38,688 bases of DNA, taken from positions 1 through 38,688 of the forward strand of contig CAZLMS010000001.1 in assembly GCA_964560645.1 (NCBI GenBank), given 5' to 3'. A program made the translations under genes and the position numbers. Each line of letters opens with the position of its first letter. Within the stretch, counting starts at the first letter, position 1. The notes below the pieces were generated by a model. That model was not told the origin of the DNA and made no database searches. It saw nothing but the letters and a program-made list of their open reading frames with translations. Source of the DNA: an uncultured Flavobacteriales bacterium (GTDB taxonomy: Bacteria; Bacteroidota; Bacteroidia; Flavobacteriales_G; NORP312). Of this stretch, positions 1-38,688 are shown in pieces.

Positions 1-193
1 ACCATACAGTTCGTTGTGTAAAACTAAATTTAAAAATAATTTTTAACACATTGAATACCTGCTTGCAATATTTTTTTAACTTTGGCAGTATCACATTAAA
101 ATCAAAAATGAAAGTTGGAAATCATTATGGTTATTGGTTTTTGTTATGATAATGTAGTCAAGAAACTTTAAACAACTTTTTCAAATAAAACAA

Positions 194-201
194 TACCTTT
201 G
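194..201 (+). promoter_or_regulatory. candidate -7 box TACCTTTG for the bactofilin operon
   Basis: 14 nt upstream of ATG 216. Confidence 0.35.
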
Positions 202-215
202 TAAAAAAACATAAA

Positions 216-644
216 ATGTTTTCTAAAAGCACAAAACAAATGGCAAAACAGCAAGATTCAGATAATCAAGCGTATAACTTAATTGACGCCGGAACAGTTC
301 TAAAAGGAGACATTCAAACTAAGGGAAATATAAGAATAGACGGCGTGTTGATAGGAACAATTCGTTCAAAAGGAAAAGTTGTGGTAGGACCCGGCGGAAA
401 AGTAGAAGGAGAAATTGAATGCCAGAATGCCGATATTTCGGGTACATTGAAGGCTAAAATAAATGTAGAACAGCTCTTGGCTCTGAAATCTACGGCAAAT
501 ATTTACGGTGATATTCAAACACAAAAACTTTCCATTGAACCCGGGGCTAATTTTACGGGAACGTGCAGTATGGGAGGCATGGTAAAAGAACTCTCCGATG
601 CAGATAAACAAGAACAACAAGAAATCAAAGAGCAATCCGCTTAA
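216..644 (+). CDS. bactofilin (polymer-forming cytoskeletal protein, DUF583)
   Basis: 142-aa ORF. Repetitive beta-helix pattern typical of bactofilins (GTVLKGDIQTKGNIRIDGVLIGTIRSKGKVVVGPGGKVEGEIEC..ADISGTL.A.I...L.L.STA.I.GDI....L.IE.GA.F.G.C.M) with an acidic, disordered C-terminal tail. Confidence 0.85.
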   Translation: MFSKSTKQMAKQQDSDNQAYNLIDAGTVLKGDIQTKGNIRIDGVLIGTIRSKGKVVVGPGGKVEGEIECQNADISGTLKAKINVEQLLALKSTANIYGDIQTQKLSIEPGANFTGTCSMGGMVKELSDADKQEQQEIKEQSA

Positions 645-822
645 CACCTATGCTCAATATTCCGGAATTGCATTTAAAATGGCAATAGTAATCGGCGGGG
701 GAGTTTACGGAGGAATAAAGCTGGATGAAAAATATTCGACTTCCCCTCTTTTCACCTTGGTTTTTTCTCTATTATCGGTTGGATTGGCTATTTATTTTGT
801 GGTAAAAGATTTATCCCGGTGA
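598..822 (+). CDS. AtpZ/AtpI family small membrane protein
   Basis: 74-aa ORF with a Lys/Asn-rich N-terminus, then YAQYSGIAFKMAIVIGGGVYGGIKLDEKY and a second TM helix, the usual AtpZ layout. The only in-frame start upstream of the conserved YSG segment is ATG 598, giving a 47-nt overlap with the bactofilin tail. Confidence 0.7.
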   Translation: MQINKNNKKSKSNPLNTYAQYSGIAFKMAIVIGGGVYGGIKLDEKYSTSPLFTLVFSLLSVGLAIYFVVKDLSR

Positions 823-1178
823 GACATAAAAGTGCAATTCTTTTCGCATCATTTATCGTATTGCTGTTTTCAAACATTTTATTGGCAAATCAGCTGGAAA
901 TAAAAAAACTTTTGCCGATATACCTTATACACACTTATTTTTTAATATTCGGTTTGATAAGCGTAAAAATATTAAGTCATAGAAATCTTTCAGACAAGCG
1001 GTTTATTACCTATTTTATGGGAATTACAGCCGCTAAGTTGTTTACTTCGCTTATTTTGTTGGTAATTATTTTACTTTTTGATAAATCTCATAAGATATTT
1101 TGGGCAGCATCGTTTGGAGTAGCCTATATGGTTTCTCTTTTTCAGGAAGTAATATTTAATTTAAAAAGAAAGTCATGA
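819..1178 (+). CDS. small polytopic membrane protein (DUF6168-like; the kind of ORF that usually follows AtpZ in Bacteroidota)
   Basis: 119-aa ORF with about 4 hydrophobic helices. GTG start overlaps the AtpZ stop (GTGA), and its stop overlaps the next ATG (ATGA). The family name is recalled from memory, not verified. Confidence 0.55.
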   Translation: MRHKSAILFASFIVLLFSNILLANQLEIKKLLPIYLIHTYFLIFGLISVKILSHRNLSDKRFITYFMGITAAKLFTSLILLVIILLFDKSHKIFWAASFGVAYMVSLFQEVIFNLKRKS

Positions 1179-3766
1179 AAAACAATAATTTAATAATTGT
1201 TGCGGGAATAGTTTTTTTAACAAGTTGTAATATTTTACAAAAAACCGCTTATGATGAGGGTGAACCCATAACCATTGATTTGGATACCGTTAGGATAGAA
1301 GAATATAAACAGCCGGTTTATCAAGCCAGTGAAAAGCGAATCAACGATTTGATTCACACTAAACTCGACGTGCGTTTTGATTGGGAAAAACAATATCTTT
1401 ACGGGAAAGCACACCTTACGCTTAAGCCGTATTTCTATCCCACAGACTCTCTCGTTCTCGATGCTAAAGGTTTTGATATTCACAAAGTAGAATTAACAGG
1501 TAAAGAAAACAAACCTTTGGCATATCAATACGATGGAAACGTTTTAAAAATAGAACTCGATAAAATTTACACACGAAAAGACACCTATCAAATATTTATT
1601 GATTATACTGCCAAACCCAACGAGAGAGAAGCCGGCGGCTCGCGAGCCATTACCTCCGATAAAGGTCTGTATTTTATCAACCCTTTGGGAAAAGACCCGA
1701 ATAAACCCCGGCAAATTTGGACTCAAGGAGAAACAGAATCCAATTCATGCTGGTTTCCCACTATAGATAAGCCCAACGAAAAAATGACTCAGGAAATCAA
1801 AATTACGGTGGACACCAACTTTGTAACGCTTTCTAACGGATTGTTGGAAATGCAAACCGAAAACGGAGACGGAACCCGTTCAGATTACTGGGCTCAATAT
1901 CAACCGCATGCACCTTATTTGGTAATGATGGCTATAGGAGAATTTACTATTACCGAAGACAGTTGGAGAGATTCAATTCCCGTGCATTATTATTTGGAAA
2001 AAGAATATCAACCCTATGCTAAGGAAATTTTCGGACGCACCCCAAAAATGATAGAATTTTTCTCTAAGCGTTTGGGATATGATTACCCCTGGAAAAAATA
2101 TCATCAGGTGGTTGTTCGGGATTATGTGTCCGGAGCCATGGAAAACACCACAGCCGTTATTCACGGAGAATTTGTTCAAAAAACACATCGTCAGATGATT
2201 GACGGAAACTCTGACGATATTATTGCTCATGAGTTGTTTCATCATTGGTTTGGAGACTTGGTTACATGCGAATCTTGGGCAAACCTTCCGCTTAACGAAT
2301 CTTTTGCCACCTACGGAGAATACTTGTGGAGAGAGTTCTACGAAGGAAAAGCATCCGCCGACTTTCACCTGGACCGTGATTTAAACCGCTATCTTCTCGA
2401 GTCGGAAAGAAAACAAGTGGATATGATTCGCTTTGATTATGAAGACCGGGAAGATATGTTTGACGCACATTCATACGCCAAAGGAGGGAGAATTTTACAC
2501 ATGCTCCGAAATTATGTAGGAGATGAGGCTTTTTTTGCCGCACTTCAATATTATTTAAAACAAAACGAATATCGTCCGGTAGAAATTCATCATTTACGAT
2601 TGGCTTTTGAAGAAATAACCGGCGAAGATTTAAACTGGTTTTTCAATCAATGGTTTTTAGCTTCGGGACATCCCGAGCTGGAAATTACTCAATCCTACAA
2701 CGATTCTTTACAACAACTTCAACTAACCGTAGAACAAAAACAAGACTTCACAAAAACGCCGCTCTACCAACTTCCGGTAGCCATTGATATTTATACGGAA
2801 AAAGGAAAAATCAGAAAAAAAGTATGGATAAAACAAGGAAAGGAAACATTTGTTTTTAAAACAGACAAACCTTTGCTGGTAAATTTTGACGGAGACAAGA
2901 TGCTACTTTGTGAAAAAACAGACCTTAAGTCTCTTGAACAATGGATTTACCAATATTATCATGCACCATTGTATAAAGATAAAGCAGAAGCAATAGAGGT
3001 ATGCGGATTTAAAGCCGCATACGACAAACGAGCAGCCAAAGTAATTTTAGATGCGCTTTCGGATTCCCTTTGGATGATTAGAAAAGCGGCAATAGACGAG
3101 GTGCAGGAAGCAAAAATTTCTTATAAAGAGGATACTAAAAACCGATTGGCGGAGATGACGCTTACTGATGAAAACCCGCTGGTTCGGGCAGCAGCTTTGG
3201 ATGCATTGGTAAATTATTTTGATGACGTTGAAATAGAACCGTTGTTAATTGAAAAAACAGCGGATTCATCTTATGCGGTCTTAGCATCTGTTTTACGCGG
3301 CATGGCAAAAATCAATCCTCAAAAAGCACTGGAACTTGCCAAAAAATACGAAAATGAAAACGAATCGAAAATTATCAGCCAAATATTAAGATTATATGCA
3401 GAACACGGCGATTCTACCAAGTTTAATTATTTTATGGCGACAGAGTCTAAACTTTCTTCTTTTAGCAAATTTTCTTGGCTCATCAATATGGAAACCTTTT
3501 TGGTTAACCATTCTTCCAACGACAGTTTGTTGGAAGCCGGAATCAATAAAATAGCATATTACGCCACTTCGTCAGGAATGAAATTTTTAAAGAATTACGC
3601 TCAATACGCCCTGGTAAATTTAGTGTCGGTTTATGACGCTAAAATACAGGCAATAAATCAAAAAATACAAACAATTACAGATGAAAAAGAAATAGCCGAA
3701 CTTCAGAAAAAACAAGATTACTATAATGCCAAAAAACAAGAAATAAAAGCATATATTGAAAATTAG
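1175..3766 (+). CDS. pepN: M1 family aminopeptidase N, lipoprotein, with C-terminal HEAT-like repeats
   Basis: 863 aa. GAMEN exopeptidase motif (SGAMENTT) and zinc motif HELFHHWFGD-x-NE, which is HExxH-x18-E counted directly. Lipobox LTSC near the N-terminus. Confidence 0.9.
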   Translation: MKNNNLIIVAGIVFLTSCNILQKTAYDEGEPITIDLDTVRIEEYKQPVYQASEKRINDLIHTKLDVRFDWEKQYLYGKAHLTLKPYFYPTDSLVLDAKGFDIHKVELTGKENKPLAYQYDGNVLKIELDKIYTRKDTYQIFIDYTAKPNEREAGGSRAITSDKGLYFINPLGKDPNKPRQIWTQGETESNSCWFPTIDKPNEKMTQEIKITVDTNFVTLSNGLLEMQTENGDGTRSDYWAQYQPHAPYLVMMAIGEFTITEDSWRDSIPVHYYLEKEYQPYAKEIFGRTPKMIEFFSKRLGYDYPWKKYHQVVVRDYVSGAMENTTAVIHGEFVQKTHRQMIDGNSDDIIAHELFHHWFGDLVTCESWANLPLNESFATYGEYLWREFYEGKASADFHLDRDLNRYLLESERKQVDMIRFDYEDREDMFDAHSYAKGGRILHMLRNYVGDEAFFAALQYYLKQNEYRPVEIHHLRLAFEEITGEDLNWFFNQWFLASGHPELEITQSYNDSLQQLQLTVEQKQDFTKTPLYQLPVAIDIYTEKGKIRKKVWIKQGKETFVFKTDKPLLVNFDGDKMLLCEKTDLKSLEQWIYQYYHAPLYKDKAEAIEVCGFKAAYDKRAAKVILDALSDSLWMIRKAAIDEVQEAKISYKEDTKNRLAEMTLTDENPLVRAAALDALVNYFDDVEIEPLLIEKTADSSYAVLASVLRGMAKINPQKALELAKKYENENESKIISQILRLYAEHGDSTKFNYFMATESKLSSFSKFSWLINMETFLVNHSSNDSLLEAGINKIAYYATSSGMKFLKNYAQYALVNLVSVYDAKIQAINQKIQTITDEKEIAELQKKQDYYNAKKQEIKAYIEN

Positions 3767-3788
3767 CAGCAAATTTTGCTTGCTTTTA
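3766..3788 (+). terminator. candidate intrinsic terminator after pepN
   Basis: GCAGCAAA / TTTGCT(T)GC stem with one bulge, followed by TTTTAT. AT-rich, so weak. Confidence 0.4.
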
Positions 3789-3800
3789 TCTCATTCACAC

Positions 3801-3808
3801 TATTTTTG
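3801..3808 (+). promoter_or_regulatory. candidate -7 box TATTTTTG for the TPR gene
   Basis: 23 nt upstream of ATG 3832. Confidence 0.35.
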
Positions 3809-3831
3809 AACGCAAGGTTGAAAGTTTCTTA

Positions 3832-4614
3832 ATGACACATCGGGTAAAACATACCATTATTTTATGCTTGTTTGCGGCATTTTCCGTAACACTGGTGGCA
3901 CAAGATTCTCAGGAGTTTGAAAAAGGATTGCTTTACTATAACCAGCGACATAAAAACGCCCGTAACTTAAAAGCCGACAAAACAATTATTTACAAAGCAA
4001 TTCAACATTTTGAGCAAGCACATAAGGAAAAACCTACGCCATTAACCTATGAATATCTGCTGAGAAGCTACTATTTTGCGGGTTTTTTTGTGGCAGAAAA
4101 CGATGAAAACAAGCTCTATTGGTATTCTAAAGGCACAAAAATCGGCAAAGAAGCTGCTCAAAAATATCCCGAAAATGCTCCTATTTTATATTGGTATTTG
4201 GCTAACATTTCCCAAGAGTCTAAAATAGAAGGTATTTGGTTTGCCATTAACAACAAGACCTTGTCCAAAGCCATGAAACTAATAGACGATATTATCAGAA
4301 TAGACCCTTATTATCAGGGAGGAGGGGGATACAGAAACAAGGCAATATTATACTATAAGGTACCGTATATACCTTTTGTGCTTACTTTTCCGGATGATGA
4401 AGAGGCTTTGAAATATTTTGAAAAAGCATTGGAAATTGATCCTGCTCATCCCACCACTTTGTATTTTTACGCAGAGTGTTTAAATGACCTCGGAGAAGAA
4501 GAAAAAGCTCGAAAAGCGCTTGAAAAAATCATTCGACAACCACCCCGACAGAGCTATTACTTAGAAGATTCGTATTTAATAGCAAAAGCAAAAAAACTTT
4601 TAGAGGAGTTGTAA
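3832..4614 (+). CDS. secreted TPR-like protein (possibly TatT-like)
   Basis: 260 aa with a signal peptide (ILCLFAAFSVTLVAQD) and helical-repeat sequence containing TPR-like segments (ALKYFEKALEIDPAHPTTLYFYAECLNDLGEEEKARKALEKI). Confidence 0.6.
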   Translation: MTHRVKHTIILCLFAAFSVTLVAQDSQEFEKGLLYYNQRHKNARNLKADKTIIYKAIQHFEQAHKEKPTPLTYEYLLRSYYFAGFFVAENDENKLYWYSKGTKIGKEAAQKYPENAPILYWYLANISQESKIEGIWFAINNKTLSKAMKLIDDIIRIDPYYQGGGGYRNKAILYYKVPYIPFVLTFPDDEEALKYFEKALEIDPAHPTTLYFYAECLNDLGEEEKARKALEKIIRQPPRQSYYLEDSYLIAKAKKLLEEL

Positions 4615-4652
4615 TACTATTGTAGCCGACAGCACGTTGTTAAACAAACACG

Positions 4653-6974
4653 ATGATAAAAAAGACCGCGTTTTTTGTTTTTCTATTGCTTGCAACAACA
4701 TGGGCATATACCCAAATATCTTTGGGAAATTGGCAAGAATACATTGCTTATCGAAAAGCTCGAAACATTGCTTTTGGCGACAATAAAGCATTTGTTTCAT
4801 CTTCAAACGGTATATTTATATTCAATCAAAACACTTCGGAAATTCAAAGACTGTCAAAAGTACAAGGACTGAGTGATATAAACATTACTGCTTTATATTT
4901 TCACGAATCCACGCACAATTTATTTATCGGATACAAAAACGGAAATATAGATGTGTATAATATCTCAACGGAAGATATTGTAAATATGGTAGCTATAAAA
5001 AATGCCGATATATTATCCGACAAAACCATATATAAAATAAGAGAACTTAACGGACTTTTGTATTTCTGTACGGGTTTTGGAGTAGTAGTCGTAAATCCGC
5101 AGAAACTCGAAGTCTTGGCAACATTTTATTTGAATGAGTTTAAAAATCGCTCTGCAAGAGACATTGCGGTGTATAACAATCGTTTTTACGTGGCTACGGA
5201 ACAAGGAATAGTATATGCCGACAGTCAGGAAAATTTAGCAGACTATCAAAATTGGCAACCCGATACATTATTTCCACGGCAAGATTCTTTAATCAATAAT
5301 TTGCTCAATTTTCGAGATAAACTCTTAGCCAACATGCACACTTCTTTATTTCAAGCAGATTCTGTTTACATTTTTGACGGAACTACGTGGAGTTTATTGT
5401 CGGAATTTAACAATAACAATCATTATTCTTTTCAAGTATCGGACAATTACTTGGTGGTAACCCATAATTATTCTGCCGACGTATACAATGCTGATTTTGA
5501 ATCGGAAAAGAAGTATTATACTGTGCAAAACAGTTCTCTGGAACCCAAGGATGCCATATATGACGAAAAAAACGGTATTTTATGGATAGCCGATTATACG
5601 CAAGGGCTTGTTTATGGGGATAATACATGGAATACCGTTAGTGTTTTCCCCGACGGACCGGCAACCGATTTTTCTTATAGAATTGATTTTCAAAATGGAA
5701 AACTGGCTGTAGCAAGCGGAGGAACAACTAACCGATTAGATGAAAAAAGTTATTTACGCGAAGGCTTTTATTTATATGAGAATGGACAATGGACCAATTT
5801 TACCCCTCAAAATTCAGATATTGACACACTGTCCGATTTCATTGCCGTGGCAGTGGACCCGTCCGATAAAAACCATGTGTTTTTGGGAGTTAACGGACAC
5901 GGAGTTTTAGAGCTTGAAGACAATCAAATTACAAATTTTTACAACCCGCAGAACAGCACTTTGCAGAAAACACCGATAGTTCAAGATTTTTATTTTGTGG
6001 GAATTACCGACCTGGCTTTTGATAACTCGGGCAATTTGTGGGTAGCAAACTCAAAAGCAGAAAACATACTAAGTGTCCGAACTCCCGAAGGAAAATGGTA
6101 TTCCTTTAATTTTTCCGCTTTCGTTCAATATCCTATAACGGGTCGAATTTTAGCGGATAATTTAAATCAAATCTGGATAACGCTTCCACACGGTGAAGGC
6201 GTGTTGGTTTTTAACCACAACAATACTTTTGATGACATTTCGGATGATAAAATACGTTTGCTTACCTCGGAGTCGGGAAAAGGCGGGTTAGCTTCCTCCG
6301 AGGTTTTTTGCTTAGTGCAAGATTTAAACAGGGAAATTTGGATAGGAACAACCAAAGGAATATCGGTAATAGGAGACCCTTCGTTGGTTTTTAGCGAAGA
6401 CCGGTTGGATGCACAAGAAATAAAGATAGACGAAGGCGGATTTGTGCAATATTTACTCGAGAGCGAAACAGTAATTGACATTGAAGTGGACGGAGCAAAC
6501 CGTAAATGGATTGGCACAAATAATACCGGGGTTTATTTGGTTTCAGAAACCGGCAAAGAAGAAATTATTCATTTTACCATGGAAAACAGTCCGTTGTTTA
6601 CTAATGAGATTATGGATTTGGATATCAATCCCGAAACGGGAGAGGTATATATAGCCACGGCATCCGGACTGCAATCATATTTTTCCGATGCTACGGAAGG
6701 TAGAGAAACATTTTCGGGAATATATGCTTTTCCGAATCCTGTAGAGAGAGATTACGAGGGGGCAATTGCCATTACGGGATTAACCCCCGATGCGTATGTA
6801 AAAATTACCGACGTGGCGGGAAATATCGTTTATTCGGCTCAAGGTAACGGCGGATTGGTGGTTTGGAACGGCGAAAACACGAAAGGCGAACGAGTGTCTC
6901 CGGGAGTGTATATCGTGTTGTGTTTAAGTAAAGACGGAGAGCAGGAAGGAATAACCAAAATTCTTGTAAAATAA
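4653..6974 (+). CDS. two-propeller T9SS cargo-type protein with T9SS C-terminal sorting domain; PorZ-like
   Basis: 773 aa with a signal peptide and repeated two-component-regulator-propeller style blades (NGI..F...., W.GT..G). C-terminal approx 80 aa (FPNPV....I.GL.....VKITDVAGNIV......G...W.G.N..GE.V.PGVYIV......G....KILV) match the T9SS CTD pattern. Size and architecture match PorZ (about 770 aa). Confidence 0.7.
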   Translation: MIKKTAFFVFLLLATTWAYTQISLGNWQEYIAYRKARNIAFGDNKAFVSSSNGIFIFNQNTSEIQRLSKVQGLSDINITALYFHESTHNLFIGYKNGNIDVYNISTEDIVNMVAIKNADILSDKTIYKIRELNGLLYFCTGFGVVVVNPQKLEVLATFYLNEFKNRSARDIAVYNNRFYVATEQGIVYADSQENLADYQNWQPDTLFPRQDSLINNLLNFRDKLLANMHTSLFQADSVYIFDGTTWSLLSEFNNNNHYSFQVSDNYLVVTHNYSADVYNADFESEKKYYTVQNSSLEPKDAIYDEKNGILWIADYTQGLVYGDNTWNTVSVFPDGPATDFSYRIDFQNGKLAVASGGTTNRLDEKSYLREGFYLYENGQWTNFTPQNSDIDTLSDFIAVAVDPSDKNHVFLGVNGHGVLELEDNQITNFYNPQNSTLQKTPIVQDFYFVGITDLAFDNSGNLWVANSKAENILSVRTPEGKWYSFNFSAFVQYPITGRILADNLNQIWITLPHGEGVLVFNHNNTFDDISDDKIRLLTSESGKGGLASSEVFCLVQDLNREIWIGTTKGISVIGDPSLVFSEDRLDAQEIKIDEGGFVQYLLESETVIDIEVDGANRKWIGTNNTGVYLVSETGKEEIIHFTMENSPLFTNEIMDLDINPETGEVYIATASGLQSYFSDATEGRETFSGIYAFPNPVERDYEGAIAITGLTPDAYVKITDVAGNIVYSAQGNGGLVVWNGENTKGERVSPGVYIVLCLSKDGEQEGITKILVK

Positions 6975-6984
6975 AAAAGCGGTT

Positions 6985-7614
6985 GTGGAAATTGTTGACA
7001 GAGCATTTGTGCTGAGTGTAAAAAAACTGACGGGAAACCGGCAATTGTTTGTTACATATACAGAAAAAGAAGGAAAAAAAACATTTATTTATTTTAGAAG
7101 GAAGACTCAAAAAAAAATTGTTCAGCCGTTTCATTTACTTGAAATAACCTATAAGCCGTCTGTTAAAAAAGAGATTTTAACGCTTCAAAAAATAGCATGG
7201 CAAAATGCATTAAGTACCATATTTTTCCACCCCGAAAAATCCATGCAAGCGGTTTTTTTGTCCGAAATACTTACACAAACAATTATTCCGGAAAGTAACG
7301 CAGAATTGTTTTATTTTTTGGAGCAAAGCACTTTGTATCTATCTGAAAATGAAGACAACAAATTTTATATTGATTTTTTGATTTTTTTCACAAAATATTT
7401 AGGCATAAACATATACAGCCATCCTTTGGAAGATTACCCGCCTTCTTTTGTTCAGTATGTTAAATCTCTCTCGACATATCAAGTTCAAAAGATAAACAGA
7501 ACACGAAAAAAAACGTATTTAGACTGTTTGTTGAGATATTATCAGGAACAAACAGGCATGGACTTAAAAATAAAATCACTACCTGTTATTCAGGCTTTTT
7601 TTGAAGGATATTAA
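6985..7614 (+). CDS. recO: DNA repair protein RecO (short, divergent)
   Basis: 209 aa with a GTG start. N-terminal OB-fold pattern (RAFVLSVKKL.....L.V.YT...GK.......RK........F.LLEI.Y......EI..L..I) followed by a helical domain (AVFLSEIL...I.E...N.ELF.FL). Confidence 0.7.
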   Translation: MEIVDRAFVLSVKKLTGNRQLFVTYTEKEGKKTFIYFRRKTQKKIVQPFHLLEITYKPSVKKEILTLQKIAWQNALSTIFFHPEKSMQAVFLSEILTQTIIPESNAELFYFLEQSTLYLSENEDNKFYIDFLIFFTKYLGINIYSHPLEDYPPSFVQYVKSLSTYQVQKINRTRKKTYLDCLLRYYQEQTGMDLKIKSLPVIQAFFEGY

Positions 7615-8822
7615 AGTTCCCCCTGTTTTTCCATTCTCGTTTGAAGGATTGCAGCAGATAACATGGTTATCAATCCGGTGAAAACGATTGCGGTATGTAT
7701 ATTTGTGCGGTCGGCAATAATGCCGGTAATCAGCGCGCCTATGGCATAGCCTAAGTCTCGCCACAAGCGAAAAACACCTATACTTTGTGCGCGGTCGAGA
7801 GGGTTGGTGTAATCGGCAATAGCAGCCAAAAAGACAGGATAAACAACGGCTGTTCCCAAACCCAACAAAGTAGAAAGAATAATAAATCCGGTGAGGGAGG
7901 AAACAAAAGGAAAAAACAAAAGTGCCGCGGCTTGAAGCAACATACCCGTAACCAAGAGCGTTTTCTTTGAAAAAACGTCCCCCATTTTTCCCGTAAACAA
8001 TTGTCCGATTCCCCATATTCCGGGATATATGGACACAACAATCCCTATTTGTTTAAGAGACAATTGTTTGGAAGCAAGAAGTAAAGGAAAAAGTCCCCAT
8101 ACTACCCCGTCGTTGAAATTATTGATTAGTCCGGCTTGGGTTACAGAGCCTAAATTTTTGTTTTTCCATGTAGTTTCCCAAAATATATTTTTTAACCGTT
8201 TTTGAATATTGGTTTGAGTTTCTTTTTTTACATGATGCCGGGTATCTTTTACAAACAGCAGGCTTAGCAACAGTCCGGCGATTGCCAAAACAATTCCTAT
8301 ATAAAACGGATAAGGGCGAAGACCGTATTTATCAGCAATCATTCCCGTAAAAAACGCAATTAAGGCAACTGACAGATAGCCTGCAAATTCGTTAATTCCC
8401 ATAGCGAAACCTCTTTGTTTTTCGCCGGCTAAATCAATTTTCATAATCACCGTACTGCTCCATGCCAACCCCTGATTGATTCCTAATAAGACGTTTGCTG
8501 CCATTATCTGATTCCAACTGTTGGCGGTCATTAAAATAACAGGCACGGGTAAGCCGAATAACCATCCCAATATCAAAAGGTTTTTTCTCCCCGTTTTATT
8601 GGATAAGACACCGGTAAAGTAGTTAGTAACAGCTTTGGATATTCCGAATACTACAATAAAAGAAAGAATAGAGGTTTTTACGTTTATATTAAATTCATGT
8701 TCGGCAATTTGGGGCAATATGGTACGCTCCAAACCTACCATTCCGCCCACAAAACCGTTGATTATTACGAGCAAAAAGAATTGATTGAAATTTTCTTTTA
8801 AGCCGAGCTTAACATCTTCCAC
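7611..8822 (-). CDS. MFS transporter
   Basis: 403 aa, about 12 TM helices, loop 2-3 signature-like GVLSNKTGRKNLLILG. GTG start. Confidence 0.85.
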   Translation of the reverse strand: MEDVKLGLKENFNQFFLLVIINGFVGGMVGLERTILPQIAEHEFNINVKTSILSFIVVFGISKAVTNYFTGVLSNKTGRKNLLILGWLFGLPVPVILMTANSWNQIMAANVLLGINQGLAWSSTVIMKIDLAGEKQRGFAMGINEFAGYLSVALIAFFTGMIADKYGLRPYPFYIGIVLAIAGLLLSLLFVKDTRHHVKKETQTNIQKRLKNIFWETTWKNKNLGSVTQAGLINNFNDGVVWGLFPLLLASKQLSLKQIGIVVSIYPGIWGIGQLFTGKMGDVFSKKTLLVTGMLLQAAALLFFPFVSSLTGFIILSTLLGLGTAVVYPVFLAAIADYTNPLDRAQSIGVFRLWRDLGYAIGALITGIIADRTNIHTAIVFTGLITMLSAAILQTRMEKQGEL

Positions 8823-8843
8823 TATAAATTGGCGTTTAAGCTA

Positions 8844-8851
8844 CAAAAATA
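8844..8851 (-). promoter_or_regulatory. candidate Bacteroidota -7 box TATTTTTG for the MFS gene
   Basis: The plus strand reads CAAAAATA; the motif ends 21 nt upstream of the GTG at 8822. Confidence 0.35.
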
Positions 8852-8978
8852 ATTTTTTAGCTCGACTTTTTCGGAAAGAGATTTTAAAGATTACAAAAAG
8901 AAGATAATCTCCACCTCCACCGCACCTCATTGTGGCGGTTGTTTTACAAGTGGGCGGTAATCAAAAATTTACGTTAAA

Positions 8979-9173
8979 TCAATTTAGTTGGTTAAACACC
9001 TCATTGATGAGGTCTTGATAACGTTCGCCGAATTTTGTGAAACACCATGCTTGTAAAAGCATAAGCTCTTCCTTTTTTAGCCATTTTGTTGCCTTTTTCA
9101 ACTCTTTCTTAAATAAAGTTTTGTCAAACGATACGTTTTCCAAAACTTTTTTGGTCATTTCCAACATTTTCAT
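8979..9173 (-). CDS. small conserved-looking hypothetical protein (64 aa, helical, Lys-rich)
   Basis: Clean ORF with an ATG start in an otherwise empty 500-bp gap. It lies downstream of a terminator, so it is an independent unit. No recognisable motif. Confidence 0.5.
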   Translation of the reverse strand: MKMLEMTKKVLENVSFDKTLFKKELKKATKWLKKEELMLLQAWCFTKFGERYQDLINEVFNQLN

Positions 9174-9282
9174 AGACGAACGTTTTAAAATGGACTACTA
9201 ATATACAAAAAAATAAGATAAGTGCAGGTTTGGAATAAAAAGTTTTTAACAATTTTTTAAAGTTTCGGAGAGGCTAAAAATG

Positions 9283-9310
9283 CCAAAAGCGGCAGAAAAG
9301 CCGCTTTTGG
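9283..9310 (-). terminator. intrinsic terminator after the eRF1-like gene
   Basis: Perfect 11-bp stem CCAAAAGCGGC / GCCGCTTTTGG with a 6-nt loop. On the minus strand it is followed by CATTTTTAG. Confidence 0.6.
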
Positions 9311-9335
9311 TAAAATTTAATATTGTTGATAGTTT

Positions 9336-10442
9336 TTAGTATCGCGTGGTTAATATGACTTTATCAAATTTTTCTAATAAACCGGGTTGCACGAAATATA
9401 CTTCTCCGCCTTGCGCAAGAACCATTTCCGCCAAGTCATCAATAACATCTGCATGATATTCAAAATCTTCATCAGGCTTAGAGAATGTTAAGAACAATCC
9501 GTTTTGAACGCTGTAGCCTTCTAAGCTATATCCTTGTTCTACCAACAGAACCCGGGCTTCTTTCATTGCCGCTGCCGTCCAACAGTCTTGTATTCCTGCA
9601 GCGTAATTTAATCCGTCTATATCGTGTTGTATTCTTTCCAACAACTGTTCATCACGTTTTTTAATGAGTTCTGATAATTGAGAAACTATTTTTTCTTTGA
9701 TTTGGGCTAATGTGCTGTCGGAATAGCTTCCGTGAATTTCAGCTAAGATTTTTTTCGGGCGTTTAGTATAATTTTTGAAATAAGAAATAATTTTTTCATC
9801 GCCCATTAAAATTAAAGGAGCATTTAAATCGGTGTGTTGTCTTATGAAGTGTTCTACTTCATGAACATATAATTTAGCCGCTTCGGTTTCTGCTTTTGCG
9901 GGGTCGTTTTTATCTCCCACTCGAGCTTCTAAATAATACTCGACACCTGCGGGTAAGTTTTCTTGAATTTCCATGATTTCTTCATTCATTCCGTGAAAAA
10001 AGCGGGTGTCTTTTTTGCTTAGAACCAAAACACCGTATTGAAAAGTTCTGTTAATAGCTCTTAGTAAATCCCTTACTTCAAAAGAATTGTCGTCTGCTAC
10101 GATTTTAGAAACCGCTTCTACAGGTAAAGGAATAACTTCGGTTCTGTGGGGAGAAACAAAAACAGCCAAAGTTTTAAATCCGTCTATAAAAGGCAATTCT
10201 TCGGCGATGGAGTTTAACTCATTTTTTATGTGTTCAATGGTTTTATACGGAAAGTCCAAAGCCTCTAGTTTTTCTATGGCTTCTTTTACCGCATTTTTAT
10301 AAGCTAATTGAAATTCTTCGTATCGAGTGGAAGGGGTTTCTTTTTTCAGGATGATAGAAACCGACGGGGATTCTTTTACATTCATCAAGTCCACCAACTT
10401 ATTTTGAATGGCACTTGGTTTTTTCATTGTTAATGTTTCCAT
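9336..10442 (-). CDS. bacterial eRF1/Pelota-like protein (baeRF-type; possible Balon-like ribosome-associated factor)
   Basis: 368 aa. N-terminal SVSIILKKETPS...EF.L.YKN segment and C-terminal AAGIQDCW.AA..KEARVLLVEQGY...G......GGEVYFV.PG.L..F..VILTTRY tail resemble baeRF3-type families as I remember them. No GGQ motif is present. Confidence 0.6.
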   Translation of the reverse strand: METLTMKKPSAIQNKLVDLMNVKESPSVSIILKKETPSTRYEEFQLAYKNAVKEAIEKLEALDFPYKTIEHIKNELNSIAEELPFIDGFKTLAVFVSPHRTEVIPLPVEAVSKIVADDNSFEVRDLLRAINRTFQYGVLVLSKKDTRFFHGMNEEIMEIQENLPAGVEYYLEARVGDKNDPAKAETEAAKLYVHEVEHFIRQHTDLNAPLILMGDEKIISYFKNYTKRPKKILAEIHGSYSDSTLAQIKEKIVSQLSELIKKRDEQLLERIQHDIDGLNYAAGIQDCWTAAAMKEARVLLVEQGYSLEGYSVQNGLFLTFSKPDEDFEYHADVIDDLAEMVLAQGGEVYFVQPGLLEKFDKVILTTRY

Positions 10443-10585
10443 AGTTTAATTTTTTAAGCAGGGTTTTCAATTTATATGCCGTTTGCGAAAATAGTATTAA
10501 AATGTCAGGTTTTCTGAAAAAATAACATATATTAACAGGAAAGCGAAGAAAGGATGATTTTTGTTTGCAAAAAAGTGTCGAAAGG

Positions 10586-10813
10586 TTATATTTTTTTAAC
10601 TTTGATTATTTTTACGGGACATACTTCAGCAGCAACCTGGGCGTCTTCCCATTCATGATTACCGACTTTCGCAGTGTATATTTCTTTCTTGTTTTTTCCT
10701 TCGAGTAAAACGACTTTTCCGTCTTTTTTAGACATTGCCCATCGATAGGGTGCGGCTTCCACGCAATAGTTACACCCGATACATTTTTCTCTGTAATGAG
10801 TAATAATAACCAT
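10586..10813 (-). CDS. small single-cluster ferredoxin
   Basis: 75 aa with CIGCNYC near the N-terminus and CPVKII near the C-terminus (C-x2-C-x2-C ... CP). Its ATG overlaps the U32 stop (TAATG). Confidence 0.8.
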   Translation of the reverse strand: MVIITHYREKCIGCNYCVEAAPYRWAMSKKDGKVVLLEGKNKKEIYTAKVGNHEWEDAQVAAEVCPVKIIKVKKI

Positions 10814-12060
10814 TAGGCATCTACCAGTTTATATACTTTGTCGGAGGGTTTAACGGGTCGGTCTATCGGAAAAGTAACCAATTCTCCTTTTCGAGCTTCC
10901 GTTACCGGTTGATTATTTACACGTATTTCAGACACTTGGGTTTCATATACACCAGATTCCGGACCTATGACGAGTATTTTATCTCCTTGTTTTAAAGTGC
11001 CGGCGTCAATTTGCATTTGTGCCACTTTTATTTTTTTGTAATAATGCTGACCTTTTCCGACGAAAACTTTTTTTTGCGTAGCTTTAGAGCCGTTGGTGCC
11101 ACTCCATTCTCCAAGTTTTTTACCCAAGTAATACCCGCCCCAAAATCCTCGGTTATATACCGTAGATAACCTTTTCATCCATTCCTGAATTTTTTCTTGG
11201 TTATAGGTGCCGTTTGCTACGGCATCAATTGCTTCTCGATAGCATTTTGTAACGGTGGCTACATATTCCGGCGCTCGTCCCCGACCTTCTAATTTAAGCA
11301 CGGAAATTCCCGTGGCAATGAGTTTGTCTAAAAAGTCTATGGTACATAAGTCTTTGGGTGACATGATAAATTCATTGTCAATTTGCAACTCATTGCCTTC
11401 TTCATCTATTACGGTATATTTCCTTCTGCAGTTTTGAATACAGGCACCTCTGTTTGCTGATGCGTTGTGGGTATGTAAGCTCATGTAACATTTTCCTGAT
11501 ACGGCAACGCACAAGGCTCCGTGTGCAAAAACTTCAATTCTTACCAATTCGCCGTTGGGCCCTTTTATTTGTTCTTTTTCAATTGCTTTGCAAATTTGTT
11601 CTACTTGTCTTAAACTCAATTCTCTGGAGAGTACCATTACTTCGGCAAAAGGACTGAAGAAACGCACGCTCTCGATATTTGTAATATTCACTTGGGTGGA
11701 GATATGCACAGGTACTTTTTGGGTAAAAGCATAATTGATAGCGGCAATATCGGAGGCAATTACGGCAGAAATTCCGGTTTCTTTTACCCGGTCAACGATT
11801 TTTCGCATAACCGACAGGTCATGGTCATACATAATAGTGTTGAGGGTCAGGTAGGTTTTAATGTTGTGCTTGGAACACAATTCGGATATTTTTTCTAAAT
11901 CGTTAATTGTGAAATTATTCGCGGATTTTGCCCGCATGTTCAATTGTTCAATTCCAAAGTACACGGAGTCGGCACCGTTTTGAATGGCAGCTCTCAACGC
12001 TTCCCAAGAGCCGGCAGGAGCCATAAGTTCTACTTTTTGCATAAGTGCAATTTTTTTCAC
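10813..12060 (-). CDS. peptidase U32 family protein (Fe-S hydroxylase-type, TrhP/RlhA/UbiU-like)
   Basis: N-terminus VELMAPAGSWEALRAAIQNGADSVYFG. Cluster motif C-x6-C-x15-C-x3-C counted in HGALCVAVSGKCYMSLHTHNASANRGACIQNC. The GTG at 12060 sits inside a candidate -7 box, so ATG 12042 (MQKVELMAPAGS) is the more likely true start. Confidence 0.9.
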   Translation of the reverse strand: MKKIALMQKVELMAPAGSWEALRAAIQNGADSVYFGIEQLNMRAKSANNFTINDLEKISELCSKHNIKTYLTLNTIMYDHDLSVMRKIVDRVKETGISAVIASDIAAINYAFTQKVPVHISTQVNITNIESVRFFSPFAEVMVLSRELSLRQVEQICKAIEKEQIKGPNGELVRIEVFAHGALCVAVSGKCYMSLHTHNASANRGACIQNCRRKYTVIDEEGNELQIDNEFIMSPKDLCTIDFLDKLIATGISVLKLEGRGRAPEYVATVTKCYREAIDAVANGTYNQEKIQEWMKRLSTVYNRGFWGGYYLGKKLGEWSGTNGSKATQKKVFVGKGQHYYKKIKVAQMQIDAGTLKQGDKILVIGPESGVYETQVSEIRVNNQPVTEARKGELVTFPIDRPVKPSDKVYKLVDA

Positions 12061-12067
12061 AAAGATA
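12060..12067 (-). promoter_or_regulatory. candidate -7 box TATCTTTG for the U32-ferredoxin pair
   Basis: The plus strand reads CAAAGATA, 17 nt upstream of ATG 12042. Confidence 0.3.
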
Positions 12068-12107
12068 GGATAAATAAAAGGTTATTTGTAATTATTCTAA
12101 ATTCGGA

Positions 12108-13661
12108 TTATTCTACGAATATTTCCTCTTCTTTTGGGTTGTAAAATTTGTATTCCAATAATCCTAAAGAAGAAAGTGGTCGAAGTTTTAACCGCCGCCG
12201 AAGGGCTAAACTCCACTTCATTTGCAAACTCGGATAACCTTTTCTGAGATATGCTTCTATGAAAGGATGTACTGCTAAAACAATTACTTTGTCTTTATGT
12301 TGATGGGTGATTTTTCGAAGATTTCTTTCAATTTCATCAATAATCAACAAGCTGGACTGTATTTCTCCGCTTCCTGCACAACAAGGGCAAGTTTCGGTGG
12401 TTTTAATAGACATCTCGGGTTTAACTCTTTGCCGGGTAATTTCTATAAGTCCGAATTTGGAAGGTGGAAGAATAGTGTGTTTGGCTTTATCGGAAGCCAT
12501 GAATTCTTTCATTTTTTGGTAGAGTTTTTCGCGTTCTTCGTCAGAAGCCATATCAATAAAATCTACCACGATAATTCCGCCCATGTCTCTAAGCCGGAGT
12601 TGCCGGGCAATTTCTTTAGCCGCCTCCATGTTTACTTTAAAGGCAATATCTGCTTGATTGGTTTCTTTTTTACTCATTCTGCCGCTGTTTACGTCAATCA
12701 CATGCATAGCTTCCGTGTGTTCTATTATTAAATAAGCACCGCTTTTCATGGTAACATTTTTGCCAAACAGCAGCTTGATTTGTTTTTCTATGCCAAAATG
12801 TTCAAAAATGGGAGTGGTTTTATTATAGTGCTTAACAATGTTGATTTTTGAAGGTTCTATTCCGGCAATGTAATCTTTAATGTCTTCTGCAAGATTTTTG
12901 TCATTTACATAAATAGCTGAAAATGATTCGTTAAATAAATCTCTTAATATGGAAATGGGTTTTTCGAGTTCACTGTATATTTTTTTAGGAGAGCGGGCGC
13001 CTTTGAGATTTTTGTAGATGGTTCGCCAACGTTTCACAAGATTTTTGAGGTCGGTGTCTAAGTTGGCAACCTTTTTGTTTTCGGCTACGGTTCTTACAAT
13101 TACACCAAAATTTTTGGGTTTAATGCTTTGCAGTAAACTTTTTAATCGTTCGCGTTCTTTTTCGTCTTGAATTTTTTGAGAGAGAGAAATTTTATCGGAA
13201 AAGGGTATAAGCACCAAGTATCTGCCGGCTAAAGTGATTTCGGAAGTTACCCTGGGACCTTTAGTTGAAATGGCTTCTTTTGATATTTTAACTAAAACGG
13301 TATCTCCGGGTTTTAATACGTCTTTAATGTTTCCGTCTTTTGGAATTTCTTTGTCAATCGGGAAACCCGAAAGAGAAGCGGAGTTTAATTTACCCTGAAT
13401 AGCTTTCGATACAAATTTTTGAAGAGCCAAAATATTTGGACCTAAATCTTGATAATGAAGAAAAGCATCTTTTTCGTGTCCGATATCTATAAAGGCTGCA
13501 TTGAGTCCTTGGTTAATTTTAGTTACTTTACCTAAATATATATCTCCGACCGAAAAGCCGGGATTAGACTCTTCTACATGTAACTCAACAAGTTCTCCGT
13601 CTTGCAGTAAGGCAATACGAGTATCTTCCGATTTGGCGTCTATTATCAATTCATTACTCAC
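12108..13661 (-). CDS. rng: ribonuclease G/E family (Rne/Rng) endoribonuclease
   Basis: 517 aa. N-terminal S1 domain (GDIYLGKVTKINQGLNAAFIDIGHEKDAFLH), catalytic core (IIEHTEAMHVIDVNSG, GGIIVVDFIDM), and Zn-link-like CPCCAGSG. GTG start. Confidence 0.9.
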   Translation of the reverse strand: MSNELIIDAKSEDTRIALLQDGELVELHVEESNPGFSVGDIYLGKVTKINQGLNAAFIDIGHEKDAFLHYQDLGPNILALQKFVSKAIQGKLNSASLSGFPIDKEIPKDGNIKDVLKPGDTVLVKISKEAISTKGPRVTSEITLAGRYLVLIPFSDKISLSQKIQDEKERERLKSLLQSIKPKNFGVIVRTVAENKKVANLDTDLKNLVKRWRTIYKNLKGARSPKKIYSELEKPISILRDLFNESFSAIYVNDKNLAEDIKDYIAGIEPSKINIVKHYNKTTPIFEHFGIEKQIKLLFGKNVTMKSGAYLIIEHTEAMHVIDVNSGRMSKKETNQADIAFKVNMEAAKEIARQLRLRDMGGIIVVDFIDMASDEEREKLYQKMKEFMASDKAKHTILPPSKFGLIEITRQRVKPEMSIKTTETCPCCAGSGEIQSSLLIIDEIERNLRKITHQHKDKVIVLAVHPFIEAYLRKGYPSLQMKWSLALRRRLKLRPLSSLGLLEYKFYNPKEEEIFVE

Positions 13662-13680
13662 GTATTCAACATTTAATTAA

Positions 13681-13709
13681 AACAGGAAAAGCCCCTGCAT
13701 TGCAGGAGC
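13681..13709 (-). terminator. candidate intrinsic terminator after the bS22-like gene
   Basis: The minus strand reads GCTCCTGCAATGCAGGGGC (5 bp, one mismatch, then 2 bp), followed by TTTTCCTGTTTT. Confidence 0.5.
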
Positions 13710-13735
13710 TATGAAACTGCGATACTCAGGTTAGA

Positions 13736-13828
13736 TTATTTTTTCTTCTTATGGCGATTCTTTCTCAATCTTTTTTTTCTTTTGTGAGTCGCCATTTTAT
13801 GTCTTTTTCTCTTCTTTCCGCAAGGCAT
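13736..13828 (-). CDS. 30-aa ultra-basic protein, ribosomal protein bS22-like (not in the supplied ORF track)
   Basis: Hand translation of the minus strand gives ATG..TAA = MPCGKKRKRHKMATHKRKKRLRKNRHKKKK. The ATG lies 2 nt after the stop of the upstream TPR gene (TAATTATG). It matches the MPSGKKRKRHK.ATHKRKKR..KNRHKKK pattern of Bacteroidota/actinobacterial bS22. Confidence 0.65.
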   Translation of the reverse strand: MPCGKKRKRHKMATHKRKKRLRKNRHKKKK

Positions 13829-13830
13829 AA

Positions 13831-14361
13831 TTACATATTTTTAAGTTGTTCTATTCGAGCGTTTATTTGTTTCTTCAATTCTTCGTTGTCAGTTAGTTCG
13901 GAAGCGGTTTCCAATTCTTTAATTGATTTTTCCGTTTCTCCTAACTGAGCCAAAGCATCGCTGTAATATAAATGAGCTTCTATACTTTTAGGCTCTAATT
14001 TCAAAACTGTTTCAAATCGTTCTTTGGCTTTTTCAAATTGGCCGGTTTGCAAAGAAAAAATTCCCAAATAAAATTGAGCTTGCGTATTTTCGGGTTCTTT
14101 TTCGGCAATGTTTCTCAACATTTGTATTCCTTCCATAGGATTACTGCCTTTTTCAATAAGCTCTAATGCTTTTTCTACAGACTCTTCACCTGTAGATGTG
14201 GTTTGAGAAGGTTGAGCATTGCCGTTTGCATTTTCCGTTTGCTCTGTTGCAGCCGGTTGTTCTTCCGAATGTTGTTTTTCTTTGCTGTTACAAGATGCAA
14301 CAAGTAAAAGAACGATAAGCACTCCTGTAAAAAGGAGTGCAAATATCTGATTTTTTTTCAT
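13831..14361 (-). CDS. TPR-repeat lipoprotein
   Basis: 176 aa with lipobox LLVASC, a low-complexity linker, then TPR units (AQFYLGIFSLQTGQFEKAKERFETVLKLEPKSIEAHLYYSDALAQLGE). Confidence 0.75.
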   Translation of the reverse strand: MKKNQIFALLFTGVLIVLLLVASCNSKEKQHSEEQPAATEQTENANGNAQPSQTTSTGEESVEKALELIEKGSNPMEGIQMLRNIAEKEPENTQAQFYLGIFSLQTGQFEKAKERFETVLKLEPKSIEAHLYYSDALAQLGETEKSIKELETASELTDNEELKKQINARIEQLKNM

Positions 14362-14389
14362 AAGTTAAAAAATAAAGGGGTAAAAAAGA

Positions 14390-14662
14390 TTATTTAACCA
14401 TTGCAAGAAACTTCTTGGAGATTTTGAAGTGAGGAACATTTCTTGCAGGAATTTCAATAGCGGTTCCTTTGGAGATGTTTCTTGCAATTTTCTTTGCGCG
14501 TTTCTTCTTAGAAAACGTTCCGAAACCTCTTAAGTAAACGCTTTCTCCTTTAGCTACGCTTTCTTTGATAGAATCCATAGCTGCGTCGATAACTTTAAGA
14601 GCTACGGTTTTTTCAATACCGGTTTTCTTGGAAACCGCACCTGCTAATTCTGCTTTTGTCAT
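14390..14662 (-). CDS. hup: HU family DNA-binding protein
   Basis: 90 aa: MTKAEL...V....G..K......V.DA....I.E....GE.V.LRGFGTF..K.RA.K.ARN...G..I.IPA...P.FK. Confidence 0.92.
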   Translation of the reverse strand: MTKAELAGAVSKKTGIEKTVALKVIDAAMDSIKESVAKGESVYLRGFGTFSKKKRAKKIARNISKGTAIEIPARNVPHFKISKKFLAMVK

Positions 14663-14709
14663 TTTTTTAAGTTTTAAGGGTTAAACGATAAATGTTTAGT
14701 ATTCAAGGA

Positions 14710-14717
14710 CAAATATA
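14710..14717 (-). promoter_or_regulatory. candidate -7 box TATATTTG for the hup operon
   Basis: The plus strand reads CAAATATA, 47 nt upstream of the HU ATG. Confidence 0.35.
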
Positions 14718-14752
14718 ATAAGTTTGATTATACGGTGATGTGAAAAAAAGAA

Positions 14753-14760
14753 TATTTTTG
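14753..14760 (+). promoter_or_regulatory. candidate -7 box TATTTTTG for mutY
   Basis: 26 nt upstream of ATG 14787. This argues against the TTG at 14769 given in the ORF track. Confidence 0.35.
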
Positions 14761-14786
14761 ACAAAACCTTGTTTTTTTTCGGCGAA

Positions 14787-15821
14787 ATGAGTTTTTTTAA
14801 CGAAATAATTGACTGGTACATAAAGAATAAAAGAGATTTGCCTTGGAGAAACACTACAGACGCATATCCTATTTTTTTATCGGAAATTATTTTGCAACAA
14901 ACCAGAGTGGAGCAGGGGTTACCGTATTATTATAAGTTTTTGGAGCATTTTCCGGATGTGTTTACTTTGGCAAAAGCCGATGAACAAAAAGTGTTGGCGT
15001 TGTGGCAAGGTTTAGGGTATTATTCGCGGGCAAGAAATTTATTGAAGGCGGCTCGAATGATAGTAAATGAATTTGGAGGAAAGTTTCCGCAGGACTATTC
15101 CGAGCTGAAAAAACTTCCCGGTGTCGGGGAGTATACGGCGGCGGCTATAGCTTCGTTTGCTTTTAAGCAAAAAGTTCCCGCAGTGGATGGAAATGTGCTT
15201 CGGGTTTTGTCGAGATTGTTTAATGATTCCACACCGATTGATAAAAATAAAAAGCACTTTTTTGAATTAGCGTCTGAGGTTATTCGACCGTTTCCTTCCG
15301 ATGTTTTTAATCAGGCAATGATGGAGTTTGGAGCTGTTATTTGCACGCCGAAACCCAATTGTGTTCAGTGTCCCGTAATAAGTTATTGCAAGGCTTTTGC
15401 GAAAAATGCCGTAAACAGTCTCCCCGTAAAAGCCCGTAAGGTGAAGAAAAAAGACCGTTTTTTTTATTACCTGTTTATTCGAGATAAAGACAAGTTGCTT
15501 TTGGAAAAGCGAATTGAAAAAGACATCTGGCAACACATGTATCAATTGCCTTTGATTGAAAGTAAATATAAAATTTCAGATTTCGATATGTTTACATCTG
15601 TTATATTAGAGGAAAAAGGAATTAAGGGGAATATTTTCAAAAAAACACCGGAGAAAAAACACATACTTACACATCAAAATATCTATTATTCTTTTCTTTT
15701 TATGGAAAAAGTGAAGTTTTTGCAAAAGAAAGATTATCTTGTCGTTGAGCCGGATAAATTGGACGATTATCCGTTCCCGAATATCGTCAGACATTTTTTA
15801 AAAGAAGAAATCTCTATATAG
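14787..15821 (+). CDS. mutY: A/G-specific adenine DNA glycosylase MutY
   Basis: LPWR...DAYPIFLSEIILQQTRV, helix-hairpin-helix LPGVGEYTAAAIASFAF, and Fe-S loop CTPKPNCVQCPVISYC (C-x6-C-x2-C-x5-C), plus a C-terminal NUDIX-like domain. Start moved to the first ATG. Confidence 0.9.
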   Translation: MSFFNEIIDWYIKNKRDLPWRNTTDAYPIFLSEIILQQTRVEQGLPYYYKFLEHFPDVFTLAKADEQKVLALWQGLGYYSRARNLLKAARMIVNEFGGKFPQDYSELKKLPGVGEYTAAAIASFAFKQKVPAVDGNVLRVLSRLFNDSTPIDKNKKHFFELASEVIRPFPSDVFNQAMMEFGAVICTPKPNCVQCPVISYCKAFAKNAVNSLPVKARKVKKKDRFFYYLFIRDKDKLLLEKRIEKDIWQHMYQLPLIESKYKISDFDMFTSVILEEKGIKGNIFKKTPEKKHILTHQNIYYSFLFMEKVKFLQKKDYLVVEPDKLDDYPFPNIVRHFLKEEISI

Positions 15822-15837
15822 GAAGTTGTTTATTGTT

Positions 15838-15845
15838 TAATTTTG
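15838..15845 (+). promoter_or_regulatory. candidate -7 box TAATTTTG for bacilliredoxin/nfu
   Basis: 17 nt upstream of ATG 15863. It lies downstream of the track's TTG start at 15833. Confidence 0.35.
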
Positions 15846-15862
15846 TAAAAAAAATTACGATT

Positions 15863-16273
15863 ATGTATCCCGAAGAATTAGTATTACCTATGAAAGAAGA
15901 CCTTACGAGTGTAGGGTTTGAAGATTTAACCACTCCGCAACAGGTAGATGAAGCGATAAACTCCAAAGGAACTGTTTTGGTGGTAGTGAATTCGGTTTGC
16001 GGATGTGCTGCCGGAAATGCACGTCCGGGAGTGAAATTGTCATTGCAAGGAAATAAAAAACCCGACAGATTGACTACTGTTTTTGCAGGTTTTGATTATG
16101 ATGCGGTAGAACAAGCCCGTAAATACATGTTGCCGTATCCTCCTTCATCACCATCGATAGCATTGTTTAAAGACGGAAAGTTGGTACATTTTTTAGAACG
16201 CCATAATATTGAAGGCGTTTCTGCCGAAATGATTGCCGAAAATCTTATGGCGGCATACGAAGAATATTGCTAA
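15863..16273 (+). CDS. BrxA/BrxB-type bacilliredoxin (DUF1094)
   Basis: Starts MYPEELVLPMKEDLT..GF..L.T, with active site VVNSVCGCAAGNARP and LPYPPSSPSIALFKDG. Confidence 0.8.
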   Translation: MYPEELVLPMKEDLTSVGFEDLTTPQQVDEAINSKGTVLVVVNSVCGCAAGNARPGVKLSLQGNKKPDRLTTVFAGFDYDAVEQARKYMLPYPPSSPSIALFKDGKLVHFLERHNIEGVSAEMIAENLMAAYEEYC

Positions 16274-16276
16274 ATT

Positions 16277-16882
16277 ATGGAAGAATTGAAAGTTCCATAT
16301 AATATTTATGCGGAGATAACTCCTAATCCAAATACCATAAAATTTGTTTCTAATAAACTGTTGGTAGAGGACGGAAAGACCTATGAATTTACAGACCCTG
16401 ATGCTACGGAAGGGTTTCCTCTTATAGAAAAAGTGTTTAATTTTCCTTTTGTAGATAAGATATTGCTTTCCGGAAATTATTTGGCGGTTACTAAAAACAA
16501 TTTGATAGAAGATTGGCAAGATGTGGTAATAGAGCTTAGAGAGTTTGTTCAGAATTATTTGAGAAACGGTGGAGAGGTAATGATTTCCGGCACAAACAAA
16601 GAAACGTTGCAAAATGGAACTTCGGAGAATGAAGTGATTATTGTTGAGCCGAAAACCGAAGTGGAAAAAAGAATTGTTCAAGCATTGGAAGATTATGTAT
16701 TGCCTGCGGTAGAAAGAGACGGCGGAATGATTTATTTTAAAAAGTTTGAAGACGGTGTTTTGACGTTGTCGATGCGAGGAGCCTGTCAAGGGTGTCCCTC
16801 TTCCATGATTACCTTAAAAAACGGCATTGAGACGTTGATGAAACAAATGATACCGGAGGTAAAAGAAGTAATAGCCGATTAA
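16277..16882 (+). CDS. NifU/Nfu-type Fe-S cluster carrier (Nfu_N plus NifU C-terminal domain)
   Basis: N-terminal segment EITPNPNTIKF, and a C-terminal domain with LPAVERDGGMI.....EDGVL.L.M.GACQGCPSS..TLKNGIE. Confidence 0.85.
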   Translation: MEELKVPYNIYAEITPNPNTIKFVSNKLLVEDGKTYEFTDPDATEGFPLIEKVFNFPFVDKILLSGNYLAVTKNNLIEDWQDVVIELREFVQNYLRNGGEVMISGTNKETLQNGTSENEVIIVEPKTEVEKRIVQALEDYVLPAVERDGGMIYFKKFEDGVLTLSMRGACQGCPSSMITLKNGIETLMKQMIPEVKEVIAD

Positions 16883-17640
16883 GAATTTAAAAAATCAATT
16901 ACGGCTTTAATGAACAGCTCCGGTTGTTCGGCATGAAGCCAATGTCCTGCATTGGGGATGACTTGAATGAAACTTTGAGGGAAAAGCATTTTTATCATTT
17001 CATAATCTTCTTCGGTAATATAGTCTGATTTTTCGCCTTTGAGAAATAAAGCGGGTTTTTCAAAAATACGGTCGTTGATTTCTTCGCCGATGAGTTCTAT
17101 GTTTTTTTCAATAGCGTCTAAATTAAACCGCCAAGCTAATTTGTTTTTTTCTTTCCAATACAGATTTTTAAGAAGAAATTGTCTTACGGCAAATTCGGGA
17201 ACATATTGAGAAAGAATCTCGTCGGCTTCTTTCCTGCTCGAGACTTTATTTAAATCTATGGCTCTTAATCCTTGTAAGATAAGCTGGTGGTGAACCGGGT
17301 ATTTTTTCGGGGCGATATCCGCTACAATCAGCTTGGTTACATATTCCGGGTAGTTTTGAGCAAACTTCATAGCTGTTTTTCCTCCCATGGAATGCCCTAA
17401 AATATGTGCTTCCAACAGATTTACATCATCAAAAAATTCCAAAAGGTCTTCCATCATCACTTGATAATTAAATTCTTCGGAATGAGGAGAATGTCCGTGA
17501 TTTCGCTGGTCTACAAGAAATACTTCAAAGTGTTCCGCCAGTTTTTTTGCAGGAGTAAGCCAGTTGTCCAGCATTCCCATTAAACCGTGCAATATAATTA
17601 GCGGTTCGCCGCTTCCTAATTTTTTGTAATTCAGTTTCAT
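16879..17640 (-). CDS. alpha/beta fold hydrolase
   Basis: 253 aa with HGLMG oxyanion region, nucleophile elbow GHSMGG, and C-terminal AGHW.H. Confidence 0.85.
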
Positions 17641-18356
17641 GGTTTGATTAGTTGCCGTTGATACATTTGAATGGTGTTTTCAAGACCAAAATAAAGCGCA
17701 TCGGAAATTAACGCATGTCCGATGGAAACTTCTTTTAAGTAAGGTATTTGTTGATTGAAATATTTTAGATTGTCTAAGTTTAAATCATGTCCGGCGTTGA
17801 GTTCTAATTCTATTTGTTTGGCAAATTCAGCGGCTTTTTTATAGGGTGCAACAGCTCTTTCTTTGCCGGAAGAATAGTTTTTTGCATAAGCTTCCGTATA
17901 AAGTTCAATTCTGTCGGTACCGCATTCTTTGGCTTTTTCAATCATTTTCAAATCGGTTTCTATAAAAATGGAAACTCTTATCCCTTTTTCTTGAAGGCGT
18001 TGGATAATGTCGTTTAAAAATGAAAAATGTTTTACGGTATCCCATCCCGCATTTGAGGTAAGCACATCCGGAGGGTCCGGTACTAAGGTTACTTGGGTCG
18101 GTAAAACATTTTCCACTAACGTCAAAAACTTTTCGGAAGGATAACCTTCGATATTAAATTCGGTGGTGATAACCTTTTTTAGTTCATACACATCGCTGTA
18201 CCGGATATGTCGTTCATCCGGTCGCGGGTGTACGGTAATTCCGTCTGCACCGTATTTTTGGCAGGCAACAGCAGCTTTTACCACATCGGGAATGTTTCCT
18301 CCTCTGGCATTTCGGAGTGTAGCTATTTTGTTGATATTAACACTTAGTTTTGTCAT
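17637..18356 (-). CDS. pdxJ: pyridoxine 5'-phosphate synthase
   Basis: [31 protein letters not shown], and GHALISDAL. 239 aa. Confidence 0.95.
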
Positions 18357-18366
18357 TGATTTTTCT

Positions 18367-18374
18367 TAGCTTTG
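18367..18374 (+). promoter_or_regulatory. candidate -7 box TAGCTTTG for the CBS/Omp85 pair
   Basis: 35 nt upstream of ATG 18410, in a 53-bp divergent intergenic region. Confidence 0.35.
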
Positions 18375-18393
18375 TTTGAATTTAATAAACCTG

Positions 18394-18401
18394 CAAAAGT
18401 A
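18394..18401 (-). promoter_or_regulatory. candidate -7 box TACTTTTG for pdxJ
   Basis: The plus strand reads CAAAAGTA, 37 nt upstream of the pdxJ ATG. It is back to back with the plus-strand box. Confidence 0.35.
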
Positions 18402-18409
18402 TAAAATTT

Positions 18410-19075
18410 ATGCTGGCAAGAGATGTAATTTCGGAAGATGTTCCTCCCATACGACCCAATGAAAGTATAAATAAAGCATTGGTATGGATGGATGATTTTA
18501 AAGTTTCTCATCTTCCGGTAGTGGATGGTAAAAAGTTTATCGGAATTCTGTCGGAAGATGATATTTTGGGGCTCCCTCATGCCGAAGATTGTTCTGTAAA
18601 AGATTGTGAAATAGAGCTGAAGAAAATTTTTGTGACTGAAAACCAGCATGTGTTTGATGTTATTAAAACTATTTCGGATTTTCATTTAACGGTAATTCCC
18701 ATTATACGGGATAATGATGAATATATCGGATGTGTAACCAACGCACATTTGATGCATGTAATTGCAGAAATGTCGGTAGTAAGAGATTTAGGAGGAATTA
18801 TTGAATTGGAAATGAACGTGCGAGACTATTATTTTTCTCAAATTGCTCGTGTAATAGAAGAAAATGATGCTAAAATACTGGGAGCTTTTATTACCTCTCC
18901 GCCCGACACTACTAAAATGAATTTAACCATAAAAGTGAATACCTACGAGATAGACGGTATTATTCAATCGTTTGAAAGATTGGGTTATACGGTAGTAGGT
19001 TCCTATGGAAGCAATGTGTATGACGAGGATTTTAGAGAGCGTTTGGATGAGTTTTTTAAGTATTTGAATATTTAA
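18410..19075 (+). CDS. CBS domain pair protein with a C-terminal ACT-like domain
   Basis: 221 aa with two CBS-like units (HLPVVDGKKFIGILSEDDIL ; VIPIIRDNDEYIGCVTNAHLM). Confidence 0.8.
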   Translation: MLARDVISEDVPPIRPNESINKALVWMDDFKVSHLPVVDGKKFIGILSEDDILGLPHAEDCSVKDCEIELKKIFVTENQHVFDVIKTISDFHLTVIPIIRDNDEYIGCVTNAHLMHVIAEMSVVRDLGGIIELEMNVRDYYFSQIARVIEENDAKILGAFITSPPDTTKMNLTIKVNTYEIDGIIQSFERLGYTVVGSYGSNVYDEDFRERLDEFFKYLNI

Positions 19076-20439
19076 TGAAACTTTTTTATTGCTTTTTTCT
19101 GTGCCTTGCTTCGGTTATTGCAGTTAGTCAAGAAAACTTTCTGATTGTAAAAAAAATTCAAATAAACGGCAATGATGTTACCAAGGAAAAAATTGTCCGC
19201 CGCGAACTTTTATTCTCCGAGGGAGATACGGTTTTTCAAGAAAATTTAGCCGAAAACATCCGCTATTCGAAATACAATTTACAGAATACCAGATTGTTCA
19301 ATTTTGTGAATATTAATTATGAGATTGAAGAAAACAATGCTGTCAATGTTGAGGTTAATCTTACCGAAAGATGGTATATCTGGCCGATACCTTTGCTGGA
19401 GTATGCAGAACCGAATCTTACTACGTTTTTGAGGAACAGAGATTTCTCCCGGATAGATTACGGAGGTTATTTGATTCACGAAAATTTCAGAGGCAGAAGA
19501 GAGGTGCTGAAAGCTATTGTAAGACAAGGTTTTGATAAACAATATGCATTGGAATACACCTTGCCGTATGTTAATCCTAAAAAAACTTTGGGGTTATATT
19601 TTCGTGCCGGCTATAATTTTAATCATACCGTTACAGTTACTACGGAGAAAAATCAACGGGTTTTTTATAGTGAAGCAAATACTTATACAAGAAAACAACC
19701 GTATTTCACCACGCAAATTACACTTCGTCATAAATATTTTGCTTATCATACCATCGGGTTGCACATTCACCGGTATATCACTTCGGACAGTTTGAATATT
19801 CAATATCCGGATTTTTTGAAATCCGCAAACGGTAAGCAAGAATATAAAGGCATAAATTACGCTTTTTATTACAACAGGTTAGATTGGGTAGTTTTTCCTT
19901 TAAAAGGATATTACTTTTTTAATTATTTGAATTATGCTTTTTTATCCGGCACAACATTGTTTTCCTCCACTCATGCAGTTTCATTTTATCAATCTTTTGG
20001 CGAAAGATGGTTTATGGCGTTGCAATCCAAGGTTATGAAAAATTGGCTTAATGCTCCGCCGTATTATTTAATGAGTGCGTTGGGCTATAAAGATAATCTT
20101 CGGGGATTTGATAATTATATAATAGACGGAACGGACTTTTTTTTGTTAAAAACCGATATAAAATATCAATGGCTGAAAGTATCGGAAAAGAAATTGCCGG
20201 GTATAAACAATGAAAAATTTTCCAAGTATTTTCTTTACGGTTTTGCAGCTCCGTTTTTCGATGTCGGTTATGTATATTGGAAAAATCCGGGGAATAATTT
20301 TTTACAGAATCATATACAATACAGTACCGGAATGGAATTCAGCTTTGTTACATATTACAATATAGTAATGCAATTTGATGCCGCTTATTTAAGCACCCGT
20401 GAATTTGCTTGGGCAATCCGCGTTCAAAGAGTGTTTTAA
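19075..20439 (+). CDS. Omp85/BamA-family outer membrane protein with a single POTRA domain
   Basis: 454 aa with a signal peptide, a POTRA-like segment (IQINGNDVTKEKIVRRELLFSEGDTVFQENL......NL.NT.LF), then an aromatic-rich beta-barrel ending in a terminal F. Its ATG overlaps the CBS stop (TAATG). Confidence 0.75.
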   Translation: MKLFYCFFLCLASVIAVSQENFLIVKKIQINGNDVTKEKIVRRELLFSEGDTVFQENLAENIRYSKYNLQNTRLFNFVNINYEIEENNAVNVEVNLTERWYIWPIPLLEYAEPNLTTFLRNRDFSRIDYGGYLIHENFRGRREVLKAIVRQGFDKQYALEYTLPYVNPKKTLGLYFRAGYNFNHTVTVTTEKNQRVFYSEANTYTRKQPYFTTQITLRHKYFAYHTIGLHIHRYITSDSLNIQYPDFLKSANGKQEYKGINYAFYYNRLDWVVFPLKGYYFFNYLNYAFLSGTTLFSSTHAVSFYQSFGERWFMALQSKVMKNWLNAPPYYLMSALGYKDNLRGFDNYIIDGTDFFLLKTDIKYQWLKVSEKKLPGINNEKFSKYFLYGFAAPFFDVGYVYWKNPGNNFLQNHIQYSTGMEFSFVTYYNIVMQFDAAYLSTREFAWAIRVQRVF

Positions 20440-22187
20440 TCCTTTTTATCAATAGCTTTGGTACGCTCTTTAAAATACACGCGAGTTAAATTATAACTTC
20501 CCATCGGATTGGTGTAAAAATTTCTTACGTATGAATGAATCATTACATAATCTTCCATATACCAAAGCGGGATAATCGGAGCGTCATTGATAACCAATTG
20601 CTCGGCTTCTTCCAACAGGCTAAACCTTTCTTCTTGATTTTCGGTAATTTGCGCTTTTTCAAACAGTTCGTCGAATTTTGGGTTTTGATAGCGAGTGGTG
20701 TTTGGAAATGAAGGAGCGCTAATATCTTCGGGAACTAATTTTCCGTAAAACATCATTAAAAAACTTTCGGGACTCGGGAAATCCGCAATCCATGCACTTC
20801 TGAAAATATCACCTTTCAGCATTTGTTCATCTTCCATTTTTTGAGAAAAATCCACAATTTCCAAATCTACATTGATATTGAGGTTTTCCATAAGCTGTTT
20901 TTGAATTTCAAAAGCAACTTTGGTGTTTTTGTATCCTCCGCTGTTAAGTTCAATTTTTAATGTAGGAAAGTTTTTTCCGTTGGGAAATCCTGCTTCGGCA
21001 AGCAGTTTTTTGGCAGTTTCGGGATCGTAGTCATACCCTTTGATTTTAGAAACGTCATAGCCTTTAAATGCAGGGGGAACAATACCGTGAACAGCAGGAC
21101 CGTAAGCTTCGCCTTTCAGCACCTCGTCTATAATTTTAGTTTTATTGATGGCATAATTAAGCGCTTTGCGAACTTTTATATTGCTTAATACGTCTTTATG
21201 AATATTTAAGTCATAATATTGAGTAGCCATTTTCGGCACGCGTTCCAAAACAAATTTTGGAGGTTGATTTTGAAAGTCGGCTATTTGTTGCTCCACCACA
21301 TCTTTAATGGATTCGGAGGGGAGTCCGTCCACTATTTCCAACTCTTTATTCATAAATTTCTTTAACTCTTGTTTTTTAGAGTCTATTACATGCAAAGCAA
21401 TGGTGTCTAAATATGGAAGTTGATTGCCGTGCTTGTCTTTCATGTAGTAATTATCATTTCTTACTAAAATTACGGTTTCTAAATTTTGGATGTTAGAAGT
21501 GATGTTTTTAGGAACCATAAAAGGACCTGTCCCTATAAAGGTTTTTTCTTTATACTTATTATAGGCTTCTTCGGGAAAGATATAGCAACCGGCATTTGCC
21601 AGCAAATACAGAAAATAAGACAGGGGTTTAGTTAAAGTAATTTCTACGGTATAGTTGTCAACTATTTTTAAACCTTTTAGCTCACCGGCGTTGCCGTTGT
21701 ACATTTCATTAGCGCCTACCACCACATCTTTCATTAGAGTACTGAAAAGCTTATTGTACGCATCTTTCTTACATAATTGTTCAAATGTAAATTTCACGTC
21801 TTTGGCATTAACTTCCCTTGTTCCATCGGGAAAACAATCGTCATTGTGAAATTTCACGCCTTTTCGGAGTTTAAAGGTATAGGTTAATTTATCGTCAGAA
21901 ATAGTCCAACTTTCGGCTAATCCGGGTTCGATAGACAAATCTTTCGGGTTGAATTTAACTAATCCTTCGTACACATGCGAAGCGATATAATTAGTATGAA
22001 CATCTACAATGGAGGGTGGATAAAGCAACCCTATTTTGTCGTTTGCCGAAAAATCAAATGTGCCTCCATACACGACTCCGCCTTTAGCTTCTTTCTTTGC
22101 AGCGGAAGGTTGAGAACCCTCACTATTATTACATGAGTAAAGGGTAAGAGAAACAATACCTATAAATAAAAAAGATTTTAACTTCAT
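20436..22187 (-). CDS. ABC transporter substrate-binding lipoprotein, family 5 (peptide/nickel type)
   Basis: 583 aa with lipobox LTLYSC. Typical SBP_bac_5 features are present (GLVKFNP.DLSIEPGLAESW..S.D.LTYTFKLRKGVKFH). No permease or ATPase gene is adjacent. Confidence 0.85.
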   Translation of the reverse strand: MKLKSFLFIGIVSLTLYSCNNSEGSQPSAAKKEAKGGVVYGGTFDFSANDKIGLLYPPSIVDVHTNYIASHVYEGLVKFNPKDLSIEPGLAESWTISDDKLTYTFKLRKGVKFHNDDCFPDGTREVNAKDVKFTFEQLCKKDAYNKLFSTLMKDVVVGANEMYNGNAGELKGLKIVDNYTVEITLTKPLSYFLYLLANAGCYIFPEEAYNKYKEKTFIGTGPFMVPKNITSNIQNLETVILVRNDNYYMKDKHGNQLPYLDTIALHVIDSKKQELKKFMNKELEIVDGLPSESIKDVVEQQIADFQNQPPKFVLERVPKMATQYYDLNIHKDVLSNIKVRKALNYAINKTKIIDEVLKGEAYGPAVHGIVPPAFKGYDVSKIKGYDYDPETAKKLLAEAGFPNGKNFPTLKIELNSGGYKNTKVAFEIQKQLMENLNINVDLEIVDFSQKMEDEQMLKGDIFRSAWIADFPSPESFLMMFYGKLVPEDISAPSFPNTTRYQNPKFDELFEKAQITENQEERFSLLEEAEQLVINDAPIIPLWYMEDYVMIHSYVRNFYTNPMGSYNLTRVYFKERTKAIDKKD

Positions 22188-22212
22188 AGCTTAATAAATT
22201 ATGGTAACTTGG

Positions 22213-22220
22213 CAAATATA
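22213..22220 (-). promoter_or_regulatory. candidate -7 box TATATTTG for the SBP gene
   Basis: The plus strand reads CAAATATA, 25 nt upstream of ATG 22187. Confidence 0.35.
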
Positions 22221-22353
22221 ATTATTCAAATAAATAAAAACTTATTTTTGCGGCAAAAATTGACCTTCCGTAAAAAAAATGGAAAAAAAATCAATTTTTT
22301 TTTTGAAAAATGAAATTAACACCTTAATATTGCGGTTTGTAAAATTGTCCTCA

Positions 22354-23136
22354 ATGAAAAGATTTTTAGTTTTAGTATCTTTGGTATGGAGCATAAGCGG
22401 CTTTGCCGGCACGATTATTCTTGAAGGAAACTATCAAGGAAAAAACTTATATGTTCAAAACCCGTTTGCCGGTTCGGGAGTTGGTTTCTGCGTATATGAA
22501 GTACGCGTAAACGGAGATGTTACCACCGATGAGATTAACTCCAGTGCTTTCGAAATAGATTTTACAAATTTCCAGTTTGAAATAGGGCAGCCTGTTACGG
22601 TGGAAATTAAACATAAAGACGATTGCCGTCCGAAAGTGTTGAATCCGGAAGTGCTTAAACCTAAAAGTACATTTGAGGTGGTTTCCATAAAGGTGGAAAA
22701 GGATGGAACCTTAAAATGGACTACCAAAAACGAAACAGGTAAATTACCTTATATTATAGAGCAATTCCGTTGGAATAAATGGATTAAGGTAGGAGAAGTA
22801 GAAGGTGTAGGAACTCCCGGAGAACATACCTATACGTTTAAAACCACTCCACATTCCGGAGAAAATCAGTTTAGAGTAAAACAAATTGATTACACCGGAA
22901 AACCCAGATATTCTAAACCGGCGAGATATCGCTCAATGGAACCCGAAATTACATTTAACCCCAAAAAAGTTTCCAAGGAAATTATTTTCTCTGCACCTAC
23001 TATGTATGAGATTTACGACAGTTACGGAAATATTGTGAAAAAAGGATACGGGGATAAAGTGGACTGTTCAAACTTGAAAAAAGGAATTTACTATATCAAC
23101 TTTGACAATAAAACAGACAAGTTTGTTAAAAAATAA
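22354..23136 (+). CDS. secreted hypothetical protein with a T9SS-type C-terminal sorting domain
   Basis: The signal peptide MKRFLVLVSLVWSISGFAG begins at ATG 22354; the track's start at 22279 would add 25 aa ahead of it. The C-terminus (EIIFSAPTMYEIYDSYGNIVKKG.....D.SNLKKGIYYINFDNK..KFVKK) looks like a T9SS CTD. Confidence 0.6.
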   Translation: MKRFLVLVSLVWSISGFAGTIILEGNYQGKNLYVQNPFAGSGVGFCVYEVRVNGDVTTDEINSSAFEIDFTNFQFEIGQPVTVEIKHKDDCRPKVLNPEVLKPKSTFEVVSIKVEKDGTLKWTTKNETGKLPYIIEQFRWNKWIKVGEVEGVGTPGEHTYTFKTTPHSGENQFRVKQIDYTGKPRYSKPARYRSMEPEITFNPKKVSKEIIFSAPTMYEIYDSYGNIVKKGYGDKVDCSNLKKGIYYINFDNKTDKFVKK

Positions 23137-23160
23137 AATCTTTTAAAACCACAACGAGCA

Positions 23161-23185
23161 AACTCCCTTTCGAGGGAGTTTTTTG
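23161..23185 (+). terminator. intrinsic terminator
   Basis: AACTCCCT-TTCG-AGGGAGTT: 8-bp stem, tetraloop, then TTTTG. Confidence 0.7.
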
Positions 23186-23197
23186 TTATTACCAAAT

Positions 23198-24070
23198 ATG
23201 AAAATAGCAGTTTACGGCAGAAAAGTCCCTTCTCAACATTTTCTCAAAATCCAAAGATTTTTCGAGCTTTTTTTCGAGAAACAAATCGAAGTTGTAGTTT
23301 GCGAAACTTTTTACAGATTTATCGAAACACACATACCGCTCCCTTTTTCGCTCAAAAAATATGAACGGGTAGAAGAAATTGAAGAAGTGGATTTGCTGGT
23401 AAGCATAGGAGGAGACGGTGCTTTTTTAGATGCTGCCAATACCATTGGAAAACTACCTGTGCCTATTATTGGAATTAATGCCGGAAGACTGGGTTTTTTA
23501 TCGTCCACCTCTATTGACGATGTGGATAATGTGGTAGACAAAATCATAAACCGCAATTACAAAATAGAAGAACGAACATTACTGTCAATGTATAATCCAA
23601 GCAATTCATTCGGATTGCATGCTTTTGCTTTAAATGAATTTACCATCTTAAAAAAAGATACCTCTTCAATGATTACCATCCACACCTATATTAACGACGA
23701 ATATCTCAATTCTTATTGGGCAGATGGTTTAATTATAGCCACTCCCACAGGCTCTACCGCTTATTCTCTAAGTTGCGGAGGACCTATTTTATTACAAGGA
23801 AACGACAGCTTTATTATTACGCCTATTGCTCCGCACTCATTGACTGTCAGACCATTGGTTATTCCGGCATCTTCAACCATTAAGTTAGTACCCGAAAGCC
23901 GAGAAAACAACTTTATGATTTCGCTCGATTCGAGATATGCAACCATTTCTTCAGAAGAAATTATTATTCAAAAAGCAGATTTTAAAATTCATGTTGTCCG
24001 GCTGCCCGGTGAAACAGAAATCAAAACATTGCGAAATAAATTGAATTGGGGGCTTGACAAAAGAAATTAG
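23198..24070 (+). CDS. nadK: NAD+ kinase
   Basis: Starts MKIAVYG, with VSIGGDGAFL (GGDG motif), NE..I, and ADGLIIATPTGSTAYSLSCGGPI. Start moved to the ATG. Confidence 0.9.
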   Translation: MKIAVYGRKVPSQHFLKIQRFFELFFEKQIEVVVCETFYRFIETHIPLPFSLKKYERVEEIEEVDLLVSIGGDGAFLDAANTIGKLPVPIIGINAGRLGFLSSTSIDDVDNVVDKIINRNYKIEERTLLSMYNPSNSFGLHAFALNEFTILKKDTSSMITIHTYINDEYLNSYWADGLIIATPTGSTAYSLSCGGPILLQGNDSFIITPIAPHSLTVRPLVIPASSTIKLVPESRENNFMISLDSRYATISSEEIIIQKADFKIHVVRLPGETEIKTLRNKLNWGLDKRN

Positions 24071-24104
24071 CAATAAAAAACGAGTAGAAACGTTTTCAAC
24101 CGCT

Positions 24105-24881
24105 ATGAAGATAAAGAAACTTACAAGTTTCATTTTTTTCTTTTTGTGGGTTTGCGGATTAAAAGCCCAATTCGGGGCGCTCAGACAGGTTGGCGATTAT
24201 TCTCCCCCCATGAAACCTTGTTCGGACATCGGGCTTTTTGCCGGGGGGAGTTATTATGTAGGAGAATTGAACAATTATCACTTTAACTTTGCTCTTACTC
24301 ACTTTGCTTACGGAGGCGTTTTCAGAAGATACATCAATAAGAGATGGGCGTTTCGAATTTCCGGTTTTAAAAGCAAACTTTCGGGTAGTGCCAAATACGG
24401 TTATCCGGCTTTTTTCAATGATAAAAATTATGCATTTACCTCTACATTAATTGAAGGCTCGGCTCAATTTGAGTTTTCCTTTTTCAATTATATTCCGAAT
24501 GATGAAAACATTTATTTTACACCTTATGCTTTTGCAGGAATAGGGATGTTTTATTTTAGCCCGAAGTCAGCTTCGGGGGCGGATTTGGAATATCAAAGTG
24601 CTCAAAACGGTGTGAGTTATAACAAACGCGTTGTTAATATGCCTTTCGGGTTAGGAGTGCGATTTAAGCCGCATCATCGTTTTAATTTTACGTTAGAATG
24701 GGGGGTGAGAAAAACCTTTACGGATTACATAGACGATATAGGTGCGCCATATACCCGAAACTATCAAAGAGGATTTATGTATAATAAAGATTGGTACTCG
24801 TTATTTGGGCTGATAGTGGCTGTTCGTTTAGGACCGGAACCCTCTACCTGTCCGCAATGGCAAAAAGGTAGAAACAAGTAA
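24105..24881 (+). CDS. outer-membrane beta-barrel protein, DUF6089-like
   Basis: Signal peptide MKIKKLTSFIFFFLWVCGLKAQ. Alternating aromatic beta-strand pattern, and TDYIDDI near the C-terminus. Sits in the conserved nadK/uppS slot. Confidence 0.6.
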   Translation: MKIKKLTSFIFFFLWVCGLKAQFGALRQVGDYSPPMKPCSDIGLFAGGSYYVGELNNYHFNFALTHFAYGGVFRRYINKRWAFRISGFKSKLSGSAKYGYPAFFNDKNYAFTSTLIEGSAQFEFSFFNYIPNDENIYFTPYAFAGIGMFYFSPKSASGADLEYQSAQNGVSYNKRVVNMPFGLGVRFKPHHRFNFTLEWGVRKTFTDYIDDIGAPYTRNYQRGFMYNKDWYSLFGLIVAVRLGPEPSTCPQWQKGRNK

Positions 24882-24891
24882 AAGGTTTTCT

Positions 24892-24899
24892 TACCTTTG
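24892..24899 (+). promoter_or_regulatory. candidate -7 box TACCTTTG for uppS-bamA
   Basis: 13 nt upstream of ATG 24913. It overlaps a small AAAGGT/ACCTTT hairpin. Confidence 0.3.
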
Positions 24900-24912
24900 T
24901 CGGTTTAATTCG

Positions 24913-25671
24913 ATGGAAAAACTAAAGCAAGAGATATTATCAGGAGTTATTCCCCGTCATGTAGCCGTTATTATGGACGGTAACGGGAGATGGGCACAGC
25001 AGCGCGGAAAAATGAGAATTTTCGGGCATAAAAACGCCCTTACGGCTGTTCGTGAAAGTGTGGAAGGAGCAGCAGAAATAGGCGTGGAGGTTTTAACTCT
25101 TTATGCTTTTTCTACCGAAAACTGGAATCGGCCCAAAAGTGAAGTGGACGCTTTGATGGATTTGCTTGTGCAGGCAATTCGCAAAGAAGTTCCTAAGCTT
25201 AATGAAAACGGAATAAAATTAGAGGCAATAGGAGATATCGCATCGTTGCCCGAAAAAAGTCAAAAAGCTTTGGAGAGAGCCATACAGCTTACGGCACATA
25301 ATACTACTATGACATTAGTGTTAGCATTGAGCTACAGCGCCCGATGGGAAATTACGCAAGCCGTAAAACAAATTGCCGGGAAAGTGAAAAAAGGAGTATT
25401 GGAACCGGATACAATTAATGAGCAAACGGTATCACAACATTTATGCACCAAAAATTATCCCGACCCGGAATTGATGATAAGAACAAGCGGCGAGCAGCGA
25501 ATCAGCAACTTTTTATTATGGCAGTTGGCTTATGCGGAATTATATTTCACACCCGTTTTATGGCCCGACTTCAGAAAGAAAGACCTTTTTGAAGCCGTGC
25601 GGGATTTTCAGAAAAGAGAACGGCGATTTGGAAAAACAAGTGAACAAGTAAAGGTAGAGCAAGGAAAATGA
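24913..25671 (+). CDS. uppS: isoprenyl transferase (undecaprenyl diphosphate synthase)
   Basis: HVAVIMDGNGRWA, YAFSTENW.RP, IRTSGE.R.SNFLLWQ.AY.E. Confidence 0.95.
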   Translation: MEKLKQEILSGVIPRHVAVIMDGNGRWAQQRGKMRIFGHKNALTAVRESVEGAAEIGVEVLTLYAFSTENWNRPKSEVDALMDLLVQAIRKEVPKLNENGIKLEAIGDIASLPEKSQKALERAIQLTAHNTTMTLVLALSYSARWEITQAVKQIAGKVKKGVLEPDTINEQTVSQHLCTKNYPDPELMIRTSGEQRISNFLLWQLAYAELYFTPVLWPDFRKKDLFEAVRDFQKRERRFGKTSEQVKVEQGK

Positions 25672-28358
25672 TGAAAAGAAGCAAGGCCATATATTTTTTC
25701 GTTTTGTTTTTTTATTGCCTTTCTACAAAATCTTGGAGTCAAATACAAATTGGCGGTGACCGGGATATAGATTACAGCACCCCAAAAACATATACCATAG
25801 GAGGGATAACCGTTTCCGGGAAAAACAGATTCGACCCCGATGCCATTATTATGATTTCCGGCTTGTCGGTAGGAGAATCCATAGACATTCCCGGAGAAAA
25901 AATATCAAATGCTATCCGGAATTTATGGAAGCAAAACCTTTTTAGTGATGTGCGAATATCTTTGGTAAGAACAGAGGGGAGTACAGCTTTTTTAGATATT
26001 TATTTAGTAGAGCAACCCCGGTTATCCAAGTTTAAGTTTAACGGTGTTACGAAGAACGAAGCTGACGAAATTAGAAAAGATATTCAGCTTTATCGTGAAA
26101 AAATCGTAACCGAAAACCTTGTTCAAACCACGCAAAACAAAGTTAGAGAGTATTTTATAGACAAAGGGTTTTACAAAGCTCAAGTTAAAGTGAAACAAGT
26201 GCCGGATACGCTTACCATGAATCATGTAATCTTAATCATAGATGTTAAAAAAGGCAAAAAAGTTAAAATCAAAGAAATCATAATAGACGGAAACACCCAT
26301 TTTTCCGATGCGGCGATTAAGCGGTTTATGAAAGACACTAAAGAAAAGTCTCATTTCGTGCCGTTTAAAGAATTGGACACTTTGTTGGTTTCCACAGTGA
26401 AAAACATGTTGAAACTCAACGGTAAACAAGTGCTTTCAAACTTTAGCATTTATGCTCAGGAAAACATGCGATTAAAAATATTCAAAACGTCCAAATTTTT
26501 AAAGGAAAATCTTCGGAAAGACAAAAAAAACATCATTGAAAAATATAACGCCAAAGGATTTAGAGATGCTAAAATTGTAAAAGATTCAATATATTACGCC
26601 GATGACGGTAATATGATTATCTATTTAAAAATAGCCGAAGGTAACAAATATTATTTCCGAAATATCAATTTTACGGGTAACACCAAGTATTCCGATAAAA
26701 TTTTAAGCGATATTTTGGGAATAGAAAAAGGAGACGTATTTAATCAAAAACTGCTGGACACAAGATTGTATATGAATCCTAACGGACGTGACATCAGTTC
26801 TTTGTATATGGATGACGGGTATTTGTTTTTTCAAGTAACGCCTATCGAAGTTTTGGTGGAAAATGACTCTATTGATTTGGAAATCAGAATATATGAAGGC
26901 AACCAAGCTACAATTAACAGGGTAACCGTTTCCGGAAACACCAAAACCAACGACCACGTAATTGTGCGGGAAATAAGAACCCGCCCGGGAGATTTGTTTA
27001 AACGTTCCGACATTATACGGACTCAAAGAGAATTAGCTCAATTGGGATATTTCGATGCGGAAAAGCTCAACGTTGTGCCAACTCCCAATCCCGCTACATC
27101 TACCGTAGATGTAGAATATCAGGTGGCGGAAAAATCATCTGACCAAATAGAACTTTCCGGCGGATGGGGCGGAGGTCGTTTGGTGGGAACGCTCGGAGTT
27201 TCTTTTAATAATTTTTCTCTCAAAAATATCGGTAACAAAAAAGCATGGCAACCTTTACCCTCGGGCGACGGTCAAAAATTGAGTATCAGAGCGCAGTCGA
27301 ACGGCGTGTATTATCAATCGTATAATTTCTCTTTTACCGAACCTTGGCTTGGCGGTAAAAAACCCAATGCATTTAGTTTAACGGCTTATCACTCGGTGCA
27401 AACCAACGGACAAACCAAATATTTGCGAGATGAAAATAACAAAGTGGTAAGAGATGATGAAGGTAATAAAGTTGAAAATACTTTACGTCAGGATGTGAAA
27501 ATTACCGGAGTGTCGATAGGTTTGGGTAAAAGGTTGCGTTTTCCCGACGACTATTTCACATTGTATCAAGAAGTAAGCTATCAGCATTATGATATGAATC
27601 AATGGCAATATTTTTTATTTACCGACGGGGTTTCCAATAATTTGTATTATTCGGTAAAAATTTCGCGAAATTCCATAGACCAACCCATATATCCCCGAAC
27701 AGGCTCGCAGTTCTCTTTAAGTTTGCAACTTACACCTCCGTATTCTTTGTTTGACGACAGATTTACCAAAGAAAACATCCCGAACCTTACCAGCCAGGAA
27801 AAATATCGTTGGATAGAATACCACAAGTGGAAAATTACTTCTTCGTGGTTTACCCAATTGGTGGGCAATTTGGTTTTAAACACCAGAGTAGGCTACGGAT
27901 TTTTAGGCTCGTATAACAAGTATTTAGGTTCAGCGCCTTTTGAACGTTTCAACTTGGGAGGAAGCGGACTATCTACCGGAGGTTCTTTCGGGTTTTTATT
28001 GGGAAGGGAAATTATCGCCTTACGCGGATATGATGACGAAAGTGTTTCTCCGCAGTCGGGTGCGCCTTTTATCGGGAAATATACAGTCGAGTTGCGATAT
28101 CCGTTTTCATTAAACCCCAGTGCCACCATATACGGATTGGCATTTGTAGAAGCAGGAAATACATGGATAAATATTAAAGACTTTAATCCCTTTAATGTAA
28201 AACGTTCTGCAGGTGTGGGTATTAGAATATTTTTACCCATGTTTGGAATGCTCGGCTTGGATTGGGGTTACCGTTTTGATGATACACCGGAATATCGTCC
28301 GCAGAGCAAACGCCATCAAATCCATTTTACTATTGGAACCAATATCGGGAATTTGTAG
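25668..28358 (+). CDS. bamA: outer membrane protein assembly factor BamA
   Basis: 896 aa with a signal peptide, five POTRA-like repeats and a C-terminal Omp85 barrel (RGYD......G......E.R.P........G..F.EAGN.W, terminal FTIG). Overlaps the uppS stop. Confidence 0.92.
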   Translation: MMKRSKAIYFFVLFFYCLSTKSWSQIQIGGDRDIDYSTPKTYTIGGITVSGKNRFDPDAIIMISGLSVGESIDIPGEKISNAIRNLWKQNLFSDVRISLVRTEGSTAFLDIYLVEQPRLSKFKFNGVTKNEADEIRKDIQLYREKIVTENLVQTTQNKVREYFIDKGFYKAQVKVKQVPDTLTMNHVILIIDVKKGKKVKIKEIIIDGNTHFSDAAIKRFMKDTKEKSHFVPFKELDTLLVSTVKNMLKLNGKQVLSNFSIYAQENMRLKIFKTSKFLKENLRKDKKNIIEKYNAKGFRDAKIVKDSIYYADDGNMIIYLKIAEGNKYYFRNINFTGNTKYSDKILSDILGIEKGDVFNQKLLDTRLYMNPNGRDISSLYMDDGYLFFQVTPIEVLVENDSIDLEIRIYEGNQATINRVTVSGNTKTNDHVIVREIRTRPGDLFKRSDIIRTQRELAQLGYFDAEKLNVVPTPNPATSTVDVEYQVAEKSSDQIELSGGWGGGRLVGTLGVSFNNFSLKNIGNKKAWQPLPSGDGQKLSIRAQSNGVYYQSYNFSFTEPWLGGKKPNAFSLTAYHSVQTNGQTKYLRDENNKVVRDDEGNKVENTLRQDVKITGVSIGLGKRLRFPDDYFTLYQEVSYQHYDMNQWQYFLFTDGVSNNLYYSVKISRNSIDQPIYPRTGSQFSLSLQLTPPYSLFDDRFTKENIPNLTSQEKYRWIEYHKWKITSSWFTQLVGNLVLNTRVGYGFLGSYNKYLGSAPFERFNLGGSGLSTGGSFGFLLGREIIALRGYDDESVSPQSGAPFIGKYTVELRYPFSLNPSATIYGLAFVEAGNTWINIKDFNPFNVKRSAGVGIRIFLPMFGMLGLDWGYRFDDTPEYRPQSKRHQIHFTIGTNIGNL

Positions 28359-28385
28359 CAGATTGAGTTTGTTAAAAGGATAAAA

Positions 28386-29009
28386 TTAGCGGGTTGCGGA
28401 ATGATTTAAATCATGTTCCGGACAATCTATTTTCAACTCATTATCAGCAAGAGTCTTATTCAATAGATTACAAAAATGTTCTTGTTTGTGTTCTTGAAAT
28501 TGATAATAGATACAGGTAAAACACATTCGCTGAATACTAATAATTCCTAATTGGTTAAGATGATAAATGATATTAAGCAATGCTGAAAACAGGTTTTCTT
28601 TGGAAGAAAGAGGTAGTCTTTCAATTGAATGTTGTATTTCTTGTGCGAAGAAAGACATTTCTTCAGCAACGCTTTTCCCTTTAGAAGTTAAATGAATAAG
28701 ATAGCTTCTGGTGTCATCTTTACCAGGCTCTTTTATGATTAATTTTTTTTGTTCAAGAGTTTTTATAGTATTGCTTATTGTAGCTTTGGTTACATTAAGC
28801 TCATTTGCTAAATAACTGACTTTTCTTTTGTCTGAGGTATGATACCGAAGAAATATTAATATTTGAGCTTGAATGGGAGTAACAGACAAGTTTTTCCCTT
28901 TGCTCCAAAGTAAAACCTTAAATGCTTGTGAAATGCGTTCTAATGAAGCAACAATTTTACTTTCATTACTTTCATTTTGATGAATTAAGTCAAAGGCTGA
29001 TTTTGTCAT
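28386..29009 (-). CDS. MarR-family winged-helix regulator with a C-terminal four-Cys/His extension
   Basis: 207 aa. wHTH core (LSVTPIQAQILIFL......KRKVSYLANELNVTKATISNTIKTLEQKKLI.KE....D.R.YLI.LT.KG). The only four Cys lie in the tail: C163-x2-C166-x13-C180-x15-C196-x2-H199. Confidence 0.8.
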   Translation of the reverse strand: MTKSAFDLIHQNESNESKIVASLERISQAFKVLLWSKGKNLSVTPIQAQILIFLRYHTSDKRKVSYLANELNVTKATISNTIKTLEQKKLIIKEPGKDDTRSYLIHLTSKGKSVAEEMSFFAQEIQHSIERLPLSSKENLFSALLNIIYHLNQLGIISIQRMCFTCIYYQFQEHKQEHFCNLLNKTLADNELKIDCPEHDLNHSATR

Positions 29010-29272
29010 TAATTACAATTTTCAATTTCGTAAATATAATAACCTTTTTGTTTGATATGTGTTTCCCATTCATGTTTTAAGTTTTCAATATGGCAAAATT
29101 TACATTCTCTTGAACTTAGAGATACATCTTTTAATCCTTTGCTTTTTAAATATTCTTTTCCATAATTATAAATTACGGATGGATCGTTTATAGTTGTAGG
29201 AACTATAATATCAAAATGCATTACATTCCCGTCTTTTTTGGTTACATAAGTGTCATAAACTGCTATTTTCAT
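29009..29272 (-). CDS. DUF2024-like small protein with a CxxCH motif
   Basis: 87 aa: MKIAVYDTYV.KKDG.VMHFDI.VP ... ECKFCHIE ... GYYIYEIENC. The family name comes from my memory of PF09630-type sequences. Its stop overlaps the MarR ATG (TAATG). Confidence 0.65.
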   Translation of the reverse strand: MKIAVYDTYVTKKDGNVMHFDIIVPTTINDPSVIYNYGKEYLKSKGLKDVSLSSRECKFCHIENLKHEWETHIKQKGYYIYEIENCN

Positions 29273-29307
29273 TTTTTATATTTTTTAGTTGATGAATAAT
29301 GAAAATG

Positions 29308-29365
29308 AGGGATAGCTTTACCTGCAGGAGCAATAAATATCGTTATGTGGCAATTAGCTATCCCT
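29308..29365. repeat. perfect 10-bp inverted repeat AGGGATAGCT ... AGCTATCCCT with a 38-nt spacer containing a CCTGCAGG palindrome
   Basis: Read directly from the sequence. It lies in the 107-bp gap between the protoglobin stop and the DUF2024 start. Confidence 0.5.
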
Positions 29366-29379
29366 GTTTACTAATATTT

Positions 29380-29961
29380 TTAGAACTCTCCTTTGTTAAT
29401 ATAAGGATAGGTCCATAAGATTGCTGTAAGTGTAACTGCTTTGAACCACGCATTGTACATGCCTTCCACGTCTGAATCGGAATGTCCTTTTTTGGCTAAA
29501 AACGGTTTAATTGTAGTTGTGATGGGATAGATAAATGTTATCATATAACGATAGTGGACTATTGGAGCTGTGTCTACTCCGTCTGTTTGGTTTTTCTTAG
29601 TGCTATGATGTCGTTTGGCAATTTCATACTGATAATCGAGCCATTTTTGATCATACGGTTTTTGGCATAAATCCATAATCCACTGTCCGAACCTTGCTCT
29701 TACAGCAGATAGGTACTCTGTATTAGGTTGTCCGTTTTTGGAGAAATAATATAACAAATGATCATGACTTCCTACATATCCGTACCATAAATCCAACACT
29801 TCTTCCACTTGGTCTTTTAAAACTTCTCCGGCCATTTTTAAATAGTGATCATCATCTTCTGACCAAAGTAAAGTCTTCTTTAGAAGAGTTAAATCTTCCA
29901 TAGTAACAGGCGATTGTTCTAATGTCGCCTTGCCATAGTCGTAACCTTTAATTGTTTCCAT
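29380..29961 (-). CDS. single-domain protoglobin (heme globin, PF11563-type)
   Basis: 193 aa. Near end-to-end resemblance to the M. acetivorans protoglobin as recalled: SPVTMEDL.LLKK, YLK.AGEVLKDQVEE.LD.WYG.VGSH.HLLYYF, RF..WI.D, YDQ.WLDYQYEI..RHH.TKKNQTD, YRY...FIYPIT...KPFLA.KGH, W.YPY...G.F. Confidence 0.85.
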   Translation of the reverse strand: METIKGYDYGKATLEQSPVTMEDLTLLKKTLLWSEDDDHYLKMAGEVLKDQVEEVLDLWYGYVGSHDHLLYYFSKNGQPNTEYLSAVRARFGQWIMDLCQKPYDQKWLDYQYEIAKRHHSTKKNQTDGVDTAPIVHYRYMITFIYPITTTIKPFLAKKGHSDSDVEGMYNAWFKAVTLTAILWTYPYINKGEF

Positions 29962-30008
29962 AGGGCATTGATTTTTTTGGTTATTAAAATATGTTTAACA
30001 TTTCTGCA

Positions 30009-30016
30009 CAAATATA
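30009..30016 (-). promoter_or_regulatory. candidate -7 box TATATTTG for the protoglobin operon
   Basis: The plus strand reads CAAATATA, 47 nt upstream of the protoglobin ATG at 29961. Confidence 0.4.
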
Positions 30017-30021
30017 AAAAA

Positions 30022-30036
30022 TAGTTAGCATAACTA
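30022..30036. promoter_or_regulatory. palindrome TAGTTA-GCA-TAACTA, candidate MarR operator
   Basis: Perfect 6-3-6 inverted repeat, 5 nt upstream of the candidate -7 box and therefore inside the promoter spacer. Confidence 0.35.
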
Positions 30037-30155
30037 ACAATATATGAAAAAATTTTTTAACCGTAAAAACGAAAGGAGAACTCGGTTTTTTGAAAAAATT
30101 GATAATTTTCAATTGCAAGAAAATGGTGAGATAATTAGTAAAATTGTTTTATTCC

Positions 30156-30174
30156 CGGAGATAGAGGGAGATAG
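30156..30174. repeat. tandem direct repeat GGAGATAGA-G-GGAGATAGA
   Basis: Read directly from the sequence. It lies in the 254-bp spacer between the LOG stop and the protoglobin promoter. Confidence 0.4.
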
Positions 30175-30215
30175 AATTTGTAGAATGGAATAATGGTGAT
30201 TTTTTGGAAAAGCGT

Positions 30216-30980
30216 TTAATTTTTCCTGTTCTCTCCCAAAATTTTATAGGGCTTGAATTTTTTTCGTTTGTTAAGTTTGAATTTTTTCACGGCATTTTCT
30301 ATTAAGAAATTTTTGGTTTCTTCTATGCTGTCGGTAAACAAGAACAAATTTTTATCTTCTTCGTCTATGGTACCTTCTTGAGCCATTTTTTCTACATGCT
30401 TGTATAGATGCTCGTAAAACTCCGTTCCGAAAATTACTACGGGAAAAGGCTTTATTTTATTGGTTTGAATAAGTGTTAAACATTCAAAAAGTTCATCGAG
30501 CGTACCATATCCTCCGGGGAAAATTACAAATCCGTAAGAGTATTTAGTGAGCATTACTTTTCGCACAAAAAAATAATGGAAATTCAGCCATTTGTCTAAA
30601 TACGGATTGGGTTTTTGTTCGTGGGGTAAAATAATATTGCACCCGACAGTTTTTCCTCCAACTTGTTTTGCACCTCTGGGAGCAGCTTCCATAATACCCG
30701 GTCCGCCGCCGGTCATCACGGTTAAACCTAATTCGGCAATGATTTTTCCTACTTCTTCGGCTTTTTGATAATAGAAATCGGTTGCTTTTAGACGGGCAGA
30801 ACCGTACACGGTAATACAAGGACCTACAAAATGCAACATTCTGAAAGCCCGGATAAATTCTTTAAAAACAGCCAAAGCAAAATTAAAGTCTTGCAAACGT
30901 CCTTGAGGACCTTCCAAAAACTTTTTTTCTTCTTTAGAGGGCTTTCCGTAAAGTTTGTGTATAAATTGGTAGTCTTTCAT
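30216..30980 (-). CDS. LOG family (TIGR00730) nucleotide phosphoribohydrolase
   Basis: GGGPGIMEA and PGGYGTLDELFE (PGGxGTxxE) motifs. 254 aa. Confidence 0.9.
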   Translation of the reverse strand: MKDYQFIHKLYGKPSKEEKKFLEGPQGRLQDFNFALAVFKEFIRAFRMLHFVGPCITVYGSARLKATDFYYQKAEEVGKIIAELGLTVMTGGGPGIMEAAPRGAKQVGGKTVGCNIILPHEQKPNPYLDKWLNFHYFFVRKVMLTKYSYGFVIFPGGYGTLDELFECLTLIQTNKIKPFPVVIFGTEFYEHLYKHVEKMAQEGTIDEEDKNLFLFTDSIEETKNFLIENAVKKFKLNKRKKFKPYKILGENRKN

Positions 30981-31738
30981 TGATTGAGATTTGTGTGATT
31001 GTTGTCATTGTTTTTCTTAGTGATGTGATAGTGTACTTTTACATGCGGATTATGATGATGAGGTTCTTTCGGATGAGGTTTTCCGTCTTCATATTCTTCG
31101 TCGCCGTCATCTTCCAATTCCCATTCATATACAGGTTTTTGCGGACCTTCTTTTCTGAAATAATAAGCCAATATCAACCCGGCTACAAATCCGTAAAAAT
31201 GAGCTTCAAAAGAAATCTCTTTTTTGAGTGGAAAAATTCCCCAAATCATGCTGCCGTATAAAAATACGACTAATAAAGAAATAGCGATGAGTTTGTAGTA
31301 TTTTCTGAAAATTCCGCTGAAAAAAATAAAAGAAGCTAATCCGTACACAATTCCGCTGGCTCCGATGTGGTAAGAAGGTCGTGCCAAAGCCCATAGCCAC
31401 AATCCGCTCATAAGCCAAATCCAAAAAAATATTTTAACAGCCACGGGTTTGTAGAAATAAAACAGCACACTGCCTAAAATTAAAACAGGAACAGTGTTAT
31501 TGATAAGATGATTCCAACTTCCGTGAATAAAAGGAGCAGTAATAATGTGAATTAAACTTTCCGGATTTCTCGGATAAATTCCCCATTTGTAAAAGTCGGA
31601 ATATTCCGGTTCAATGATTTTTACAGTCCACATAATTGCTGCAAACAATAAAGGAAGCCAAAAGTCTTGGATTTTTATTTTACGGGCGTGTGTGTTTGAT
31701 TTATGCATCTTGTTGTTTAGATTCTTCCCAAATAACAT
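30977..31738 (-). CDS. rhomboid family intramembrane serine protease with an acidic/His-rich C-terminal tail
   Basis: WNHLINN (TM2 H..N), GASGIVYGL (catalytic Ser), and AHFYGFVAG (catalytic His). The alternative ATG at 31708 would cut the overlap with mazG from 38 to 8 nt. Confidence 0.85.
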   Translation of the reverse strand: MLFGKNLNNKMHKSNTHARKIKIQDFWLPLLFAAIMWTVKIIEPEYSDFYKWGIYPRNPESLIHIITAPFIHGSWNHLINNTVPVLILGSVLFYFYKPVAVKIFFWIWLMSGLWLWALARPSYHIGASGIVYGLASFIFFSGIFRKYYKLIAISLLVVFLYGSMIWGIFPLKKEISFEAHFYGFVAGLILAYYFRKEGPQKPVYEWELEDDGDEEYEDGKPHPKEPHHHNPHVKVHYHITKKNNDNNHTNLNQ

Positions 31739-32480
31739 TCATTTCGTCTAAGCTCATAGCGTGTAAGTCTTTGCTTTTCTCTTTTACTTTTTGTTCCAGA
31801 TACTGAAAACGTTTAATAAATTTTTTATTCGTTTTTTCTAAAGCATCCTCAGGATTTACACCAATAAATCTTGCATAATTGATTAAAGCAAAGAATACAT
31901 CGCCCAACTCTTGTTCCATAGATTTTTTGTCCGACTGTTTTACGGCTTGCTGCAATTCGTTAATTTCTTCCAAGACTTTTTCCCATACTTGCGAAGCATT
32001 TTCCCAATCAAATCCTACGCCTTTTACCTTTTCTTGAATGCGGTTGGCTTTTACCATGGCGGGAAGAGATTGCGGAACACCTTCCAACACCGATTTTTTA
32101 CCTTCTTTCAGTTTTAATTTTTCCCAGTTTCTTTTTACTTCTTCTTCGGTATCGGCTTTTGTGTTTCCATATATGTGCGGATGTCGGGTTATAAGTTTAT
32201 CACAAACGGTGTTAAGTACATCTGCCACATCAAATTGTTGCTGCTCTTCGGCAATTTTAGCGTAAAAAACCAAATGCAAAAACAAGTCTCCCAGTTCTTC
32301 TTTAATAGCGTTAAAATCTTCATTAAGTATTGCATCCGAAAGCTCGTAAACTTCTTCAATAGTAAGGTATCTGAGCGATTGAATAGTTTGTTTTTTATCC
32401 CAAGGGCATTTGGCTCTTAAGTCATCCATAATATTCAGCAATCGCTCAAAAGCTTGAAGTTTGGCGGAGATACTGTTCAT
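31701..32480 (-). CDS. mazG: nucleoside triphosphate pyrophosphohydrolase MazG
   Basis: 259 aa tandem MazG domains: CPWD..QT..SL...T.EE.YEL.DAI, EELGDL.LHLVFYA; second unit EE..EL, ELGD.FFAL.NYAR. Confidence 0.9.
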   Translation of the reverse strand: MNSISAKLQAFERLLNIMDDLRAKCPWDKKQTIQSLRYLTIEEVYELSDAILNEDFNAIKEELGDLFLHLVFYAKIAEEQQQFDVADVLNTVCDKLITRHPHIYGNTKADTEEEVKRNWEKLKLKEGKKSVLEGVPQSLPAMVKANRIQEKVKGVGFDWENASQVWEKVLEEINELQQAVKQSDKKSMEQELGDVFFALINYARFIGVNPEDALEKTNKKFIKRFQYLEQKVKEKSKDLHAMSLDEMNVIWEESKQQDA

Positions 32481-32503
32481 TGTTTTAAATTTGGGCTGTA
32501 TTT

Positions 32504-33586
32504 ATGAAAAAGCTAAGTTACTTAATTTTATTTTCCTTTTTGTTTCCGGTATCTTTAACTTATGCACAAAAATCGGAATTATTTTTCCACTACGGCTTTA
32601 TTTTTCCGCATCGAAAAGGCGTAAATCATCTTATTAAACGGCATGTGCCGGCAATGGAGTTTAATTGGTTTTTGCAGAAGTATGACGAAAACAAGCAGTG
32701 GTATTATCAATATAATTATCCGGAAAAGGGGATAGGCATGATGTGGTTTGATTTTGGTAACCCTCAACAGTTGGGATATGGTTTGAGTGTTTATCCTTTT
32801 TGGAATTTTTATTTTTCTCCGAATTCTGCTACGTTGCTTTCTTTTAAATCGGCTGCCGGCATAGGGTGGGTAACCAAACCATTTAGAGAAGAAACCAATT
32901 ATAAGAATATATTGATAGGAAGCTATTTGAATGCTTTTATCCATTTCGCATTAAATTGCCGTTTGCGGCTTTCCGACCGGATTTTTGTTAGCACGGGAAT
33001 TAGTTTTTCACATTTTTCAAACGGAGCGTATCGAATGCCTAATCTTGGAATGAATATACCTGCCATAAAAGCCGGAATGCTTGTAAACATAGGGGAGAAA
33101 AACGAGTATCCTGTAGTAGAAGAGGCGGCTTTTAAAAAGAGCAAATATTTTAATTTAATGATTAACGGAGGGGTAAAAGAAATATACCCGCTTTCAAGAA
33201 GAAAATTTCCCGTAATGTCGCTCAATGTAAATTATAATTGGAATTACACTCCAAAATCAATAGTATCTGCGGGTTTGGATTTGTATCATAATTCTTCTTA
33301 CAAAACCATTTTTGAAAACGACAGCACTATGGAATTAAAAAATTACATAGGAATAGAACCTTCTGTGGTACTTGGATTTGGAAAAATCTTTGGAAAAACC
33401 CAATTTCAATTTCAAACAGGCTTTTATCTTTACACATATTTGCCCCGTTTCATGAATATGTATCAGCGGATTTCCATCAGAAGAGAAATAATTCCTGCGT
33501 TGTTTTTCGATTTATCTTTAAAATCTCATCTTTTTGTGGCGGACTATATCGGATTTGGAATAGTGTATAATTGGAAACATGAATAA
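32504..33586 (+). CDS. acyloxyacyl hydrolase (PagL-like lipid A deacylase family) outer-membrane protein
   Basis: 360 aa with a signal peptide, a beta-barrel pattern, and SFSHFSNGAYRMPNLGMN, which resembles the H.SNG...PN.G.N signature. Confidence 0.65.
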   Translation: MKKLSYLILFSFLFPVSLTYAQKSELFFHYGFIFPHRKGVNHLIKRHVPAMEFNWFLQKYDENKQWYYQYNYPEKGIGMMWFDFGNPQQLGYGLSVYPFWNFYFSPNSATLLSFKSAAGIGWVTKPFREETNYKNILIGSYLNAFIHFALNCRLRLSDRIFVSTGISFSHFSNGAYRMPNLGMNIPAIKAGMLVNIGEKNEYPVVEEAAFKKSKYFNLMINGGVKEIYPLSRRKFPVMSLNVNYNWNYTPKSIVSAGLDLYHNSSYKTIFENDSTMELKNYIGIEPSVVLGFGKIFGKTQFQFQTGFYLYTYLPRFMNMYQRISIRREIIPALFFDLSLKSHLFVADYIGFGIVYNWKHE

Positions 33587-34307
33587 GTGGATGTTATGCA
33601 TATTAGTATGGGGTTTATTTTCTTGCAAAAAAGAGAATAGTTGCCTGCACTCTGTCGGAAATATTCAGCCGGAAAAACGGGAGGTAAGCAATTTTTATTC
33701 CTTGATGATAGAGTCGGACATAGATGTGGAGCTTATTCAAGACACGGTCAGTTTCATAACGGTAATCTCAGGAAAAAATATTATTCCGCATATTGAAACG
33801 GAAGTGAAAAACGGACAATTGCTGATAAGCAATCGAAACAAATGCAATTTTCTCCGAAAATACGATTACGAAAAAAAAGTCGAAGTTCATTTTATTTCAT
33901 TAACCAATATTGAAATAGACGGTCATACCGGAAAACTTTACGCAAGCGACACCATACAAGCGGATACATTATATATGAATATAAGAAATGCTGCTTCGGA
34001 AATCGATTTAACGTTAAAAGCCGCTAAAATAAAAATTGATAATCACAACGGAGTATCGGATTTGTTGCTAAAAGGATATTCTGAATTGGCATATTATTAT
34101 CATCATGGCTACGGGCGATATGATGCTTTGAATTTATACGCCGACCAAATTTATGCATGGAATAACAATACCGGCGATTTGCTGGTTTATACAAATAATT
34201 TATTGGATGTTCAAATAACCTATACCGGAGATGTATATTACAAAGGAAATCCGGCAAAAATTATTCAGCGAATTAAATCTTCCGGCAAATTGATAAAATG
34301 GCCTTAA
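33579..34307 (+). CDS. DUF2807 / head GIN domain lipoprotein
   Basis: 242 aa with lipobox LFSC, then G.I..E.REV..F..L.I....DVEL.QD and repeated beta-helix-like units. Confidence 0.65.
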   Translation: MNKWMLCILVWGLFSCKKENSCLHSVGNIQPEKREVSNFYSLMIESDIDVELIQDTVSFITVISGKNIIPHIETEVKNGQLLISNRNKCNFLRKYDYEKKVEVHFISLTNIEIDGHTGKLYASDTIQADTLYMNIRNAASEIDLTLKAAKIKIDNHNGVSDLLLKGYSELAYYYHHGYGRYDALNLYADQIYAWNNNTGDLLVYTNNLLDVQITYTGDVYYKGNPAKIIQRIKSSGKLIKWP

Positions 34308-34435
34308 TCACATCCATTCTTTAAAAAATAGCAAAAAAGTTTTTAACGGAAAAAACGGAAAGTAAGGTTTTGGTAAGTTGAGAAAAGTCATCTTGTCCCT
34401 TGATTTATCTCAGGGAGTTCTGTTTGTTCAAGGCG

Positions 34436-34443
34436 TACATTTG
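34436..34443 (+). promoter_or_regulatory. candidate -7 box TACATTTG for the CBS-pair gene
   Basis: 31 nt upstream of ATG 34475. Confidence 0.35.
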
Positions 34444-34474
34444 GACTATTCGATAACCTGAAAAACAAAGAAAA

Positions 34475-34882
34475 ATGAAAAAAAGAGAGCCTGTTTCTCA
34501 CATCATGACGAAAGATGTGTACACGGTAAATTTAAAAGATAGTTTGAAAGACGCGTATGAATTGATGAAGTCTAAGAAAATCAGACACGTTCCGGTGGTT
34601 TCGGGAGAGAAACTAATTGGAATTTTGAGTATGACGGATATTCTCCGCTTAAGTTTTGGAGCGGAAGGAGATGTGGATTCAGCTGTTTTTGAAATGTTTA
34701 CTATTGACCAAGTAATGAAGCATCATCCCAAGTCGGTTGCTCCTACGGATGAAATTCGGGAGGTGGCAGAAATTCTTACTCGTGAAGAATTTCACGCTTT
34801 GCCTGTTACCGAAGGTGATAAGCTCGTTGGAATTGTTACCACGACAGATATAATAAGGTTTTTATTGGAGTTGTATAAATAA
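34475..34882 (+). CDS. stand-alone CBS domain pair protein
   Basis: 135 aa with two CBS units (HVPVVSGEKLIGILSMTDIL ; ALPVTEGDKLVGIVTTTDII). Confidence 0.85.
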   Translation: MKKREPVSHIMTKDVYTVNLKDSLKDAYELMKSKKIRHVPVVSGEKLIGILSMTDILRLSFGAEGDVDSAVFEMFTIDQVMKHHPKSVAPTDEIREVAEILTREEFHALPVTEGDKLVGIVTTTDIIRFLLELYK

Positions 34883-34910
34883 AAAAGGGAGCTTTAAAGC
34901 TCCCTTTTTT
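34881..34910. terminator. bidirectional intrinsic terminator between convergent genes
   Basis: AAAAAA-GGGAGCTTTAAAGCTCCC-TTTTTT: a perfect palindromic stem flanked by an A-run and a T-run. Confidence 0.8.
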
Positions 34911-34930
34911 ATGAATGAAAAATTTTTCGA

Positions 34931-37021
34931 TTAATTGTAATTAGGTAAAAGAGAATATTTTTTGGCGTAGTATAACATTTGTTCGGAGAACACTTCGGGA
35001 TATTCAATTTTAACATCTACAATTCTTCCATTTTCCATTACCGGCTTAAGAACGGGATTGATAAACCCTCCGTAAGGAGCAATGTTAAGTTTTTCCCATC
35101 TTGCAAGTACTTCTTTATGAAGTTCGGGGTCAACTTTTACGCCGTAAGTTTCCACTAAGTATTTACCGGCTTGATAATCACCTTCCGATTTTATTCTTTG
35201 AATTTCTCTGAGCAATTCACCAAACAGGGTTCTTAGTTTTTCGTAATTGTTAATTACAAAATAGGTTTTACCGTCTTTGGTTTTCTTTTCAATCACATTA
35301 TCGGCTTTACCTTTTTCATATACCCATTTGGCTACCATTTGTCGGTTTCTCATGTGGGCTTCTTCTAATTGTTCGCCCGGTTTCAGTCTTACTAATTGAC
35401 GCATTAAGCCGTTTACAATGTAATCGTCATAAGCGGCTTTTCCCACTTCCAAGCTGGGCATTACGCCGATTTCTATAAGTTTAGGGTCCATTAAATAATA
35501 CAGTGCCACCAAATCTGCACGAGCTTCTTCCAATGTAGAAGAATAATTTTTTAACGTTTCTTTTGGAGTTTTTACGCCGGGTTTTAACTTTCCTGATGCA
35601 TGTCCTATTACTTCATGCATGTCGGTGTGTAGTTTGTCCGCTAAACTTCCGTATTCTTTTTGTCTTTTTATTTCTTCTTCGGAGTAATAAAATTCTTCCA
35701 ATGCACCGCCACTTTTGGCTGCTTGTTCATAAGCCTCTACAATGTTTCCTAAGTTTACTGATTTTGAACCGTGTTCGGCTCTTATCCAGTTGGCATTAGG
35801 CAAGTTAATTCCGATTGGGGTAGAAGGAGATGCATCACCGGCTTCTACGATTACGGTAATCACTTTTGCCGAAATTCCTTTTACTTTTTCTTTTTTGTAT
35901 TCATCTGGAATAGGAGAATGGTCTTCAAACCATTGTGCATTGGCACCGATAGTGGCAATACGCTTAGTAGCTTCCTTATCTTTAAAAGATACTACCGATT
36001 CGTAAGAACCTTTATATCCTAAAGGATCGTTGTAAACCTCAATAAATCCGTTTACCACATCAATTACAGAGTTGGTGTCGTTTACCCATGCAATGTTGTA
36101 TTCATCCCAAGTTTTTAAATCTCCTGTTTTGTAATATTTCACAAGAAGTTCAAGGGCTTTTTTCTGTTGGTCGTTTTCGGCAACGGTTATGGCTTTCTCG
36201 AGCCAGTAAACAATTTTTTCGATAGCAGGAGAATACATGCCGCCGACTTTCCATACCCGTTCCTTAATTTCTCCGTTGTCTTTTATTACTTTTGAATTTA
36301 ATCCGACAGAAATGGGGTGAGGGTCGTTCGGGTCGGTCATTTTTCCGTAAAAATCTTCCACTTCTTTTTGGGTTACACCTTCGTAGAAATTTACGGCAGA
36401 GGTCAAAACCAAATCATCTTCGGGGTTTAAGTTTACTTTTTTGGGTGCAATGGTTTTGTCAAAAATCACGGGAGTAATTTTTTCCAACAGTTGTTCTGCC
36501 GTTTCATTTTCGTCTAACGGTAAATGTTCTTTTACGGACATTGCCGCATTTTTGAAAAATTCTTGAGAAAATTCCGGTTCAAATTTTTCATTGGAATAAT
36601 GGTGGTGTATTCCGTTAGAAAACCAAACACGTTTTGTGTAGATTTCAAAGTTTTTCCAATCTTCCGAGCTCTTATCGCCTTTAAAATTTTCAAAAATCGC
36701 CTCTAAAGTTCTTCTTATTTTAAGATTGTGTTTAAAGTTCTGGTCCCACATAATATCGCGTCCGGCTAAAGCGGCTTCGTAGAGATAATAAGCCAACTCT
36801 TTTTGCTGAGGAGTAAGCTCTTCAAAGCCGGGTACACGGTAGCGAATAATTTTTAAATCGGCAAACTGTTCTGCTAAATACTTAAATTCCTCATTTTGCT
36901 TTTGATTTTCCGTACTTTCGGGTTTAGATGCCGCATCGGATTTTTTTTCGGCATTGTTGTTGCAAGCCCAAAAGGAAACACTTGTAACAAAAGCCAGTGC
37001 AAAGATTTTTAATTGTTTCAT
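34931..37021 (-). CDS. dipeptidyl-peptidase III (M49 family) lipoprotein
   Basis: 696 aa with lipobox FWAC. Zinc motifs HEVIGH (HExxGH) and EEARADL (EExRAE/D). Confidence 0.88.
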   Translation of the reverse strand: MKQLKIFALAFVTSVSFWACNNNAEKKSDAASKPESTENQKQNEEFKYLAEQFADLKIIRYRVPGFEELTPQQKELAYYLYEAALAGRDIMWDQNFKHNLKIRRTLEAIFENFKGDKSSEDWKNFEIYTKRVWFSNGIHHHYSNEKFEPEFSQEFFKNAAMSVKEHLPLDENETAEQLLEKITPVIFDKTIAPKKVNLNPEDDLVLTSAVNFYEGVTQKEVEDFYGKMTDPNDPHPISVGLNSKVIKDNGEIKERVWKVGGMYSPAIEKIVYWLEKAITVAENDQQKKALELLVKYYKTGDLKTWDEYNIAWVNDTNSVIDVVNGFIEVYNDPLGYKGSYESVVSFKDKEATKRIATIGANAQWFEDHSPIPDEYKKEKVKGISAKVITVIVEAGDASPSTPIGINLPNANWIRAEHGSKSVNLGNIVEAYEQAAKSGGALEEFYYSEEEIKRQKEYGSLADKLHTDMHEVIGHASGKLKPGVKTPKETLKNYSSTLEEARADLVALYYLMDPKLIEIGVMPSLEVGKAAYDDYIVNGLMRQLVRLKPGEQLEEAHMRNRQMVAKWVYEKGKADNVIEKKTKDGKTYFVINNYEKLRTLFGELLREIQRIKSEGDYQAGKYLVETYGVKVDPELHKEVLARWEKLNIAPYGGFINPVLKPVMENGRIVDVKIEYPEVFSEQMLYYAKKYSLLPNYN

Positions 37022-37047
37022 AGATGATAATTTTTTATTGAAGGGAG

Positions 37048-37055
37048 CAAATCTA
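37048..37055 (-). promoter_or_regulatory. candidate -7 box TAGATTTG for the DPP-III gene
   Basis: The plus strand reads CAAATCTA, 26 nt upstream of ATG 37021. Confidence 0.35.
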
Positions 37056-37108
37056 ACAAAAAGATAAAAAGAATATTGTTATTTTAGCCAAATCTGAAAA
37101 AATCACTA

Positions 37109-38350
37109 ATGAATATGCAAAAAAGTAAAATTTTACTCGCCGGATTATTTCTTTTGCCCGGTATCATTTGGGCACAAAAAAACCGTAGAGACAAAGGAGA
37201 ATTTGTAAAAGCCGAAAATCGGTTTTACAAAAAGATAGTGGAAAGTTTAGATAATGAACAAACAAATTCCAATGACCGTAAGGTCTTTAAGGTGAATGCA
37301 GAAAAAATTGCCGTCCCCGAATTTGAAGAGTTTACCACTGTGTGGTGCAATGCGCCTGTTTCACAAGGAAGAACGGGAACTTGCTGGAGCTTTGCCACTT
37401 CTTCATTTTTTGAAGCGGAGGTTTTTCGTTTAACTCAACAAAAAATTGACATCTCCGAAATGTACACGGTGTATTGGGAGTATGTAGAAAAAGCCACCGA
37501 GTTTGTGAGAACCAGAGGAAAATCTTTCTTTGGCGAAGGTTCGGAAACCAATGCATTGTTGCGCATTATGAAAAAATACGGAGCAGTGCCTTACGAAGCC
37601 TATCCGGGCAAAAATCCCGATTTGCCTTTTTATGACCATCAACAAATGTATAACGAAATGAAGCAATACTTGGAATCCGTGAAAGCTACAAACGCCTGGA
37701 ACTTGGAACAAGTAATCGGGAATATTAGGGCGATATTGGATTACTATATGGGGAAACCACCCGTAACGGTTCCCGGACCGAAGGGTAAGCCGCTTACACC
37801 ACAACAGTATTTGAAAATGATTTTACAAATAAATCCCGACGAGTATATGACTTTTATGTCATTGCTTGAAGCGCCTTTCTATAGCAAAGCCGTGTATAAT
37901 GTGCCCGATAATTGGTGGAAAAGCGATGATTATATCAATGTGCCTTTGGCAGATTTTATGGAGATTATTAAATATGGCGTAAAGAAAGGATACAGCTTTG
38001 CTTTGGGCGGAGATGTGAGCGAAAGCGGATATTTACCTGAAAAAGATATTGCCATCGTACCCACTTATGATATTCCCTCGGAATATATAGATGATTATGC
38101 TCGTCAATTTAGATTTTCTAACGGAACTACTACCGATGACCATGCCGTACACTTAATAGGATATAAAGAAAATAAAGACGGATATTGGTTTTTGATTAAA
38201 GACTCGGGAAGCGGAGCCAGAAACGGAAAATTGGAAGGGTACTATCGTTATCATGAAGATTATGTAAAATTAAAAATGATGACTTTTACGGTGCACCGCG
38301 ATGCACTTCCGCCGTCAATTAAAGAAAAGATGAACCCTAAAACCAAATAA
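37109..38350 (+). CDS. C1 family (papain-like, aminopeptidase C/bleomycin-hydrolase-like) cysteine peptidase, secreted
   Basis: 413 aa with a signal peptide, catalytic Cys context QGRTGTCWSFA, and His context DHAVHLIGY. Confidence 0.85.
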   Translation: MNMQKSKILLAGLFLLPGIIWAQKNRRDKGEFVKAENRFYKKIVESLDNEQTNSNDRKVFKVNAEKIAVPEFEEFTTVWCNAPVSQGRTGTCWSFATSSFFEAEVFRLTQQKIDISEMYTVYWEYVEKATEFVRTRGKSFFGEGSETNALLRIMKKYGAVPYEAYPGKNPDLPFYDHQQMYNEMKQYLESVKATNAWNLEQVIGNIRAILDYYMGKPPVTVPGPKGKPLTPQQYLKMILQINPDEYMTFMSLLEAPFYSKAVYNVPDNWWKSDDYINVPLADFMEIIKYGVKKGYSFALGGDVSESGYLPEKDIAIVPTYDIPSEYIDDYARQFRFSNGTTTDDHAVHLIGYKENKDGYWFLIKDSGSGARNGKLEGYYRYHEDYVKLKMMTFTVHRDALPPSIKEKMNPKTK

Positions 38351-38352
38351 CT

Positions 38353-38688
38353 ATGAAAAAAACAATATTGCTTTTTGTGTTTACTGTATTTGCATTGTTG
38401 GCATACAGTCAGGCAGCAGACCCTGAAAAACTGTTAAAGATAAGTGATAACAAAGCTAAACTCGATGCTTATTTTAAAGAATTAAAATGGAAAGATATGG
38501 GACCTCAAACCAGTGAAGAGGACAGCGTGTATTATCTCTATCGTAGAAAAAGCTATGGTGGAGGATATGTATATTTTGCCATTTTCCCGGGAAAGTTTAT
38601 TCACTATCAAAAGTTTCATAAAGATAAAAAACCGTATTCGTTCATTATGGGTTATGAAGACTTCTTGTTTACGCCGGAAGGTGAAACG
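38353..38688 (+). CDS. secreted hypothetical protein, 5' part only (runs off the window)
   Basis: Hand-translated open frame of 112 codons with no stop. Signal peptide MKKTILLFVFTVFALLAYSQA. Starts 3 nt after the previous stop. Confidence 0.5.
   Translation, partial: MKKTILLFVFTVFALLAYSQAADPEKLLKISDNKAKLDAYFKELKWKDMGPQTSEEDSVYYLYRRKSYGGGYVYFAIFPGKFIHYQKFHKDKKPYSFIMGYEDFLFTPEGET

Follow-up and report, generated by a model that had tools for sequence, protein, structure and literature searches.

What does a single-domain protoglobin do for a bacterium, and with which genes does it work? Protoglobins are structurally well studied and, in engineered form, find wide use as carbene-transfer catalysts. 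In vitro work suggests several possible roles, and for the protein of Methanosarcina acetivorans (MaPgb) nitrite-reductase and peroxynitrite-isomerase activities were seen in vitro (PMC4020757). The question is raised here by a protoglobin gene in an uncultured Flavobacteriales bacterium, on a stretch of 38,688 nucleotides (the window). The answer that we favour, and hold to be evenly poised between right and wrong, is that this gene and its two neighbours would form one self-contained, autoregulated stress operon, derepressed once NO or another oxidant has modified a Cys4 metal centre. With its predicted repressor, defined operator and recurring partners, a conserved operon of this kind would make the native role of protoglobin directly testable, and the cassette hints at how aerobic Bacteroidota may cope with NO or redox stress.

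A three-gene cassette on the minus strand

A sequence-only reading of the window had proposed three minus-strand open reading frames, all of which were present at the coordinates claimed:

29380..29961, minus strand: protoglobin, 193 aa, single-domain, first cistron
29009..29272, minus strand: DUF2024 protein, 87 aa
28386..29009, minus strand: predicted MarR-family repressor, 207 aa, with a four-Cys C-terminus

The 107-nt spacer between protoglobin and DUF2024, and the TAATG overlap of the DUF2024 stop with the MarR start, were also as described. Two small Cys/His proteins had been counted in the unit; only one, DUF2024, was found. The window genes that flank the cassette are unrelated housekeeping genes, with UppS and BamA on one side and LOG-like, rhomboid and MazG genes on the other. 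A literature search returned no paper describing the cassette and none linking protoglobin with MarR or DUF2024.

The protoglobin retains the haem pocket of MaPgb

The 193-aa product matched Pfam PF11563 at 112.7 bits (cutoff 25) over profile positions 2–157 of 158. Residues 2–193 aligned to residues 4–195 of MaPgb (2veb) with 114 of 191 positions identical (59%; E 1.9e-79), and the Aeropyrum pernix protein ApPgb (7ute) was matched at E 2.7e-69, which bears out the near end-to-end likeness to MaPgb that had been proposed. Because the alignment begins at residue 2 of 193 against 4 of 195, the N-terminal extension of about 20 residues that buries the haem is retained. No second Pfam domain was present, in agreement with the description of the protein as stand-alone.

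The proximal histidine had been placed at H119. A proximal histidine does align, and it is H118 instead, which falls on MaPgb His120 (F8); H119 aligns with His121, and both residues are invariant in an alignment of 10 sequences that includes MaPgb. The proposed W59/Y60 pair aligned with MaPgb Trp60/Tyr61. All haem-pocket and tunnel residues checked were conserved relative to MaPgb, namely H118 and the residues assigned by alignment to the distal side and tunnel (W59, Y60, V87, F91, F143 and I147, with R117 and C99 (E20) in addition). In the helix notation of MaPgb, W59, Y60, F91 and F143 correspond to Trp(B9), Tyr(B10), Phe(E11) and Phe(G8). We describe the product as a PF11563 family protein with predicted haem b and diatomic-ligand binding.

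The single-domain format of about 195 aa is shared with MaPgb and ApPgb. Whereas those two are archaeal, the window protein is bacterial (from a Bacteroidota MAG), and its gene is predicted to head an operon that has a repressor and an operator of its own. The view of single-domain protoglobins as a chiefly archaeal class had to be revised: relatives filled 2587 database clusters at E ≤ 1e-10, the best of them mostly from Bacteroidota, and the class is thus not rare in bacteria. Some relatives are paralogues bearing signal peptides.

Linkage of the three genes across phyla

Eighty loci from GTDB species representatives were selected by protoglobin similarity as the sole criterion. A MarR gene with the four-Cys tail (MarR-Cys4) adjoined protoglobin in 67 of the 80 and DUF2024 did so in 55, so the linkage suggested from the single window recurs across genomes. 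Within these protoglobin-selected loci it spans Bacteroidota, Ignavibacteriota, Calditrichota, Kryptoniota and Acidobacteriota, and the carriers are mainly aerobic Bacteroidota. Cultured carriers of the cassette include Flavobacterium cyanobacteriorum TH021 (protoglobin–DUF2024–MarR), F. aurantiibacter TH167, F. maritimum SYSU M80005 and Pseudochryseolinea flava SDU1-6. All-against-all clustering of the same loci gave no further neighbour family in more than 10 of them, and such linkage amid variable flanks rules out a chance adjacency. Protoglobins without the MarR gene stood in contexts that, judged by eye, seemed unrelated (hydrolases, an isochorismatase-like protein, cold-shock proteins, LysR).

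A MarR regulator with a C-terminal Cys4 domain

The 207-aa product matched the Pfam models MarR_2 (41.3 bits, cutoff 27) and MarR (32.9 bits, cutoff 24.6), and two regions could be delimited:

28650..28883, minus strand: winged helix-turn-helix region, MarR residues 43–120, from the MarR_2/HTH_27 stretch (43–111) and the secondary structure of the model
28410..28538, minus strand: C-terminal Cys4 domain, MarR residues 158–200, QRMC163-x2-C166-x13-C180-x15-C196-PEH

Residues 1–155 of the structural model superposed on MepR, ST1710 and SlyA over about 135–145 residues (TM at most 0.84 when normalised by the length of the target). The tail was modelled with only moderate confidence (pLDDT 54–70); its predicted topology is akin to that of treble clefs or ribbons that bind zinc, having a CxxC knuckle and short beta strands, with the last Cys at a helix start. 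Foldseek searches with the model matched the MarR core and gave no match to the tail, the tail had no match in Pfam or NCBIfam, and its profile returned only noise (E > 0.1) from PDB sequences.

C163, C166, C180 and C196 are invariant in every tail-bearing orthologue. A profile search located the domain in 743 clusters at 50% identity, nearly always at the C-terminus of MarR proteins of about 200 aa, which marks out a large, still unnamed MarR subfamily whose Cys4 domain is private to it; no other architecture was found in that search. Two longer matches were set aside, one of 698 aa with 8 repeats (P0495) that looks like translated repetitive DNA and one of 459 aa (P0373) that looks like a fusion or misassembly. 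The domain is predicted to be a sensory metal site, and could instead be a purely structural zinc site.

Wing-helix regulators with a C-terminal four-Cys site whose metal state governs DNA binding are established in SufR ([4Fe-4S]) and CopY (Zn/Cu(I)). MarR-Cys4 shares this architecture with them but differs in its Cys spacing (C-x2-C-x13-C-x15-C), its true MarR-fold core and its regulon. Since no Rrf2, NsrR, SufR or Crp model from Pfam or NCBIfam matched the MarR protein (Rrf2, NsrR and SufR at E ≤ 0.01), MarR-Cys4 may work like the Fe-S sensors and is not to be called a member of their families.

Sister cassettes carry exchangeable cargo

A second sample of 80 loci was chosen through the regulator. 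DUF2024 was present in 58 of the 80, a thioredoxin-like protein also in 58, a group III truncated haemoglobin in 14 and protoglobin in 9. The picture of a protoglobin-headed cassette thus stood as to linkage and as to the first gene in the window, and fell as to protoglobin being the defining member; these counts place MarR-Cys4 and DUF2024 at the core, with swappable cargo. Three kinds of cargo are interchangeable: a 77-aa thioredoxin-like protein, a truncated haemoglobin of Ctb type, and protoglobin. Sister cassettes have this regulator and operator in common, and in them one or both of the other two take the place of protoglobin or accompany it. The truncated haemoglobin belongs to group III (match to 2ig3, E 2.3e-11), and the thioredoxin-like protein has a thioredoxin fold with a CPVC motif (match to 2k8s, E 5.4e-26). 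Such exchange points to a general globin and thiol defence set, and not to a protoglobin-specific pathway. Across the 160 loci clustered, the recurrent neighbour families did not include a flavohaemoglobin (Hmp).

Several minor associations were noted. A 247-aa secreted protein with an N-terminal CDKCG recurs, 13 loci have a YggS-like gene downstream of the regulator, fused to a rhodanese domain in at least one of them, and DsbA-like and HxlR-type genes adjoin some cassettes. Two cassettes contain DUF302, and two loci have a Tll0287-like haem protein of c type.

As the thioredoxin-like protein is the commonest cargo in the regulator-selected loci, thiol or disulfide stress is indicated at least as much as NO. 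The same operon might answer to disulfide or oxidative stress, from O2-derived oxidants, HOCl or electrophiles like diamide, through a Zn(Cys)4 redox switch like those of RsrA and Hsp33, with protoglobin as an O2 buffer or peroxidase and with the thioredoxin-like protein and DUF2024 repairing thiols. We regard this account as rather unlikely. In its favour, the CPVC protein is the commonest first gene (58/80), the tail topology is of a zinc-binding kind, DsbA-like and HxlR-type genes lie beside some cassettes, and the carriers are mainly aerobic. Against it stands the recurrence of two unrelated globin classes, in other bacteria the signature of NO-responsive regulons (PMC4601167, PMC12343034), and catalase, peroxiredoxin and thioredoxin reductase were never found in the cassette in either 80-locus set.

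The frequent haem cargo, which includes the Tll0287-like protein, bears also on a scheme in which the regulator would sense free haem, like the MarR-family PefR, and the operon would supply haem sinks. PefR–haem complexes were among the Foldseek matches to the MarR core, and the DC-P-EH stretch could be read as a Cys-Pro haem-regulatory motif, the C196-P197 dipeptide being present in many members. The proline is variable, however, with CAEH, CEEF, CGEF, CSEF and CTEH also seen; the invariance of all four cysteines suggests a tetrahedral metal site over a single axial ligand; and the commonest cassettes have no haem protein. We find this scheme barely credible.

A predicted operator on the cassette promoter

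The following elements were read upstream of protoglobin:

30009..30041, minus strand: cassette promoter of Bacteroidota type, read from the sequence
30038..30040, minus strand: -33-like TTG, followed by a 21-nt spacer
30009..30016, minus strand: -7 box TATATTTG, read from the sequence
30024..30038, no strand assigned: predicted MarR-Cys4 operator GTTAGttatgCTAAC, a palindrome of GTTAG and CTAAC arms around ttatg

The -33/-7 consensus is established for Bacteroidetes promoters. A sigma-70 promoter scan gave background level only, its model not being applicable to Bacteroidota.

Across related loci the operator family has the consensus TAGTTAGGAwTCCTAACTA (TTTTTATAGTTAGGAATCCTAACTATATTTG). With a site counted at up to 3 mismatches from GTTMGGAWTCCKAAC, one was found upstream of protoglobin in 58 of the 67 MarR-positive loci, and none in the MarR-negative loci with complete flanks (L019, L021, L035, L037, L072, L075 and L080). 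In 37 of 61 related loci a -7 box TAnnTTTG follows directly on the operator core (offset 0). Counting against the favoured reading, the window operator is degenerate at inner positions (15/19 match to the consensus) and its -7 box lies 7 nt farther away than usual. Among the regulator-selected metagenome loci, the site stands before the first gene, whichever gene that is, in 61 of 72; by first gene this came to 49/55 for thioredoxin-like, 6/6 for protoglobin and 2/2 for truncated globin. Flavobacterium columnare has three operator copies, and its cassette is of the thioredoxin-like version and lacks protoglobin.

GTTAG-N5-CTAAC occurs in one perfect copy in the whole 38.7-kb window. Sites with one mismatch at 36614 and 38108 were considered as further operators and put down to chance (3 found against 0.74 expected; 5 of 100 shuffles reached 3), and extra sites in related loci were weak matches or cassette promoters missed by the gene calls. 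The conserved palindrome on the cassette promoter, co-occurring with MarR-Cys4, lends support to the idea of a dedicated regulator, and we predict the palindrome to be its operator.

DUF2024 gains a context

The 87-aa product matched PF09630 at 117.9 bits (cutoff 27) and the structure of NE1680 (2hfq) at E 1.9e-20. Its AlphaFold model (pLDDT 88) gave 2hfq as the sole Foldseek match (TM 0.79–0.81); kinship with the cytidine-deaminase fold was dismissed, the matches being weak (prob ~0.2, TM 0.38, rmsd > 10 Å). At least 93% of homologues retain C57, C60, H61 and C86 (C-x2-C-H...C). Family, fold and these residues are shared with NE1680; the window protein differs in being tied to a specific regulator and to globin and thioredoxin partners, a new context and the first functional one for this structural-genomics orphan. 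DUF2024 (arCOG08720, Nmar_1229) is listed as an uncharacterised 'metal-binding protein' conserved in Thaumarchaeota (PMC6393860). The gene is also found solo, for example in Fermentimonas, where it lies beside rhodanese.

It is a guess that this Cys3His protein may be a redox or metal partner of the haem protein. The window copy has no signal peptide; about one-third of DUF2024 genes have a signal-peptide-like extension, which is hard to square with DUF2024 serving a cytoplasmic globin from within the cytoplasm.

Rhodanese beside the solo Fermentimonas gene, the YggS-like genes of 13 loci with their rhodanese fusion, and DUF302 in two cassettes would suit a role in sulfide metabolism, in which the regulator cysteines sense sulfide or persulfide, the globins oxidise or bind sulfide, and DUF2024 and the thioredoxin-like protein handle persulfides. 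The rhodanese-type neighbours fall outside the operator-controlled unit, though, and no sulfide:quinone oxidoreductase, persulfide dioxygenase or TusA was present in the 160 loci clustered, and such a role is very improbable. We also think it very improbable that the regulator is a CopY-type sensor of thiophilic metals (Cu(I), Cd, Zn, Hg), with DUF2024, the CPVC protein and the secreted CxxC protein binding metal. A CxxC-type motif does occur in every recurrent non-globin member (C-x2-C-H in DUF2024, CPVC, CDKCG), and the annotation of DUF2024 as metal-binding (PMC6393860) agrees with it; yet no efflux P-type ATPase, RND or CDF transporter or multicopper oxidase was linked in either 80-locus set, and globins make no sense as metal-resistance cargo.

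Proposed mechanism and known systems

For the favoured NO- or oxidant-responsive operon, the architecture is well supported by what can be read from the sequences; the effector and chemistry we infer. Comparative genomics points to a MarR-type dimer with a C-terminal Cys4 domain as the dedicated regulator, and to a palindromic operator of 15–19 bp that lies within or abuts the -7 element of the first gene's Bacteroidota-type promoter. Given the position of the operator and MarR precedent, the bound repressor would block RNA polymerase. The Cys4 domain would hold an Fe-S cluster or a Zn-thiolate as its metal centre, and a small reactive molecule would modify this centre and so release the repressor. 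The favoured signal would be NO or reactive nitrogen species, followed by O2-derived oxidants or disulfide stress. The haem protein may then consume or trap the stressor, whether by dioxygenating NO, isomerising peroxynitrite or buffering the ligand. An NO dioxygenase cycle would require a reductase, and the absence of one from the operon counts against our best reading.

The closest logic is that of ArnR–hmp in Corynebacterium glutamicum: ArnR, a winged helix-turn-helix regulator with a C-terminal [4Fe-4S] domain, represses hmp until NO releases it (PMC12343034), and it shares with our proposal a MarR/ArsR-like repressor, a Cys-bearing C-terminal sensor, a globin promoter and release by NO. 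By description, ArnR has three conserved Cys and a larger C-terminal domain, is nearly confined to Actinobacteria and controls flavohaemoglobin and nar; the window regulator, in contrast, combines a six-helix MarR core with a Cys4 tail of about 45 aa, occurs in Bacteroidota and related phyla and has protoglobin, truncated haemoglobin or thioredoxin-like cargo. NsrR–hmp (Rrf2) and Campylobacter NssR–cgb/ctb (Crp/Fnr; PMC4601167) are likewise small NO-responsive regulons with mainly globin products. The ctb product of the NssR regulon is a Ctb-type group III truncated haemoglobin, as is cargo of the sister cassettes; NssR is an activator, whereas MarR-Cys4 is a predicted repressor of another family.

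A wider proposal, which we consider doubtful, is that MarR-Cys4 may be an unrecognised class of metal-thiolate (probably Fe-S) NO sensors in Bacteroidota, Ignavibacteriota, Calditrichota and Kryptoniota, that bacterial protoglobins would natively serve inducible detoxification of NO and reactive nitrogen species, interchangeably with Ctb-type truncated haemoglobins, and that DUF2024 might be the redox partner that recycles these reductase-less globins.

A conserved hairpin between protoglobin and DUF2024

Two elements were located in the 107-nt spacer:

29309..29364, minus strand: hairpin between protoglobin and DUF2024, 9-bp stem GGGAUAGCU/AGCUAUCCC with a 38-nt loop
29293..29308, minus strand: interrupted U-rich tail UCAUUUUCAUUAUUC after the hairpin

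The hairpin has a folding energy of -22.8 kcal/mol (z -3.35), and none of 200 shuffles was equally stable. A terminator scan did not call it, the loop being too long (38 nt, atypical), and an Rfam search gave nothing relevant (a single snoRNA match, E 0.18). It is probably a leaky terminator or a transcript-end stabiliser between protoglobin and DUF2024–MarR. Together with the first position of protoglobin, it would yield more protoglobin message than DUF2024 or MarR message, a step that is partly shown.

The same stem was found in 18 of 23 protoglobin–DUF2024 spacers, 12 of which also encode a small hydrophobic peptide. For the window such a peptide was rejected, with a stop after 'GI..' in frame and no start codon, and only the hairpin applies. 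The peptide frame is interrupted in the window, L006, L013 and L030, but all four keep the stem (8–9 of 9 pairs); the window and L030 do so through paired, compensatory changes on both arms.

Identity of the cassette genes

The three minus-strand open reading frames lie exactly where a sequence-only reading had placed them, and the cassette has the following features.

29380..29961, minus strand: protoglobin, 193 aa (PF11563 and structure-sequence matches)
29309..29364, minus strand: hairpin in the 107-nt protoglobin–DUF2024 gap; 9-bp stem GGGAUAGCU/AGCUAUCCC, then a U-rich tail
29009..29272, minus strand: DUF2024 protein, 87 aa (PF09630 and 2hfq matches)
28386..29009, minus strand: MarR-family regulator (MarR-Cys4), 207 aa, with tail cysteines C163, C166, C180 and C196 (MarR family match)
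30024..30038, strand not applicable: predicted operator GTTAGttatgCTAAC, the sole perfect GTTAG-N5-CTAAC in 38.7 kb
30038..30040 and 30009..30016: TTG and TATATTTG, respectively, flanking the operator

The assignment of 29380..29961 as a protoglobin was borne out by a Pfam PF11563 score of 112.7 bits (cutoff 25), a match of residues 2–193 to residues 4–195 of Methanosarcina acetivorans protoglobin (MaPgb, 2veb; E 1.9e-79), and a match to Aeropyrum pernix protoglobin (7ute; E 2.7e-69). Global alignment with MaPgb gave 114/191 identities, whereby the proposed distal pair W59/Y60 falls on Trp60/Tyr61, and V87, F91, C99, R117, F143 and I147 correspond to Val89, Phe93, CysE20, Arg119, Phe145 and Ile149, respectively. 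H118 aligned with MaPgb His120 and is therefore the proximal histidine, one residue earlier than the H119 first suggested; both are invariant in an alignment of the window protein, bacterial homologues and MaPgb. Bacteria have many such protoglobins (2587 clusters at E ≤ 1e-10).

The DUF2024 protein matched PF09630 (117.9 bits) and the NMR structure of NE1680 (2hfq; E 1.9e-20), which was also the sole structural relative of its model (pLDDT 88). NE1680 shares C57, C60, H61 and C86, each of which at least 93% of aligned homologues retain. A literature search found no mention of the family beyond a table of conserved uncharacterised Thaumarchaeota proteins listing a "metal-binding protein, DUF2024 family" (PMC6393860).

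Linkage of the three genes

The MarR start codon overlaps the DUF2024 stop codon (TAATG); this overlap and the 107-nt spacer behind the protoglobin gene are as the sequence-only reading described them. Unrelated housekeeping genes lie on both sides, a convergent UppS–BamA pair downstream and LOG-like, rhomboid and MazG genes upstream. The latter form a separate unit on the same strand, with overlaps of 38 nt (MazG/rhomboid, 31701..31738) and 4 nt (rhomboid/LOG-like, 30977..30980), ending 254 bp before the protoglobin start.

For comparison across genomes, one genome per GTDB species was scanned and the best 80 protoglobin loci were taken with 6-kb flanks. BLASTP of all ORFs found a Cys-tailed MarR in 67/80 and DUF2024 in 55/80, so the proposed linkage is conserved. 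When neighbouring ORFs were clustered, only protoglobin, Cys-tailed MarR and DUF2024 occurred in more than 10 of these loci, most commonly in the single-strand order Pgb-DUF2024-MarR (Pgb, protoglobin). Four of the 13 MarR-less loci could not be scored, as their sequence stops within about 1 kb past the protoglobin. Carriers are Chitinophagaceae, Saprospiraceae, Cyclobacteriaceae, Flavobacteriales, Cytophagales, Ignavibacteriota, Kryptoniota, Calditrichota, Kapaibacteria and Acidobacteriota. Among the clear non-carriers are Pontibacter, Algoriphagus, Chloroflexus and Fischerella. One locus from a MAG labelled Hyphomicrobiales (L031) is very A+T-rich and has a Pgb-MarR cassette, operator and TAnnTTTG box as in Bacteroidota; its contig is probably mis-binned.

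A shared, predicted operator on the promoter

A palindrome with the consensus TTTTTATAGTTAGGAATCCTAACTATATTTG is common to the 130-nt regions ahead of the protoglobin start. Scored at no more than three mismatches to GTTMGGAWTCCKAAC, it was found in 58/67 MarR-positive protoglobin-selected loci and was absent from all seven MarR-negative loci with full flanks; the only MarR-negative loci with a site were three contigs ending early and L028, where it is weak. MarR-positive loci without a call are mostly Flavobacteriales with a signal-peptide-bearing protoglobin, in which the stretch scanned as upstream is really coding sequence. Some Saprospiraceae and Lewinellaceae loci contain two sites with GTTCGGA half-sites. 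In 37/61 sites the palindrome core is directly followed by TAnnTTTG, the Bacteroidetes −7 promoter element. An operator that lies on the core promoter and is present or absent together with the regulator fits a MarR autorepressor, and MarR-Cys4 is predicted to bind the palindrome. A self-contained operon with a dedicated regulator and an operator on its promoter is well supported.

Cargo under the regulator

Metagenome contigs were also scanned with an alignment of MarR-Cys4 homologues, yielding 80 regulator-selected loci. These encode DUF2024 (58/80), a 77-aa protein (58/80), a 124-aa protein (14/80) and protoglobin (9/80). The 77-aa protein, with a CPVC motif, hit 2k8s, a structure of thioredoxin fold (Trx; E 5.4e-26). 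For the 124-aa protein the hits were Bac_globin and 2ig3, a group III truncated haemoglobin (trHb; E 2.3e-11). Observed orders were Trx-DUF2024-MarR, Trx-DUF2024-trHb-MarR, Trx-Pgb-MarR, Pgb-DUF2024-MarR and Pgb-DUF2024-trHb-MarR, and the operator precedes the first gene, whatever its identity, in 61 of 72 assessable loci. The cassette of Flavobacterium columnare, without protoglobin, reads operator, Trx-like, two operators, a 246-aa secreted protein, DUF2024, GGACT and MarR-Cys4; solo DUF2024 also exists, for example in Fermentimonas. From these counts and orders, the stable core is MarR-Cys4 with DUF2024, and protoglobin is one among several interchangeable cargo genes. Of the three-gene unit originally envisaged with protoglobin at its head, the conserved operon partners therefore stand, but protoglobin is not core. 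As a guess, DUF2024 might serve the globin or thioredoxin cargo as a redox or metal partner.

The regulator and its possible effector

All tail-bearing orthologues keep QRMC-x2-C-x11-13-C-x15-C followed by (P/A/E)E(H/F). The AlphaFold model (mean pLDDT 76.6) has a core of canonical MarR type that extends to about residue 155, and a tail (pLDDT 54–70) with short strands at 169–172, 177–180 and 185–187 and a helix from 197. Foldseek matched the core alone, to MepR, ST1710, SlyA, OhrR and PefR, and a tail profile found nothing among PDB sequences. Against 1.84 billion representative proteins the profile gave 743 clusters (E ≤ 1e-3), practically all proteins of ~190–215 aa with the tail C-terminal, or their fragments; the domain is private to this subfamily, which bears generic names only in public sources. 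With four invariant, irregularly spaced cysteines, the site would suit an Fe–S cluster or a Zn-thiolate site alike.

NO or reactive nitrogen species would be the favoured effector, since globins of two unrelated classes keep appearing as cargo, the nitrosative-stress regulon of Campylobacter includes those of the Ctb type (PMC4601167), and NO releases the winged-helix hmp repressor ArnR, which has a C-terminal cysteine-ligated [4Fe-4S] domain (PMC12343034). In vitro, moreover, MaPgb acts as a nitrite reductase and as a peroxynitrite isomerase (PMC4020757). When tested for membership, MarR-Cys4 did not fall within the NsrR, SufR or Crp families, and the likeness proposed to these or to ArnR is one of function only. 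The commonest cargo is the thioredoxin-like protein, which makes a zinc-thiolate switch responding to oxidative or disulfide stress a serious rival; sensing of sulfide/persulfide, thiophilic metals or haem by MarR-Cys4 are weaker candidates. The cassette would be a globin operon with a repressor of the redox/NO type, and it opens the question of what protoglobins do physiologically to experiments in cultured flavobacteria. The component families are already known and annotated; the conserved cassette, operator, Cys4-MarR subfamily and cargo swapping appear undescribed, and no paper tying protoglobin to MarR or DUF2024 was found in the literature search.

A second MarR paralogue, without the cysteine tail and ending ...CGKTFA.NLMRGTPSFFLFTDSMEIL...., lies directly upstream of MarR-Cys4 in Cytophagales-type cassettes (L006, L048, L050, L052, L057, L061); a 411-aa call in L045/L046 is listed with these tandem genes.

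The spacer hairpin

The spacer hairpin (−22.8 kcal/mol, z −3.35) was neither called by a terminator scan nor matched in Rfam. Its stem recurs in 18/23 comparable Pgb-DUF2024 spacers, and in 12 of those 18 it also codes, in a tiny conserved ORF, for a hydrophobic peptide (GIAGFLFFLLKGLIWLF) whose codons differ synonymously among loci (L002, L004, L015, L018, L024–L027, L033, L036, L038, L073); the sequence apparently serves two uses. The peptide frame is broken in the window, L006, L013 and L030, with 8–9/9 stem pairs still formed, and in the window and L030 the stem is kept by changes in both arms (GGA/TCC to GGG/CCC, GCC/GGC to GCT/AGC). The hairpin may be a leaky terminator, or may stabilise the transcript end, and would favour protoglobin over the DUF2024-MarR message.

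Signal-bearing forms and neighbouring genes

Protoglobin paralogues of 216–228 aa begin with a clear signal peptide (e.g. MKKIFSIVIIFCITASSYAQ...). They are the second gene after protoglobin, at ~+600 nt, in L047–L052, L056 and L061, and the protoglobin itself in L053–L055, L064 and L067; in some Flavobacteriales the sole protoglobin bears the signal peptide. Trp-Tyr and the proximal His are kept, and the second His is Tyr (RHYS) in 3/4 sequences read. Exported or periplasmic protoglobins, if such they are, would be unusual.

An in-frame, ATG-initiated, Sec-signal-like extension of 27–31 aa (MKLFLNIVLLLICFQVCSQ...) precedes the usual MKVAVWDTY start in 36/99 DUF2024 genes (L004, L015, L027, L032, L033, L053, L064, L067, L086–L107 and others). 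L039 and L076 instead carry the small hydrophobic peptide described above as their extension, and the window gene has none. If DUF2024 were exported, its invariant C-x2-C-H would amount to a motif for attaching haem c.

A secreted protein of 246–247 aa lies between the first gene and DUF2024 in L029 (939–1682), L034 (6599–7342), L041 (6597–7340) and L081 (3033–3773), F. columnare included, with a predicted mature N-terminus CDKCG, motifs HPDFDDSPLWDE and WHPHW, and no match in Pfam or NCBIfam. Proteins of 80–114 aa lie within or just past the cassette in L042–L044 (group c23), L024/L047/L051/L056 (c11) and L045/L046/L050/L052 (c15); one of these groups hits PF07073, the Rho-modulator ROF family, at E 6e-7, no family match came up for the remaining two, and c15 and the ROF-like group have an (I/M)(R/D)RI(I/L)-type stretch in common. 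The truncated globin and MarR-Cys4 of L151 (59–1375) and L152 (3203–4519) come after another set of genes, which encode a Tll0287-like c-type haem protein (CxxCH), a protein resembling cupins and DUF302. In L027 and L033 (~10486–11328) a three-Cys Rrf2-family regulator is paired with a group III truncated haemoglobin some 4 kb away from the cassette, and in L045 (8735–10961) and L046 (2877–5400) the gene after an Rrf2 regulator encodes a divergent haem-copper oxidase subunit of cbb3-like type, at 257 bits far under the 583-bit cutoff of the ccoN model. These may be further clustered NO/O2-related genes.
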